From: Candidatus Uhrbacteria bacterium
GTDB taxonomy: Bacteria > Patescibacteriota > Patescibacteriia > UBA9934
Assembly (NCBI GenBank): GCA_018673485.1
Contig: JABHCP010000005.1
Location: 102-64,101, forward strand
Direction: 5' to 3'
Length of the DNA stretch: 64,000 bases
The notes under the pieces were generated by a model. It saw only the letters and a list, made by a program, of their open reading frames with translations, was not told the origin of the DNA and ran no database searches. This document shows, piece after piece, positions 1 to 64,000 of the stretch. Every line of letters starts with the position of its first letter. The stretch's first letter is position 1. A program made the translations under genes and the position numbers.

Positions 1-2522
1 AAGGTGCGCGTGAGCATAACTTAAAGAATGTTGATCTTGAATTACCCAGAAACAAACTAGTTTGTTTCACCGGATTGTCTGGGTCGGGTAAGTCATCACT
101 TGCCTTTGATACTATTTTTGCTGAAGGACAGCGAAGATATATTGAATCGCTCTCAGCGTACGCTCGTCAGTTCTTGGGGCAGATGCAAAAACCAGATGTT
201 GATGAGATCGAGGGGTTGTCACCTGCAATATCTATCGATCAAAAAGCGCATTCGCGTAATCCGCGATCAACTGTTGCAACGGTGACTGAGATTTACGATT
301 ATCTTCGTGTGCTTTTTGCACGAATCGGTGTTGCTCGTTGTCCAAAGTGTGAGCAATCAATTTCAAAGTTGAGCATTGATGAGATCACGGACCATGTTTT
401 GCACACCATCGGCAACCCCCTCCAGCTCCCCCTTGGGAAGGGGGAGGGACGAAATGGAAAGATGTTGACAGTGATGGCGCCTGTTGTCCGCGGTCGAAAG
501 GGTGAGTATTATCAGCTTTTGTATGATTTTTATAATGCTGGATTTGCAAAGGTGCGCATCAATGGGCAGATGCATAAGCTTAGCGACAAGATAAAGCTTT
601 CTCGGTATAAAAAGCATGAGATTGAAATAGTTATTGATTCAATTCCTGCGACTACTCTAATTAATCCCAATAAAGATCAGCGTCAACGACTTACTGAGGC
701 GCTTGAGATTGCAGTTGATCGAAGCGAAGGGTTGGTGTGCATCCAACATCCCACTAAGAAGGAACAGTTGTATTCCACAGAGTTTAGCTGTGCTGAGTGT
801 GGATTTTCATTTCCTGAAATTGAACCACGATTGTTTTCATTTAACAGCCCGTACGGTGCGTGTCAGTCCTGTGATGGACTTGGGACTATCGAGCTGTTCT
901 CAGAGGATGAGTGTGAGGTTTGTGAAGGAAAGCGATTACGCACTGAGGCGCTTAATGTATTTGTGAATGGAAAAAATATTGCAGAGTTTGTAGGCATGTC
1001 AGTTAAGCAGGCGACAGAGTTTGTTCTCGACATTGAGTTGTCTGATCGGCAAAAAGAGATTGCGAGCACGGTATTAAAAGAGATCGAGAATCGTCTAGCG
1101 TTCATGCTTGATGTTGGGTTGCATTATCTGACTCTCAACCGTCGCGCGGGAACGTTGTCAGGTGGAGAGGCGCAACGTATTCGACTGGCTTCACAAATTG
1201 GATCACGACTCGTGGGCGCTTTGTATGTTTTGGATGAGCCAACTATTGGCCTGCACCAACGAGATAATGATCAACTTATCGCAACGCTCAAAAACTTAAG
1301 AGATTTGGGAAATACAGTTATTGTGGTAGAGCACGATGAAGATACAATTCGTAATTCTGATGTGATGGTGGAAATCGGTCCAGGTGCTGGAGTGCACGGT
1401 GGTGAGATCGTTGCCGTTGGTGAAGTTCCAGAGATTTTTAATGATAAGAAGTCAACAACTGCTGCATATCTTAGAGGGGATAGAAAAATAGAGATTCCAA
1501 AAGAGCGTCGTAAGGTTGGCAGAGATCGGTTAAAAATCGTTGGTGCCAAGGCCAACAATCTAAAGAATTTAAATGTTGAGATCCCGCTGCGTCGACTGGT
1601 GTGTGTGACTGGAGTGTCAGGTTCGGGTAAGTCATCGCTCATGCATGAGGTGATGTACAAGTCGATTGCCAAGAAGTTATATAAGAGCAAGGCAACCCCA
1701 GGAGAGCACAAAGCCGTGATGGGTGTGGAATATATCGATAAGTTGATTCTAATCGATCAGTCGGCCATTGGGCGCACCTCACGGTCCAATCCAGCTACTT
1801 ATACTGGTGCATGGGGGCCAATTCGTGAGTTATATACGGCAACAGAGGAGGCTCGATTTCGTGGTTATAAACCAGGACGTTTTAGCTTTAATGTAAAAGG
1901 TGCGCGTGGCGGTCGATGTTCGAACTGCGAGGGACTTGGTGAGATCGGAATCGAGATGCACTTTTTACCAACTGTGTATGTGCAGTGTGACGTGTGCAAG
2001 GGAAAGCGATTTAATCGCGAGACACTTGAGGTGAAATGGAATGATAAAGATATTTATCAGGTTCTTGATATGACAATAGAAGATGGTCTTGAGTTCTTTA
2101 AAGATATTCCAACAGTTTTTGAAAAGTTTAAGATGTTAAATGAGGTTGGTCTTGGATATTTGAAGATCGGGCAGTCATCCAACACACTTTCCGGTGGCGA
2201 AGCGCAACGTGTTAAGTTAGCATCAGAACTTGCTAAGCGTCAGACTGGAAGAACGATGTATTTGCTTGATGAACCAACAACAGGTTTGCATTTTGAAGAC
2301 GTTAAGCAGTTATTGGAGGTGCTGCATAGATTAGTGGCACGAGGAAACACAGTTTGTGTGATCGAGCATAACCTTGATGTAATTAAAACTGCAGATTGGG
2401 TGATTGACCTGGGTCCCGAGGGTGGAGATGAAGGCGGTACGATAGTAGCCGAGGGAACTCCAGAGGACATTGCTCGCAAGACAGCAAGTTACACCGGTAA
2501 GTATCTTAGAAAAGTACTATGA
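1..2522 (+). CDS. uvrA: excinuclease ABC subunit A (UvrA), 5' end cut by window edge
   Basis: Reading from nt 3 gives GAREHNLKNVDLELPRNKLVCFTGLSGSGKSSLAFDTIFAEGQRRY..., i.e. the N-terminal region extends upstream of the ORF-track start at 75. Two ABC ATPase modules with LSGGE signature motifs and CxxC zinc-finger pairs. A 13-codon in-frame insertion sits at 421-459. Confidence 0.95.
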   Translation, partial: GAREHNLKNVDLELPRNKLVCFTGLSGSGKSSLAFDTIFAEGQRRYIESLSAYARQFLGQMQKPDVDEIEGLSPAISIDQKAHSRNPRSTVATVTEIYDYLRVLFARIGVARCPKCEQSISKLSIDEITDHVLHTIGNPLQLPLGKGEGRNGKMLTVMAPVVRGRKGEYYQLLYDFYNAGFAKVRINGQMHKLSDKIKLSRYKKHEIEIVIDSIPATTLINPNKDQRQRLTEALEIAVDRSEGLVCIQHPTKKEQLYSTEFSCAECGFSFPEIEPRLFSFNSPYGACQSCDGLGTIELFSEDECEVCEGKRLRTEALNVFVNGKNIAEFVGMSVKQATEFVLDIELSDRQKEIASTVLKEIENRLAFMLDVGLHYLTLNRRAGTLSGGEAQRIRLASQIGSRLVGALYVLDEPTIGLHQRDNDQLIATLKNLRDLGNTVIVVEHDEDTIRNSDVMVEIGPGAGVHGGEIVAVGEVPEIFNDKKSTTAAYLRGDRKIEIPKERRKVGRDRLKIVGAKANNLKNLNVEIPLRRLVCVTGVSGSGKSSLMHEVMYKSIAKKLYKSKATPGEHKAVMGVEYIDKLILIDQSAIGRTSRSNPATYTGAWGPIRELYTATEEARFRGYKPGRFSFNVKGARGGRCSNCEGLGEIGIEMHFLPTVYVQCDVCKGKRFNRETLEVKWNDKDIYQVLDMTIEDGLEFFKDIPTVFEKFKMLNEVGLGYLKIGQSSNTLSGGEAQRVKLASELAKRQTGRTMYLLDEPTTGLHFEDVKQLLEVLHRLVARGNTVCVIEHNLDVIKTADWVIDLGPEGGDEGGTIVAEGTPEDIARKTASYTGKYLRKVL
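421..458. repeat. palindromic repeat copy A (ggcaaccccctccagctcccccttgggaagggggaggg), in-frame inside uvrA
   Basis: Exact sequence is shared with copies at 2558-2595 and 34507-34544. It holds the inverted repeat CTCCCCCTT/AAGGGGGAG and encodes IGNPLQLPLGKGEG, aligned where E. coli UvrA has only a few residues (QPE). Confidence 0.8.
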
Positions 2523-3874
2523 TTCCAGAGCGAGTCAAAATACAGAGACACGCGATCGGCAACCCCCTCCAGCTCCCCCTTGGGAAGGGGGAGGGCTTAG
2601 GGCTTCCTGATGCGTCTGGGGTGTACTTGTATTTTGATGAGTACGATCAAATTTTGTATATCGGAAAGGCGACATCGTTAAAAAAACGTGTTGGCTCATA
2701 TTTTAACAAGGCGCATAACAGTCGAATTGCAGAATTGGTTTCAAAGATTGCGCGCATTGATTATATTCAGACTTCAACAGTTATCGAGGCTCTAGTTCTC
2801 GAAGCAAATCAAATCAAGGAGCATAAGCCGCCTTACAATATCATGCTAAAAGATGGTAAGAGCTTTTTGTATTTAGTAATTACCAATGAAGATTTCCCAA
2901 AGCCAATTTTACTGCGTGGACATGAGCTTGAGCGGGAGGGGGTCAGACCATTTCAAAAAGAGTTATCAATTAAGGCGAAGAAGAAGTATATGGCGGTATA
3001 TGGCCCGTATACCAGCGGTGTTTCTCTAAAGCGTGCATTAGATCTTATTAGAAAGGTCATTCCATGGAGTACATGCGAGCCACCAGAAATATCTGGTAAG
3101 CAAAGACCGTGTTTTGATGCGCATATTAAGCGATGTCCGGGAGTTTGCACTGGAAAGATTGATAAGCGAACGTATCGAAAGTACATGAAGCAGCTGATAA
3201 CATTTTTTGAAGGCGGACGAGCGCGACTTTTAGCTCAGCTTAAGCGCGAGATGAAGAAATACGCAAAAGAAGAAAGATTTGAGATGGCTGAGATAGCTCG
3301 ACGGAAAGTTTTTGCGCTTGAACACATTCAAGATATCGCGCTTATCACAAAAGAGGATTTTGAATTGCCGTACTCAGCACCGCAAGAGTTTATGTTTGAT
3401 CTTGATGGTAGGATTGAAGCATATGACATTAGTAATATCTCTGGAACCTCGTCAGTCGGATCGATGGTTGTGTTTGAAGATGGTCAACCGGTCAAGAGTA
3501 AATATCGAAAGTTTAAAATCAAGACAGTCGACGGCCCGAACGATGTTGCGATGATGGAAGAAGTCATTCGACGACGATTAAATCGTGCAAAGAGCGCACC
3601 TAAGGCTTGGGAGTTGCCGCAAGTAATGATCATTGATGGCGGGAAGCCACAGGTCAATCGAGTAAAATTAATTTTGAAGGAAATGAACATCGACATTCCC
3701 GTGATCGGAATCGCAAAAGGATTTGATCGCAAACAAGACCGGCTCGTGTTCGATCGAACTAATATAGAATTATCCAGAGTCGCTGCAGCCGGCAAAGAAC
3801 TTTTTCAAAAAGCCCGCGACGAAGCCCACCGTTTTGCTGTTGCCTATCACCGCAAGCTACGGTCAAAGCGCTAA
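2519..3874 (+). CDS. uvrC: excinuclease ABC subunit C (UvrC), short form
   Basis: GIY-YIG N-terminal domain (GVYLYFDEYDQILYIGKATSLKKRVGSYF) and a C-terminal RNase H-like endonuclease domain. The start overlaps the uvrA stop (ATGA). The same 38-nt repeat is inserted in-frame near the N-terminus. Confidence 0.9.
   Translation: MIPERVKIQRHAIGNPLQLPLGKGEGLGLPDASGVYLYFDEYDQILYIGKATSLKKRVGSYFNKAHNSRIAELVSKIARIDYIQTSTVIEALVLEANQIKEHKPPYNIMLKDGKSFLYLVITNEDFPKPILLRGHELEREGVRPFQKELSIKAKKKYMAVYGPYTSGVSLKRALDLIRKVIPWSTCEPPEISGKQRPCFDAHIKRCPGVCTGKIDKRTYRKYMKQLITFFEGGRARLLAQLKREMKKYAKEERFEMAEIARRKVFALEHIQDIALITKEDFELPYSAPQEFMFDLDGRIEAYDISNISGTSSVGSMVVFEDGQPVKSKYRKFKIKTVDGPNDVAMMEEVIRRRLNRAKSAPKAWELPQVMIIDGGKPQVNRVKLILKEMNIDIPVIGIAKGFDRKQDRLVFDRTNIELSRVAAAGKELFQKARDEAHRFAVAYHRKLRSKR
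2558..2595. repeat. palindromic repeat copy B, in-frame inside the uvrC N-terminus
   Basis: Identical 38 nt to copy A; translated as IGNPLQLPLGKGEG. Confidence 0.8.
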
Positions 3875-3884
3875 AAACAGAAAC

Positions 3885-3916
3885 CCCCACGCAAGCGCAG
3901 AGGCTTCGGTGGGGGT
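3885..3916. terminator. GC hairpin cccccac...gtggggg between uvrC and the convergent high-GC gene
   Basis: Inverted repeat; T-rich tail on the minus strand. Confidence 0.45.
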
Positions 3917-3926
3917 GAGAAGTGGA

Positions 3927-4277
3927 CTAGGCGACAGGGCGGATCAGCCGCCGGTCGAGCAGCATCCTGATCGTGGCGCCTTTGCGCCAGTGCCAGAAAT
4001 GGAGTCCGATATGGGGAAATATGAGAGTGAAGCCCTCACACCCCTTTTTGACCTCGCGCTGCTCCCGCCAGTCGTACTGGCCGAAGGGGTGCATGATCAT
4101 TACGATCTCACCTTCTTTGGCTACTTCGTGTACAGCGCGGATGAGCGACTGCGCGAAGCTGCCGCCGAGGCCGTCATATTGACGGCCCAGGATTACATGA
4201 TCGATTCGCTCAGCCCACTGGTAGTGGACTTCGCTTTGCTGATTCAGCGTGTTGAGGAATTCCTGAGCGCAGGCCAT
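3927..4277 (-). CDS. hypothetical protein, high-GC islet
   Basis: ~58% GC ORF. Start placed at the internal Met (MACAQEF) because the minus-strand promoter at 4331-4359 lies downstream of the ORF-track start at 4340. AAGGAG Shine-Dalgarno 6 nt upstream of 4277. Confidence 0.45.
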   Translation of the reverse strand: MACAQEFLNTLNQQSEVHYQWAERIDHVILGRQYDGLGGSFAQSLIRAVHEVAKEGEIVMIMHPFGQYDWREQREVKKGCEGFTLIFPHIGLHFWHWRKGATIRMLLDRRLIRPVA

Positions 4278-4330
4278 TCCTGCTCCTTCCGGGGCGGATG
4301 CCCCTTGTGGGTTGGTAGGTTGAACAAGGA

Positions 4331-4359
4331 AATATAGCATAAAAAAGGGCTTTTGTCAA
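4331..4359 (-). promoter_or_regulatory. sigma70-type promoter TTGACA-17-TATATT with extended TGC
   Basis: Minus-strand reading ttgacaaaagcccttttttatgctatatt. Confidence 0.55.
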
Positions 4360-4369
4360 CCCATAGCCC

Positions 4370-4400
4370 TTGATTTGGGGCTAAAATTAGTGTTATAATC
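4370..4400 (+). promoter_or_regulatory. -10 TATAAT (4395-4400) 5 nt before the start codon; possible leaderless mRNA
   Basis: tgttataatcaggacATG with no Shine-Dalgarno; the -35 is weak (ttgatt at 19-nt spacing). Confidence 0.35.
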
Positions 4401-4405
4401 AGGAC

Positions 4406-6220
4406 ATGAAAAAATCTGTGTTCAAAACTATCGCTAGTGTTGCCGCAGTTTTTATTTTTATAGAAGCCATGTTTGCGATTGGGTGGGTTTTGGGAGGAGA
4501 TTTTCAGGTGGTCGATATTACCGTGCCCGTTTTTGGACAGGAAGATATACCGGTTGTTGCATTCACTGTAAACGACCAACCTCAGTCATTGTACGACTGG
4601 GCATATGATCAGGCTAAGGACGTCGAGCATGTTGATGCGAAGTCAGCGATCGTGGCTCACCACCTTGTTGTGGCGGACGAGATCGCAAAAGTTTTTGAGA
4701 CACTTTCAGACGATAGTGTCGATACAGTAATTATTATGAGCCCGAATCATTTTGATCTTGGAGCAACTACTATTCAAACAACCATGGGAAGTTGGGATAC
4801 ATACTATGGCGAGGTTGAGGCTGATCAAGATCTGATTGAGGATTTGGCGGGTGATATTGAGGTGCTGCGAATTGAAGACGAGACTTTCGAGTATGAACAT
4901 GGAATCAGTGGACTCTTACCGTTTGTGGCACGATCATTTCCTGATGCTAAGATTGTTCCACTCGTGATTCATGAGTCACTCAGCGATGAAGATCGAGATA
5001 CACTCGCTGAATCAATCAATGAGCATGCTAAGAACGCAGTTATTTTTGCCAGCATCGACATGTCTCATAATTTACCGGAGCATACTCAAAATTTTCATGA
5101 TGAGATCACTCTACGAGCGTTGGAGATAGGGGATGCTCAAGATATTGAGTTAGAGATCGATGCGAATGTTGTGTTAAATACGCTATTGGCGATAAACAAC
5201 GATCAGGGAAGCCAAGAGTGGCACCTAACACATCATGACAGTTCGCTGGGTATGGAGCTCACTGATAATTACACCGAAAACACAAGCCACATCCTTGGAT
5301 ACTTCACAGATGGTGAATCGTATGATGATATTTTTGCCACACTTCACATTGTGGGGGACATAATGCTCGACCGTGGGGTACGATCATTACTCGAGTCTGA
5401 AGGCCAGGACTATCCATGGTTGAACATGGGGCGATTTTTGTCAGGGGCTCATACTGTTATCGGAAATCTCGAAGGGACAGTGAACGAACTGGCTAGTACA
5501 TATACAGTTTATCCACCATTTAGATTTGTTTTTTCACCTGATTCGATCGAAGTCATGAATGAATATATCGATGTCGTCAGTTTGGCCAATAATCATGCAA
5601 GTGACGTGGGATCGGCTGGTTTGCAGGAGACGAAAGACCGTCTCGACGAGATGGAGATCCCTTGGTTTGGGTCATACGCAACGCCTGTGCCGCGATATGA
5701 CGAGACCCTCAACGGAATCGACCTAACATATATCGGCTATCATCAGTTTCAACCAGATTCGATCGAACTAGTAGCACAGATTGAAGCAGCGGATGATGAA
5801 GGTCGATTTGTAACCGTGTTTCCGCATTGGGGGAGTGAGTATGTTGTAGCTCCAAGCTCATCACAGCGTGAGTTGGCTCAGTTGATGGTTGATGCCGGCG
5901 CAGATTTGATCATTGGAGGACATCCACATGTGGCGCAGGGGATAGAGATTATCGATGATGTGCCTGTGGTTTACTCGTTGGGTAACTTTATCTTCGATCA
6001 AATAGATCCAGCGACATATCCAGCGCTCACCGCAGGTTTGATAATCGATGATAGCGAAATCGAGATTTACCTCATGCCAGTTTGGACGCAAGGAAGCCAG
6101 CCAACGCCGATGAGCGATCAGGAAGCACTGGATTTGTTCTCAGACCTAGCAGAAGTTTCATCAGATGAGCTCGTGACACAAATAAAAAACGGTGTTATAA
6201 CAACATCATATACAAAATAA
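4406..6220 (+). CDS. membrane-anchored fusion: Memo-like (AmmeMemoRadiSam-B) domain plus CapA-type metallophosphatase domain
   Basis: N-terminal TM helix. Memo motifs HH, SPNHF, EHGISGLLPF, IDMSH. CapA/PGA motifs GNLE, SLANNH, GSEY, LIIGGHPHVAQG, YSLGNFIFDQ. Confidence 0.8.
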   Translation: MKKSVFKTIASVAAVFIFIEAMFAIGWVLGGDFQVVDITVPVFGQEDIPVVAFTVNDQPQSLYDWAYDQAKDVEHVDAKSAIVAHHLVVADEIAKVFETLSDDSVDTVIIMSPNHFDLGATTIQTTMGSWDTYYGEVEADQDLIEDLAGDIEVLRIEDETFEYEHGISGLLPFVARSFPDAKIVPLVIHESLSDEDRDTLAESINEHAKNAVIFASIDMSHNLPEHTQNFHDEITLRALEIGDAQDIELEIDANVVLNTLLAINNDQGSQEWHLTHHDSSLGMELTDNYTENTSHILGYFTDGESYDDIFATLHIVGDIMLDRGVRSLLESEGQDYPWLNMGRFLSGAHTVIGNLEGTVNELASTYTVYPPFRFVFSPDSIEVMNEYIDVVSLANNHASDVGSAGLQETKDRLDEMEIPWFGSYATPVPRYDETLNGIDLTYIGYHQFQPDSIELVAQIEAADDEGRFVTVFPHWGSEYVVAPSSSQRELAQLMVDAGADLIIGGHPHVAQGIEIIDDVPVVYSLGNFIFDQIDPATYPALTAGLIIDDSEIEIYLMPVWTQGSQPTPMSDQEALDLFSDLAEVSSDELVTQIKNGVITTSYTK

Positions 6221-6230
6221 TTTATCGCAT

Positions 6231-8021
6231 ATGAAAAAAGGTTTTACAGGTATTTGGATTCTGTTCCTCGCTGCAGCTATTGCCCTGGCAATTGTGGCTT
6301 TTGGATTTGGTTATTGGCTTTCTAATGAGTCAGATAGTGACGTCGAATATGTCGACGATATGGTCGAAGTCGATATCTCGGACGAAGTTGATGATGAGGA
6401 AGTAGAAATCGAGATTGAGGTAACCGAGCCGACGATTCTAGAAAATTCTGATGCCATCAATGTCAGTTGGTATAGCGAGATCTCTGAGATCGAGCCACTG
6501 GCGATTTTTACAGAGCATCTTAATCTTATTGAAGCGACTGATGATGATCCTAATCGCGCCTTCTCTCTTGGTGAGGTAGTGGGCGGAGATTATGATGGAG
6601 CGGAGCTCACCATGCAAATTGTTTATTATTGGGGTATGGGCACTTATTATGAGCAGTATTATGTTCTCGTACCAGCAGATGAGGCGCAAAAGCCAGTTCT
6701 AATTGATGAATACTTGATGGGTGAGACGAGTTTTCTATCCTTCACTTCATATTTCAGATCATTCTTGGAGCTAATGACCGATCGTAACGAATATTGGGAT
6801 GATGAACAGCGAATGCATTATTATGAATTTGTCTCTGGTATTGAGTTTGATATGGAGTCCTATATACCAGAACTCGAGTATGGTGAAGTGGGGACAGATT
6901 CTTATGGAAATACATATGAGTTTTTGGGGCCTGGAGCACTTAGCTTTTTTCCAGAAGAAAAAGATATAGCACTTTTTGAAGTGTATTCATATATTGATGG
7001 AGGTTCACTTTATGCCGTGGATGGAGATGAGGGAACGTTTGGAAATATGGCTAATTTATTCTTCGCTGTTGAAGATGATGGTCGAGTCTTGGCTTACGAC
7101 GCACAGATTCCATTCTGGGATTATGAAACCTCTGGATATAGTATGGACCTAGAGGTTGTCGGTGATGAAACATTTTCAGGAACATATTCAAAAGCACATG
7201 GTGGTGGTTGTGGCTATACAAATGCAACAAATACCGTTGATGAGAGCGAGATTGGTGAGCTTGAATATATTGGAAGTGTTTCTGGAGGGCACGAGCTTTA
7301 CGAGTCAGCAAATTATTCGCTCGAGCTCTATGGTGATGACTATGACACTTGGTCGTATTGGCACGAGGGTAGTAGATTTGAAGATTTCTTAGCTCTTCAT
7401 CCGTTCTTGTACTATCAAGACCAGCTTGGACGTTGGATTCAGCTTTCAAATGTCGAGGTTTTGCCTCAGGCTGAATGTGGAAAGCCAGTGATTTACCTTT
7501 ATCCTGAAAGCGAGATGGAAATCGATGTATTCATTGAGCCAGAAGGTGGTTTTACTTACACTGAGCCAGTGTATGATGGCGGTTGGTCTGTGCTCGCACA
7601 GCCTGATGGGACGCTTACAAACCTTAAAGATGGTAAAACATACCCATACTTGTTCTGGGAGGGGCGAGGGGGTCTTTATTCTCCACCAGAGAACTATTGG
7701 GTAGTAGAACAAGATCAGGTTGAGCGGTTCTTAATCAAGACGCTCGGTAAGTATGGCTTGAATCGACAGGAAACATTCGACTTTATGGAGTTCTGGTATC
7801 CGCGCATGCAAGACGCTCCGTATTACCAGATTGGATTCCATGGCACAGAGGTGATGGATGCAATCGCACCAATGGAACTATCAGTTCAGCCAGATACAAT
7901 CTTCCGAATATTGATGGACTTCATAGAGCTTGAGGAGCCAGCTGTATCAAATCCAACCTCAATTCGTGGATTCGACCGAAATGGATTTACAGTTGTAGAG
8001 TGGGGAGGAGTGATACAATAG
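6231..8021 (+). CDS. hypothetical acidic protein with N-terminal TM anchor
   Basis: 596 aa ORF with low-GC codon usage and Shine-Dalgarno; no recognisable domain. Confidence 0.7.
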   Translation: MKKGFTGIWILFLAAAIALAIVAFGFGYWLSNESDSDVEYVDDMVEVDISDEVDDEEVEIEIEVTEPTILENSDAINVSWYSEISEIEPLAIFTEHLNLIEATDDDPNRAFSLGEVVGGDYDGAELTMQIVYYWGMGTYYEQYYVLVPADEAQKPVLIDEYLMGETSFLSFTSYFRSFLELMTDRNEYWDDEQRMHYYEFVSGIEFDMESYIPELEYGEVGTDSYGNTYEFLGPGALSFFPEEKDIALFEVYSYIDGGSLYAVDGDEGTFGNMANLFFAVEDDGRVLAYDAQIPFWDYETSGYSMDLEVVGDETFSGTYSKAHGGGCGYTNATNTVDESEIGELEYIGSVSGGHELYESANYSLELYGDDYDTWSYWHEGSRFEDFLALHPFLYYQDQLGRWIQLSNVEVLPQAECGKPVIYLYPESEMEIDVFIEPEGGFTYTEPVYDGGWSVLAQPDGTLTNLKDGKTYPYLFWEGRGGLYSPPENYWVVEQDQVERFLIKTLGKYGLNRQETFDFMEFWYPRMQDAPYYQIGFHGTEVMDAIAPMELSVQPDTIFRILMDFIELEEPAVSNPTSIRGFDRNGFTVVEWGGVIQ

Positions 8022-8032
8022 AGATTAGATAA

Positions 8033-8069
8033 ACACCCGTTTGAGTTAATCGAGCGGGTGTTTTGTTTT
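8033..8069 (+). terminator. rho-independent terminator (acacccg...cgggtgt + T-run)
   Basis: Hairpin followed by ttttgtttt. Confidence 0.6.
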
Positions 8070-8092
8070 ATAGGATCTATGGAATACAAAGA

Positions 8093-8112
8093 GACCCAGC
8101 CGAGGCTGGGTC
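8093..8112 (-). terminator. hairpin gacccagccgaggctgggtc downstream of the minus gene ending at 8133
   Basis: Perfect 8-bp stem. Confidence 0.4.
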
Positions 8113-8132
8113 TGAGGGTCCGCGTATGCGAA

Positions 8133-8774
8133 CTAAGCAGTGATCTGGAGCAGTTGCATGTACGTGCGATCTTCGCCAGATGAGTGGGGAAATGGACTTG
8201 CCAAGCCAACCATCACCAGACGAGCTGGAACAAGATCTCCAACGGCAATTTGCCCAGCTTTTACTCTTTGGAGTAGAGCCGGATCCTTGATTGGCAAGAT
8301 AACGTCAGAGCGGTCTCGTGTGAACACTCGTAACTGTTTCTTTTCATGTCCAGGAGCGCCAGCATTTACGATTCGTGCGCCAGCTACTTCCCAGAAGGCT
8401 GCTGATCGCTCTAGCGTGGGACTACCTTTGTAGAACGCCTTGTTCCATTCGATGGTGATGTCTGGGAATGAACTAACCGGCCCTTGGTAGGAATGGGCCC
8501 GAGCATGATAGGCAATCGATCCAGGTGAAGCTGTTTGGCTCACTAGCTGACATGCGTTGGGTGCAACGACACTGTCTTCTGGGTGTGTGGGTCGAGTGCC
8601 GATGCAAGTTCTTGCAAATGGAATCTCGACACAACGACCATAGTTCCAGCATCGTGCGTCTTGCCCTGTGTCTAGAAGTGAGCCGTACGTGGGTTGATGA
8701 CCTGGGTCAAGAAGTACCCTGTAGATCTGTTCGTCATCTCCAAGGACGAGCGTGCAGAAGCGACCATGGTTCAT
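8133..8774 (-). CDS. hypothetical protein (high-GC islet)
   Basis: ~60% GC. Start chosen at the Met just downstream of the DUF488 stop; start uncertain. Confidence 0.45.
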   Translation of the reverse strand: MNHGRFCTLVLGDDEQIYRVLLDPGHQPTYGSLLDTGQDARCWNYGRCVEIPFARTCIGTRPTHPEDSVVAPNACQLVSQTASPGSIAYHARAHSYQGPVSSFPDITIEWNKAFYKGSPTLERSAAFWEVAGARIVNAGAPGHEKKQLRVFTRDRSDVILPIKDPALLQRVKAGQIAVGDLVPARLVMVGLASPFPHSSGEDRTYMQLLQITA

Positions 8775-8791
8775 GTCAGTGCGACAGAGGA

Positions 8792-9439
8792 TTACACAAC
8801 GCAATATGCACCTCCATCTTCGATCTTCTGGCGCTTGGCGACCTTGGCGGTCACGAGGTGTTTGACTTCGAGTCCAGTGTGCAGAAAACTGATCATGTCG
8901 GCTGCAAGCGAGCGGTGACATTCCAGGGGATGCTGTTCGACGCACATGAGAGCGATGCGCTCGTGCTTGCCTCGAAGCATGTTGTAGGCAGTGGACAGAT
9001 CAGGCTCTTCGAGCAAGGTGCGCTGATCGGATTGGTGTGTTTCGAACATGACTCGGCGCTCGACCAGCTCCTGGACATACCGTCGCTTGTACTGACGCCA
9101 GAGCTGAGGGGGCGGATGCTTGTCACGGCCTAGGGCAGGTTTGTACCACTTCAGTAGTTTTTCGCTTGGGGCAAGCGCCGGGATGTGTACGTGGTCGATA
9201 TCGTGCACCTCGCAAATGTAGGGCATGTCTCGCAGTGCTGTGTAGAACGTGTAGGCACCGTGAGGGAACAGGCGGACATCCACGAGAAGCGTCACGCCAG
9301 CGTGCTTGAGCATGGCGAAGAGCTCGCGTGCCGTTACATCACCGTAGCCGATGGTGTAGATGATTTTCAGGTGGGGCAATGGCCCCAGACACCCACGATC
9401 CTCTTCGGTCATGGGCATAGTCAGTTCAGTGATAGGCAT
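8792..9439 (-). CDS. DUF488 family protein
   Basis: IYTIGYGDVTARELFAMLKHAGVTLLVDVRLFP matches the DUF488 N-terminal signature. ~57% GC. AAGGAG Shine-Dalgarno upstream. Confidence 0.75.
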   Translation of the reverse strand: MPITELTMPMTEEDRGCLGPLPHLKIIYTIGYGDVTARELFAMLKHAGVTLLVDVRLFPHGAYTFYTALRDMPYICEVHDIDHVHIPALAPSEKLLKWYKPALGRDKHPPPQLWRQYKRRYVQELVERRVMFETHQSDQRTLLEEPDLSTAYNMLRGKHERIALMCVEQHPLECHRSLAADMISFLHTGLEVKHLVTAKVAKRQKIEDGGAYCVV

Positions 9440-9496
9440 CGAAATCTCCTTTTGATACAGGTGAGGGTCAGGTCGATTGTTAGGGGGCAGGGAGCA

Positions 9497-9525
9497 ATGG
9501 TAGTTATAAAATGCATTTTTGTCAA
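9497..9525 (-). promoter_or_regulatory. promoter TTGACA-17-TACCAT
   Basis: Minus-strand reading ttgacaaaaatgcattttataactaccat. Confidence 0.45.
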
Positions 9526-9578
9526 TTATGTAGCCATTATAAGAAAAGAAAAAACACCTCGTTTAGAGATGTATTTTC

Positions 9579-9653
9579 TGGAGCGGGTAGAGGGAATCGA
9601 ACCCTCATATTCAGCTTGGAAGGCTGACGTAATAGCCATTATACCATACCCGC
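9579..9653 (-). tRNA. tRNA-Gly(TCC)
   Basis: Cloverleaf with anticodon loop cuUCCaa and T-arm ggttcgattcc; CCA encoded. Confidence 0.9.
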
Positions 9654-9821
9654 AGTTGTTGTTTGCGAGCAAATAGTAGCAGATAATATTATTTTTGTAA
9701 AGCAGAATGATATGTTATTATATAGGCGAAATTAGCTTGAGAGGAGGATTTAAATGATTGGTCCAGAAGCGCGAATTGTCTTTACGAAAGGCGTACGGCT
9801 GGCTCATATAATAGTGACATT

Positions 9822-12800
9822 ATGGCGTCTATGGTTACATGCGGGATATACAAAAATGATAGACTTACTCTATCTCTAATCGTGATAATAATTGCGCTTG
9901 GGATTTTTTCTTTCCAATCTAAAGTAGCGAATGCTGCACCCTATGATTGTTCGGCAGACGCAAACTGTGTCGCCCAATACAATTTTGAATCGGGCGCACT
10001 CACTACAGACTCAGAGGGCACTAATACACTGACTTCTAATGGGTCTCCAGACGAAGATGCGCTAAATTATAGACAGGGATCAGGGTCTGTTGATTTGAGT
10101 AGAACTCCAGGTGATTGGTATTCTGTATCAGATGCAAGCTTAGACGCCGATTTTCCAGGGAAGGTAGTGTCAAGTATGTCTTCATGTTTTTGGGTAAGGC
10201 CAGAAGAGGCATCTCCGGATGGAAATCGTTACATCATGTCTAAATTTGCTGCCACTCCCAGCCCTTTCATAGTTCAATATACAACTGCCAGAAAGATCAA
10301 AGTTTTTATAGGTGCATCAACTAGTACGCTCGAGCATGCAACAGCGCTTACTGTAAACCAGTGGTATCACGTTTGTTTTTCCTATGACAACGCTGATGAT
10401 TCTGGAAGGATACACATATACGATGACACAGGCGCGGCTACATTGGGGTCAGATGCGACAGGAACTTTCAGTTCAAGTATGACTACCGATGCAACAGACA
10501 ATTTTGTAATTGGGTCGAACTCTGCTGGGGCGGTCAATAATAGATTTGAGGGTAATATTGATGAAATGTTGATTTTTAAGGACGTTCTTTCTACTGGCGA
10601 GATGGATACTATTCGAGCTGGGGCAACACCAAACCCCGATGTTGTTATTGTTTCAACGCCAGTACAATATAAAACGTTTCAAAGAACAACGGATACTACG
10701 GGGCCGATTGCAATCACTGGACAATACGCTGGAAGTCCTACGGCTATCGAGTGTAGTTTTGATAGTGGTGCATATGCCACAGTCGATGCCACGCCAAGCT
10801 CAGGGTCCTGGAGTGGAACGCTGACTGGTTCTGTTGGTGATGGATCGCTTCAGTGTCGATTCACGAATGATACAGATGTGAATGTGACCATATCGGACGT
10901 ACGTATGGGAGATGTCTATATGGTGATTGGACAAAGTAACGCTCATGGTAGGGGGGACAATGATCAGTCTTATACTGGGTCAAACCATGGAGCATCACAG
11001 TTTGATACTTCAGACAACTGGGAGGCACTTGGTGATAGTAATGATTTTCTTTCAGCACTCTATGGTTCTGTATGGCCACTTTTAGGAACGTTGCTCAATG
11101 ATAATGACAACATTCCTGTGGCATTTATTGGATATGCTTCTGGCGGTACAGGTTTTACTGGGAATGATTGGAATCAAGGTGATTCGGCATACAATGCGGC
11201 CGTTAATCAATTTAATGATAGTGGAGTGAATGATATTAAAGCTTTCTTGTGGTATCAAGGTGAGAATGATGCGTCGTTAGGGATGAGTGCAAGCGCTTAT
11301 GAAACAGCTCTCAGTGCAATGCTCAATGATTTGCAAAGTGACCTTTCGACTAGTGCACCATTGGTAGCAGCGCTCATAGGTGAACATAATACTGCCACGG
11401 ATTCTGAGATAGATGCCATTCGCACAGGGTTGATTAATGCATGGACCAATGATGCAGATATTTACGCGGGGCCTACAGCTCATGATCAAGAATTCACAGA
11501 CGATGTTCATTGGACGTCAGATGCCGAGATAACAATATTGGCACAACGTTGGTATCGGGTGCTAAGTTCACATTTTTATTCAGGCAGTGAGGCTGTTCGT
11601 GGACCAATATTTTCTTCTGCAGAGCGAATCGCTGTGCAATTGATTAATATTGTTTTCTCTGGCGGAGAGGGGAGCTTGAATGACGAAACAGATACAGAGG
11701 GTTGGGTTATAAAAGATGGCGGTACCCCAGTTTCTCTCGATAGCGTGACCCGCCTTGATGCCACTACAGTGCAGATTGACACAAGTGCGAACATGATAGG
11801 AGTAGTTACAGTGGATTATTTATCAGGAGATAGAGATGCTGATGCTGCTTGGCGTGATAGTGGAACATATCCTTTACCTCCTGAGCCAGTATTAGCTCAG
11901 ACCGTTTCTACACCACCATTGGCACTAACGTTTTCACCAGCAGACAATGTAACTGGCGCAGATCCCAATGCCAACTTAGTGATAACTTTTTCTGAAAGCG
12001 TTACACCGCAAGCTGGCGCGTCTAATGACATTATCATTAAAAGGACTAGTGATGATACAACGGTGGAGACAATTGATGCCCAAAGCGTGAGTGTGACCGG
12101 TGGTGGTACATCGTCAATTACTATTAATCCTGCAACCCTGCTCTACAATACAGAATATTATGTGCAGGTCGGGGCTGATGCATTTGATGCAGGTGATGGT
12201 GATAGTTACGCTGGAGTTTCAGATACTACAAGTTGGGGCTTTACTATATTTGGTTCAAGTCAAAGTACGAGCTCATCATCCTCTACTTCCTCATCGGATT
12301 ATTCAATTAGTGTTGAGTTACCGAATGGGGGCGAGGTTTTAGAGGGCGGAGAAAACTATGATATATCTTGGAGCACTGACGGAACAGGTAGTTCGCAGGT
12401 AAGCTTTGTAAATCTGTACTACTCTTTGGACGCTGGAGAAACATATATTTCTATAGCAACGAATATTATAAATAGTGGTAGCTACGCATGGGATGCGCCT
12501 TTCATTGAAGGCGCAGAAGTTGTGGTGAAGGTTGAAGGAACAGATCTGGCGATCACTTTGGCGTCAGATACCTCTGATGCGGTGTTCGCCATTGAAACCG
12601 AAGTGGGAGTCAGCCAAGTGATTGATAGTAGCCCGGAGATTGGTGTTTCCCCAGTCACCGGAGAGCCCCAAGAGATTGATATAGTGACAAGCGGTGATTA
12701 TATTAGTGGAGAGTCGTTCGACACTGTTTATTATATCGATGATGAAATGGAGCGCAGACCGTTTTCAAGCGCAACTGTATACTTCACTTGGATGGAGTCA

Positions 12801-13118
12801 TTTGAGGGCATTGAGACGGTCACAGACGCGACTTTAGCCTCTCTTGATCTTGGATTGCCAATGCTCCCTAAAGCTGAGGTAGTAATGGTTAAAATTCAGT
12901 CAGATCCCAAAGTTTATGCGATTGAGGGTGATAATACATTAAGATGGGTTGCAAGCGAGGCGGTAGCGTCCGAGCTTTATGGAACAAATTGGTCAGATTA
13001 TATAATCGATATTGAACCAACTTTTATTGCACGATTTGAAAAGGGTGAGGATATATTGTCTGCCGACGATTACAGTCTCGATATCTCAAAAGCAAAGCAA
13101 CGGAAGGATCTACAATAG
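9822..13118 (+). CDS. large secreted multidomain protein: LamG/ConA-like lectin domain, SASA(DUF303)-type carbohydrate esterase domain, Ig-like domains
   Basis: Signal/TM at the N-terminus. LamG-like region NQWYHVCFSY...GNIDEMLIF. SASA motif GQSNAHG. Ig-like (Big) repeats PADNVTGADPNANLVITFSESV. Confidence 0.75.
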   Translation: MASMVTCGIYKNDRLTLSLIVIIIALGIFSFQSKVANAAPYDCSADANCVAQYNFESGALTTDSEGTNTLTSNGSPDEDALNYRQGSGSVDLSRTPGDWYSVSDASLDADFPGKVVSSMSSCFWVRPEEASPDGNRYIMSKFAATPSPFIVQYTTARKIKVFIGASTSTLEHATALTVNQWYHVCFSYDNADDSGRIHIYDDTGAATLGSDATGTFSSSMTTDATDNFVIGSNSAGAVNNRFEGNIDEMLIFKDVLSTGEMDTIRAGATPNPDVVIVSTPVQYKTFQRTTDTTGPIAITGQYAGSPTAIECSFDSGAYATVDATPSSGSWSGTLTGSVGDGSLQCRFTNDTDVNVTISDVRMGDVYMVIGQSNAHGRGDNDQSYTGSNHGASQFDTSDNWEALGDSNDFLSALYGSVWPLLGTLLNDNDNIPVAFIGYASGGTGFTGNDWNQGDSAYNAAVNQFNDSGVNDIKAFLWYQGENDASLGMSASAYETALSAMLNDLQSDLSTSAPLVAALIGEHNTATDSEIDAIRTGLINAWTNDADIYAGPTAHDQEFTDDVHWTSDAEITILAQRWYRVLSSHFYSGSEAVRGPIFSSAERIAVQLINIVFSGGEGSLNDETDTEGWVIKDGGTPVSLDSVTRLDATTVQIDTSANMIGVVTVDYLSGDRDADAAWRDSGTYPLPPEPVLAQTVSTPPLALTFSPADNVTGADPNANLVITFSESVTPQAGASNDIIIKRTSDDTTVETIDAQSVSVTGGGTSSITINPATLLYNTEYYVQVGADAFDAGDGDSYAGVSDTTSWGFTIFGSSQSTSSSSSTSSSDYSISVELPNGGEVLEGGENYDISWSTDGTGSSQVSFVNLYYSLDAGETYISIATNIINSGSYAWDAPFIEGAEVVVKVEGTDLAITLASDTSDAVFAIETEVGVSQVIDSSPEIGVSPVTGEPQEIDIVTSGDYISGESFDTVYYIDDEMERRPFSSATVYFTWMESFEGIETVTDATLASLDLGLPMLPKAEVVMVKIQSDPKVYAIEGDNTLRWVASEAVASELYGTNWSDYIIDIEPTFIARFEKGEDILSADDYSLDISKAKQRKDLQ

Positions 13119-13156
13119 TTCAAAACAAAAAAGAATCTGCAAAGCAGGTTCTTTTT

Positions 13157-13231
13157 TGGTGCCGGAGGAGGGAATTGAACCCCCGACGCAGGGCTCTTCA
13201 GGCCCTCGCTCTACCACTGAGCTACTCCGGC
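13157..13231 (-). tRNA. tRNA-Phe(GAA)
   Basis: gccggagtagctcagtggtagagc...ctGAAga...ggttcaattcc...cca. Confidence 0.9.
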
Positions 13232-13315
13232 GTCATTTCTGATATTATAACCCTTCATTGTAAAACATTGAAGAGTAGTGGTTCCACCACCAATTTGTAT
13301 TGATGAGGAAGCCTC

Positions 13316-13392
13316 TGGTGGGTGTGGGAGGACTCGAACCTCCGACTTCAGTCTTATCAGGACTGCGCTCTAACCACCTGAGCTACACACCC
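13316..13392 (-). tRNA. tRNA-Ile(GAT)
   Basis: gggtgtgtagctcaggtggttagagc...ctGATaa...ggttcgagtcc...cca. Confidence 0.9.
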
Positions 13393-13500
13393 GTTATGTA
13401 TATCAAAAGCGCGATAATCATACGTAAATTTTGACGTTTAGTCAAGGGATATTAGACCCTTGCTATATGTAGAAAAATTTGGTATATTTCTCACGCAAAA

Positions 13501-13577
13501 CGGGGATTAGCTCAGTAGGCTAGAGCGCTTGGTTTGGGACCAAGAGGTCGTGAGTTCGAGTCTCGCATCCCCGACCA
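13501..13577 (+). tRNA. tRNA-Pro(TGG)
   Basis: cggggattagctcagtaggctagagc...ttTGGga...gttcgagtc...acca. Confidence 0.85.
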
Positions 13578-13637
13578 TCCATCGTCGCTCCTTCACGGAG
13601 CTATGGCGGACTACGAAAAATCGCCAGATATATTCTG

Positions 13638-16160
13638 GTGGTTTTTTGTTGCAATGAGAGTGAATATTTCTTTAGTCATACAGCGCAAAATTTGATAGAC
13701 TTATATATATCTATGATGCCAAAACCAATTGAATTTCACTATAAAAAATATCGTATTTTACCGGATAATAAAACGGTCAAGTTTGATTATCAAATCATAT
13801 TTTCAAATCAGGAGCCACTAGAGTTTACTGAAACCATACGATTGCCAAGGGCCTCAATGAAGCTTTGCTCGAAGGATATGAAGCCCTTCCTTGAAGCGCT
13901 TTTGATAATTTTGGGAATTAGTTATTACAAGCTATATCTTCCTAAGAAAGTGATTTTGCCATTCGAGCTTTCAAAAGAACAGGCTGAGTTTTGGAACACA
14001 GTTTATCGAAAAGGTCTTGGTGAGCTATTATATCGAAACAAGATTGATTCTAAGCAACTGGCAAAGTTTCAGAGTTCTAAGGTTGTGGTCGGACCGGTAT
14101 CGATTGAAACGAAAGACCGGGGGTTGCTTGGAATTGGGGGAGGTAAGGATTCAATCGTGGCGGCTGAGTTGCTAAAGGAAGACGGCTATGATTTCTCTTC
14201 GTTTGTGGTTGAGACGCAACGCAAGGATCTTGTAGTAGAAAAAGTAATGAAGGAAATCGGCAAGCAAAAAATGATCGTTAGGCGAGTGCTTGATCCTAAG
14301 ATCTTTGAAGAGCACGAAGGAAGTTTTGATGGGCACATTCCAATCTCTGCGATCTTTGCATTTATTGGATTGTTAACCTCAGCTGTTTACGGTTATAAAT
14401 ATGTAATGGTTGGGAATGAGCATAGTAGCAATTTTGGCAATATCAAACATAAAGGCGAGATAATTAACCATCAATGGAGCAAGACAGCGGAGTTTGAGAA
14501 TTTGCTTCAGGAATATACTTGCAAATTCATTACAGCAGATATTTCGTATATTTCAGTTCTGCGACAGTTTTATGAGATTCGGATTGCCAAAATGTTTGCG
14601 ACGCAAAAGAAGTATTTTAAGAGTTTTTCAAGTTGTAACCGTAGTTTTAGGGTTCATAAAGAGAGGACGGGTTCATTGTGGTGTGGCGAGTGCGCTAAGT
14701 GTGCATTTACTTTTTTGATTCTATCGCCATTCATGCCTAAAAAAGATTTGGTTGAAATTTTTGGTAAAAATCTTTTAAATGATAAGCGTCTTGAGTTAAT
14801 GTATCGTGATATTCTAGGTTTTGGAAAATTAAAGCCGTTTGATTGTGTTGGAACATTTGAAGAATCGCGCGTTGCTTTCTGGATGTCTGCGAAAAAATAC
14901 AAGAAGGATTTTATTGCAAAGAAGTTTGTGCAAAAGATTAAGGACGCGAAAAAATCTTCTAAAGAAGTATTGAGTACTGTGCAAGCACCTACGTTGCCAA
15001 CTAAGTTTAGATTTTTAGGAATTGAGAATATCTGTATCTTAGGATATGGAAAAGAAGGCAAGGTAACAGAGGCGTATTTGAAAAAGTTTCATCCAAAGCT
15101 CGATATTGGTATTTTAGATCAAGCTCACGATAAAAACTATCTTAAGGGTCAAGGTGAATTCGATCTTGCAGTGAAGACTCCCGGGATTTCAAAAGACAAA
15201 GTTACTATCCCATATGTGACTGCGACAAACTTATTCTTCTCAAAGATTTCAAATTTGACGATTGGAGTGACGGGAAGTAAGGGGAAGAGCACGACTGCGA
15301 GTTTGATTTATCAAATGCTTAAGGCTGATAATCAAAAAGTTCGATTGCTTGGTAATATTGGAAATCCAATGTTGAAGGTTTTGAATGGTAAAATTAATCC
15401 AAAAGAGATCTTTGTTATTGAGCTTTCAAGCTATATGCTTGATGACATTGAACACTCGCCAAATATCGCTGTGCTTTTGAATTTATTTCCAGAGCACATG
15501 GATTATCACGGAGGAGTTGACGCTTATTACGCGTCTAAGAATAGAATTTTTAAATATCAAAAGTTTGGTGATGTTTCAATTAAGTTTCCGTTTAATGAAA
15601 AGATTCCAGTTAAGGATTCTGAGGTCTCTCTTATTGGCGCTCATAATAAAAAGAATATTAAGGCTGCGATTTCAGTTGCACGACTTTTAGGAATATCAAC
15701 TGCATCAATTTCTAATGCAATTAAAGGATTCAAACCTTTGAGCCACCGATTGGAAGTTATTGGGGAGTTTAATCAGATCAGATTTATCGATGACGCAATT
15801 TCAACAACGCCAGAATCAACAATAGAGGCAATGAAGTCTATAAAAAATATCAAAACTATATTTTTAGGTGGGGAAGATCGTGGATATGATTTTAAGGAGC
15901 TTGAAAAACAAATTCGAAAAGCTAAAATTGAGAATATTGTTTTATTCCCAGAGACAGGCCGTCGAATGTTATCTTCAGCTAAGGGTCTAAATGTACTCAA
16001 AACCAAGAGTATGTCAGAGGCTGTGAAGTTTGCTTATCGATTCACGCCAAAGGGTTCTGTTTGTCTGCTTTCGACAGCGTCTCCGAGTTACAGTATTTGG
16101 AAGGATTTTGAGGAGAAGGGAGACTTATTTCAAAAGTTTGTTAAAAAATATGCAAAGTAA
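13638..16160 (+). CDS. murD: fusion protein: N-terminal PP-loop ATP-pyrophosphatase-like domain (candidate MurL-like epimerase) plus C-terminal UDP-N-acetylmuramoylalanine-glutamate ligase (MurD)
   Basis: The C-terminal half carries Mur ligase motifs (GVTGSKGKSTT, DAYYASK, LIGAHNKKN, KGFKPLSHRLE). The N-terminal ~450 aa has a GGGKDS (SGGxDS-like) PP-loop and a CGECAKC motif. Continuous ORF with no internal stop. True start may be the MMPKPIEF Met. Confidence 0.8.
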   Translation: MVFCCNESEYFFSHTAQNLIDLYISMMPKPIEFHYKKYRILPDNKTVKFDYQIIFSNQEPLEFTETIRLPRASMKLCSKDMKPFLEALLIILGISYYKLYLPKKVILPFELSKEQAEFWNTVYRKGLGELLYRNKIDSKQLAKFQSSKVVVGPVSIETKDRGLLGIGGGKDSIVAAELLKEDGYDFSSFVVETQRKDLVVEKVMKEIGKQKMIVRRVLDPKIFEEHEGSFDGHIPISAIFAFIGLLTSAVYGYKYVMVGNEHSSNFGNIKHKGEIINHQWSKTAEFENLLQEYTCKFITADISYISVLRQFYEIRIAKMFATQKKYFKSFSSCNRSFRVHKERTGSLWCGECAKCAFTFLILSPFMPKKDLVEIFGKNLLNDKRLELMYRDILGFGKLKPFDCVGTFEESRVAFWMSAKKYKKDFIAKKFVQKIKDAKKSSKEVLSTVQAPTLPTKFRFLGIENICILGYGKEGKVTEAYLKKFHPKLDIGILDQAHDKNYLKGQGEFDLAVKTPGISKDKVTIPYVTATNLFFSKISNLTIGVTGSKGKSTTASLIYQMLKADNQKVRLLGNIGNPMLKVLNGKINPKEIFVIELSSYMLDDIEHSPNIAVLLNLFPEHMDYHGGVDAYYASKNRIFKYQKFGDVSIKFPFNEKIPVKDSEVSLIGAHNKKNIKAAISVARLLGISTASISNAIKGFKPLSHRLEVIGEFNQIRFIDDAISTTPESTIEAMKSIKNIKTIFLGGEDRGYDFKELEKQIRKAKIENIVLFPETGRRMLSSAKGLNVLKTKSMSEAVKFAYRFTPKGSVCLLSTASPSYSIWKDFEEKGDLFQKFVKKYAK

Positions 16161-16168
16161 AAAGTAAT

Positions 16169-16651
16169 ATGAAATATTTATCTTTTCTAATTTTAATTCC
16201 AACACTTGTATTGGTTGGTGGGGCATGTCAGGGACCCGATGGTGAGGTGGAGGAAGTTAGTTATGAAGAAGACGTCTATGAGCTCATTGAGGAAGTCGAT
16301 GGTGACAACCTGATCAAAGGAAGTTGCAATATGATCTCCATAGGTAGCAACTGTGTTGATTTTGTCGGCTCTATTTGGACCCAGGACATGATGGAAATGA
16401 GTTGTTCGGGAGATGGGTATGAGTTCTCCAATCTAACATGCCCATACTCAGATTATGGGGGATGTCAGTCCATGCCAAACACAATGAGCGAGAGTATCGC
16501 GTGGGTTTATAGCTATGGCGGCGTAGCATATTCGGCTGAGGATGCAATGTATGCGCAGATGACTTGTGATTCGCTCGGCGTTGCTCAATGGGTCACACCA
16601 GAGAATATGGATGCAATGCGCGCTCAGGTGGCTGAGGAATTAGGTGAGTAG
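16169..16651 (+). CDS. Cys-rich lipoprotein, hypothetical
   Basis: Signal peptide plus lipobox LVLVGGAC. Confidence 0.6.
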   Translation: MKYLSFLILIPTLVLVGGACQGPDGEVEEVSYEEDVYELIEEVDGDNLIKGSCNMISIGSNCVDFVGSIWTQDMMEMSCSGDGYEFSNLTCPYSDYGGCQSMPNTMSESIAWVYSYGGVAYSAEDAMYAQMTCDSLGVAQWVTPENMDAMRAQVAEELGE

Positions 16652-16667
16652 CATCAGTTTAAAACAA

Positions 16668-16702
16668 AACACCTCAGTTATTGCTGACTGAGGTGTTTTT
16701 TC
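16668..16702. terminator. bidirectional terminator hairpin aacacctcag...ctgaggtgtt
   Basis: 10-bp stem with a T-run; a near-identical hairpin sits at 17851-17880. Confidence 0.6.
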
Positions 16703-16704
16703 AA

Positions 16705-17850
16705 TTAAAGCCTTTTTCCTCCACCACGCATTTCTTGCTGAGCGTATCCGTCGAGCTCTTGATTGCGTTCCTGCCATTGCTTCATTAGTTCTTTTTGTTC
16801 AGAGAGCCATTCTTGGTAGGCAATTTCGTCTATTTGTTCTTTTTCGATAAATTCAAGTCCTAATTCACGCTTTGCCTCTATTGCAAATTCTTTCATGTCA
16901 CCCTCTAAAAATTCTTCAAACCAACCTGACTCAGCAATGATCCTTCTTTGTTCTTGAGCTGGTATGCTCCACCATGATGACAAAAACTTAAATTCATCCT
17001 CGTCAATCCTAGATTCTGCCCATCCATCTGGAGTCTGAATTCTTTCAAGGTATTCTAGAAGATGGTCGACGTTATCTTCTATCATGTCAGCGTTCGCTAA
17101 TGCTCCACCAAGCCAACTTTCTTGATGGACCATCCCTCGGATCACTTCTGATTCAAAGAAGTACTCAAGGTCTTCAGCAGCAAATATGACAAGATAACCA
17201 AAATCCCGTTCATCTACCACTACTATTTCAGCACTTTGATCTAGCGAGTAGGAGGATTGTGATGCAGACCATTCATTAACAGGCTCAGAATGAATTGTTT
17301 CATCATCTTCATGCGCGCCTTCGTGTATTTCAAGAGAGTATGAAACGACCCGGCCACTATTTTGTCCTAACATTTCTTCAACCGATACAATCTTTACAAA
17401 TGCTTCATTTATTCCAAGAAGATCTAAACCTTGATTTACATCCACATCTCTATAAAAGGCTGAGGCAATATATTCAGGGTCATTAAAGATTTTAACATTC
17501 TCATTATCTAACACTCGTCTTATATTATTTGAACTAAATTCAATGCCATCAATGAAATTTTGAGCTCCTGGAGTGCCGTCAGGTCCGAAGACAAGTTCGC
17601 TCCCAGGTCCATCTCCGGCCGCGATAGCCATTTCCTCTAAAACAGGGCGAATGTATTGCTCACCATGGTCATGAACTTCAATCAAATTTTGAATTTGCTC
17701 TTCTGATGCCTGTTCCATATCGTGCCCACAGCCTGGTGCAAGCAGCAGCGCCGTTGCACCACAAATAAAAGCAGATCGAGCGCTTGGTCCTTTGTTGTCT
17801 GAATGGTTTACCATATAGCAGTATTTTACCTCGATCACGACGGAAAACAA
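16705..17850 (-). CDS. lipoprotein, hypothetical
   Basis: LLAPGCGHD lipobox. Start may be the internal Met near 17814, because the hairpin at 17851 abuts the ORF-track start. Confidence 0.6.
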   Translation of the reverse strand: MFSVVIEVKYCYMVNHSDNKGPSARSAFICGATALLLAPGCGHDMEQASEEQIQNLIEVHDHGEQYIRPVLEEMAIAAGDGPGSELVFGPDGTPGAQNFIDGIEFSSNNIRRVLDNENVKIFNDPEYIASAFYRDVDVNQGLDLLGINEAFVKIVSVEEMLGQNSGRVVSYSLEIHEGAHEDDETIHSEPVNEWSASQSSYSLDQSAEIVVVDERDFGYLVIFAAEDLEYFFESEVIRGMVHQESWLGGALANADMIEDNVDHLLEYLERIQTPDGWAESRIDEDEFKFLSSWWSIPAQEQRRIIAESGWFEEFLEGDMKEFAIEAKRELGLEFIEKEQIDEIAYQEWLSEQKELMKQWQERNQELDGYAQQEMRGGGKRL

Positions 17851-17880
17851 AACACCTCAGCCATTTCTGACTGAGGTGTT
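17851..17880 (-). terminator. hairpin downstream of the 16S rRNA 3' end (copy of the 16668 hairpin)
   Basis: aacacctcagccatttctgactgaggtgtt. Confidence 0.5.
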
Positions 17881-17988
17881 TTTCTTGTTGCCTTCACGTA
17901 TTGTGAGATTACAACGTCATTCCAAGGTTTGCTTACTATGTAAGCTAGTTGTTTGTCTAAGACGTACAACTATCGACTCTTTCTATCC

Positions 17989-19483
<1,495 letters not shown>

Positions 19484-19637
19484 AGTTTCTTGATTTGACA
19501 AGATCTCTGCTGATTTGAATTTATTTGGAATATTTTGATTTCCGAAGAAATCTAGAACTCGAAACTCCGAAGAGCTTCGAGGACGTTGTAATCGCACAAT
19601 TGTGAAGGTTCTGTGCTACTCCTTAGGTAGCGCGAGC

Positions 19638-19666
19638 ATTGTACTAAACCCCTGAAAACCTGTCAA
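19638..19666 (-). promoter_or_regulatory. 16S rRNA promoter TTGACA-17-TACAAT
   Basis: Minus-strand reading ttgacaggttttcaggggtttagtacaat, ~150 nt upstream of the mature 16S 5' end. Confidence 0.6.
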
Positions 19667-19852
19667 GAGATTCAGGGGTAGAAGGGGTAAAGGGGTAAAA
19701 GTGGTATTTATGGCCTATCTTGGCAGGTTTCATCTACCTCCGTCCATCCCGAGCGAGCGAAGCGAGTCGAGGGATCTCATATATAACATTTCAAGTTTTC
19801 TTGGCATGTTCAAGTACCTCTGATAGGCTTTATAATAAGGAGGTGAGATAAA

Positions 19853-20128
19853 ATGACATTCGTACAATTCACTGATCGAATTCGAGGGTTCTGTGGCTAC
19901 TGGTTGCCAGTGATGGTGGTGAGTGGTTTGATCGGAGCCGTCGTCGGTTGTATACCTCAGCATGGTGCATTGACCGGACTTTTGCTCAGTGTGGTGATGG
20001 CGCTTGCAATTATCTGGCGCGTAAACCCGCAGTGCAGTGCTGATTGCAAGATTATAGGAGTGTTCATCTTTTTGACTTCGCCTTGGATATTTCTTGCGTC
20101 TTTGACAGTGGCGTTGAAGCCTTTCTAG
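19853..20128 (+). CDS. small membrane protein, hypothetical
   Basis: Strong Shine-Dalgarno taaggaggtgagataaaATG; two predicted TM helices. Confidence 0.5.
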   Translation: MTFVQFTDRIRGFCGYWLPVMVVSGLIGAVVGCIPQHGALTGLLLSVVMALAIIWRVNPQCSADCKIIGVFIFLTSPWIFLASLTVALKPF

Positions 20129-20269
20129 GCCTGATTGTTATCGTATCCCCGCCGGCTCGTGCTTGCGGGGCTTTCTGCTTTCTTAATTGACTTTCGGGTC
20201 CCTTGTTTGATATTATTTTTAGGCAATGATTTATTTGTTGCACGATTAATAATTGACCGAAAAGACAAT

Positions 20270-20668
20270 ATGTCTAAGGAGTTTGATCAGGAATTTACAG
20301 AGTTCATAGTGAAGGCGATCGTTAACAATCCAGATGACGTTCGAACAGAGCGCACTGTTGATGAGCGAGGAGTGCTTATTACCCTTCACATAAACCCAGA
20401 AGATATGGGGTACGTGGTTGGCCGACAAGGGCAAACTGCTCGCGCAATCCGCACATTGCTCAAAAAGATCGGGGCACGAGAAAACGCACGAGTTAACTTA
20501 AAGATCTATGAACCAGAAGGTTCAAGACAGCAACACCTTGAGCAAAAGGCAGCAGCTGCAGCATCAGCGCCAGCAGCAGCTGAGGAGAGTGCTCCAGAAT
20601 CAGCACCAGCTCCAGTTGTAGAAGAGGAAGAGACAGATACTTCAGTAGTAGACAATCTTACATTCTAA
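20270..20668 (+). CDS. khpA: KH-domain RNA-binding protein (KhpA/UPF0109-like) with low-complexity C-terminal tail
   Basis: FIVKAIVNNPDDVRTERTVDERGVLITLHINPEDMGYVVGRQGQTARAIRTLL matches the KhpA consensus. Start at the ATG at 20270 rather than the ORF-track 20135. Confidence 0.75.
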   Translation: MSKEFDQEFTEFIVKAIVNNPDDVRTERTVDERGVLITLHINPEDMGYVVGRQGQTARAIRTLLKKIGARENARVNLKIYEPEGSRQQHLEQKAAAAASAPAAAEESAPESAPAPVVEEEETDTSVVDNLTF

Positions 20669-20730
20669 GGAAAAAAACATGGTACGATTTAAGTGCCATG
20701 TTTTTTTGTTTAAGTGTTTAAAATGTTTAA

Positions 20731-21102
20731 GTGTTTATGAAGTTTAATTACGAACGGATGGATATTACAAGCGATGTACATAAACTTATACGCGAAGTTT
20801 ATCAGCTTTCTTGTATTTTTCCTGATGATGAAAAATTTAATCTTGTATCTCAAGTGAAGCGTGCGTCTACATCCGTACTTTTAAACATTGCAGAGGGTAG
20901 TAGTCGAAGATCGGCCGCAGATTACCGAAGGTTTGTTATAATGGCGATAGGCTCAGCAGTTGAACTAGACGCAGTATTGAAGCTTGCAATTTCAATTGGG
21001 TATTTAACTCAAGATGAATACTTGCGTATCGAGCCAATGATTAAAACTGTATATTTCAAGCTTATTAAATTGCGCAAATCACTCGAAAAGAAAACATTTT
21101 AA
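20731..21102 (+). CDS. four-helix-bundle protein (TIGR02436 family, 23S-rRNA-IVS-type)
   Basis: FKFxxL...FPKxEKFxLxxQxxRAxxSxxxNIAEGxxR...A.GSxxEL signature. Confidence 0.75.
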   Translation: MFMKFNYERMDITSDVHKLIREVYQLSCIFPDDEKFNLVSQVKRASTSVLLNIAEGSSRRSAADYRRFVIMAIGSAVELDAVLKLAISIGYLTQDEYLRIEPMIKTVYFKLIKLRKSLEKKTF

Positions 21103-21127
21103 ACAATTTCAACATTTTAAACTTCAT

Positions 21128-21820
21128 ATGAAATTCGACATTATTACCTTATTTCCAGATGTGATTGAGCCTTATGCAAAGGCGTCGATTTTAGGGCGGG
21201 CGCAAGTGAAGAAGCTTATTAAAATTAGTGCGCATGATTTGCGTAAGTTTTCAAAAAATAAGCATAAGAGTGTTGATGACACACCTTACGGCGGGGGACC
21301 AGGTATGTTGATGACGGTTCAGCCGATTGATAGTGCAGTGCGTAAGGTGCGAAATAAGCTTGGTAAAAAGAAAACTCGAGTAATTCTTACAGCGGCAAAT
21401 GGAAAGATGTTCACGCAGTCAGATGCAAAGCGATTAGCAAAGTTCGAGCAGTTGATTTTTGTGTGCGGTCGGTATGAGGGGATCGATCATCGTGTTGAGG
21501 AGGCAGTTGCGGACGAGGTTTTTTCTGTTGGGGAGTATGTGCTGACTGGTGGTGAGTTGCCAGCTCTAATAATGACTGACGCTATCGCTCGGAATGTGCC
21601 GGGAGTTTTAGGTGAAGAAGCATCACTCGAGTCTGAGTCATATAATCAAACAGGCGTACTTGAATATCCGCAGTACACAAAGCCTGAGATTTATAAGTTT
21701 AAAGAGGGGTTGGGGTCAAAGGAGCTGAAAGTGCCGAGCGTTTTATTATCAGGAAATCATGCCAAGATTGCACAGTGGCGCACGAAGCAGTCAGAGATTC
21801 GATCAGAGTCTACAAAATAG
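21128..21820 (+). CDS. trmD: tRNA (guanine37-N1)-methyltransferase
   Basis: FDIITLFPD, YGGGPGM, CGRYEGIDHRV, GEYVLTGGELPALIMTDAIAR. Confidence 0.9.
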   Translation: MKFDIITLFPDVIEPYAKASILGRAQVKKLIKISAHDLRKFSKNKHKSVDDTPYGGGPGMLMTVQPIDSAVRKVRNKLGKKKTRVILTAANGKMFTQSDAKRLAKFEQLIFVCGRYEGIDHRVEEAVADEVFSVGEYVLTGGELPALIMTDAIARNVPGVLGEEASLESESYNQTGVLEYPQYTKPEIYKFKEGLGSKELKVPSVLLSGNHAKIAQWRTKQSEIRSESTK

Positions 21821-21843
21821 AAAAATTATTAATAATAAAAAAT

Positions 21844-22065
21844 ATGCCAATACGACACAGAGGGCCTCAAGCAGCATCTGAAGGGCTAAGAATGCCTTCC
21901 CCTGAAAATACTAGCAATCCAGAGTTTGTTGATCCAGAGGATATGAAGCGCGCTGCGCTTACATATGGAGTGGATGAATCTCGTGATCCCGAAGTTGATG
22001 AGATGAGAGAAGAGTCTGGAATCGAGTTTGACGATTCGGGCGGCGAACTTCCACCAGTTGATTAA
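21844..22065 (+). CDS. small acidic hypothetical protein
   Basis: ORF after trmD; start moved to the ATG at 21844 (the ORF-track start overlaps trmD). Confidence 0.35.
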   Translation: MPIRHRGPQAASEGLRMPSPENTSNPEFVDPEDMKRAALTYGVDESRDPEVDEMREESGIEFDDSGGELPPVD

Positions 22066-22090
22066 AGAAGAGTTGTTGTAGTAATAAAAA

Positions 22091-22112
22091 AACCGCCCGC
22101 GGGCGGTTTTTT
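22091..22112. terminator. bidirectional terminator aaccgcccgcgggcggtt + T-run
   Basis: Perfect 8-bp GC stem flanked by A/T runs. Confidence 0.7.
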
Positions 22113-22341
22113 AGCAAGTCTCTTGATTTGCTTGTTGCACTTGAGCCTTTATGTTCACCTCTTCTATTTGTTTGAGGTGCGCTTCAATTTTCTTTTCAGT
22201 CATCGTGAGCCTGCGCTCGATTGTTGCTCGTTCTTTATTGGTCTTATCAAGTTTTTGTTGCAAATCGCTGTATTCTTTTTCAATCTTTTTGAGCTGAGTG
22301 CTTATTTCCTTTTTTGACAAGGGTTTATTCGTTGAAGTCAT
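22111..22341 (-). CDS. small coiled-coil protein, hypothetical
   Basis: 76 aa, heptad-rich (KKIEKEYSDLQQKLDK). Confidence 0.45.
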   Translation of the reverse strand: MTSTNKPLSKKEISTQLKKIEKEYSDLQQKLDKTNKERATIERRLTMTEKKIEAHLKQIEEVNIKAQVQQANQETC

Positions 22342-22391
22342 ATGTTTTTGTTATAATGTGTGTATTATAGCAAAATGTATTAGTAGTATCT

Positions 22392-23708
22392 ATGCCATCA
22401 GCAAAAGAAGGACAATCTAAGGAAAGGCAATTGGGCGTTTCTGAAGCTCGAGACCTTGCAAAGGAAAGGGGACGTAGAAACCAGGACATGGAACAGGTTC
22501 TGCATACGCACGATGCAGTAGAGGATCGTTTTCAGAAGACCACAGAAAAAGTGCAACACACAAGGGGCCGTATTGAGAAATTGCAATTTGCTCTTCATAA
22601 TTTGGCATCATCTACAAAAGAAGCAGAGCGCGCTTCAGGCAAGTCATTTTTTGATGGGAAAACTCTTCAAGAAAACGTGAATAAGGCCCTGTCTGATTTA
22701 TCACGACTGCAGTATGTTTTACAGGATGGACGTAGTAATTTGATGCATGCTCGGGCCCAGTTGCTTGATTTACAGCTGCAGATTGAGCCTTTTAATGAAG
22801 TTCGCGAAGAGGTTGTTTCTGTTTTAGAAAAAGGAATTTCTGACTTGGAGCAAACAATTCGCGAGAAGGCTGGGGACTTACCTGAGCAATTGCGCGGTGT
22901 GCAAGATGAATTAGATCAACATTATACAACGCTGCAGGAACAGATGAGTGGTATAACGGAGCAGTTTGCAGAGTTGTTTCCAGATACGGTTGCAATTGAT
23001 CCTGGAGCGCAGAACGGAGAATTCCTTATCACGGAACCTGAGATACAGACAAGAAAAGAACAGATAGGAATAAGAATGGGGCGGGATAGAGCCAATGTGC
23101 GTGAGAAACAGAGAGGGCTGGAAAAATCAGAAAGCTCATTAGGTCGCCAAAAGGAGATTAGGATTGGGGAAGAGCGAAAATTTTATTCACGTGAGCAAAT
23201 TTTTAAGGGAGTTGCCGCTAAAGAGGTACAGGATGCGATGGGCGCCATACAACAAGAGTGGGAGCTGCATGATCGACAGCGACCTTTTATTCTCAAGCGA
23301 TTGTTCCGTGGAGAAAACGATTGGCAACAGCGCGGAAAGTATCTCGAGGGGCAGATGGAAGGATTACAGAGGCAGTTGAAGAAGGTACAGAGTTGGCAAA
23401 GGGAGGAGAAAGATCTTCATCCTCGTGATGTCGCATATCAAGATGGTATAAAGGAAGAGATTGCTGCGATTCAGGTTTTTGTACAAAATTGCGAGGGGCT
23501 TATCAAGAAAATGGATGAGGCTCATTCACTTGATCAGGCATATCGCGAGTTGAGAGAAAGAAGAGATTTATTGGAGAATAGACTGGAATCTAGTGTGGGG
23601 TATGATAAGAATAAAATGCAGGATTTGCAGAGTGCATTAGAGCTTGCCAGAAAGCCAGACATTGACCATCCATCACTTAGTGGGTTGCTACATAAATTAG
23701 AGAATTAG
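22392..23708 (+). CDS. coiled-coil protein, hypothetical
   Basis: 438 aa; no catalytic motifs recognised. Confidence 0.55.
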   Translation: MPSAKEGQSKERQLGVSEARDLAKERGRRNQDMEQVLHTHDAVEDRFQKTTEKVQHTRGRIEKLQFALHNLASSTKEAERASGKSFFDGKTLQENVNKALSDLSRLQYVLQDGRSNLMHARAQLLDLQLQIEPFNEVREEVVSVLEKGISDLEQTIREKAGDLPEQLRGVQDELDQHYTTLQEQMSGITEQFAELFPDTVAIDPGAQNGEFLITEPEIQTRKEQIGIRMGRDRANVREKQRGLEKSESSLGRQKEIRIGEERKFYSREQIFKGVAAKEVQDAMGAIQQEWELHDRQRPFILKRLFRGENDWQQRGKYLEGQMEGLQRQLKKVQSWQREEKDLHPRDVAYQDGIKEEIAAIQVFVQNCEGLIKKMDEAHSLDQAYRELRERRDLLENRLESSVGYDKNKMQDLQSALELARKPDIDHPSLSGLLHKLEN

Positions 23709-23732
23709 AAGAAAGATACTTCAATCAAAAAA

Positions 23733-23754
23733 AACGCCCGAGGGCGTTTTTTTA
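23733..23754. terminator. bidirectional terminator aacgcccgagggcgtt + T-run
   Basis: Hairpin between convergent genes. Confidence 0.7.
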
Positions 23755-23765
23755 GTTTTTCGATG

Positions 23766-24347
23766 TTACTCAGCTGTTTTTTCAGCAGGAGTTTCCTCTG
23801 TAGGTTTTTCCTCGATCTTAGCTGGAGTTTCTTCCTTTGCGTCAGCGGCAGGTGTTTCCTCAGCTGGAGTTTCAGCAACCTCTTTAACCTCTTCTTTAAC
23901 CTCTACAAACTCTTTCACCTTTTCTGCCTCTTCTACCTTTTTTGCTTCTGCAGCTTCTTTTTCTTCTTTTGCTTTTGCAGCTTCTGCTTCTTTAGCAGCT
24001 TTTTTTGCTTCCTTAGCCTCTGCATCCTTTTCTTCCTTTGCGACCTTCTTTTCTGCTAGCTTAGCTGTTCGCTTCTTACTAATTGTCACAACACCTTCTT
24101 TTTCTGCCTTGATAATCTCGGCATTTATGAGCATATTATGTACTGTAGCAGATGGCTTAGCACCAACTGATATCCAGTACTTAATTCGTTCACCTTCAAG
24201 AACGATATTGTTCTCTTTGGCTCGTGGATTATAATGACCAAGAATTTCCTTAGCAGGAGACCATGGATCGCGGTGATTTTCCTGAAGAACAACACGATAT
24301 TGTGGTTGTTTCTTCTTTCCAGTTCGTGATAGTCGAATTGTCAGCAT
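23766..24347 (-). CDS. rpsP: 30S ribosomal protein bS16 with KE/A-rich C-terminal extension
   Basis: MLTIRLSRTGKKKQPQYRVV...HYNP; a long low-complexity tail. Confidence 0.9.
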   Translation of the reverse strand: MLTIRLSRTGKKKQPQYRVVLQENHRDPWSPAKEILGHYNPRAKENNIVLEGERIKYWISVGAKPSATVHNMLINAEIIKAEKEGVVTISKKRTAKLAEKKVAKEEKDAEAKEAKKAAKEAEAAKAKEEKEAAEAKKVEEAEKVKEFVEVKEEVKEVAETPAEETPAADAKEETPAKIEEKPTEETPAEKTAE

Positions 24348-24394
24348 AGAAATGTTTAAAATGTCTAAATGTTTAAGTTGTTGATTACGGCGGT

Positions 24395-24423
24395 ATATTA
24401 GCTATATATCAAAAGTTTGTCAA
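24395..24423 (-). promoter_or_regulatory. rpsP promoter TTGACA-17-TAATAT
   Basis: Minus-strand reading ttgacaaacttttgatatatagctaatat. Confidence 0.5.
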
Positions 24424-24510
24424 TACCTGTCAGGGCATCTGGAAGTTTGTGCGCCCGCCGTAGCTTCGATAGAAGCGAAGGAGGGTCAAGCCCTGTCGGG
24501 GCAAATTGAT

Positions 24511-24661
24511 TAAGATGTTTAAAATGTTGAAATTGTTTATGTTGATTTTCACTACAATCATTCAGATCGACACAATAAACACTTTAAACAATTTCATCAC
24601 TTTAAACCTTTTTCAGAAAGCAATACGCGCCCGGGAGGTGGAGTTCCACTTCTCGGGCGCG
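24511..24661. repeat. 3'-flank repeat module R4: AT-rich TGTTTAAA-type repeats plus GC hairpin terminator
   Basis: Partial homology to the modules at 53140-53258 and 57575-57693. The hairpin cgcgcccggg...cccgggcgcg at 24627-24661 terminates the minus-strand gene 24684-26258. Confidence 0.55.
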
Positions 24662-24683
24662 TTAGGCGTATGGGGCGGTTGGG

Positions 24684-26258
24684 TTACCGGCGGAAGGCCT
24701 TGGGGCCTGCCTTTTCGACCTTGGCGTGCTCGGCCTCCAGGATCTCGAGCTCGCCCTGCAGGTGCGAGCGTTCGGTCTTGAGCTCGGAGATGAGCTCGCG
24801 GGCCGCCTGCTTGTCCTCCTCGTCCATGTGGGCCATGGAGCCGCCCAGGCTGCTGATCTTGCCCGGGATCTCGTCCAAGCGGAACTGCCTGGCCAAGACT
24901 TGCTCCACGAGCAGACCGATCTTGGCGTCGAAGGCGGCCTGGGCCTTGGCATTGCGCTCCTGGCGTGCGGCCTGGGCGCGTGCGGCTGCGCGGCTGCGCT
25001 TGTTGCCGCTGGGCTTGGCCGTGGGGTTGGGGTACTGCGGACCTCGCTGCTGCGACTGGCCGGGGCGACGGATGTTGCCCTGGTTCTGACGCGGCCGCGG
25101 GTTGTGCTCACGGTCGGGCCGGATCTCGAAGCCCAAGATGCCCGCGAGGGCCTCCTGGAGCGTGATCGAGACCATCATGCCCTGCTCGATGAGCTTGCTG
25201 GTGCAGCTCGTACCGAAGCCGTAGGCGCTCTGTCCCTTGACGATGGCACCCATCGCCTTCCAGTTGCCCTTGCCGTCGGGGCAGTCGCAGAGCTCGGGGG
25301 CGTTGGCGTGCACGACGCAGATGGTGCGACCATCATCGGTCTTGCGACCGAAGTTGACGCGCTCACCGGCCAAGATAGCCTGCGCGAGCTCGAGGATGGT
25401 GCTGAAGCCATTGCGCTCCGGCTCAGGCTCGGGCTCGGGGGCCTCGGCTTCGCGCTCCGGCTCGGGCTCGGGGGCCTCGTTGTTGCGGCACTGGTCGGCG
25501 GTCTTCACGCCGCGCGCGATCTTGAGCGCGTCGGCAAAGGAGAAGGTCTCGAACTCCAGGTCTTCGACCTGGTCCAAGCACTTCTGGCAGAAGCAGGCAG
25601 CGAAGCGGCCGTTGACGATTCCACGCATCTCCTGCGCGGTACCGCTCGTGCCGCACCCGCAGGTGCACCAGTTCATGAACACATCGCCGACCTTCTCAAC
25701 CCGGTGTTTGCCGATCTTCTGACCCTCGATGAAGGCCTTGACCAGGCGCTGGGCCTTGGACACGGACTCCTGGGCCTGCTTGGCACCCAGGGTCTTGGCC
25801 TCGACCGTCTCCATCATCAGAGTGACGGGCTGGTCGTTGTTATCCGTGACGGTCAGGACTTCCTTGCCGTCATCGAACTCACCGGTGCCCCAGCAGACCT
25901 CCATGGACTCACGGCAGCCGTCGCAGATTCGGGTGTTGTCATCGAGTCCTTCGGGCAGGTTGACCAGAGCCAGGAGCAAGTCCGGGTTGGTCTGCGCGAT
26001 GACGCGGGCGAACAGCGTCGCGACACCCTCGAAGGTGCCGTTGATCTGCGGGTTCGGCACGTAACCCAGGTGCTCGGGGACCATGGTCCCGCATAGCACG
26101 CACGGTTCGGCCTTCTTCATGTGCGCCGCGCCCGTGCGGCACTTGCCGCTCTTGCGGATCGGCTTGCCGTGGGTTTCGCAGCGCTGGCCCGCGCTTCCGA
26201 CGCAGTCGTAGCTGGTGGTGGGGAGCAGGGGGTGGGTGGTGGTCAGGGAGAGGGACAT
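24684..26258 (-). CDS. Cys-rich hypothetical protein (high-GC islet, ~63% GC) with EAPEPEPE acidic repeats
   Basis: Long ORF with GC3-rich codons. Start at MSLSLTT with a GGAGG Shine-Dalgarno. The overlapping plus-strand ORFs are treated as GC artefacts. Confidence 0.6.
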   Translation of the reverse strand: MSLSLTTTHPLLPTTSYDCVGSAGQRCETHGKPIRKSGKCRTGAAHMKKAEPCVLCGTMVPEHLGYVPNPQINGTFEGVATLFARVIAQTNPDLLLALVNLPEGLDDNTRICDGCRESMEVCWGTGEFDDGKEVLTVTDNNDQPVTLMMETVEAKTLGAKQAQESVSKAQRLVKAFIEGQKIGKHRVEKVGDVFMNWCTCGCGTSGTAQEMRGIVNGRFAACFCQKCLDQVEDLEFETFSFADALKIARGVKTADQCRNNEAPEPEPEREAEAPEPEPEPERNGFSTILELAQAILAGERVNFGRKTDDGRTICVVHANAPELCDCPDGKGNWKAMGAIVKGQSAYGFGTSCTSKLIEQGMMVSITLQEALAGILGFEIRPDREHNPRPRQNQGNIRRPGQSQQRGPQYPNPTAKPSGNKRSRAAARAQAARQERNAKAQAAFDAKIGLLVEQVLARQFRLDEIPGKISSLGGSMAHMDEEDKQAARELISELKTERSHLQGELEILEAEHAKVEKAGPKAFRR

Positions 26259-26353
26259 GGTGCCTCCAAGTCGCAAGTTTTTGACTTATAGAGGTTTTTC
26301 AGACGTTGCGCGGATCACACAACGGTTGCGTCCCAAAGCGGACGAAACAGGGA

Positions 26354-26382
26354 AAGTTAGCATAAAATGAAGCCTTTGTCAA
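26354..26382 (-). promoter_or_regulatory. promoter TTGACA-17-TAACTT (extended TGC)
   Basis: Minus-strand reading ttgacaaaggcttcattttatgctaactt. Confidence 0.5.
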
Positions 26383-26455
26383 GATTGGTGGCCAATATTA
26401 GTCATCATTTTCGCCATTTGACCCAACTTAATCATTCTTATAAAATTATTTTTAT

Positions 26456-27505
26456 ATGATCCATCAGTGGAAGATAAAATATCAAGATTCAGATTTTCTA
26501 GTTCATGAGGTTTCCTTGCAGCCTGAATATAAAAAGATAAGTGAGTCCACCTATTCATATATTTGGGTTACAAAGAGAGGGTATACAACATTTGAGGTTA
26601 TAGATTTGATTGGTGAATTTTTAGAAATTGATAGGCATGAAGTGGCAGTGCAGGGATTGAAAGATGAAGACGGTATCACATCCCAACTCATGTCAGTGAA
26701 GGTTATTTTGGAAGAGTCAGATATTGCCAGATTTAATAAAAGAGCTGGCGGTGGTTCCAGATGGGTACGCATTGATCGTGTTAATGGGTTTGGCGACAAG
26801 CATGTTCAAGCAAAAAAATTGCATGGCAATGTATTTACAATTACCTTGCGAAATTTCAAGCAGCAGCCCGCAGAAAATTTAGAAAAACATCTGGCAGCTA
26901 ATAAGAATTTCACCTATATTAATTATTATGACAATCAGAGGTTTGGATTGCCGGGCGGCCCCTATGTGACGCATTTGATTGGAAAGGAGATAGTCGAAGG
27001 TAATTGGAAGGGGGCCTTTGAATATTATGTACAGTCAGGAAATCATAAAAATGAACAGGATGTACATGGTCGGTTAAAGATTGTTGGCGGGTATGAGAGT
27101 TTCTTTAGATCATTAGATAGACGAAAAGTTAAGTTCTTCATTTCGGCTCATAACAGCATGTTGTGGAATTTGGCTGTGTCCTCCATGTTGATGGAAACGG
27201 GTGTAGGAGCTTTAAAAAAGTTTGAACACATTGGTGCTCTTGCAGTTCCTATCTGTTCAAAGCAGGCGCTGCCCAGTCTTTGTTCTTGCAAGGGGTTTGA
27301 GTATGACGAGGGTTACAATTCAGTCATCTCTCAGCCAATAAATAGAAGTGTCATTGGGACGACAAAATTATTCTTTTTAGATTCTTCAGATGATGAATTG
27401 CACCCAGGTATGAAAAAAGTGGTGTTGTCCTTTATGCTACCGACTGGCTCGTACGCAACGATGGTTATTAAACAGCTTATGGAGTACGTTGATAGCCAAG
27501 GTTAA
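26456..27505 (+). CDS. truD: tRNA pseudouridine(13) synthase TruD
   Basis: YINYYDNQRFG matches the TruD/Pus7 NYFGxQRFG motif; length 349 aa. Confidence 0.8.
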   Translation: MIHQWKIKYQDSDFLVHEVSLQPEYKKISESTYSYIWVTKRGYTTFEVIDLIGEFLEIDRHEVAVQGLKDEDGITSQLMSVKVILEESDIARFNKRAGGGSRWVRIDRVNGFGDKHVQAKKLHGNVFTITLRNFKQQPAENLEKHLAANKNFTYINYYDNQRFGLPGGPYVTHLIGKEIVEGNWKGAFEYYVQSGNHKNEQDVHGRLKIVGGYESFFRSLDRRKVKFFISAHNSMLWNLAVSSMLMETGVGALKKFEHIGALAVPICSKQALPSLCSCKGFEYDEGYNSVISQPINRSVIGTTKLFFLDSSDDELHPGMKKVVLSFMLPTGSYATMVIKQLMEYVDSQG

Positions 27506-27556
27506 GAATTTCAAAAGAGACCTTTGGCAAAGATTTAATATTAATGATTATCAAAA

Positions 27557-27585
27557 CAAGGCACCCTAATGAATGGGGTGCCTTG
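27557..27585. terminator. terminator hairpin caaggcaccc...ggggtgccttg
   Basis: 10-bp stem downstream of truD. Confidence 0.6.
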
Positions 27586-27836
27586 TAAACTTATGATTAA
27601 TGAATATGCAAGCCCTCTTGTTGAATTGGGGCAGGTGAAGCATGTTGCGCATAGGTTAGCTGTTGCCAAAGTATACGCTATTTATTCCACTTTAGATACC
27701 GCCGAGCCTTTAGTTTAAACCCTCCTTTCTGCTAGCAAAATTTCCGTGCCGGAGCTTTTGTTATGCGGAATTTATAACAAATCAGACTCTTTAATTGAGT
27801 AGCCATTGACTGACATTTTCGTCATAAAGCTATTAA

Positions 27837-27865
27837 ATTGTATATTGGATAAATAGGGATGTCAA
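27837..27865 (-). promoter_or_regulatory. orphan promoter TTGACA-17-TACAAT pointing into an ORF-less region
   Basis: Minus-strand reading ttgacatccctatttatccaatatacaat. No ORF of 60 aa or more lies between it and the truD terminator. Confidence 0.45.
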
Positions 27866-27902
27866 AGAAGTTTTTGAGAAAAGTTAAGATTTTTTAATGC
27901 CA

Positions 27903-27928
27903 AAAAGCGGGGTTTGTAACCCCGCTCA
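27903..27928 (-). terminator. terminator agcggggtttgtaaccccgct
   Basis: Hairpin plus A/T run, downstream of the gene at 27944. Confidence 0.55.
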
Positions 27929-27943
27929 AGTCCGTGTAGATGG

Positions 27944-28201
27944 TCATTTCTTGACATGACCCCTGATTCGCACCTTACCCCCAATGATTTTGTGGGCAGG
28001 TCTGTTGTGGTACCTTGCAGCTCTGGCAAATTCAATGCCACATTTTGGGCATTTCATATCACCGCGGGTTGCGTCCCTCATAATGCCGCTCACATAGCAC
28101 TTTACAAGCTTTCCGGGACCCTCCTTGCGATATCGATACAGGAATGTCTGGCAGCTTGCGCAGTAAATGTCGATAGTATAGATCCGTTTTTTTCTTGCCA
28201 T
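27944..28201 (-). CDS. small zinc-ribbon protein (two CxxC pairs)
   Basis: CASCQ...CPKCG; 85 aa, basic. Confidence 0.5.
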   Translation of the reverse strand: MARKKRIYTIDIYCASCQTFLYRYRKEGPGKLVKCYVSGIMRDATRGDMKCPKCGIEFARAARYHNRPAHKIIGGKVRIRGHVKK

Positions 28202-28203
28202 AC

Positions 28204-29355
28204 TTACCTCTGGTAGTTAGGCGTGATTGCTCCTACGGGACACATTCCAGCACAGGCGTTGCATGAGATGCACTTGTCTGAGATGGAAGCTGTCTTCCCG
28301 GATTTGCCGGGGACGATCGACATGGCTCCAAACAGACAGGCAGTCTCACATCTGCCGCAGCCAGTGCAGCGTGCAGTCTGAACAGTTGGTGATTTCCCAG
28401 CAAAGCAGTGGCTATTCGCCAGACTTTGCGTGAGGCCCACGAACTCGGAGAGATCATGGAGACCCCACTCGTTTTCTTGAAGGAAATCGCGCAAACCATT
28501 CGTGATGACGCGAAGTGAGCTTGGGCCGTGCAATGCTGGATACGTATAGAGCTGAACTGCTGAGGCGCCTGCCATAAGCATCTGCAATACATCGTCAGAA
28601 GAGCAAATGCCACCGACGCCTACGGTCGGAATGTCGACAGCTCGAGCAATTTCGTACACGCAACGAAGTGCGATGGGGAATATTGCTTTTCCAGAGAGGC
28701 CTCCTGCGCCGCCCTGTGTTCCGAGCTTTGGATATCCCGTCCCGGTGTCAATTAGTAACCCTGGCCCAATTGAGTTTGTGCACACGATCGCGTCTGCTCC
28801 ATGCCTCTCTGCGTGCCGTGCCATACCAACTACAAATGGGGAATAGGATAGCTTAACCCAGATAGGGGTTTTTGTAGCTGGCCTTATCACGGCCATACTA
28901 CTGGCCAAATGGTCGAAATCTACATTAAGGTTACCATGAAGCGCACCAGAGTGAGAGCATGAGAAGTTGATTTCATAGGCATCCACGCCAATTTGATCAA
29001 ATTCACGAATCATCTGAACGCAGCCTTCAGGGTCTCTGGCGCTCAAGGATACAATGATGGGGCCCCCAGTGTCCTTTACTTGTCGGACCCATTGATCGCG
29101 CCAGTTATCCCAGCCGAATTCATTACCCCACTCGCAGTTGAGCATGGAGTCTTCGCCAGGAATGATCGCGTATCTGGGAACTGGAACCCGTTTTCGTTCA
29201 TCTGGAACGATTTTTTTGAGTGATCGCGTCACGATCGCCGAGCATCCATGAGGAATAGCCTCCATGAAGAAGCTGGGCGTTTCCGTGATGTACCCCGAAG
29301 CAAGAATGATCGGAGTATTGAAGCTGATACCGTTAACCTGAACGCTGAGGTTCAT
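28204..29355 (-). CDS. dihydroorotate/dihydropyrimidine dehydrogenase-like protein with C-terminal 2x[4Fe-4S] ferredoxin domain (PreA-like)
   Basis: DHOD-family TIM-barrel motifs (ASG, GADAIV.TNS, GLSG, GVGGI). C-terminal CxxCxxCxxxC, twice. Confidence 0.75.
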   Translation of the reverse strand: MNLSVQVNGISFNTPIILASGYITETPSFFMEAIPHGCSAIVTRSLKKIVPDERKRVPVPRYAIIPGEDSMLNCEWGNEFGWDNWRDQWVRQVKDTGGPIIVSLSARDPEGCVQMIREFDQIGVDAYEINFSCSHSGALHGNLNVDFDHLASSMAVIRPATKTPIWVKLSYSPFVVGMARHAERHGADAIVCTNSIGPGLLIDTGTGYPKLGTQGGAGGLSGKAIFPIALRCVYEIARAVDIPTVGVGGICSSDDVLQMLMAGASAVQLYTYPALHGPSSLRVITNGLRDFLQENEWGLHDLSEFVGLTQSLANSHCFAGKSPTVQTARCTGCGRCETACLFGAMSIVPGKSGKTASISDKCISCNACAGMCPVGAITPNYQR

Positions 29356-29924
29356 TGCAGTCTCCTTGTGATTTTGGTTTCTAGATGCCCTAGTACACTT
29401 TGTGCAATCGTATTTTGATTACCTTCGGTAACAACGAAGATTCTGCTGAAAAGCTCAGAGCTTTTTTTGATCTGCTCAATTTCCTGTTCCGCATGGGACA
29501 TTCTTTTGGCGATCTTTTCTGCAGTTTCTGTTTTGCGAATATGACGCAGACGGTATTCAAGTAGCTCTATCGAATCTGGAATGATTGCAATGCGCACCAT
29601 TCTGTAAAAAAGGTGAGTAATTGCATCGATGTTGGCAATGTGCAGCTCTGTTAGGTAGGTTTGCCCTAGTACGATTCCGCTGACCATAAGGCCATAGTAT
29701 TCCCGGTAGACTTCTTGAATAGCCGCCAGGCGGCCTGCTTGTTCAAGTTGCTGGAATTCTTGCATTGTGACAGATAGGCGGTTCATTTCACGCTTACCTG
29801 GCCTTTTAGCACGAGTCGTTGCCCAGACTAATTCAGAGACTTGTGGAAAGGTTGCTAGGATTGCTTCCTTCACAAAATCTTTCCCAACCGCAGAAGGTCC
29901 AGTGATGGTGATTAGCATGTCCAC
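29352..29924 (-). CDS. guanylate kinase-like P-loop kinase
   Basis: ITGPSAVGKD Walker A; TTRAKRPGKRE resembles the Gmk TRxxRxGE motif. Confidence 0.65.
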   Translation of the reverse strand: MDMLITITGPSAVGKDFVKEAILATFPQVSELVWATTRAKRPGKREMNRLSVTMQEFQQLEQAGRLAAIQEVYREYYGLMVSGIVLGQTYLTELHIANIDAITHLFYRMVRIAIIPDSIELLEYRLRHIRKTETAEKIAKRMSHAEQEIEQIKKSSELFSRIFVVTEGNQNTIAQSVLGHLETKITRRLQ

Positions 29925-30086
29925 TCCTGTAAAGGGACGAAGGGATCTTATTAAACTGGATCATATGATAAGTTACCAAGATTTTTTTGTAGTGTCAATG
30001 GCGCCATAAGAAGAAAAATGATTTATATTTCAGATTTTGAATTAGCAGCTTTCTGTTATATGATTAAATGACTAAAATTTGTTTAT

Positions 30087-30596
30087 ATGAAAACACAATA
30101 TCCAATTGTAAATGAAAATGACGAAGTTATTGGCGAGATGGGGAAGAGAGAGGCCTATAAGGCAAAGCAGATGCTGCGGTCGTCTGTGATCTTCGTATTT
30201 AACAGCGGTGGAGAGCTATTCTTACAAAAGCGAGCAAAGGATAAGGATAGGTATCCCGGAGCATATTGCATGTCAGCAGCTGGACATGTTGAACCTAACG
30301 AGACATATGAACAAGCGGCAAAGCGCGAGCTTTTTGAAGAGCTTGGTTTAAAGGCTGAGTTAGTTGAAATATCACAAGAACGCGTTCCAGTTGGTCCGGG
30401 TGAATTTGCCATGTCTGCAGTGTTCACCTGTGTTTCTGATGATGAAATTGCATTACAAGAAGAGGAGGTTGAAAGTGGTGAATTTCATAAGATTGATGAT
30501 GTATTGGAGATGATCAGGGCGGGTAATTCTTTTACACCAAATATTGTTTATTTATTGCAAAAGTACGGTGATAAGTTGGTGGTTAGAAGAGGGTAA
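30087..30596 (+). CDS. Nudix hydrolase
   Basis: Nudix box GHVEPNETYEQAAKRELFEELGL. Confidence 0.85.
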   Translation: MKTQYPIVNENDEVIGEMGKREAYKAKQMLRSSVIFVFNSGGELFLQKRAKDKDRYPGAYCMSAAGHVEPNETYEQAAKRELFEELGLKAELVEISQERVPVGPGEFAMSAVFTCVSDDEIALQEEEVESGEFHKIDDVLEMIRAGNSFTPNIVYLLQKYGDKLVVRRG

Positions 30597-30634
30597 AGGG
30601 CTAACTTTGGCAATATTTTTAGTTAAACGACAAT

Positions 30635-30656
30635 CCCGCCCTCAGGAGAGGGCGGG
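30635..30656 (-). terminator. GC hairpin cccgccctc...gagggcggg
   Basis: 9-bp stem; A/T-rich on the minus-strand downstream side. Confidence 0.5.
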
Positions 30657-30676
30657 CGGGGCAGCAAACGGCGTTG

Positions 30677-30895
30677 CTACTCGGAGAAAATGTCCAGCTG
30701 ATGGCCTTGGTCGTTGCTCGGACGGATGGTGGAGTCATCGCAGCACAGGCCTTCTGGCGCCTGGTGTCGGGTAGAGCGTCCCATGATGTCGATGATGCCG
30801 TCGTCGGGTCTGGCGCTGACCAGGTGCCCTGCACTCACGAGTGCATTGCGGATTGGCCAGAACTCATTCTCTAGGGCAGTTTCTCGCGGGTTCAT
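30677..30895 (-). CDS. small hypothetical protein (high-GC islet)
   Basis: 72 aa; AGGAGG Shine-Dalgarno; promoter at 30936-30964. Confidence 0.4.
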   Translation of the reverse strand: MNPRETALENEFWPIRNALVSAGHLVSARPDDGIIDIMGRSTRHQAPEGLCCDDSTIRPSNDQGHQLDIFSE

Positions 30896-30935
30896 GCGGT
30901 ACCTCCTGTATGCGGGTTTGCGCGAAAAGCTAAGT

Positions 30936-30964
30936 AGTATTGCTTAATTTTGGCTAAATGTCAA
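30936..30964 (-). promoter_or_regulatory. promoter TTGACA-17-AATACT
   Basis: Minus-strand reading ttgacatttagccaaaattaagcaatact. Confidence 0.4.
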
Positions 30965-30979
30965 GGTTAGTGTTAGCCA

Positions 30980-31055
30980 GGGGGCACTTCGTCCCCCTGT
31001 AACCCCCAGACATACTTTCTTTGTTGGCTCAAAGAAAGTATGCAAAGAAAGAGCC
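30980..31055. repeat. ~75-nt structured repeat, copy 1 (GGGGG hairpin plus perfect 12-bp stem catactttcttt/aaagaaagtatg)
   Basis: 52 nt identical to 37236-37287; the upstream hairpin differs by compensatory loop changes. Confidence 0.7.
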
Positions 31056-31248
31056 TTTTTCAGAGTAGTCCCACGGCCATGGGGAATGCTACGGCCTGCA
31101 GTCAATGTTTTTGGGTAACCATGAATGAACTGATTGCCAGTTCGGTCGGCAGGCTCCCTCTCAGACGGAGTTGTCTAACAATGAGTGAACGGGGGCTGGC
31201 TACTGGAACATTAACGGGGGACTGAGGTGAGAGATGTCGATACAAAAA

Positions 31249-31265
31249 GAGCCGGTATTACCGGC
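31249..31265. terminator. bidirectional terminator agccggtattaccggct flanked by A/T runs
   Basis: Downstream of smc. Confidence 0.6.
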
Positions 31266-31284
31266 TTTTTTGTTTAGCTTTGTT

Positions 31285-33621
31285 TTATCTCCGGGCTGTT
31301 CCGTTTTTTTCAACGTCAGAGAGGCTGACTGAGAGTAGGTTGGAGACTCCGTCATCTCCCATGCTTACCCCGTAAAGCAGATCGGCGTGTTCCATTGTTG
31401 CCCGGTTGTGTGTCACTACAATAAATTGAGTTAGTTTTTGTAGTTCGTCCAAGATGTTTGCGAATCTAACTGTGTTTGCCTCGTCGAGCGCTGCGTCCAC
31501 CTCATCGAGTACAACAAATGGGGAGGGGTTGGTCGCCATAATTGCAGAAAGAAGGGCGATTGAGGTCAGTGCGCGTTCTCCACCAGAGAGTAGATTTAGA
31601 GATTTCAGGCGTTTACCTGGAGGTGTTGCTTGAATTTCGATTCCGGCAACATGATCCTTTCGTTTTTTGACACGTTTCATTATTGCGCTCACCGAGTTCT
31701 CATCTTCTTCGATTTCTTCAATTTGATCTTGAGCGAGCGCCTCCATGGCCCGGTCAAGTGTAATCTTATTTTCTTTCTCTACTTCGTCTTGTTTCATTTT
31801 TATCAAACCACAGCTTCCGCCACCAAAAAGAATCTTGAAGTATTTTTGAAACTCTTTGTTTATTTGTTTGAAAACTTTTTCTGATTGCGATTGAATGTTT
31901 GAGTCTAGTTCATCGATAACTTTTTCTGATTTTTGAATTGCCTCACGGATGTCACTTACCTGTACGTCAAGGAAATCGTGGCGTTCTTTAGTTTCTTCAA
32001 ACTCAGTTACAGTTTCTTCATCAATTCCACCAATGAGCTCTAGTTTGTGCTTAAGATCCAGCATTTTCGATCTGAGATTTTCGAGATTTAGGAGATCTTT
32101 CGACTCACTTCGTTCGCTCAGGATGGACGAAGAGGGGGTGTTTTTAATTTCCTTAATTCTTTCCGGTACTTCTTCGCGCATTTCGCGCTCAAGCCCCTCG
32201 ATTCGAGTTTCAACTCGCACCTTCTCGATGTTCAGTTGATTTGATTGGTTTTCGATTTGGTGCAATTCAGACTGAATTTCACGCAGCTTTCTTTGAAAGC
32301 TAAAGATTTCAGTTTTATCAGTTCCGTCTTGTTTATTGGCTTGATCCATTTCAGCTTCAGCTGCTTTAAGATCTACCTGCGCTTTTTTAATTTTATCTTT
32401 AGAGTCCGCGATCACTTTCAGCATCGCTTTGTCTGGTTTGAAGTCTTCCGGATTTGGTTTTGTGAGCCGTCCTCGTAGCTGCTTAGCGCGTTTGAATATG
32501 TTCTCGATTGCATCTGTAATCTTTGTTAGCGCATCAATATCTTTAACAGACTTAAGGTCTTTCAAAGCCTGTTCTTGGTCGGTGGTAATAGATTTTAGCT
32601 CATCAAGAATATTCGAAAGTGGTAGTGGTGCCCAATTTGATTGAGCTTTCACTTTTGCGAGTTCCAAAGCACGTTCTGCTTCAAACTGTTCTTGTCGAAC
32701 ACTTTGTAATTGTGCTTGCGCCTTTTTGTAGGCGTCATGAGCTTTAGCTCGTAGCTTAGATTTATCTTCCTTAGATGATTGTTTCTCAAGTTCTAGTAGT
32801 TGTTTATCACCGTCTTTAAGTTCTTTTTGTTTTTCTGCAATTCGTTTTTCAATTGACTCTAACTTAGTGTCAGCTTTGCTGAGTTCAATTTGAAGTTGTG
32901 ACCAAAGGCCACCAAAGTATTTATTTTGAATTTCTTTGAGCTCAACTTCTACAACTTCTCGTTTTTCAAGTCGTTTCACTTGGCGCTTTAAAGATCGTAG
33001 TCGTGGCGAGATCTCTGCCAAGAGCATTTCGACTTCTGCTAAGTTGTCACTAGCCTTTTGCAATTTGAGCATTGCTTGGTGCCGTTTTATCTGAAGCCCT
33101 CGCACACCAGTTGCGTCGTCAAAAAATATTTTACGTTCTTCTGGAGATGCGGTTAGAACGTGGTCGATCATTCCTTGCCCAACAACTGAATATGTTCTTT
33201 GACCAACGCCAGCTTGAGCAAGAAGAAGCTGTATGTCTGAGAGTCGGACAGCCTTTCCGTTAAGTAAATACTCTGATTGACCATCACGATAAAGTCGACG
33301 AGTGATGACGACTTCAATGTAATCCACCGGCATTGCTTTGTCAGAGTTATTGATTGTCATTGTGACCTCGGCCATTCCAGAACGTCCCTTGCCTTCAGAC
33401 CCTGAAAAAATAATATCCTCGCTTTTTTTACCACGAAGCATTTTCATGGACTGCTCACCCAAGCACCAACGAATTGCGTCAGCTATGTTGGATTTCCCTG
33501 ATCCATTTGGTCCAACAATAACGGTAAGCGCATGCCTGTCCTTGCTTGGTGCCGAAAAGTCCAAAGATGTCTTCTTTGCAAATGTTTTAAAGCCTTGTAG
33601 TTCTAGTCGTTGTAAGTGCAT
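31285..33621 (-). CDS. smc: SMC-family chromosome segregation ATPase, short (778 aa), no recognisable hinge
   Basis: N-terminal LQGFKTF...GPNGSGKSN Walker A; C-terminal LSGGERALTSIALL signature and VLDEVDAALD Walker B; long coiled coils. Confidence 0.8.
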   Translation of the reverse strand: MHLQRLELQGFKTFAKKTSLDFSAPSKDRHALTVIVGPNGSGKSNIADAIRWCLGEQSMKMLRGKKSEDIIFSGSEGKGRSGMAEVTMTINNSDKAMPVDYIEVVITRRLYRDGQSEYLLNGKAVRLSDIQLLLAQAGVGQRTYSVVGQGMIDHVLTASPEERKIFFDDATGVRGLQIKRHQAMLKLQKASDNLAEVEMLLAEISPRLRSLKRQVKRLEKREVVEVELKEIQNKYFGGLWSQLQIELSKADTKLESIEKRIAEKQKELKDGDKQLLELEKQSSKEDKSKLRAKAHDAYKKAQAQLQSVRQEQFEAERALELAKVKAQSNWAPLPLSNILDELKSITTDQEQALKDLKSVKDIDALTKITDAIENIFKRAKQLRGRLTKPNPEDFKPDKAMLKVIADSKDKIKKAQVDLKAAEAEMDQANKQDGTDKTEIFSFQRKLREIQSELHQIENQSNQLNIEKVRVETRIEGLEREMREEVPERIKEIKNTPSSSILSERSESKDLLNLENLRSKMLDLKHKLELIGGIDEETVTEFEETKERHDFLDVQVSDIREAIQKSEKVIDELDSNIQSQSEKVFKQINKEFQKYFKILFGGGSCGLIKMKQDEVEKENKITLDRAMEALAQDQIEEIEEDENSVSAIMKRVKKRKDHVAGIEIQATPPGKRLKSLNLLSGGERALTSIALLSAIMATNPSPFVVLDEVDAALDEANTVRFANILDELQKLTQFIVVTHNRATMEHADLLYGVSMGDDGVSNLLSVSLSDVEKNGTARR

Positions 33622-33801
33622 AGCGAGAGTATTATATCAAAAAGTGACGGTTGCGGATAATTGCATTCCATCAACCCGTCATCCCGAACGACCGAACGCT
33701 TGCGTGAGGAGTTGAGGGATCTATGGCATGCAGCAGGCAATAAACAATTAGAAAGCAAAAGCCCCGCCAACGCAGGGCGCGAGCGGAGTGAGAGCGGGCG
33801 G

Positions 33802-34497
33802 CTAATTGCCAGCGAGCCAGAGTTTGAAGCTACTTGGCCTTTCCATAATCCAGTCCTTGATCTTGCCGAGAATCGGGATCGTATCGCGCACGATCCAGAT
33901 AGTCTGGCGCACGGCCAAGAGGCCGGTGATCATTGTGATGTAGAGAGACCCAGCGACAACGACTCCAAGCATGATTCCCTGCGAGAGGCCGGTTGCAAGA
34001 AACACCAGTTGTGCTGGTGCCCAGGCGAGGCGCCTGTAGTAGCTCCATGGGCTGGTAGCCGGATGCATCCTAGCAAACGCTGAGATGATGTTGAAATTCT
34101 GCATTTCTTTTTCGACGTCATGGCAGTGACGCTCGTATTTGACTTCAACTCTGAAGAGTTTGCGAATCACTGCTTGCTTCTCTATCTCGAAGGTTCGAAT
34201 GTGTTCAAAGACGTGGATTGCGATCGGTAGAATGAGAATATCCCACCAGCGAGTCGTGATGGGCCAGATGATTTCTTCTGGCTGTGGAAGTTCGAATGGC
34301 GTTCCAATGGCATAGCTCCAGATCACGAGGCCGATCGCGCGAACAGTCATGGCGATGATAGACCAACGACGTGCGCGGCGCATGAGGATTCGGGCAGGGT
34401 GGTTGGGTTCGTACATGACGATTCCTTTGGCGTGTTGCCAGCTGAGAGAGGACGAGGCTTCTAGGTTGATCTTTGCATGGTGGATTTGATTAGTCAA
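33802..34497 (-). CDS. membrane protein, hypothetical
   Basis: 231 aa, multiple TM segments, ~52% GC. Confidence 0.55.
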   Translation of the reverse strand: MTNQIHHAKINLEASSSLSWQHAKGIVMYEPNHPARILMRRARRWSIIAMTVRAIGLVIWSYAIGTPFELPQPEEIIWPITTRWWDILILPIAIHVFEHIRTFEIEKQAVIRKLFRVEVKYERHCHDVEKEMQNFNIISAFARMHPATSPWSYYRRLAWAPAQLVFLATGLSQGIMLGVVVAGSLYITMITGLLAVRQTIWIVRDTIPILGKIKDWIMERPSSFKLWLAGN

Positions 34498-34506
34498 TCA
34501 CTCGAC

Positions 34507-34544
34507 GGCAACCCCCTCCAGCTCCCCCTTGGGAAGGGGGAGGG
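34507..34544. repeat. palindromic repeat copy C (intergenic)
   Basis: Identical 38 nt to copies A and B, immediately upstream of the VKOR -10 box. Confidence 0.8.
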
Positions 34545-34565
34545 ACTGAGCTATAATGTATTCAT

Positions 34566-35009
34566 ATGACATATTTTATTTTCATGATAGTCCTCGCACT
34601 TTTTGGAGTGGGGGAGACCGTTTACCTTATTTCCAAGCGCCGCAAGAATCAAAAGCCAGTGTGTTTAGGCAAAGATGATTGCAACCTAGTCCTTAACAGC
34701 AAGTACAATAAAATCTTTGGTGTTCATAACGATGTTCTTGGATTGGTATTTTATGCATTTGTTTTCATTTCGCATTTAATATTTCTTGCGGATTTTCTAG
34801 CAATTGATTTTGTTCATCAAGCTGATGATTTTGTCAGAATATTGTTATTGGCATTTATATTCGTACTGTTCGTATCATTTATCATGTCTTTGCGATTTGT
34901 CTTTTTGATGGCGTTTAAGGTAAAAGCGTGGTGTCAGTGGTGTGTTGGGTCAGCTGTTACTGTGGGTCTGATGGTGCTTATTGTCTTGTTCTATCTCGGA
35001 ACTGCTTAG
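34566..35009 (+). CDS. vitamin K epoxide reductase (VKOR) family protein
   Basis: Four TM helices; CLGKDDC loop cysteines and CQWC active-site motif. TATAAT sits 9 nt before the ATG (possible leaderless mRNA). Confidence 0.75.
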   Translation: MTYFIFMIVLALFGVGETVYLISKRRKNQKPVCLGKDDCNLVLNSKYNKIFGVHNDVLGLVFYAFVFISHLIFLADFLAIDFVHQADDFVRILLLAFIFVLFVSFIMSLRFVFLMAFKVKAWCQWCVGSAVTVGLMVLIVLFYLGTA

Positions 35010-35061
35010 TCGATCGGATTGTTGGATACTTGACTGGAATTGGTGCAAAAGGTAAGGTGTC

Positions 35062-36087
35062 GTGCTTATGATTAAGATGACCTACAAACGGATTGATGCG
35101 GAGGTGCAGCGTGCAGAGCGTATTTTGTTGCTTACAGACGAGCGAATCGATGGCGATACGGTTGGAGCAACGCTTGGCATGTACCATGTTTTGAAATCAA
35201 TGGGTAAGGAGGTGGTTGTGTATTCTCCAAGGGAGATTCCAGCCACTTTTTCGTTTATGCCAGGACTTGAGCAGATTCAATACTGTGACACGGTTTTTGA
35301 TGATGACTCAATCGACTTGGTGATGATTTTTGATTGTGCCGATGGTGAGTATATTAAGGAGTTGATTCCACGACTGCCAAAGCGATCACCTTTGATCGTT
35401 GTCGATCATCACGTTACAAACCCGCGATACGGAACGATTAATTTGGTTGAGGACGATTCTGCATCAGCGTCAGGCGTTGTGTGGAGGTTTGTGAAGACCA
35501 TGAATTACCCAATGAGCAAATCGGCGGCACAGTGCATTCTAACCGGGATTTGTACGGATACTAATGTATTTTCAACTACAAACACAAACGCAGCTTGTTT
35601 GGATGCTGCCCACGAACTTGCACAATACGGTGCGCGTTTGCAGGAGATCGTTCGTGAAACCATGATGAATAAATCAGTGCCAGCACTGAGGTTATGGGGA
35701 CTTGCATTTGAGCGCTTGCATCACAATGATGAGTTTGATGCTATCGCAACTGCGATTACCCGTAAGGACATGAAAGAGATTGGCGCTCGCCCAGAAGATT
35801 TGCAGGGGCTCATAAACTTTTTAAATGCCATGGTCGATGGCGCGGACACAGCTTTGGTCTACTATGAACGTGACGACGGGTCTGTAAAGGGAAGCCTTCG
35901 GTCGCACACGGTGGATGTCGCGAAGTTGGCCGGTAAGTATGGCGGGGGAGGACATATTCGCGCGTCTGGATTCCAGATTCAAGATTCAATACTCGAAGAA
36001 AAAGACGGGCAGTGGTTTGCCGTAGCGAAGCGAAGGTCCGCCGAAGCTTCAGCGAAGGAGGATGCGAGTAAGATTGAAAATATATAG
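35062..36087 (+). CDS. nrnA: DHH-family phosphoesterase (NrnA-like oligoribonuclease/pAp phosphatase)
   Basis: DGDTVGA, VVDHH, and a DHHA1-type C-terminal GGGH. Confidence 0.8.
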
Positions 36088-36110
36088 AAAACCTTATAGA
36101 ATACTCACGT

Positions 36111-36722
36111 ATGAATATAGAAAATATTGTTCCAGAAATTCAGTCCCAGGTGCTTATTCCGACTGTTGTCGAGAAGACGCATCATGGTGAGCGGTCTTAT
36201 GATATTTACTCACGGCTTCTAAAGGATCGGATTATCTTTTTAGGAAGTGCAATTGATGACACCGTAGCAAACGCTGTCATTGCTCAATTGTTATTTCTTG
36301 AAAGCCAGGATCAAGAGCGTGATATTAAACTTTACATTAATTCCCCAGGCGGATCAGTCACTGCAGGACTAGCGATTTATGACACCATGCAATACATCAA
36401 GCCATCAGTTTCAACGATTTGTGTTGGAATGGCGGCAAGTATGGGGGCGGTGCTTTTGACTGCTGGAGAAAAAGGGAAGCGATTCGTTCTACCAAATTCC
36501 GAAGTGATGATTCATCAAGTTTTGGGAGGCGTGCAAGGGCAGGCAACTGATATTAAGATTCACGCCGAGCGTATTTTGGCAGTAAAGGATTCACTCAATA
36601 AGATTATTTCAAAACATTCCGGTCAACCCATAAAGAAAGTATCTGATGATACAGAGCGCGATAAGTTCCTGACAGCAAAAGACGCACTCGCTTACGGATT
36701 GATCGATAAGATAATCAAATAA
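36111..36722 (+). CDS. clpP: ATP-dependent Clp protease proteolytic subunit
   Basis: [19 protein letters not shown]; catalytic GGSVTAG...MIHQ...D. Confidence 0.95.
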
Positions 36723-36728
36723 TTAAAA

Positions 36729-36750
36729 GCGACCCTTTGCGGGTCGTTTT
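36729..36750. terminator. clpP terminator gcgaccctttgcgggtcgtttt
   Basis: Hairpin plus T-run; A-run on the opposite side, so usable bidirectionally. Confidence 0.7.
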
Positions 36751-36751
36751 A

Positions 36752-36952
36752 GGTTTCAGAAAAGCAGAACCACCTCCGGAGAGGTGGTTGAGGCGAAAGA
36801 CTTGCAAAGTTCGGTTTGAAGCGCTACCGATACCATCGCTGGGGAATTCCCTTTAGGCTAGTGTCTTTGAACGAGCCTGCCTCTGGCACTTTTGAGGCGG
36901 TAGGCAGTCCAGGTCCTGCTCGGTGCATCAGAACATCCTGGGTAGTTCTGAA
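36752..36952 (-). ncRNA. candidate ~200-nt sRNA (promoter to terminator, no ORF)
   Basis: Strong minus-strand promoter at 36960-36988, the clpP hairpin as terminator, and 5'/3' end complementarity (ttcagaa/ttctgaa). Family unassigned (possibly 6S-like). Confidence 0.35.
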
Positions 36953-36959
36953 TAGTGAA

Positions 36960-36988
36960 ATAATAGCATGAAAAAGCCCTTTTGTCAA
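36960..36988 (-). promoter_or_regulatory. promoter TTGACA-17-TATTAT (extended TGC)
   Basis: Minus-strand reading ttgacaaaagggctttttcatgctattatt. Confidence 0.55.
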
Positions 36989-37045
36989 GGGATTTAGCCA
37001 ATTTTTGCGCTATTTTTAGGTAAATTTGATGGGTGGGCTAAGGGG

Positions 37046-37074
37046 TTGACAGGGGCTTGAATGCGTGGTACTAT
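37046..37074 (+). promoter_or_regulatory. promoter TTGACA-17-TACTAT, divergent from the 36960 promoter
   Basis: ttgacaggggcttgaatgcgtggtactat. Confidence 0.55.
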
Positions 37075-37080
37075 GCTTCG

Positions 37081-37210
37081 TCGTGATGACATCCCTTTTG
37101 ACCTGCAGCCACGACAAGCATGGGGGTATATGATCTGTATGATTTCGGCTCCGGCTGATCCCTTACAGAATATATATCTTCTTGGCTGCAGTTTTGAAGG
37201 GATTTTTTTA
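37081..37210 (+). ncRNA. candidate ~130-nt sRNA forming a long stem-loop ending in a T-run
   Basis: 5' arm tcccttttgacctgcagcc pairs with ggctgcagttttgaaggga, followed by ttttttt. The overlapping ORF 37061-37360 has no Shine-Dalgarno. Confidence 0.35.
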
Positions 37211-37213
37211 ATT

Positions 37214-37287
37214 GGGGGTATTTCATCCCCCAAACCCCCAGACATACTTTCTTTGTTGGCTCAAAGAAAGTATGCAAAGAAAGAGCC
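37214..37287. repeat. ~75-nt structured repeat, copy 2
   Basis: See copy 1 at 30980-31055. Confidence 0.7.
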
Positions 37288-37557
37288 CTTTCTTACGTGT
37301 CCCGCGCCTTTATTAAAATCCAAGTGGCTGCCGCCAATTTTTTATTTAAGGTATTCCTAGGGAGGGCTGATCGATAAGCACCAGCCGTAGGGTTGGCGTC
37401 GGATCACAAGGACCAACGCCGTCGGGTAACGTGGTGCAACCGCAAAGCATTAGAGTTTAGCGGGGAAAAATTGGCTTGGGACTCAGTTAAGAATGGCGAG
37501 CTTGTGGCGGCTCCCAGTTTAGATAAATGATGAATACGAGTCGAGATTGTAATTTGA

Positions 37558-37580
37558 AAGCACCTCGTTTTGAGGTGCTT
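37558..37580 (-). terminator. terminator aagcacctcgttttgaggtgctt
   Basis: Downstream of the CNNM gene. Confidence 0.6.
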
Positions 37581-37586
37581 ATGGGT

Positions 37587-38600
37587 TTATTTCTTTTTTG
37601 TTGTTTTCTTCTTTTGAGCTTTTCTTTTTGCTTTGGCTCTTAGGTCTGCTACTTTGTCGAATTCGTCTATAATTTCTGTTCCGATGATTTCTTCCAAGAT
37701 GTCTTCTACCGAGATAACGCCTTCGAAGCCTCCAAACTCGTCGCGTACAATGAATAGGTGTTTGTGCTTTTTGATGAAGGTATTAAGTACATCGTCAAGT
37801 GGTGTGTCGGTTGAAACCTCCACTGCTGGTTTTTTGATGAACTTTTCTATTGATTTTCCTTTGATCTCTTTTCCTAGTAGGTCGTGTAGGTGAAGTATGC
37901 CGACTATGTTATCTTGAGCATCTTTGTAAACTGGGAAGCGAGAGTGACCAGACTCGCGAAGCTCTTTGATGAGCTTGATTGTTAGCTTTCCTTGAGCATC
38001 CAATATCTTAACAACTGTATTGGGTGTCATTACGTCCGATGCTGTTTTGTCAGAGAACGTCAGTGCTCCTCGCGTGATCCTTTCCTCATCAGTGTCAATA
38101 TCGCTTCGCGCTGAGCTGCCGTGCTCTTCGATGACTTTTAGTAGTTCTCCACGTGAGTAGACACTTGGCATTTCGTCACCTAGAGTTTTGTCTAGTATCC
38201 AAGCGATCGGGTAGGTGAGTGGTAGAAGTACGATGATTAATATCTTAACAATCCATGCAGTCTTTGCACCAAAAGCCATTGCGTATCGTGAGATAACAGC
38301 TTGTGGCACGATTTCACCGAACACAAAGATCAGTGCTGTTGATACGATTCCAGCTACTAGTCCGGCCGCTATCGTTCCTAAGAAAATCGCAAGCGCTGCG
38401 TTTACTGCAACGTTTCCAAGAAGCAGTGTGGTGAGCAATAGGTTCCCACGCTTTCGGATTGGATAAATCTTTTTTGCATATTTATCCTTTAGATCCATTT
38501 TTCGTTTTAACTCATGTGCGTCGAGGCCCATGAGTCCAAGTGTGAGTCCGGAAAACAATGCCGAACAGCAAAGAAGTAGGAAAGTAATAACGTATGTCAT
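37587..38600 (-). CDS. CNNM/CorC-family (DUF21 + CBS pair) divalent-cation transporter
   Basis: DUF21 TM region, tandem CBS domains, basic C-terminal tail. Confidence 0.8.
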   Translation of the reverse strand: MTYVITFLLLCCSALFSGLTLGLMGLDAHELKRKMDLKDKYAKKIYPIRKRGNLLLTTLLLGNVAVNAALAIFLGTIAAGLVAGIVSTALIFVFGEIVPQAVISRYAMAFGAKTAWIVKILIIVLLPLTYPIAWILDKTLGDEMPSVYSRGELLKVIEEHGSSARSDIDTDEERITRGALTFSDKTASDVMTPNTVVKILDAQGKLTIKLIKELRESGHSRFPVYKDAQDNIVGILHLHDLLGKEIKGKSIEKFIKKPAVEVSTDTPLDDVLNTFIKKHKHLFIVRDEFGGFEGVISVEDILEEIIGTEIIDEFDKVADLRAKAKRKAQKKKTTKKK

Positions 38601-38657
38601 ATTGTGTAAATAAAAAAGATTGACTTCATTATAGCAGTCAATCTTAATTTATTATAT

Positions 38658-40640
38658 TTATTCTTCCCCAGCTTCTTCTGTGAGGTCTTCTTCAATCATT
38701 TCGATGTCGTCATCATCATCTGAAGTTTCCGATTCATCAATTGATTCACATTCTTCACCTTCTGCGCACTCAACAGTGAGCTCCTCGACTCCTATCAGAC
38801 ATATCATCGGCAGTGATCGATATACAGATGTGTAAGTTTCACTAAATTGTGTTTCGTCTGCGTAGTCCACGTAGTAGGTAAACTGCGCGGTTGCACCTGG
38901 GTGAGGGGACTGGCAAGATGTTACCCCAGGGTCAAGATCAAGAGTTTCTGTATATTCTGTTTCACCATAGCCTGCCCATGAAAGTATTACAGGCGGTGAA
39001 TAATAGCCATTGCGTCCATCGTTTGTTCCCCAGAAAGTGAATATAACATCAAGAGTGGCGAGATCCACTTCAGTGTTGAGTAAAATATAGTCTTCGTAGT
39101 CATTTGTGAACTTAAAGTCCGGATATGGGTCGTAGATAGTCGCATCAGTTCCAGGATTTCCATTACTTGGATCGTTATAATAAGAAACAACTAGTGAGTG
39201 ATTTTGTCGTTGGTCAATCTGGAGTCCAGAGTTCATTACGGCTCTAAAGGCGGTTGTTCCAATCTGGCACAATCCACCACCTACCTCTGGAATAATCTCA
39301 TCACCCTTGATCACCAGTTCTGCTAGGTATCCATCAGAAACAGTAAAAGGCCCGAGCATTCCAACGAGTGAGATTGTCTCGCCAGGCGCGATCAAAAGCC
39401 CGTCGAGCTTAGATGCACCATGTTGAATGTTTGATATTCGATTTGATGGAGACCCAGAGAAGTCAGATATTCCTACACCAATAATTTCTGAGATGCCAAA
39501 GTTATTAACGTCAGCGGTAGAAACGTCTGGCGGAGTGTTGGCAACAGTTATATCAATTACAACATCCTCTTGACCAAGCTCATCGAAGAGTTCCTGCATA
39601 GTGGTTTTAGAATCGAGTTCAATTCCATCTTGGCTACCAGAGAATTCGGTAACGATGTTGTCCTCCATTACAAATCGGGCGTTCACTGGACTGATGTTTA
39701 CGTCATCCGTCACATCTTCCACGAAAGCTTCGTAGGTGCCACCTGCAAAGACAATTATTACATCACCGTCTTTTGAATATGCTGGCTCTATCCAGTCTGA
39801 TATCTCATCTGCGTCCACAGTCCACCAATATTCACGTAGAGTCTCCGAGGTGTACGTAAGGTAGTACGGGGCAGCTTCCACGATCTCGATAACTTCATCG
39901 CTGATTGAAAGCGCATCATCAGATGTCATTTCATACGTGATGTCACGCAAGTTGATGGTTATGTCCTCGAGCTCCAGGTCGTTTGCATCATCCCAAAGTG
40001 CTGCGATAGCGGATTCATAATCAATTTCTGTACCATCTTTCCCTGGCATGAATTTCACAGGAGCCTCTGCATCGTTAAGATTAACTCTGTAGTCAGCTGG
40101 CAATGACTGTGTTTCAAGTTCGCCAAATTGTTGTGTTAGTTGCTCGCGAATGTCATCCTCATCGATCTCAGATGGCCGTAAGAGTACAGTTGGTTCTATT
40201 AGAAGTTTTATTGGTGTAGTTAAGTTTGTCCAAATGGAGTCCGTTCGCCCCACAGCCATGGCGACCTCAATAGCATCAGCGGTATCAATATATATTAAGT
40301 CATGCGCTAGGTCAGGCTCTTCAATAATTGACGCTCTTAGGTCGATGTGACCTGATTGACCATCTACGGTAACATCAACGCCATTATTTAGCATGTCGTC
40401 AACATGTTGCTGTAAAACCTCGGTAGCATCTGCTTCAGATAGTTCTCCAACGTCAGCAATGCCGATGAAAACATTCGGCAATATGCGACCTTGATATGCT
40501 CTTGCATAAGCAAACGAGCTAGCACTGATTGCGATAGCAATGAATAAAACAATACCGGTCGTAATTAAGATCGGTTTTTTGTAACTGCGGACTGTGTCGA
40601 CGCTAGTTTTGATGAATTGTGCCATATTATATTTTATCAA
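38658..40640 (-). CDS. VanW family protein
   Basis: N-terminal TM; VanW core GGGLCQIGTTAFRAVMNSGL; acidic C-terminus. Confidence 0.75.
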   Translation of the reverse strand: MIKYNMAQFIKTSVDTVRSYKKPILITTGIVLFIAIAISASSFAYARAYQGRILPNVFIGIADVGELSEADATEVLQQHVDDMLNNGVDVTVDGQSGHIDLRASIIEEPDLAHDLIYIDTADAIEVAMAVGRTDSIWTNLTTPIKLLIEPTVLLRPSEIDEDDIREQLTQQFGELETQSLPADYRVNLNDAEAPVKFMPGKDGTEIDYESAIAALWDDANDLELEDITINLRDITYEMTSDDALSISDEVIEIVEAAPYYLTYTSETLREYWWTVDADEISDWIEPAYSKDGDVIIVFAGGTYEAFVEDVTDDVNISPVNARFVMEDNIVTEFSGSQDGIELDSKTTMQELFDELGQEDVVIDITVANTPPDVSTADVNNFGISEIIGVGISDFSGSPSNRISNIQHGASKLDGLLIAPGETISLVGMLGPFTVSDGYLAELVIKGDEIIPEVGGGLCQIGTTAFRAVMNSGLQIDQRQNHSLVVSYYNDPSNGNPGTDATIYDPYPDFKFTNDYEDYILLNTEVDLATLDVIFTFWGTNDGRNGYYSPPVILSWAGYGETEYTETLDLDPGVTSCQSPHPGATAQFTYYVDYADETQFSETYTSVYRSLPMICLIGVEELTVECAEGEECESIDESETSDDDDDIEMIEEDLTEEAGEE

Positions 40641-40996
40641 TCAGATAAGTCCTCCCGAACTGGTACCTGCATTTCAGCATGCGCTTTAGGAATGGTCAAT
40701 GTTAGTACACCGTTTTTCATGTCCGCATTGGCTTCATTGGGCTGAACGTGGGCAGGGAGCACGATCGATCGCGAGAAGCTACCCCAAAAACATTCTTCAA
40801 AATGCATTGTGGTGTCATGGCGCTCACGGTGTCGTTCACGCTCGCCCCTTATCGTAACCAAATCACTAGTGACGTTTATATCAATGTCTTTTGGCTTAAC
40901 TCCAGCTATTGCTGAGCGAATAATAATCTCGCTTGGCGTCTCTAAAACGTCAACTGCTAACTGGCCCTCTTGTGATTCCCACAATTGGTCGTCCAT
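40637..40996 (-). CDS. Hsp20/alpha-crystallin small heat-shock protein
   Basis: ACD motifs: GVLTLTIPK, AIAGVKPKDIDI. Confidence 0.8.
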   Translation of the reverse strand: MDDQLWESQEGQLAVDVLETPSEIIIRSAIAGVKPKDIDINVTSDLVTIRGERERHRERHDTTMHFEECFWGSFSRSIVLPAHVQPNEANADMKNGVLTLTIPKAHAEMQVPVREDLSD

Positions 40997-40997
40997 A

Positions 40998-41690
40998 CTA
41001 TTTTAGTAATTTTCTACGTATGAATTCATACAAAGGCCCAAGTACAAGTCCAAGTGCGAGCGCCCAATATATCAGATCAAGTGACACGCCATTGATGAAT
41101 TCATTAGTTTGGATGAAAGGGATGACCGGCGTTGTGCTCGTAAATGCCGATCCAAGCGTGGAGGCCAGAAATACAATGAACGCTGTGAATATTGCGCTCC
41201 AAATAGAATCCCCCAACAAGTCATGTCTGTGACTGGTAATGTATACGGCGAGTATGATCGCGGCGATTAGCAGAGCGACAGAGGTTGTGAGGCCAAACGC
41301 CACAGTTAGTAATATAGTTGCCCAAACAAAGAGCAATAGGCCAAAGAATGTGCCTAGTATCCAAGCGCTTGCAATAACATCTCTTTCTTTTTTGCGTTTT
41401 GGTTTGGGCATGTTTTGATAATGCTTACCAAAGAAAACGTGGAACACCGTTGATGCAATTCCAGCAACTGAGAATAAAAATATTAAGTCCAAAAATGATA
41501 GTGATGAAAACAGTGCTTGCATTGATCCTGCAGCTACAGCCTGCGTGGCGATCCAAATTGGCAACAAGAAAATTGAGAAGATGCTTATAATTAGCATTTC
41601 TTTTCTAAGCTCTTCCTTGGTGACAAAGATTAAGATCCATGTGAGTGCCAATATAAGCGACATCACAGAGTAGTAAGATAGTGCCTCCAT
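40998..41690 (-). CDS. membrane protein, hypothetical
   Basis: 230 aa, 6-7 TM segments. Confidence 0.55.
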   Translation of the reverse strand: MEALSYYSVMSLILALTWILIFVTKEELRKEMLIISIFSIFLLPIWIATQAVAAGSMQALFSSLSFLDLIFLFSVAGIASTVFHVFFGKHYQNMPKPKRKKERDVIASAWILGTFFGLLLFVWATILLTVAFGLTTSVALLIAAIILAVYITSHRHDLLGDSIWSAIFTAFIVFLASTLGSAFTSTTPVIPFIQTNEFINGVSLDLIYWALALGLVLGPLYEFIRRKLLK

Positions 41691-41714
41691 ATGTTTTTAT
41701 TATATCAGAAACAG

Positions 41715-41785
41715 AGGTCAGAACCCAGAACCCAGACGTCAGACTTCAGTCTAGTTTTTCGACTGGGTTCTGAAGTCTGACTTCT
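41715..41785. repeat. imperfect long inverted repeat (gtcagaacccag...ctgggttctgaagtctgac)
   Basis: Arms read directly; lies at the boundary of a high-GC islet. Confidence 0.5.
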
Positions 41786-41852
41786 TAGTTTTGTCAGATG
41801 CTTGAAGCCCCGCCGGAGTGGCCGGCAGGGCAGGAGGAGGGAATCAGTTGTG

Positions 41853-42248
41853 TCAGGCAATAGCGACCTCGCGGATGGAGCCATTGTTACGATCGATGAC
41901 CTCGAAAGTGGGTTGCGATACTGCGTGAACTTCGTCAGGACGCACGTTGGTCACGTCGACTGTGCTCAAGCGCATCTTGTATCGACGTGCGATTTCGTCT
42001 GCCATGTCGCAGATCAGGGCGAGACGTTCGTTCCGGCCGTTGATTACGCGACCTTTCACGCGGCCGACATCGCTGGGGTGGACCATGACGTCCACGACAA
42101 CACTGCGGCGCCCGGTGATGATATCGAGCCGAACGCACTCGGGGCGCGTGACGAAGCACATGATGAAGCTGACCAGGGCGGTCTCGAGCATGTCGATAGG
42201 CGTTGGTTCTGTAGTGGCCTGTTCGACGTGGGGTTCAGTTGCACTCAT
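41853..42248 (-). CDS. hypothetical protein (high-GC islet)
   Basis: 131 aa; promoter at 42331-42359. Confidence 0.45.
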   Translation of the reverse strand: MSATEPHVEQATTEPTPIDMLETALVSFIMCFVTRPECVRLDIITGRRSVVVDVMVHPSDVGRVKGRVINGRNERLALICDMADEIARRYKMRLSTVDVTNVRPDEVHAVSQPTFEVIDRNNGSIREVAIA

Positions 42249-42330
42249 GGTGTCTCCAGGGGATGGAGTGGAGGGGCGGGGGTCCCTCGAAGAAATCGAG
42301 GGGAGGGGCGTGAAGGAACTTCACATCAGC

Positions 42331-42359
42331 AGAATACGCAGATATTGGCGAAATGTCAA
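42331..42359 (-). promoter_or_regulatory. promoter TTGACA-17-TATTCT
   Basis: Minus-strand reading ttgacatttcgccaatatctgcgtattct. Confidence 0.45.
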
Positions 42360-42366
42360 GAGGGAA

Positions 42367-42452
42367 TGACGTAGGCGGTATGCAGTAGACAGTAGGCGGT
42401 AGACTAGGAGACTGAGTTTGAAGCCGCATACTGCCTACTGCATACTGCCTAC
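42367..42452. repeat. inverted repeat of TACTGCCTAC-type units; related copy at 60526-60560
   Basis: gtaggcggtatgcagtagacagtaggcgg versus gccgcatactgcctactgcatactgcctac. Confidence 0.5.
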
Positions 42453-42472
42453 TTTTGATATAATCACCCCAT

Positions 42473-43519
42473 ATGACAAAAGTAAAACCAAGCATTGCTC
42501 ACATTCGATGGTTCTTTATCGTCGCAAGTGTAATCGTTCTTTATTTATACTGGCAGGTGATAGCGCCGTTTGCGTTAGTGTTAGTCACCGCCGGTGTTTT
42601 TGCAATCATTCTTTCTCCAATTGAAATTAGGTTAAGAAAACTAGTGCGCAGCAAGAAGTTGTCAGCCTTTATTATGTTACTGGCAGTATTGGTTATTGTG
42701 GTGGGACCGTTATTTGGTGTGGCGGCTCTTATGGTTCAGCAGGCATCTGACGTAGTCGAGATCACAATCAGTCAAGACACGATTATTGAAGGTTTTAGAG
42801 AGTCGACAAGCTCGGTCTACAATGTTCTACCAAAAGCACTGCAAGATGAAGTTCGTTCTATTGATTTAGTTGAGTTAGGTAGGGCTGCAGCAACTTGGGC
42901 AGCTGAAAACGTTGCATCGATATTATCAAGTACTGCTAAGATCCTGATCCATGTGATGATTTTCTTTATTGCATTGTTTTATTTCTTGCATGACCGTGAG
43001 GAGATTTATATATTAGCACTGGACATCAGTCCGTTTAAAGATAGTTTGGACGCAAAGATTTTGAAGCGAATATCCAACACCGTAAGGTCGGTTGTCTTTG
43101 GCGCGTTAGTCGTGGCGGTGGTGCAGGCCACTTTGGCAACAATTGGTATGACAATATTTGGAGTGCCAGGGGCCATACTCTGGGGTGCACTCGTTATCAT
43201 CGCATCACAAGTACCGATGGTCGGAACTAGCATCATATTAGTTCCAGCGATTATCTATTTATTGATCATTGGGCAGCCATGGGCAGCGCTTGGACTTTTA
43301 ATTTGGTCGGTTGTGGCAGTGAGCACAGTTGATAATCTGATTTCACCATTTATAGTTGGCTCCAAGACTCACATGAATCAGTTGTTGATCCTCATTTCGA
43401 TATTGGGAGGTCTGCAATGGCTCGGACCAATTGGGTTTATCATCGGACCAACAATCCTCGCAGCTGTAATGGTGGTAGTCGAGCTTTATCGAAATGGGAT
43501 TCTCGATAGAGGGAGGTAA
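42473..43519 (+). CDS. AI-2E family transporter (UPF0118/PerM)
   Basis: 8 TM segments; conserved GxxxGxxPxxxA C-terminal region. Confidence 0.8.
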   Translation: MTKVKPSIAHIRWFFIVASVIVLYLYWQVIAPFALVLVTAGVFAIILSPIEIRLRKLVRSKKLSAFIMLLAVLVIVVGPLFGVAALMVQQASDVVEITISQDTIIEGFRESTSSVYNVLPKALQDEVRSIDLVELGRAAATWAAENVASILSSTAKILIHVMIFFIALFYFLHDREEIYILALDISPFKDSLDAKILKRISNTVRSVVFGALVVAVVQATLATIGMTIFGVPGAILWGALVIIASQVPMVGTSIILVPAIIYLLIIGQPWAALGLLIWSVVAVSTVDNLISPFIVGSKTHMNQLLILISILGGLQWLGPIGFIIGPTILAAVMVVVELYRNGILDRGR

Positions 43520-43621
43520 TTAATCGTAAAGATTGTCGGATAAGTCCGGACAAAATAGCCGTAGCAATTATGGCTATTTTTGGTACAATAATATAGTTAC
43601 TTATACCATTGCCGATCATTT

Positions 43622-44380
43622 ATGAAAAACAAAGCTATTATTACTAATGCAGAGTTGGAGCTAATCGGTCTTAATCAAAGAGACCTTGATGTCTACCTCG
43701 CACTTGCAAAACTTGGAAGTGCGCCATTGCGTAGAGTTGCAGAGATCTCGAAGATCAGTCGCTCTACTGTGCATGATGTGTTGCGAAGACTTATTGATCT
43801 TGAGCTTGTGAGCTTTGTTGATGGCTCATCTCATCGATATTTCACAGCTGAAGACCCAAAGCAGTTGCGTAGGCTTGTGTCCCGCAAAGAGCTCGCGCTC
43901 AGTGAGGCTCGCGAAAGAATCGAAAAAGCGATTCCTGAGTTTCAAGATATCTTTGGTTCAATGTCGTATCGTCCAACGGTAAGGTATTACGAAGGTCCGC
44001 GCGGGGTAAAGCAAATTCTGCAAGACGTTCTTTCTACAACTAAGCGAACAAAGGCAAAAAAGTATAGAGTATATTCAAGTTCTGGTATTCGTGATCTGAT
44101 CGCGCAAGCATGGCCACGGTATAACGCAACGCGAAAGCAGAATAAAGTGAACGTGCGTGCGATCGCGCTTGGTGCGGGTGGAAAAACCTATGGACTCGAT
44201 CAGCGTAAGTGGCTCACTCAAAAGCAAAGCGCCCCAACTTACATCTTTATCTATGGCGACAAGACCGCATACGTGTCAGCTGACGAAAAGTCACGACTCT
44301 TTGGTGTAATCATCGATGACAAGTCAATCTCGCAAACACAAAAAATGATCTTCGATCATTTGTGGCGGCATCTTGGGTGA
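43622..44380 (+). CDS. TrmB-family HTH transcriptional regulator
   Basis: N-terminal wHTH LRRVAEISKISRSTVHDVLRRL plus TrmB C-terminal domain. Confidence 0.75.
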   Translation: MKNKAIITNAELELIGLNQRDLDVYLALAKLGSAPLRRVAEISKISRSTVHDVLRRLIDLELVSFVDGSSHRYFTAEDPKQLRRLVSRKELALSEARERIEKAIPEFQDIFGSMSYRPTVRYYEGPRGVKQILQDVLSTTKRTKAKKYRVYSSSGIRDLIAQAWPRYNATRKQNKVNVRAIALGAGGKTYGLDQRKWLTQKQSAPTYIFIYGDKTAYVSADEKSRLFGVIIDDKSISQTQKMIFDHLWRHLG

Positions 44381-44390
44381 TGATGAGCTC

Positions 44391-44426
44391 CTCCCCCTTC
44401 CCAAGGGGGAGATAGAGGGGGTTGCC
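44391..44426. repeat. palindromic repeat copy D (reverse orientation, TCTATC variant)
   Basis: Reverse complement ggcaaccccctctatctcccccttgggaagggggag, 11 nt after the TrmB-family gene stop. Confidence 0.75.
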
Positions 44427-44518
44427 GTCTTTCGTGTCATTCTGAACATAGTGAAGAATTTATTGAGCAGATCCTTCACTTCGTTCAGGATGACAGTCAA
44501 CAACACCGGAGGTTACAG

Positions 44519-44926
44519 ATGCAGTTTCCAGAACATTTGAATATTCTTTACATCACGCGGCAGTGCTGTATCAAAAGTCAGTTAGCACCTAAGCTGAGCA
44601 AGGATTCAAGCGAGGTGCACAGTGTGACGTACCGCGGAGCACAGGCTCTGCGTTGGTTTATTGAACGCCAGGCGCAGGGTCAGTCCTATGACGCGGTAAT
44701 CGTCGAAATCGGCGTGCACTTTCCAGATCTTGATGACGCACTCATTGCCATGCGAATTCTTTTTCCAAAGGTCGTAGTTATTCTCAACTACGGCGCTTAC
44801 AAGTTCGGTGAGTTCAACTGCGATTATCATAAAGAGATCGTAGAGGCTCACGCCATGATAGTAGCCTGGAACGAGGACGAGCTAATCGCAAAGCTCCTGG
44901 AGCTGGCACAGTGCAAGGCCGCCTAA
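44519..44926 (+). CDS. hypothetical protein (possible degenerate receiver-like fold)
   Basis: GGAGG Shine-Dalgarno; 135 aa. Confidence 0.5.
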   Translation: MQFPEHLNILYITRQCCIKSQLAPKLSKDSSEVHSVTYRGAQALRWFIERQAQGQSYDAVIVEIGVHFPDLDDALIAMRILFPKVVVILNYGAYKFGEFNCDYHKEIVEAHAMIVAWNEDELIAKLLELAQCKAA

Positions 44927-45017
44927 TTCGCTCGTACTCACAACCCCGTTCATTAACGCACCTCGTTTTGGCGGGGTGTTGTGCTTAATATGTTTATTCT
45001 GATAGTCTTTACTTCAT

Positions 45018-45647
45018 ATGAAACAAGATTTTAAATTAAAAATGCTTTTGGGAGTATTTATTGGATTGCTGGTAGGGATGAATCTTTTGGGAGGGAAGAT
45101 TACAACGTTGCTTGGTATTTCAGTGTCTGTTGGAATATTCATGGTTCCATTAACGTTTTTAATTACAGATATAATTGCAGAGGTGTTCGGCAAAAAGACT
45201 GCACAGCAGTTTGTTATTATTGGACTTATTACATTGATAATCACTTTCGTTTACACAGCATTGTTTGTAATCCTTGGCCCACATGAGCGTTATGAGTTTA
45301 ACGATGCATATGTGACGATCTTTGGAACGTCCTTGCGTATGATGATTGCCAGCATTATTGCTTTTGCGGTAGCACAGCTCCACGACGTTTGGGCGTTTGA
45401 GTTTTGGAAAAAGAAGACCAAGGGCAAGATGCTCTGGCTGCGAAATAACCTATCGACGTTTGTGTCCCAAGCAATCGACACGCTCCTATTCATGACAATC
45501 GCGTTTTACGGAATCTCAGACAAATTCACATTCGCATTCATTATTAGCCTCTCAATCCCATACTATCTCTTCAAAATCGCATTTGCCGCTATAGACACCC
45601 CGTTTGTTTATTTAGGAGTAAAGTGGCTGCAGAGCGGGGAAGAGTGA
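45018..45647 (+). CDS. queuosine precursor transporter (YhhQ/DUF165 family)
   Basis: 6 TM helices; the family-typical ITDIIAEVFGKK motif. Confidence 0.75.
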   Translation: MKQDFKLKMLLGVFIGLLVGMNLLGGKITTLLGISVSVGIFMVPLTFLITDIIAEVFGKKTAQQFVIIGLITLIITFVYTALFVILGPHERYEFNDAYVTIFGTSLRMMIASIIAFAVAQLHDVWAFEFWKKKTKGKMLWLRNNLSTFVSQAIDTLLFMTIAFYGISDKFTFAFIISLSIPYYLFKIAFAAIDTPFVYLGVKWLQSGEE

Positions 45648-45669
45648 TAAGTATAGTTTCGAAATTAAA

Positions 45670-45694
45670 AAAACACGCATTGCGCGTGTTTTTT
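45670..45694 (+). terminator. terminator aaacacgcattgcgcgtgttt + T-run
   Basis: Perfect hairpin. Confidence 0.7.
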
Positions 45695-45795
45695 AATTGT
45701 ATAAAGCGAATACCCACGGTCTACAGCGAGGCTGCGGACCGTGGGCAGGGAGCGTCCTACTTGGAGGACTACTCGGGTGATGGGCTCCTGATCGC

Positions 45796-45933
45796 TAGAG
45801 CTCCATCATGAGGCCGATGTCGTCCCAGAGGCGGCTCCACCAGGAGCTCGAGTCGGTGTCGGTGTCGGCGACGGCGGCGGAGGAGGCGGTCAGCATCGTG
45901 CCCAGCAGTGCGATCATGATCAGCTTCTTCATG
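45796..45933 (-). CDS. small secreted peptide (45 aa) with signal peptide
   Basis: MKKLIMIALLGTMLTASSAAVADTDTDSSSWWSRLWDDIGLMMEL; GGAGA Shine-Dalgarno; preferred over the overlapping 78-aa ORF-track frame. Confidence 0.4.
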
Positions 45934-46037
45934 TCTTCTCCAGTCTTGCAGATGCGGCACGGAAACGCTCCGAAACCTTATGCAAGCCACAACACTTTGC
46001 CACATTTTAGGCTTTTTGTCAACCCCCTACGCCTGAT

Positions 46038-46092
46038 ACCCAAAAAGCAAAAACGCCGCCCTGCGAGGATGCAGAGACGGCGAAGGTATTGG
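46038..46092 (-). terminator. ~55-nt 3'-flank repeat with hairpin and TTTTGCTTTTT tail (copy 1)
   Basis: Homologous to 47013-47068; immediately after the stop of 46114-46863. Confidence 0.55.
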
Positions 46093-46113
46093 TGAGTAGG
46101 CCCACCACAAACG

Positions 46114-46863
46114 CTAGAAAGAGTCCGGGGGAAGCCCTGTGGCAGCCTTTGACCACTGGATCCACGCTGGGTGGTTCGGGTCGCCTTTGGCGTCCATGAA
46201 GAGGCGGGAAGCGAGGAAACAGCCATCGTCGGCTGAGAATCCACGGAACCGTCCACCGTCGAACATGGGCTTGTACACTTTTTCCATGCTGTACCACCAG
46301 GCATCTGCCTCGGACTGGCGGAGCGTCTCCGGATCCATGGCGCGACCGGCAAAATCCTGCTGAGTCAGGTGATAGCCTTCGTGGGTAACGACGCCGACGA
46401 GGTAGTCCTCGACGGTCTCGCGGTCGTGGCTCTCGTAGAGATCCCTCAGGTTCACGTACACGAAGCCGATTTTCTTTTTTCCGTTCTCCGTGACCGCGTA
46501 GGCAAGGGCATTCTGATTCATGGCACCAGTCTGCATCCCGACCCGGATCTCTCCGTTGGCGACCATACCCATGATCAAAGCCATCTCTTTGCGAGCTGTC
46601 TCGATCGGGTACTCGTTCGCGAGTCGGTAGAGGTCGGGCATGAAGACGCGTTCGACGAACTCCACGTCCTCTTGGGTCACCTTGTGAGCCTGGGTGCCTT
46701 GCTGAGGCGCAGGTCTCGCAACAGTCTTCGTGACGGCAGGCACCGGGTTGTTCGACTCGGTACTTTTGTCACCGCTCAAGTGGTCTAGGGCGGCAAAGAC
46801 GACGAAGATTGCGATCACAGACCAGGCGATGGACGTAAACCTCTTTTTGCGTGTACTCGACAT
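46114..46863 (-). CDS. secreted HExxH-motif protein (putative zinc metallopeptidase-like), high-GC
   Basis: Signal/TM anchor; VTHEGYHL HExxH motif. Start moved to MSSTRKK (GGAGA Shine-Dalgarno) because the promoter at 46912-46940 lies inside the ORF-track extension. Confidence 0.55.
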   Translation of the reverse strand: MSSTRKKRFTSIAWSVIAIFVVFAALDHLSGDKSTESNNPVPAVTKTVARPAPQQGTQAHKVTQEDVEFVERVFMPDLYRLANEYPIETARKEMALIMGMVANGEIRVGMQTGAMNQNALAYAVTENGKKKIGFVYVNLRDLYESHDRETVEDYLVGVVTHEGYHLTQQDFAGRAMDPETLRQSEADAWWYSMEKVYKPMFDGGRFRGFSADDGCFLASRLFMDAKGDPNHPAWIQWSKAATGLPPDSF

Positions 46864-46911
46864 GGGTTCTCCCTGTGTTGATGTTGTGTTCAAAGATTTG
46901 AACGACAGCTC

Positions 46912-46940
46912 AGAGTAGCCTAAAAATTCAATTTTGTCAA
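46912..46940 (-). promoter_or_regulatory. promoter TTGACA-17-TACTCT
   Basis: Minus-strand reading ttgacaaaattgaatttttaggctactct. Confidence 0.5.
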
Positions 46941-47012
46941 TGGGGGAGTGGTTATATTGATTATCGAGCTTACTTAAAATACAGTATCCGATATCGTATT
47001 CTGACGCTTGAT

Positions 47013-47068
47013 ATCCAAAAAGCAAAAGCGCCATCCTGCGAGAGTACAGAGATGGCGAGGGGTATGGG
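47013..47068 (-). terminator. ~55-nt 3'-flank repeat (copy 2)
   Basis: Immediately after the stop of 47079-47723. Confidence 0.55.
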
Positions 47069-47078
47069 CAGGTGGTGC

Positions 47079-47723
47079 CTACCAGAAGATCCAGACGATG
47101 GTAACGATGATCCAGGTGATTTCGTTGGAGAGCTCACTGATTGCCATGCCTCGAAGTGATCGGTTCCATCCTGCCTCGCGAACTGCAAAGGCAAGTTGAC
47201 CAATACGGATGAGTGTCGTTGCGTGAGCGATCCAAACTGCGATGGCTGCAATGCCGTCTCCACCGACGAGGCTGATCTTGTAGGCCATAGCGAAGTGTGG
47301 AATGCCTCGGAAGATGCCCGCAAGCCATCCTCGGATGATCGGATCTGTGATACTTAGCTTTCGTCGCCAGGCAACGGTGAAGATTCCGATTATCGTGATC
47401 ACCACGACAGTGCTGGCGAGTGTGTCGTACCATCCCCATCCGACCTCTGACATACGAACCAGCAATAGGCCAACGAGAAGGCCGATGCCAACTGTCCAAC
47501 CTGTGTGCGTGATGAGAAGTTGCATCACCGCTCGTCCAGGTGTGTCACGCCAGCTGAGCCAAGCCAGACTCATGTTGATGATGCAGAAGATCTCGCCGAA
47601 GATGAGCCACGTGGGGCTGATTCCTTCAACGGACTGCGTCATGCGGTGTGCTTGCCCACCTACAAAGAAGACCATCAGGATCATCTGAAGCGCAAAGAGC
47701 GCGTCTGATTTTTTGATTTTCAA
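47079..47723 (-). CDS. polytopic membrane protein, hypothetical (high-GC)
   Basis: AAGGAG Shine-Dalgarno; 6-7 TM segments. Confidence 0.55.
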   Translation of the reverse strand: MKIKKSDALFALQMILMVFFVGGQAHRMTQSVEGISPTWLIFGEIFCIINMSLAWLSWRDTPGRAVMQLLITHTGWTVGIGLLVGLLLVRMSEVGWGWYDTLASTVVVITIIGIFTVAWRRKLSITDPIIRGWLAGIFRGIPHFAMAYKISLVGGDGIAAIAVWIAHATTLIRIGQLAFAVREAGWNRSLRGMAISELSNEITWIIVTIVWIFW

Positions 47724-47808
47724 AAGAGCTCCTTGTTCGAGATTCTAGACTGGAAGCACAAGGGCAAAAGTGCCAACGTACTCTGAGTCAAGAAAATGAT
47801 ATTAGTCT

Positions 47809-47837
47809 AAAAATGGCATTTTGTCAATCGTATAAAC
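47809..47837 (-). promoter_or_regulatory. promoter TTGACA-17-TAATAT
   Basis: Minus-strand reading ttgacaaaatgccatttttagactaatat. Confidence 0.55.
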
Positions 47838-47890
47838 CCCCTCAAGGTTAGTTGAGAGGGTTTATACATTATTATATTAGGGTTGGTATT

Positions 47891-48376
47891 TTAGTTATGA
47901 TGATCTATTCCTTTGTAGGCATTGATGAATATTTTGATGCGTTCCTCATCGAAATCATCCAATTCATCTATTTTATTCCACGCAGTTAATACAATCGAAG
48001 TATTCAATCCTGAGTATGGTTCGAGTATCACTAGTGTTGAATAGTTTCTAACAATGTCTTCTAGATCACTAATAACTTCTTGTGAAACACGTTCATTGTC
48101 ATAATGCACGATGACGCCACCATCTTCAAGATTGTGTATTTGAATCTCATCGGCAATCTGCTCATCGTGGATTCCCCATTTGGCGATATTTCCAACGTGA
48201 GGGCCTGAGGTTGGTGGCGTTGTATTGTATGCACTGTGTGGTGTATCAATAGAGTCAATGTGCTCATTACCCATGTCCGAAATTTGTACTCCTGGCGATG
48301 GTTGCATGGCAGACCATATTATAAGTCCCGCGATTAATATAATCGATCCCCCGATTATATATTGTGTTTTAGTCAT
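47891..48376 (-). CDS. DUF3105 family protein
   Basis: N-terminal TM; conserved PPTSGPH motif. Confidence 0.65.
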   Translation of the reverse strand: MTKTQYIIGGSIILIAGLIIWSAMQPSPGVQISDMGNEHIDSIDTPHSAYNTTPPTSGPHVGNIAKWGIHDEQIADEIQIHNLEDGGVIVHYDNERVSQEVISDLEDIVRNYSTLVILEPYSGLNTSIVLTAWNKIDELDDFDEERIKIFINAYKGIDHHN

Positions 48377-48378
48377 AG

Positions 48379-48939
48379 TTATATTTTACAGATGAATGAT
48401 TTTTTACCCGCCTGTAATAGCAGATAATATGTTGATCCCATGATAAGCACTAAGCTTGTGATGGTAAACTCTAGTCCGTTGAGCGGAAGCAGTCCAATGA
48501 ATTGGCTCGCAGCAGTTAGTCCGACGAGTGATGATAGTATTACAGATCCGCACGCAGTGCAGCCAACTCCAAGAACTCCTACAATAACGCCTATTACCCC
48601 TAAGCCATTTGTGCGATGAAGTTTTGTACGGCTACGTACTTGATCATAGACTAAGGCAATATTCATGCCAGTTAATATGCTGATGAATATATAGCTAATC
48701 AGTGATGCTGTACTAAAGTTCGTTCCCAGGCTTCCCAAAAGACTGAATATTATTCGAGTTTTATCCCAAATTGAATATGTTTCTGGTAGGGATAATATCA
48801 GCGAACGATTTGGTAGTAGAGCTATAAATGCGAGGAAGGCCCCTGCGACGATAATCGTAATGATTAACGCGCGGGGTTTCATGAATACACGGCGAAAGCC
48901 TGTATAAATATTCGTCATATAATTATCTGAGCGAAGCAT
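48379..48939 (-). CDS. membrane protein, hypothetical (CxxC in TM region)
   Basis: 186 aa; GCTACG motif. Confidence 0.55.
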   Translation of the reverse strand: MLRSDNYMTNIYTGFRRVFMKPRALIITIIVAGAFLAFIALLPNRSLILSLPETYSIWDKTRIIFSLLGSLGTNFSTASLISYIFISILTGMNIALVYDQVRSRTKLHRTNGLGVIGVIVGVLGVGCTACGSVILSSLVGLTAASQFIGLLPLNGLEFTITSLVLIMGSTYYLLLQAGKKSFICKI

Positions 48940-49711
48940 CTATGATGCTTTGAATAGAGCTATATGGAATTGCTCCGGAAATAAGCTGTGCATTTCCATC
49001 AGCGTCAATGAAGATTGACCCAGGTGTTCCTGTAACGCCGGCACTAGCTCCCCCAGCAATATCTTCATTTATGTGGTCTTCATAGCGATCATCGTCTAGG
49101 CAAGTTTGGAAGTCTGATTCATCTATTCCTAACTCTACCGCGAAATTTACAAGATCACCTTCGCTCATTCCATTTCCATTCGAGCTCGTTTCATTGAAGA
49201 TGTAGTCATGCATATCCCAGAATGCATCGTTCCCAGCAAATTCATTTGCACATTCTGTTGCTTCTGCCTGAGTCATGGCCAGTGGTAAGTGAAAGCTTAA
49301 TGGAAAGTGTCGGAATATGAGTTTTATTTCTCCTTCATAGTCTTCCAACATGCTGTCCATTGTTGGCATGAAACGTTTACAGAACGGGCATTCAAAGTCT
49401 GAGTATTCGATCCAGGTTAGTGGAGCGTCTACGTCGCCTCTTATATGATCATCATCTGTGATTGGTGGCACGATCGTATTATTGGCCGTAGGCGCCTGAG
49501 CTTCATTGTTATTAACGGTAATGACTGTGGGTTCGTCAGTGTCTGATGTCGTGGAGGTTAATGAGAGATCTGATATATTGTTGAATAACAAGGTAATAGC
49601 TATTCCAGACACCAGTCCAAATATAAGTAACATTTTTGGATTCCCGTCAAAGAATCCTTTTTTCTGATTTTGCATAATATAAAATAAATTATTAATAGAA
49701 TGTTCGTACAA
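48923..49711 (-). CDS. DsbA-like thioredoxin-fold thiol-disulfide oxidoreductase
   Basis: CPFC active site; DSBA-type fold motifs (cis-Pro TGTPGS). Confidence 0.8.
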   Translation of the reverse strand: MYEHSINNLFYIMQNQKKGFFDGNPKMLLIFGLVSGIAITLLFNNISDLSLTSTTSDTDEPTVITVNNNEAQAPTANNTIVPPITDDDHIRGDVDAPLTWIEYSDFECPFCKRFMPTMDSMLEDYEGEIKLIFRHFPLSFHLPLAMTQAEATECANEFAGNDAFWDMHDYIFNETSSNGNGMSEGDLVNFAVELGIDESDFQTCLDDDRYEDHINEDIAGGASAGVTGTPGSIFIDADGNAQLISGAIPYSSIQSIIDASLR

Positions 49712-49721
49712 TCTATTTTAT

Positions 49722-50186
49722 CTACGCGTCATGCATTGGCACGAAAAAGGGTATAAATGATTTTGATGATAAAAAAGGTCTTTGCTTCGCCCATATCCAA
49801 CGCATAAACTTCATTCTATGAATCGTTGGATATAATAGTTTTTGTTCAAATGTTTTTGGGAGTGGAAAATGTATTGCAGCAATGATTGTCAGGATTGCCA
49901 GGAATAGAATATTTTTATTTGGTACAACTGCTTCTGATGTTTCCGTGTCTTTATGCAGTGTGCTAGACATTTCATGGTTATGGCATGCAGATGTTGCAAC
50001 ACCAAGTGCTAAGCCTACGTTTTGGTTGCAAGTTGATTGAATCAGCGGAAGAAATGAGGCGAGCAAAACAAATGTAAGTACCACGACAAATAAATTGCGT
50101 ACTTTCTTGATATCTATTTTGTCCTTGTATTGAATCACACCCAGTTGGTCCTTAATTTCCTTTTTAACATCATAACAAATACTCAT
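49722..50186 (-). CDS. membrane protein, hypothetical
   Basis: 154 aa, Cys/His-containing. Confidence 0.45.
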   Translation of the reverse strand: MSICYDVKKEIKDQLGVIQYKDKIDIKKVRNLFVVVLTFVLLASFLPLIQSTCNQNVGLALGVATSACHNHEMSSTLHKDTETSEAVVPNKNILFLAILTIIAAIHFPLPKTFEQKLLYPTIHRMKFMRWIWAKQRPFLSSKSFIPFFVPMHDA

Positions 50187-50310
50187 TGTATGTGCTACAT
50201 TTCTGGCTTGGCTATTTCTGGTACTTAGCTATGCTATTGCGGCTTCGGCACACTTATCCTGTCTGGAAATTTCCAATGAAAATAGTCACCTATTCGGTGA
50301 CTGCTTTTCA

Positions 50311-50385
50311 TGGTGACCCCAGGGGGAATCGAACCCCCATTTCCAGGATGAAAACCTGGCGTCCTAACCATTAGACGATGGGGCC
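50311..50385 (-). tRNA. tRNA-Glu(TTC)
   Basis: ggccccatcgtctaatggttaggacgccaggttTTCatcctgg...ggttcgattccccc...acca. Confidence 0.9.
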
Positions 50386-50634
50386 GGGGTATGTACCTTC
50401 TTTTAATTCCTTACGAACTTTACCAGATCTTTTGATTTGACGTTCTCTTTGAATTGCCTCTTTTTTGTTCTCGTAAACTTCGGAATAAATTAATCTGTAT
50501 GGTACAAACGGCTTCGTTGATCTTGTTTTTCCAGAATTATGCTCAAGCAATCGACGCTCGATATCATCTGTTGAGCCAATATATAGACACTTATTTATCT
50601 CACTTTGTATTACATAAACGAAATATATAATCAT
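50371..50634 (-). CDS. small GIY-YIG nuclease-family protein (YhbQ/UPF0213-like)
   Basis: IIYFVYVIQS...LYIGSTDDIERRLLEHNSG...REKQIK. The stop codon lies inside the tRNA-Glu 5' end. Start at the internal ATG with a GGAGA Shine-Dalgarno. Confidence 0.7.
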   Translation of the reverse strand: MIIYFVYVIQSEINKCLYIGSTDDIERRLLEHNSGKTRSTKPFVPYRLIYSEVYENKKEAIQRERQIKRSGKVRKELKEGTYPGPIV

Positions 50635-50671
50635 ATGCGTCTCCGGCGTAGCCGGACCCGGCTCCGCCGGG

Positions 50672-50698
50672 CTAACCATTAGACGATGGGGCCGGGGT
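50672..50698 (-). repeat. 27-nt duplicate of the tRNA-Glu 5' end (direct repeat partner of 50364-50390)
   Basis: ctaaccattagacgatggggccggggt occurs at both sites. Confidence 0.8.
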
Positions 50699-50723
50699 GG
50701 ATGGTGTTTGTGTTTGCGTCAGA

Positions 50724-50752
50724 AGGATACTCAAAAATGGAGTGTTTGTCAA
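50724..50752 (-). promoter_or_regulatory. promoter TTGACA-17-TATCCT
   Basis: Minus-strand reading ttgacaaacactccatttttgagtatcct. Confidence 0.5.
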
Positions 50753-50764
50753 TAGTTATTGGAG

Positions 50765-52903
50765 TTACAGAAACAACCTAACCAACCGTAGCTCGTCGTA
50801 GGTGTATTTTTCTTTTAGATGTTTGTGTATAGATGTCAGGGTTGCGAATTTTGTTGCTTTGAAGGCTTTTTGGATTTCTTTGAATTGGGGTTCTGCTGGT
50901 TTTATGTGGTCAATGTTGGAGATTTTATTTGTGTAGAGGAGTTTTTCTATGTGCTGGATGATTGTGCCTTGGGTTAGTCCGCGTTGCTGTGCCATTTCTT
51001 CTACTGTGAGCTTTTGATCGAATAGGGACTTGGTTTCGTCGAGTGTGGCACTTGATCGGCTGGGTTTGTTGCTTGTGCGTGGTGAGGCTCGCGTGGGAAT
51101 TGGTTTTTCTTCTAGTTGGTTTTCAGATACGTGCGCTGCGATGCATTTAAGAAATTCTTCTCCAAAGGATTCGAGCTTCCGCGTTCCTACTCCGAATATA
51201 TTTGAAAGGGCATCAAGTGTTGATGGGAAATAGTAGGCCATCTCGTGCAGTGTTCTGTCGCCGAAGATGATAAATGGTGGAACGTCTTGTTCGTCTGCAA
51301 TCTCTTTACGTATAGCTCGTAATTTATCAAATGCTTCGACGTCGTATTCGAGTTTGGACTCAGACGCTCGCACTGACTTAGTTTTTTGAGCGTTTGAAAC
51401 TGGTAGCAAAATTGGATTATCGCTTTGCAGTGCTTGCTTTCCTTTTGAGCTTACTCGTAGGGTGGGGTAGTCACCGGTGTTTTGTTCTAAGAACCCTAGC
51501 TTCTTTAGTGCCTGCAGATATTCTCGCAGGGTGGTCATTGGGACGCTTTGGGCAATGCCGTGGACTGAAAGTTTGTTGTGACCGAGCTCTAAGATTCTTT
51601 TTTTGTTCGACCCTCGCAAAACATCACAAATGTGCGCTACTCCAAATCGCTCGCCGGTTCGCAAAACTGCAGAGAGAATTTTTTTTGATATTTCTGTAGC
51701 GTCAGAGTGCTCAACGTCAGGCGTAACGCAATTATCGCACGCATCACACGTGGGTTCACTTCGATTCTCACCAAAATAGTCTAGAAGATAGGTACGTCGG
51801 CACGCGTCGCTTTGACAGTAGTCCACTATGTTGTCGAGTTTGTTGATCGCCAGCTTCTTCTCATTGGGATTTGAAATGTGGTTGATGAAGTATTCCTGCT
51901 TTCGGCGATCTGCGTATGAATAGAAAAGAATACACTCACTGGGGAGCCCGTCTCTGCCTGCACGTCCGGTTTCTTGGTAGTATCCTTCAACAGTTTTTGG
52001 AATGTCCATGTGTACGACCAAGCGCACATCAGGTTTATCGATTCCCATTCCAAACGCAATCGTGGCAACGATGATTGGGGCCTCGTCGCGAATGAATTTT
52101 TCTTGAGTTTGTATTCTTAAATCTTTGGAGAGCCCGGCGTGGTAGGGTAGTGCCTTGAGTCCAGCGTGTGATAATTCTATGGCAGTTCTTTCTGTGTCCT
52201 TTCGTGAGAAACAGTAGATTATTGCTGACTTTTCTTTTTGGGATTGCAAAAGTTCTGTGAGTTGCGAGAATGCATTGAACTTGGAACGAACAGTGTAGTG
52301 AAGATTCTCGCGATTGAAGCTTGATACAAATGGTGGTGTATCAGTTATTTTGAGTTGATCAATAATATCTTCTTGCACGCGCGGGGTCGCAGTTGCTGTT
52401 AAGGCAATGACTGGTGCATTGGAGAATTTTTCACGCAGGGTATGAAGGTTGCGGTACTCTGGACGAAAATCATGACCCCATTCAGAAATACAGTGAGCTT
52501 CATCGATTGCTAGAAGCGATATGTTTAAGGTGTCTAAAAAATCAGAGAACCCACTTGAGCTAAGTCGCTCTGGTGCAAGGTAGAGAATCTTTAAATCCCC
52601 TGAACCGGCGCGTTCCATTACATCACGCTGTTGTTTTGCGGTCAGCGAGCTATTTATAAAAGCAGCGGAAATTCCATTAGCACATAATGCGTCAACTTGG
52701 TCTTTCATCAAGGCAATAAGTGGCGATACCACAAGTGTGATCCCAGGAAGTACGAGCGCTGGGAGTTGAAAACACAAAGATTTTCCACCACCGGTCGGCA
52801 TTAGGACAAGCGCATCTTGCCCTGCAAGTACGGTGTCGATAATTTCTCTTTGCAGTGGACGAAATGAATCGTATCCAAAGTGATTTTTTAAAAGTTTAAG
52901 CAT
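50765..52903 (-). CDS. recQ: ATP-dependent DNA helicase RecQ
   Basis: DEAH-box helicase motifs (LMPTGGGKSLCFQLPA, DEAH, TATAT), RecQ zinc-binding/WH region, C-terminal HRDC. Confidence 0.9.
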   Translation of the reverse strand: MLKLLKNHFGYDSFRPLQREIIDTVLAGQDALVLMPTGGGKSLCFQLPALVLPGITLVVSPLIALMKDQVDALCANGISAAFINSSLTAKQQRDVMERAGSGDLKILYLAPERLSSSGFSDFLDTLNISLLAIDEAHCISEWGHDFRPEYRNLHTLREKFSNAPVIALTATATPRVQEDIIDQLKITDTPPFVSSFNRENLHYTVRSKFNAFSQLTELLQSQKEKSAIIYCFSRKDTERTAIELSHAGLKALPYHAGLSKDLRIQTQEKFIRDEAPIIVATIAFGMGIDKPDVRLVVHMDIPKTVEGYYQETGRAGRDGLPSECILFYSYADRRKQEYFINHISNPNEKKLAINKLDNIVDYCQSDACRRTYLLDYFGENRSEPTCDACDNCVTPDVEHSDATEISKKILSAVLRTGERFGVAHICDVLRGSNKKRILELGHNKLSVHGIAQSVPMTTLREYLQALKKLGFLEQNTGDYPTLRVSSKGKQALQSDNPILLPVSNAQKTKSVRASESKLEYDVEAFDKLRAIRKEIADEQDVPPFIIFGDRTLHEMAYYFPSTLDALSNIFGVGTRKLESFGEEFLKCIAAHVSENQLEEKPIPTRASPRTSNKPSRSSATLDETKSLFDQKLTVEEMAQQRGLTQGTIIQHIEKLLYTNKISNIDHIKPAEPQFKEIQKAFKATKFATLTSIHKHLKEKYTYDELRLVRLFL

Positions 52904-53139
52904 AGGAAGGGTGGTAGAAGGGGTATACGCCTATCGGCGTAGTGGTATAAGGGGTAGAGGAGGAGGGAATTGAATTCGATCGAATTTTTATCTCGAATTC
53001 CTGAAGGAGTGAGAGATCTTCTGATAATAGGGAATAAAAAAACTCGGCTCGTCGCCGTGTTTTCTTGCACACAATTTCTAAATTGAGTGTAACGATTTCA
53101 AAGCGTCTTGTCAAACGGGAAAGTTTAAAGTGTTGGAGC

Positions 53140-53258
53140 TGTTTAAAGTGTTTGCTTCGAAATAAACATTTTAAACAAGTAAAGGCACAGCCTTTACGAT
53201 TCAACATTTTAAACCTTCCCTCAAAAGCACAATCACCCCGAACGAGTCGGGGTGTGAG
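53140..53258. repeat. ~115-nt 3'-flank repeat module R5 (TGTTTAAA-type AT-rich segment, aaaggcNNNgccttt hairpin, GC terminator hairpin)
   Basis: Aligns base-for-base (~80%) with 57575-57693. Confidence 0.7.
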
Positions 53259-53277
53259 TCGGCGCGGGTCGCACCGA

Positions 53278-53538
53278 TCAGGCGCTAGGACGGTGGACCT
53301 GGGCCGAGGCGTGGCTGAGCTCCATGACCAGTTCGGACAGATTTCTGGCGATGCAGTTCATGCCACCGCGCGCGGTGTGGCGCAGGGTGAGTACCTTTCC
53401 GCTGGGGCTCCGCGCCATGACTCGCTTGTTGCCACTGGGCAGCTTTTCGGTATCGATGACATCCCAGCGGTGACCATTGCAGTCGATGAGGGTGTCGGTA
53501 GGTTGCAGAGCTTCGAATTCTTGCTGACTGATCGTCAC
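53278..53538 (-). CDS. small hypothetical protein (high-GC islet), GTG start
   Basis: GGAGA Shine-Dalgarno; 86 aa. Confidence 0.4.
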   Translation of the reverse strand: MTISQQEFEALQPTDTLIDCNGHRWDVIDTEKLPSGNKRVMARSPSGKVLTLRHTARGGMNCIARNLSELVMELSHASAQVHRPSA

Positions 53539-53591
53539 AGTATCTCCAGTACTAGCTGACCAATGCTAGGCGGGTCAGGAATTGACACTGC

Positions 53592-53620
53592 AGACTAGCA
53601 TTTTTAAGTGAGTATGTCAA
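53592..53620 (-). promoter_or_regulatory. promoter TTGACA-17-TAGTCT
   Basis: Minus-strand reading ttgacatactcacttaaaaatgctagtct. Confidence 0.45.
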
Positions 53621-53661
53621 TGCTGTTATATTCCATGGCATCGTGTTAGAATAATCTTGTT

Positions 53662-54000
53662 GTGAAAACGTTAAGACTTCTTACAATTTCAATTATAGCC
53701 TTGGGCTTTTTATTCCACGCACCGTTGCAGTGGGGTTCTGTGTTTGTGCATGCACAAGATGATATGGAGATGGACATGGGAATGGACCATGAGGCGGCAC
53801 AAGAGTGCTTGGAGCATTGTATGAGTCAGGCGTCGCAGATGGCTGATCATCCAGAGTTTTCAGTTCCAGCTGTTGCGGCCTTGCTTGACGCTATAGCAGA
53901 AGTTCACGAAGAAGTTCAACTTTCAAATTTTGAGTTACCCGATGATCAGGCACCACCTGGCGATCAGGTACGTCTTTTAACAATCCAAAAACGCGAATAG
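53662..54000 (+). CDS. secreted Met/His-rich protein (putative periplasmic copper-binding)
   Basis: Signal peptide; MEMDMGMDHE motif. Confidence 0.5.
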   Translation: MKTLRLLTISIIALGFLFHAPLQWGSVFVHAQDDMEMDMGMDHEAAQECLEHCMSQASQMADHPEFSVPAVAALLDAIAEVHEEVQLSNFELPDDQAPPGDQVRLLTIQKRE

Positions 54001-54052
54001 GCGTAAGTACTTTTTTTCTGGAGAGAGATTTAAGTATTTATGTTTTTTTATT

Positions 54053-55405
54053 ATGGCAAAAACCAAATCGTTCCAGCTTGATGGAACATCGTGCGCAAGT
54101 TGTGAAATCATAATTGAGCGCGAACTTACAAAGATGCCGCAGATTCGATCTGCTAACGCATCGCATACAAAACAACTATTAACTGTGAATCTTGAAGAAG
54201 GTGAGGACATCAGTCCCGAGGACTTTGAGCCTATCTTGGCAGAACACGGATACGCGGTAGTTGATCGCAAAAAGAATAAAACCGATAAGATCGAGTCGCC
54301 TCAAAAGTTCAACTGGACATACGTTGCCGGAGTGATCATTGTGATCATTGGACTTTATGTGATTCTAAAGCGAACTGGGATATTCCTGCTTTCTCCAAAC
54401 GTTGAGGAGGTCAGTGGAATGATGGGAGTGTTTGTGATCGGATTGATTGCTGCGTTTTCATCTTGCACTGCCGTGTTGGGAGGGCTGATCACAGCAGTCT
54501 CGGCATCTGTCGCTAAGCGTGGAGGGTCGCTCACCAAAGAGCAGAAAATGCGACCACATTATTTGTTTAACATCGGTCGTATAGTTGGGTTTCTAATCTT
54601 TGGTGCAATTATTGGTTGGATCGGTCAGTCTATTCAGCTCTCGGTTACAGCCAACGGCATGTTTATTCTCGTAATCGCGATAGTGATGATTGGCTTGGGA
54701 GTCAATCTTCTTAATCTGTGGCCAAAGGGTGCGTTCAATATCGCGCCACCAAAGTGGCTCTCACATAAGATTCACGATTTAAGTAGTTCTCATCACCCGG
54801 CAGTGCCCGCAACGCTTGGTGCGTTGACCTTCTTCTTACCCTGCGGATTCACGCAAGCGATGCAGTTGTTCGCATTGTCACTCGGTGATCCAAAATCGTC
54901 AGCTATTGTAATGGGAGTGTTTGCGCTTGGAACTGTCCCAGCACTTTTAGGAATCGGATGGATCACATCGACTTCCAGGGGTAGGGTTTTGAAACAAATT
55001 ACCAGCGTTGCAGGTGTGCTTGTGCTTTTGCTTGGAATGAGTAACTTAGAAAATGGATTAACTCTTTTGGATATGCATCCGAGTTCGATGTTTGTAAATG
55101 CGCAAGTTGAGGTTGGTGACATTGTGTACGATGATGAGTATCAAGTTATTAAGATGAATGTGACTTCAGCCGGTACGTATCAGCCGAGCACGTTGAGTGT
55201 TGTGAAAGATGTGCCAGTACGCTGGGAAATTGAAGGCGCTGATTTTATGGGATGCGCTAATTCATTAATTCTCTCTGCTTTTGGAGTGAGGGAATATTTG
55301 TACCCAGGTGAAAATGTAGTTGAGTTCACTCCAACTAAAACCGGGCAGTTCACGTTTAGCTGTTCCATGGGAATGGTACGCGGTACAATGAATGTAATAG
55401 AATAA
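54053..55405 (+). CDS. membrane protein with N-terminal heavy-metal-associated domain and C-terminal cupredoxin-like Cu-binding domain
   Basis: GTSCASCE HMA-like motif; 6 TM segments with paired Cys; C-terminal FSCSMGM. Confidence 0.65.
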   Translation: MAKTKSFQLDGTSCASCEIIIERELTKMPQIRSANASHTKQLLTVNLEEGEDISPEDFEPILAEHGYAVVDRKKNKTDKIESPQKFNWTYVAGVIIVIIGLYVILKRTGIFLLSPNVEEVSGMMGVFVIGLIAAFSSCTAVLGGLITAVSASVAKRGGSLTKEQKMRPHYLFNIGRIVGFLIFGAIIGWIGQSIQLSVTANGMFILVIAIVMIGLGVNLLNLWPKGAFNIAPPKWLSHKIHDLSSSHHPAVPATLGALTFFLPCGFTQAMQLFALSLGDPKSSAIVMGVFALGTVPALLGIGWITSTSRGRVLKQITSVAGVLVLLLGMSNLENGLTLLDMHPSSMFVNAQVEVGDIVYDDEYQVIKMNVTSAGTYQPSTLSVVKDVPVRWEIEGADFMGCANSLILSAFGVREYLYPGENVVEFTPTKTGQFTFSCSMGMVRGTMNVIE

Positions 55406-55420
55406 TCAAAGAATGAGAAT

Positions 55421-57565
55421 ATGAAAAAAACAACAATAAAAATTCAGGGCATGCATTGCGCATCGTGCGCTACAAATATTTCGCATGCTTTGGAAAAAGA
55501 AGAAGGAGTTAAATCAGCGAACGTTAATTATGCACTTGAAGAAGGGCAGGTGGAATTTGATGACGCGAAAATAAGTGTCGAGAAGATTCACGGGTCGATT
55601 AAAGATCAGGGCTATTCGATCAGTGGTATGGATCATGGTGATGGTCACGATCATGGAGATGAGAAAAGTGTAATGCATAGTGTGATTATTTCAGCTGTGT
55701 TTGCTGTGCCAGCGTTTGTCTTGGCGATGTTCATGATTGATATTCCAGTTACGATTTCTGGTATCGGACTTTCGATTTGGATTCAGGCAATATTTACAAC
55801 GGTTGTGGTGCTCTGGCCTGGTATGCAGTTTCACAAAGCAGCCATTGGTCAGCTCAAGCGCATGCAGGCAAGTATGGATACGCTGATTTCCATGGGAACA
55901 AGCGTGGCGCTAGTGTTTAGTTGGTATCAGATGTTTATTGGCGGCGAGGTGTACTTTGAAACTGCGGCCGTCATTACTACGTTTATTCTTTTGGGAAGAT
56001 ATTTGGAAGCAAAGAGTAAGGGTAAGGCAAGTGAGGCAGTTTCGAAATTGCTAGAGCTTGGCGCTAAGTCCGCGCATTTAATCCAATCAGATGGGCAGAT
56101 CAAAGAAGTGTCGATCGAACTTTTGAAAGTTGGTGACAATGTACTTGTGCGTCCTGGAGAAAAGATTCCACTCGATGGAATTGTAGTTAAGGGCAATTCA
56201 GTTATTGATGAATCAATGCTGACAGGGGAGAGTGTGCCGATTCACAAGCAAGAAGGCGAGCTTGTGTATGGCGCGACGGTTAATCAACAAGGATCACTAA
56301 CAATCGAAGTACAAAAACTTTCAGCAGACACAGCTTTGGCGCAAATTGCACGGCTCGTGAAAGAAGCTCAACAACATAAGGCACCAATGCAGAAGTTGGC
56401 TGACAGTATTGCGGGTGTGTTTGTTCCAGTTGTCGCAGCTATCGCAATTTTGGTTGGTGTGATTTGGTTCTTTATTACTGGCGAGCTCAACGAGTCATTG
56501 ATTCCTGCGGTCGCAGTGTTGGTTATTGCTTGCCCGTGCGCTTTGGGGCTTGCAACTCCAACTGCAATTCTTGTTGGAACAGGGCGAGGTGCCAAAGAGG
56601 GCATATTGATTAAAAATGGAGAGGCACTTGAGCGTGGTCGTAATTTAGATGTGATCATGTTTGATAAAACTGGTACGTTGACTATTGGCAAGCCAGTTGT
56701 GACAGATGCGATATCAAAGGATCAAGATTTTTACACAATTTGTGCGTCACTTGAGTACCACTCCGAACATCCGCTTGCGCGCGCTATTGTAAATTACTCA
56801 CAAGAGCAGGGAGGTGAGGTGAAAGAGATCGAGAATTTTCAATCGATTGCGGGTAAAGGTGTAGAGGGATTGCTCGACAGGAAATTGGTCAGAATCGGAA
56901 GCCCAGCATTCATGCATCAGAGCGGATCAATCGATCACGAATATGTCGATGCGATCGAAAGGTTGCAGGATGAGGCTAAGACCGTGGTGCTTGTTTCGAT
57001 CGAAGATAAGATTATCGGATTACTTGCCATTGCTGACGCTCCAAAGGAAAATGCAGCTCAGACGGTAAAGCAACTTAAAGAGCTTGGACTCGAGGTGATG
57101 ATAATCACAGGTGACAATAAGCGAACCGCTATGGCGATTGCGAAGAAGTTAGGAATTGAACAAGTTGAGGCTGAGGTTTTACCTGATAAAAAGTTGGAGA
57201 TTGTGAAAGCGGCACAAGCCAAGGGTAAGCATGTTGCTTTTGCAGGTGATGGTATTAATGATGCGCCGGCTTTAACTCAAGCAGACTTAGGTATCGCGAT
57301 TGGATCCGGAACCGATATTGCAATTGAGGCCGGGCAGATTGTGCTGGTAGGTGGTGGACCCGAGAAAATCTATAATGCAATCATGCTGGCGCGACAAACG
57401 TATAAAACTATTCGACAGAATTTATTCTGGGCGTTTTTCTACAACGTAATCGCAATACCACTAGCAGCACTCGGCCTACTAAATCCTATGATTGCCGCCG
57501 CCGCCATGGCATTCTCATCAATATCAGTTGTATTGAATTCACTGAGGTTGAGGAAGAGGGTTTAA
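55421..57565 (+). CDS. copA: copper-translocating P-type ATPase
   Basis: [11 protein letters not shown]; CPC motif ([11 protein letters not shown]); DKTGTLT; GDGINDAP. Confidence 0.9.
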
Positions 57566-57574
57566 ATTGTTGAA

Positions 57575-57693
57575 GATGTTTAAAGTGTTTACGTCGAAAT
57601 AAACATTTAAACAAGCAAAGGCGGTGCCTTTGCGATTAAACACTTAAACATTGCATAAAAGCACAGACGCCCCGACCAATGGTCGGGGCGTTT
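57575..57693. repeat. ~115-nt 3'-flank repeat module R6
   Basis: Homolog of R5; its GC hairpin gccccgacc...ggtcggggc terminates the minus gene 57713-58912. Confidence 0.7.
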
Positions 57694-57712
57694 AAGGTAG
57701 CACACGAGGGCA

Positions 57713-58912
57713 CTAGTCTTCGTCTTCGAGGTACATGCTCTTATTGTCGTCAGCACCGATACGTTTGCCGGCTGTCGGGCGTTGCGGTGTTAACTTACGC
57801 GTGCGTACCGGTTGGGTGGCCTTCACGATGAACTTGTCACCTCGCTCCATCACAGTGGGAATTTCTGGCTGATCAACATCACGTGTCGCACTGGGCGACA
57901 CGACTATGCCAATGCCTTTTGGCGGCGGCGGCGGTGCTACATTTGCCGCTGCTTTACCTAAGCCAGCAGGTGCGCTGGTGCGTGGTGTTGGAGCACGCGC
58001 GACGGGAATGGAGATGCCATCATAGTCATCCATTCCTGGGCGGAATACGGTTACGGCGCCATCTCGCTTGAGTCGTCGACGCGAAATTCCCTCACTGACC
58101 CGGCTGTTCACGAATGCGACAGTGTCGCTGTCTCCTGGAGCTGGTTTGACACCAACCTCCATCATTCGTTGCGCAAAGCGGAGCTCGATGCGTCGGATCA
58201 GGCTCGAGAGAATGGTCTCGAATCTGGATGCAACGATTGCAATGTGATCATTTCCTACCCACAGGTCAGGTGGATCTCCCACAACCGTAGGTTTTTGGGG
58301 CGGGGGGTCAATGTCGACCGACAGCAATTGGCTGCAGACCTTGTAAAAGATCCAGTAGCCTGCCCACAGCAAGAGGTTGAACGGGTTTCGCTGTTTGCGT
58401 TGGTATGCTTCGATCTGCTTGTTTACTTCTTCGATGATCATGCACTGACCAAAGTAGAACATGGGCAGGATCTCGATGTAAGGGTATTCCTCTCCTCTAT
58501 GTCCAAATCGAAGGATAAACGCACTGCCACGGATCAGTGGTACGTGCTGGAGCATGTTGAGTGCTCGCTTTACTTCATCCATGATGGCGTCTTTGTTGTC
58601 CGGCTTCATGTCGATGGCATTGCGGATCTCGGGATCATTGGGCAGGATCTGCATCCGCCAAATGCACACAGTCTCGACTCTTGCATTTTCAGTGTTCTCT
58701 CGTTCGCTCCAACTTTCCAGCGTGAGGGCGATGGTGCAGCTGAATTCCGTCACACCCGCTTGCGAGTGCAGTAGAATTTTTTGCGCAACACCAGATGTGG
58801 GGCCGAACACATAGTGCTCTGTTGGGAATACCGGCGCTCCCTGGGTGATGATGTTGTGTACTCGCGGATGTCCGTCTTCGAGCAAATCGAATGCTTGGTG
58901 GATCGTGTCCAT
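57713..58912 (-). CDS. hypothetical protein (high-GC islet)
   Basis: 399 aa, ~60% GC; GAGGT Shine-Dalgarno. Confidence 0.55.
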   Translation of the reverse strand: MDTIHQAFDLLEDGHPRVHNIITQGAPVFPTEHYVFGPTSGVAQKILLHSQAGVTEFSCTIALTLESWSERENTENARVETVCIWRMQILPNDPEIRNAIDMKPDNKDAIMDEVKRALNMLQHVPLIRGSAFILRFGHRGEEYPYIEILPMFYFGQCMIIEEVNKQIEAYQRKQRNPFNLLLWAGYWIFYKVCSQLLSVDIDPPPQKPTVVGDPPDLWVGNDHIAIVASRFETILSSLIRRIELRFAQRMMEVGVKPAPGDSDTVAFVNSRVSEGISRRRLKRDGAVTVFRPGMDDYDGISIPVARAPTPRTSAPAGLGKAAANVAPPPPPKGIGIVVSPSATRDVDQPEIPTVMERGDKFIVKATQPVRTRKLTPQRPTAGKRIGADDNKSMYLEDED

Positions 58913-59083
58913 TGTGACCTCGGCGGTGAAGGGGCAGGTGTGAGCTAACTACAATTCATCATGTTTTTGGGGTTTTGTCTAGTTTATTTATTACACCATT
59001 CACCATCTCGACGCATCGGAGAGATCTTCTAGTCACGATCGAAACTAAGAGGATTTCTCCTGGACGTCGAAATGAGGAGTGAG

Positions 59084-59173
59084 AGTAAAAAGCAAAACAC
59101 CAACCAAGGGCAGTGGTGCACGCTTAGAGAGCGTGGCACTGCACCTGGTCGGCAGGTGGGGCGGGGAGTTGAG
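59084..59173 (-). repeat. ~90-nt intergenic structured repeat (copy 1) with two hairpins and TTTTGCTTTTT tail
   Basis: ~93% identical to 60175-60264; starts 4 nt after the stop of 59177-60079. Confidence 0.7.
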
Positions 59174-59176
59174 AGT

Positions 59177-60079
59177 CTAGCCCTCGGTGGGCTCGGGCGT
59201 GAGCCACTGGCCCGGGAACATGTCCGCGATCTGCTGAGCTCGGCGCAGTCTGTTGCTGGTCATGTTGTGCAGGAAGTTGGCGAGGTGCTTGTCCATGATG
59301 GTTTGGTAGCGTTGCCCGGAGCGCATGCACATGTACTTACCAATGAGGCCATGGAACTGGGTAAGCACCAGAACAGTATCGCACAGATCTCGGTGGCCGT
59401 GCAGGTGACCGATCGGCGTGTGTCCTGAGCTGTAGTTGTGCATGCGGTGCAATTGGAGAAGTGCGTTCTCGTTAGCGCTGTAGGACATCTGACTGTCACT
59501 GAGCGCAAGCTGAGCCATCTCACCGAGGCAGCCAAGTTCTTCGGTAGGCAGGAAACGCACTCTCAGCAGCGTACCTTGGGCGAGTCGGAGCATGAGCGGG
59601 TGTTGGGGTGGAAGGGCATCGAAGTGCATGCGTGCGCATTCCATAAGCTGATCGGACAGCTGCATGGGGCTGTTGAGGATCTGGATCCACAGGCGTTTCC
59701 ATGCTTGCAACATAAGTGCGAGATCGCTGTTGATGCTATGCAATACTGGGTCGCAGAGCTCGGCAAACCGAGCCATGTATGTTGCTGGCTTGGGGCCACA
59801 TTTGGATGTCATTATGATACCCTTGCCGTCATTGGATAAGGCCGCGGTGTACGTGGTGTCGTACATGAGAACATTCTGCTCGCGCAGGACTTCGAGCTGG
59901 TCGATCAAGTCATCGTGGCCAGGGAGTTGACCCGGGCAGAGCTTTTGTTCCAAGCCGATCTCGGGGATCTCCAGAACGACGTGGCCTGGCCCTACGATGG
60001 TGATCCGCAGGCTCGCACGCACGTTGTGGATGTCGCCGGTAAGCTGGTCGATGAGCTCCCAGGGCGTTGCGCTTTTCAT
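59177..60079 (-). CDS. calcineurin-like metallophosphoesterase (high-GC islet)
   Basis: Motif order GDIHN ... ANEN ... GHLHGH; start at MKSATPW with a GGAGA Shine-Dalgarno. Confidence 0.5.
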   Translation of the reverse strand: MKSATPWELIDQLTGDIHNVRASLRITIVGPGHVVLEIPEIGLEQKLCPGQLPGHDDLIDQLEVLREQNVLMYDTTYTAALSNDGKGIIMTSKCGPKPATYMARFAELCDPVLHSINSDLALMLQAWKRLWIQILNSPMQLSDQLMECARMHFDALPPQHPLMLRLAQGTLLRVRFLPTEELGCLGEMAQLALSDSQMSYSANENALLQLHRMHNYSSGHTPIGHLHGHRDLCDTVLVLTQFHGLIGKYMCMRSGQRYQTIMDKHLANFLHNMTSNRLRRAQQIADMFPGQWLTPEPTEG

Positions 60080-60140
60080 GATGTTCTCCGTGTGAGGGGA
60101 CGCTTCTTGTAAGAGTAGAGATACTCGGAAAGAAGGCATT

Positions 60141-60169
60141 AGATTAGCCTGTTTTGCCCGCGAGGTCAA
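60141..60169 (-). promoter_or_regulatory. promoter TTGACC-17-TAATCT
   Basis: Minus-strand reading ttgacctcgcgggcaaaacaggctaatct. Confidence 0.45.
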
Positions 60170-60174
60170 TAGTG

Positions 60175-60264
60175 AGTTAGAAAGCAAAACACCGACCAAG
60201 GGCAGTGGTGCACGCTTAGAGAGCGTGGCACTGCACCTGGTCGGCAGGTGGGGCGAGAGTTGAG
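60175..60264 (-). repeat. ~90-nt intergenic structured repeat (copy 2)
   Basis: Directly abuts the stop of 60265-60459. Confidence 0.7.
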
Positions 60265-60459
60265 CTAGGCCGCAGCTCCCTTGGCGTCGTTGATACCGGT
60301 GGTGTCGGGGTCGACGAAGAAAGCCTCGGGGCCTCCTTTGCCGTCGCAGTGGCAGTCCTGCACCTGAGCGTCGAGCTCGGCGTCGATGGTCTGGGGGTTG
60401 GTGGGGCTGGGCTCGACCAGGTTGGCGAGCTCGTGTCGTGAGAGCTTGGTAGGGCTCAT
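60265..60459 (-). CDS. small hypothetical protein (high-GC)
   Basis: 64 aa; Shine-Dalgarno present. Confidence 0.35.
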   Translation of the reverse strand: MSPTKLSRHELANLVEPSPTNPQTIDAELDAQVQDCHCDGKGGPEAFFVDPDTTGINDAKGAAA

Positions 60460-60567
60460 TTTACACTCCGTGCTGTGGTGAAGGGGCCCGCGACTGTGCC
60501 ATAAATATCGAGTTTCGTCAATGCCTTGACTGTATACTGCCTACCGCCTACTGTATACTGTAATTAT

Positions 60568-61611
60568 ATGCGAATACTAGGAATCGAATCGAGTTGTGAC
60601 GAAACTGCCTTGGCGCTTGTGGTGGGCAAGGGTGACCAACTTAAGGTTGAGAACTCTACAGTGCTCTCTCAAATCCAAACTCATCAGCAATATGGTGGAG
60701 TGGTACCCGAGGTTGCAGCGCGCGAGCACCTAGCTGCGATTTTTCCTATGCTTGAGCGCGAGATTCCGTTTGATGGAAAAGGGATCGATGCCGTTGCGGT
60801 GACGTCAGGTCCAGGCTTGGCGCCGGCGTTGCGGATCGGAGTTGAAGTCGCAAAGACCTTGGCATGGAGCTGGGGCGTGCCGCTTGTTGGAGTTTGTCAT
60901 CTGGAAGGTCACATATACGCTAGTTGGTTGCCAAGGGCTAAGCGATTGTTTTTATTCTTGCCGCAGAAGACTCCAATATTTCCCGCACTTAGTCTTATAG
61001 TTTCGGGTGGACACACTGAGTTGGTGTTAATGCACGACCATGGAAGATTTGAGCGCATTGGTGAGACAATGGATGATGCTGCAGGTGAAGCATTCGATAA
61101 AGTTGCAAAGATGTTAGGACTTCCATACCCGGGTGGGCCACACATTGCGCGCTTGGCAGTGGGTGGTGATACAAAAGCATTTGATTTCCCACGTGGGCTT
61201 TTGGATAGAGATAATTTTGAGTTTAGTTTTTCTGGATTAAAGACATCGGTTCTATATACTTTGCGTAAAAATGAGGATAAACTTGAGAATGTTGAGTTTA
61301 GGCAAAACATCGCTGCGTCTTTTCAAGAGGCTGCGGTTGATGTGCTGACACAGAAGTCTATGAAAGCGATCGAGAAGTATAAACCTAAGTCGTTTATTCT
61401 TGCAGGTGGAGTCGCAGCAAATATTGAGCTGCGAAAGCGGATCAAAAAAGAAGGAACGCGGCGAGCAACTAAGGTATTTGTACCACCGTTTACCTATTCG
61501 GTTGATAACGCAGCGATGATCGCTGTCGCTGGATATTTCCGAGCACAGAACGATAAGAATTTCGTAGAACCTGAGGACTTGGCGGCCGACTCAAATATGG
61601 ATATTGTTTAA
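60568..61611 (+). CDS. tsaD: tRNA N6-adenosine threonylcarbamoyltransferase
   Basis: MRILGIESSCDET; Kae1/TsaD HxxH-type metal site; GGVAANIELR. Confidence 0.9.
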   Translation: MRILGIESSCDETALALVVGKGDQLKVENSTVLSQIQTHQQYGGVVPEVAAREHLAAIFPMLEREIPFDGKGIDAVAVTSGPGLAPALRIGVEVAKTLAWSWGVPLVGVCHLEGHIYASWLPRAKRLFLFLPQKTPIFPALSLIVSGGHTELVLMHDHGRFERIGETMDDAAGEAFDKVAKMLGLPYPGGPHIARLAVGGDTKAFDFPRGLLDRDNFEFSFSGLKTSVLYTLRKNEDKLENVEFRQNIAASFQEAAVDVLTQKSMKAIEKYKPKSFILAGGVAANIELRKRIKKEGTRRATKVFVPPFTYSVDNAAMIAVAGYFRAQNDKNFVEPEDLAADSNMDIV

Positions 61612-61653
61612 TTCACTCTGTCATTCCGTAATCACCCATCCAGAGGAGCCTAA

Positions 61654-61993
61654 AGGCGACGAAGGATCCCGTAGATATATGCACGACGATTATCATTTCG
61701 TATACATCATGACCAACACAAGGCACACTGTTTTGTATACTGGTTTTACGTCAGACCTAGCGAAGAGAAATTACGAGCATAAAGAAAAGTTGGTTGCGGG
61801 TTTCACGAAAAGATACAATGCGACTGAGCTTGTTTATTTCGAGTGTATAGAAGATCGAGATTCAGCCCTTGCTCGAGAAAAACAGATTAAAGGTGTTAGT
61901 AGAAATAAGAAAGAATTTTTAATTAATTCAAAGAATCCTGATTGGAGAGATTTATCTGATGACATACTGTAACGATCGGGATCCCTCGGCCGT
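61654..61993. mobile_element. ~340-bp unit: GIY-YIG ORF bounded by ~17-bp terminal inverted repeats
   Basis: Left ggcgacgaaggatcccg; right cgggatccctcggcc (reverse-complement match 10 of 11 in the core). Confidence 0.4.
61679..61972 (+). CDS. small GIY-YIG nuclease-family protein (YhbQ-like)
   Basis: YHFVYIMTN...LYTGFTSDLAKRNYEHKE...REKQIKG. The ORF-track start at 61604 (TTG) is also possible. Confidence 0.7.
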   Translation: MHDDYHFVYIMTNTRHTVLYTGFTSDLAKRNYEHKEKLVAGFTKRYNATELVYFECIEDRDSALAREKQIKGVSRNKKEFLINSKNPDWRDLSDDIL

Positions 61994-62028
61994 TTTTACG
62001 GCCTTCGGGATGGGGGGTTAAGTAATAT

Positions 62029-62454
62029 ATGAAACACGTTTCAAAAAGTGAACTTCAGACTAAAGAAATCGCAGCCAAGTTTGCTCGTAAACTTGCGGGT
62101 GGTGAATTTATTGAGTTGGTTGGTGACCTCGGTGCCGGCAAAACGGTTTTTGTACGCGGTATGGTTGAGGCGCTTGGTTCAACGGCACGAGTGAAGAGTC
62201 CGACTTTTACAATTATGAATGAGTACCCAGTGCAAGGTGAGCATGTAACCAAGATTGCGCACTTGGACTTGTATCGGTTTGATGATGAATCGCAGCTTAG
62301 CGCTTTAGAGCTTGAGGATTATATAAATGATAAGACTGTGATTTGTGTTGAGTGGCCTGATATTTTTGGTAAGTCACCATTTGAACCAACACACCGGGTC
62401 ACAATCGAGCACGTTGATGTAGATACTAGGGAGATTATTGTTAATGAATTATAA
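62029..62454 (+). CDS. tsaE: tRNA threonylcarbamoyladenosine biosynthesis protein TsaE
   Basis: P-loop GDLGAGKT; HLDLYR motif. Confidence 0.85.
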   Translation: MKHVSKSELQTKEIAAKFARKLAGGEFIELVGDLGAGKTVFVRGMVEALGSTARVKSPTFTIMNEYPVQGEHVTKIAHLDLYRFDDESQLSALELEDYINDKTVICVEWPDIFGKSPFEPTHRVTIEHVDVDTREIIVNEL

Positions 62455-62464
62455 CCACCCCTAG

Positions 62465-62535
62465 CCCCTCCTTAAAAAGGAGGGGGAATCAAGACTTCGA
62501 CCCTCCCCATTTTTAAGGGGGAGTTGGAGGGGGTT
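62465..62535. repeat. palindromic repeat copy E (divergent variant, two hairpins)
   Basis: cccctccttaaaaaggaggggg and ccctccccatttttaagggggagttggagggggtt; reverse complement aligns to the 38-nt element. Confidence 0.6.
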
Positions 62536-62537
62536 AT

Positions 62538-62825
62538 GTGCATATGAAATCAAACAAACAAAGTTTAAACGAGACATTATTGAACATGGCGGATATTGAC
62601 TCGGAGATTGAGTCGATTGATTTGCATGGAATGAATGTCCACGAGGCAGAGCTTGAGGTTGATCAATTTCTCGCCGACATGCAGTTTCGCAAGGAGCAGG
62701 TGGTAGAGATTGTCTGCGGTGCTGGAACTGGTGTGCTAGCTGACGCGATATGGGAGTTTGTACAAAAGCACCCAATGGTGCAACTTGCCAAATCCAAGGG
62801 TTCCAGAATATTTTGTGTTTTATAA
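62538..62825 (+). CDS. Smr-domain protein
   Basis: IDLHGMNVHEAELEVDQFL...IVCGAGTGVLADAIWEFVQKHPMV. Confidence 0.7.
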   Translation: MHMKSNKQSLNETLLNMADIDSEIESIDLHGMNVHEAELEVDQFLADMQFRKEQVVEIVCGAGTGVLADAIWEFVQKHPMVQLAKSKGSRIFCVL

Positions 62826-62873
62826 AATAGGTCTTATAAGACCTATTGGACATATACTGGCAGACCTATTCCG

Positions 62874-63003
62874 ACAAACAAAACAACCGCCACACCACTA
62901 ACCCATCCCGACGTCCAGGAGGGATCCACTGAAACAAAACAACCGCCACACCACTAACCCATCCCGACGTCCAGGAGGGATCCACTGAAACAAAACAACC
63001 GCC
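62874..63003. repeat. tandem 57-nt repeat (2.3 copies) ending in terminator hairpin aacaaccgcc...gcggttgtt + T-run
   Basis: Unit aacaaaacaaccgccacaccactaacccatcccgacgtccaggagggatccactga repeated with period 57. Confidence 0.75.
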
Positions 63004-63100
63004 TGAGAGAATGCGGTTGTTTTTTATACACTGAGCACCACGTGAGTGATGCGCATTGCATGTGCCCTCGGGTGAGGGCGAGAGAAGTGAAGGAGCTGAT

Positions 63101-63379
63101 CTAGTGGCGCATTGTGCGCAGCATCGCCTTGTAGACGAGCCATTCGCGCAGGGCCATCGCGAAGGCCTGCAGCACGGTCCAGGTGATGGACAGGGCGACG
63201 CCGATCATGGCACCGCTTGAGACCCAGACCACCAACGTTTCCAGGGAGTAGTTGGGTGCCATCAGCACTCCGAAGATCTCGCAGACGATCATGCAGATCA
63301 CCATGCCGATGAAGGCATAGGGATAGCTGATCTTCTTGAAGTACTTGTTGAAGAGGTTGCCAAGGGTCATCTCGGACAT
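63101..63379 (-). CDS. small membrane protein (high-GC)
   Basis: 92 aa, 2 TM segments; GGAGA Shine-Dalgarno. Shares the upstream motif aaactttggcggacgcccga with the next gene. Confidence 0.45.
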   Translation of the reverse strand: MSEMTLGNLFNKYFKKISYPYAFIGMVICMIVCEIFGVLMAPNYSLETLVVWVSSGAMIGVALSITWTVLQAFAMALREWLVYKAMLRTMRH

Positions 63380-63484
63380 GATGTCTCCGTTTTGAGTGAA
63401 AGTCCACCAAAGGCCATGATATTATTATGAACTTTGGCGGACGCCCGAGGTGAGTCGGGCAGTACGAAGTCGATGAGACGTTTC

Positions 63485-63682
63485 TTAGCGTCTCTTGAGG
63501 ATCGGGGTCAGGAAGGTACCTCCAAGTAGTACCATCAAAGCACCCAAGGTGCTCATGATGCGTGGGAACACGATGTTCCTGGGGTCGTTCACCTGCCACG
63601 AGAACTCGACGCCAATGGCGATGAGGCCGAGCAAGATGATGGCGAGCCCGACAAGGGCCCAGATACGGTTTTTCTTTTCCAT
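63485..63682 (-). CDS. small membrane protein (high-GC)
   Basis: 65 aa, 2 TM segments. Confidence 0.45.
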   Translation of the reverse strand: MEKKNRIWALVGLAIILLGLIAIGVEFSWQVNDPRNIVFPRIMSTLGALMVLLGGTFLTPILKRR

Positions 63683-63810
63683 CGATATTCCTCGTAGCCC
63701 TTTGATAGATGCTACTGGTTATAGGTCCGCCAAAATCCAGAATCAAGTTCTAAACTTTGGCGGACGCCCGACAGTTGCCAGGCGTGAGGAAGGAAGGGGG
63801 CGATCTCGCT

Positions 63811-64000
63811 AGAAGGGCCGTGGCCCATCGAGCTTCTCGTTCCAGGTGAGAAGGCAGGTCGCCAAGCCGATCGCCGCGAAGACTGCGCCCAGGGTGATCG
63901 TGAAGAAACCGTAGAGAACGGACTCCTTCAGGCTGCCACCACCGTTGAAGGCGATGAAGAAGCCGAGGGCGAAGGCCGCGATGATCGCGGTCTTGCCGAG
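63811..64000 (-). CDS. 3' end of a high-GC membrane-protein gene continuing beyond the window
   Basis: Open minus-strand frame with GC3-rich codons ending at the stop near 63811. Confidence 0.3.

Follow-up and report, generated by a model that had tools for sequence, protein, structure and literature searches.

The clpP gene (36111-36722, plus strand) and a CNNM/CBS gene (37587-38600, minus strand; Pfam labels) are separated by a spacer of 864 bp in this Candidatus Uhrbacteria contig. The spacer lies within a wider block with the order SMC, VKOR, DHH phosphoesterase, clpP, spacer, CNNM, VanW-like and HSP20. The window is the whole stretch of DNA that was analysed, 64,000 nucleotides in length. 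An earlier interpretation made from the letters alone, here called the sequence-only reading, had put the intergenic region at about 860 bp and had proposed back-to-back promoters of near-consensus quality within it.

Both promoters were found where they had been placed. The minus-unit promoter (36988..36960, minus strand) has a -35 box TTGACA at 36988-36983, a 17-bp spacer and a -10 box TATTAT at 36965-36960. It matches the consensus at 11 of 12 positions and has a TG extension; the predicted start is about A36953. The plus-RNA promoter (37046..37074, plus strand) has a -35 box TTGACA at 37046-37051, a 17-bp spacer ending in TGG and a -10 box TACTAT at 37069-37074. It has 10/12 consensus matches, also with a TG extension, and a predicted start at about G37080. 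Sigma-70-type sites scoring at least 10/12 number 22 across the 64-kb window, where shuffles give 10.6 +/- 3.4. Both spacer promoters belong to the only three sites in the window that combine this score with a perfect TTGACA and a TG extension. For comparison, the presumptive 16S promoter in the window scores 11/12.

At the clpP end, a bidirectional terminator (36726..36752, both strands) consists of the hairpin CGACCCUUUGCGGGUCG (36746..36730) with A- and T-runs on either side.

Fold, distribution and covariation of the plus-strand RNA

The plus RNA is predicted to occupy 37080..37209 on the plus strand, about 130 nt. Positions 37080-37210 fold into one long hairpin of -54 kcal/mol (z = -7.0; 0 of 200 shuffles equally good), and T7 follows. 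The fold reproduces the earlier description of a transcript of about 130 nt that is a single long stem-loop ending in T7. Fold, homologues and covariation all point to a rod-shaped hairpin.

Together, helices P1 and P2 make a closing stem about 21 bp long. P1 (37091-37101 / 37193-37203) varies in sequence and here doubles as the terminator stem. P2 pairs CUGCAGCCA (37103-37111) with UGGCUGCAG (37183-37191); it has 9 bp in every aligned member, and its middle pairs covary. The invariant 5' bulge CGACAAGCAU (37112-37121) faces a single U at 37182. P3 (37122-37131 / 37172-37181) starts with an invariant G-C, an invariant G-U and a near-invariant G-U, and two more short helices lie between it and the tip. 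P3 to P5 make up about 20 bp. The apical stem carries the tetraloop UCCG (37150-37153) in the pattern GGN-UNCG-NCU; 13 of the 14 aligned members have a UNCG tip, and L012 has UUAG. The U-run at 37204-37209 is the predicted 3' end.

The internal-loop blocks CACGACAAGCAUGG // UUCUUG are identical in 17/17 members, and invariant pairs, including the tandem G-U, flank the loop. The loop has 10 nt on one strand versus 1 on the other, and melting of the invariant G-U-rich pairs would widen it to at most 14 versus 6. The stretch that starts at CACGACAAGCAUGG in the loop, runs round the tip and returns to UUCUUG-N4-CAG measures 80-84 nt at all loci.

Distribution was surveyed in clpP neighbourhoods. 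A ClpP-anchored scan of a genome collection yielded 80 loci, which were searched with nhmmer and then with R1, a covariance model made from eight sequences. Among these 80 loci the plus RNA occurs only in seven Uhrbacteria-like ones, with ClpP 71-81% identical to that of the window. No copy was detected in the clpP neighbourhoods of Kuenen-, Buchanan-, Pacei- or Liptonbacteria, of Peregrini-, Berkel- or Saccharibacteria, or of Firmicutes. One locus with ClpP 77% identical and another gene context (L014) has no plus RNA within the sequence covered. Ten further loci were taken from contigs with ClpP 83-95% identical to that of the window, and all ten carry it. The RNA is thus present in 17/17 distinct Uhrbacteria-like loci (ClpP 71-95% identical), with exactly one copy per locus, scoring 103-120 bits; its place is invariably between clpP and the VanW/CNNM block. 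In L012, L013 and L100 it is on the strand opposite to clpP, which argues that it is an independent gene. The pattern CACGACAAGCATGG-N40-70-TTCTTG-N4-CAG matches all 20 loci carrying the plus RNA and matches no viral contig. Searches of phage and plasmid collections gave no similarity to the RNA, and a mobile-element origin was rejected on this ground.

The similarity of the DNA that flanks the RNA in the spacer is lost across genomes; the helices and their lengths are kept by compensatory change. In a 14-sequence alignment fitted to the covariance model, 92.3% of cells are paired, versus 39-48% in controls that shift the partners by 1-3 columns. Double changes occur in 23 of its 36 pairs, and none of 500 shuffles reaches any observed measure. 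A MAFFT alignment made independently of the model and folded with RNAalifold gives 36 pairs, and compensatory double changes occur in 24. The strand of the RNA is fixed by three invariant G-U pairs together with reverse-strand covariance-model scores of just 17-36 bits. The comparison with related genomes that the sequence-only reading had suggested therefore finds the plus RNA conserved and covarying in 17 loci.

A promoter is recognisable upstream in 16 of the 17 distinct loci. It takes the form TTGAC(A/G/T), a 16-18-bp spacer and TAnnnT, mostly TGn-extended, and the spacer is 17 bp in 15 of the 16. The distance from promoter to model start is 2-14 nt in 11 loci and 30-43 nt in three; in three others, where an extra hairpin is inserted, it is 139-159 nt. 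Termination is predicted at a U-run after P1 or at a separate hairpin downstream, depending on the locus. All start and 3' end positions are predictions from these signals.

Public gene calls put a 64-79-aa ORF over the plus RNA. One reading frame is open across it in 16 of 17 homologues, which was counted against a non-coding reading; the amino acids in that frame are not conserved. In 13 pairwise comparisons, substitutions show no preference for any of the three codon positions. Beyond the invariant nucleotides no frame yields a conserved peptide, and the RNA lacks both a start codon and a Shine-Dalgarno sequence. These observations mark the ORF calls as spurious and uphold the earlier claim that the plus transcript has no credible ORF. 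A small-peptide gene was ruled out, since peptide length and sequence are unconserved and third-position bias is absent. From its sequence, the plus unit appears to be a bona fide gene for a non-coding structured RNA that is independently transcribed.

Relation to known RNAs and possible function

At gathering score, neither the window nor any of seven relatives gave a plus-RNA match to Rfam 15 (4227 families). At E<=10, the hits in three divergent members (the window, L017 and L013) were no more than hairpin noise of miRNA and snoRNA type. The 6S model (RF00013) had no match in these three, and the SRP models (RF00169 / RF01854) likewise had none at E<=10. This Rfam scan had been suggested by the sequence-only reading, and it assigned the RNA to no family, 6S and SRP included. 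ARAGORN detected 0 tRNA or tmRNA genes over 36600-37700. In the literature on non-coding and small RNAs of CPR, Patescibacteria, Parcubacteria and Uhrbacteria, no description of the plus RNA was found. Judged by covariation, it is an RNA family new to Rfam, in an Uhrbacteria-like lineage of Patescibacteria. The orphan 'Gene; sRNA' motifs of Rfam are defined on the same basis, namely covariation, conserved loops and their own promoter and terminator. The plus RNA differs from them in being absent from the 4227 families and, within sampling, confined to Uhrbacteria-like Patescibacteria.

Two housekeeping RNAs resemble it in outline. Like 6S RNA (ssrS, RF00013), it is a rod with a closing stem, a conserved mid-loop and a terminal stem-loop; it is also single-copy, has its own sigma-70 promoter and looks likely to be highly expressed. 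However, 6S RNA is 150-200 nt long and the plus RNA about 130 nt, and both strands of the 6S bubble are unpaired over roughly 10-15 nt each, whereas the plus-RNA loop is 10 versus 1 nt. Like 4.5S SRP RNA (RF00169), it is a single hairpin, roughly 110-130 nt long, whose 5' and 3' ends pair with each other and which has a conserved asymmetric loop (long 5' strand, 1-nt 3' strand) and a conserved tetraloop tip. The SRP tip is GNRA and that of the plus RNA mostly UNCG. About 28 nt separate the conserved loop of the plus RNA from the tip, whereas the SRP loop adjoins it, and the SRP domain IV motif (GGAA...AGCA) is absent. Ms1 RNA of mycobacteria, a lineage without recognisable 6S, is about 300 nt long, abundant and structured, and it binds RNA polymerase. 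It sets a precedent for a lineage-restricted 6S-like RNA, but its fold differs from that of the plus RNA and no relation is apparent.

We tentatively favour, at somewhat below even odds, a housekeeping-type RNA that binds protein, either in an RNP or as a decoy, with the invariant loop as a sequence-specific docking site. The strong extended -10 promoter would drive an RNA of about 130 nt that folds into a rigid rod, and in the window's clade P1 would double as its intrinsic terminator. The rod, maintained by covariation, would set a fixed geometry, and a protein would dock at the invariant loop. This reading is favoured because helices and lengths are kept by compensation while both loop strands are invariant, and because the loop-tip-loop span of 80-84 nt is fixed in all members. 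This pattern fits RNAs that proteins recognise as three-dimensional objects, among them 6S, SRP and Y RNA; base-pairing sRNAs usually conserve their seed and terminator only. Conserved synteny is the only gene association identified for the plus RNA.

The same features were weighed for a trans-acting base-pairing sRNA, which we consider rather unlikely. Its seed would be the unpaired invariant CGACAAGCAU(GG), its targets CCAUGCUUGUCG-like mRNA sites complementary to CGACAAGCAUGG and possibly overlapping start codons, and the remainder a stabilising scaffold and terminator. The RNA has a strong promoter of its own and an intrinsic terminator, conservation is highest in a 10-14-nt stretch with no predicted pairing, the 10-nt invariant loop would suit a seed equally well, and the loop complement contains AUG. 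However, sites matching the loop complement with at most three mismatches number 4 in the 64-kb window versus 5.5 expected, and the best of them is antisense inside a gene. Base-pairing RNAs also seldom keep every helix and length by compensation over so much divergence, and the 3' strand UUCUUG, which a seed would not need, is invariant too. Lower still we place a divergent miniature 6S-like decoy of RNA polymerase or an aberrant 4.5S/SRP RNA, which seems very improbable. In the 6S-like version, the internal loop would be an open-promoter mimic and a template for product RNA. A rod with one conserved mid-loop has 6S-like proportions here (closing about 21 bp, terminal about 20 bp), the promoter is strong and looks constitutive, and the RNA is present in every examined genome of the lineage. 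The window holds no other 6S or SRP gene, which is weak evidence over 64 kb. Against such an origin stand the lack of a covariance match at E<=10 in three divergent members, the 10 versus 1 nt loop, the length of about 130 versus 150-200 nt and the UNCG rather than GNRA tip.

A further reading has the plus RNA serve as subunit or decoy in an unrecognised essential RNP of Uhrbacteria, for example one that replaces 6S or another universal housekeeping RNA. RNA polymerase or another core-machinery protein would then recognise the 14-nt invariant loop. We regard this reading as a long shot.

The minus-strand unit and its slot in related genomes

The minus unit extends from 36988 to about 36757 on the minus strand. 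Its transcript body (36790..36953, about 165 nt) is species-specific and contains a 34-codon ORF. Its terminator (36757..36789) is predicted from the hairpin AACCACCUCUCCGGAGGUGGUU (36789-36768), after which comes CUGCUUUUCUG. With termination at this terminator-like hairpin and the following CUGCUUUUCU, the predicted RNA is about 190 nt. The earlier proposal had a transcript of about 200 nt running to the clpP terminator, but the unit has its own terminator-like hairpin upstream and does not need the clpP hairpin. Read-through past the minus terminator would stop at the clpP hairpin (36746..36730), which can act as a back-stop terminator for the unit.

The ends of the minus transcript had been described as complementary, and they are, over 7 bp (AUUCAGAA/UUCUGAA). 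The fold is marginal: it is multi-branched in both MFE and centroid structures (z = -2.4), and 4 of 200 shuffles are as good. The ORF runs from ATG 36927 to a stop at 36823 and is preceded by AGGA 7 nt upstream. The statement that neither transcript holds a credible ORF with a Shine-Dalgarno thus stands for the plus RNA and needs amending for the minus one.

Relatives with ClpP 71-95% identical to that of the window have no DNA homologue of the minus body by nhmmer, not even at 92-95% ClpP identity, and the window has no paralogue of it, promoter similarity aside. Its six-frame translation matched nothing among 5.8 billion proteins at E<=10. Rfam scans over 36650-37650, at gathering score and at E<=10, found no 6S and no family match in the minus region, where the permissive hits were miRNA- or snoRNA-like hairpin noise. 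6S identity was rejected for the minus transcript: there is no model match, the fold is multi-branched rather than a rod with a central bubble, and the sequence is unconserved. The suggestion that it is 6S-like or another sRNA is also contradicted by the relatives, where the same slot holds protein genes.

The promoter block and plus RNA (36957-37207) are 85% identical to the window in L093, 83% in L098 and 86% in L099 (from 36977 in the last). Of the four closest relatives, these three retain the minus promoter, and homology to the window ends a few bases downstream of its -10 box. At the clpP-proximal end, a terminator module is conserved among all four (L093, L097, L098 and L099). The tail GGUUCUKCUUUUCUGAA is common to the window's minus terminator and the terminator module of the L093 cargo gene. 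Between these borders the cargo differs. In L093 the slot holds a minus-strand gene for a 236-aa protein with a signal peptide, in L097 a minus-strand gene for a 116-aa protein, and in L098 and L099 two genes homologous to each other, for proteins of about 155 and 163 aa. Pfam searches of the four cargo proteins gave no domain.

The simplest reading of these comparisons is that the minus promoter and terminator delimit an accessory-gene slot, with cargo that is swapped or lost from one species to another. As far as similarity searches indicate, the slot is occupied here by a short unconserved sequence with no recognisable gene. A decayed copy of the L093 cargo found no support as its source, since nhmmer gave no DNA similarity and the six-frame search at E<=10 was empty. 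A tblastn search of the window with the plus-strand 209-aa ORF of L093, which lies opposite the 236-aa cargo gene, gave nothing. Variable accessory slots elsewhere likewise have a conserved promoter and terminator module around unrelated cargo in sister genomes, but attC-like sites or repeats, an integrase or a mobility gene were not seen at the minus slot.

An RNA of about 190 nt is probably made from the slot, because a conserved promoter and terminator bracket it. We think it fairly likely that this RNA is functionless, or very young and species-specific, and a member of no sRNA family. It is improbable that the transcript encodes a 34-aa micro-protein (MHRAGPGLPTASKVPEAGSFKDTSLKGIPQRWYR) as a tiny cargo gene. 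The AGGA 7 nt before ATG 36927 would fit such a gene, relatives use GGAG-N5-8-ATG in the same slot, and the slot is protein-coding in 4/4 nearest relatives. However, the peptide has no homologue in any frame among the 5.8 billion proteins, a collection in which short ORFs are under-represented; it shows neither hydrophobic character nor any recognisable feature, and no gene caller predicts the ORF in the called contigs that cover the minus unit. There is also little likelihood that the transcript is a functional strain-specific regulatory sRNA, 6S-like or other. Its 11/12 TG-extended promoter, dedicated terminator and paired ends are what such a gene would have, but the promoter and terminator are already explained by the relatives' cargo genes. 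The sequence is conserved at no distance, the fold is marginal (z = -2.4), multi-branched and not rod-like, and Rfam gives no match.

Two units in one spacer

We interpret the clpP/CNNM spacer as two unrelated transcription units with a common divergent promoter region, and assign this two-unit explanation as a whole a probability of roughly 0.55. The sequence-only reading had treated the two transcripts alike. Both do look independent and terminated, but the plus unit appears to be a conserved RNA gene and the minus unit species-specific filler.

Bacteria of the Candidate Phyla Radiation are uncultivated and have tiny genomes, and to our knowledge almost no non-coding RNAs other than rRNA and tRNA have been described in them. 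The plus RNA shows traits typical of RNAs with core jobs: a single gene, a strong promoter, covariation and a 14-nt invariant loop. Its position between the same two gene blocks is kept across a class-level lineage. With a covariance model and coordinates available, it offers a concrete, testable handle. The minus unit is a caution that a near-perfect promoter and terminator need not mean a functional sRNA, and its slot points to a small hot spot of accessory-gene swapping between a fixed promoter and terminator.

A dispersed structured repeat, 'rest1' (37213..37291, plus strand), lies just 3' of the plus RNA and outside both transcripts. A permissive Rfam scan of this flanking repeat gave weak scores only, with fstAT at 19.6 bits versus 72 and an S4 leader at E = 0.14. 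An fstAT type I toxin-antitoxin (RF01797) was rejected, as the match at 37187-37280 is far below the gathering score of 72 and there is no small hydrophobic ORF. The repeat has two hairpins, GGGGG-N8-CCCCC at 37213-37230 and a perfect one of 13 bp at 37243-37274, and its stems covary. A second copy lies at 30978-31077 of the window, and more copies are found in L010 and L097. Four independent assemblies break at rest1.

Modules in the clpP/CNNM spacer

The 864-bp clpP/CNNM spacer contains a module of about 95 nt (window 37388–37482) that recurs at 74% identity in L098 (3694–3788), one of the clpP loci from other genomes (L handles, each with its own coordinates). The L098 counterpart directly adjoins clpP on the 3′ side. 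Based on this different placement, the spacer appears to be assembled from shuffled modules.

A dispersed structured repeat lies just 3′ of the plus RNA, the conserved hairpin RNA of ~130 nt at 37080–37209 (plus strand). Copies are found at window 37213–37291 and 30978–31060, L010 1454–1569 (minus strand), and L097 3670–3754, and both window copies are in convergent intergenic regions. The repeat comprises, in order, a GGGGG-N8-CCCCC hairpin, ACCCCC, a 13-bp hairpin containing the invariant UUUCUUUG...CAAAGAAA, and a second AAAGAAAG. Covariation across copies is seen in the first stem (GGGGG/CCCCC vs GGAGG/CCUCC) and in the other stem (CAUAC/GUAUG vs CUCCA/UGGAG vs CCCGG/CCGGG). Duplication of the 3′ partners points to alternative pairings. 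Four independent assembly ends fall within the repeat (window 37254–37291), as expected of a multi-copy sequence.

Cargo slot and promoter-proximal inserts

The variable slot headed by the minus promoter (36988–36960, minus strand) was compared in four relatives, using L093 3640–3706 and 4428–4470 and the corresponding regions of L097, L098, and L099. The four cargo genes have unrelated coding sequences, but all share a terminator module of 57–62 nt. Its copies in L093, L097, and L098 are 92–95% identical to one another, and the L099 copy is about 80% identical. A C-rich 5′ leader motif, CAACCCCCAACCC, is common to three of the genes (L093, L098, and L099).

Inserts of 135–160 nt separate the conserved promoter from the plus RNA in three lineages: L097 (4441–4577), L100 (about 3830–3965, minus strand), and L013 (about 4842–5000, minus strand). 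Those of L097 and L100 have common ends, AGAUAUUG...CAAUAGAU, and each forms a long hairpin when folded. L100 carries the leader CACCCCUUU twice, once on each side of the insert, which resembles a target-site duplication.

Gene calls and other window features

Public gene calls look wrong at the L093 slot and across the plus RNA. The L093 call, a 209-aa low-complexity ORF (3778–4407, plus strand), is antisense to a 236-aa secreted-protein gene (3718–4428, minus strand), plausibly the real gene there. ORFs of 64–79 aa are called across the plus RNA in several contigs (window 37061–37360, plus strand).

The window encodes a 16S rRNA gene (17993–19483, minus strand) with a promoter at 19666 (11/12). 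No match to 23S or 5S rRNA was detected anywhere within the 64 kb, so the rRNA genes are apparently not linked. At 4330–4359 on the minus strand lies a third promoter, TTGACA-17-TATATT, which scores 11/12 and has a TG extension. Its spacer, AAAGCCCUUUUUUAUGC, is nearly identical to that of the minus promoter in the clpP/CNNM spacer, and this promoter too is part of a divergent arrangement, with a TTATAAT box beside it.
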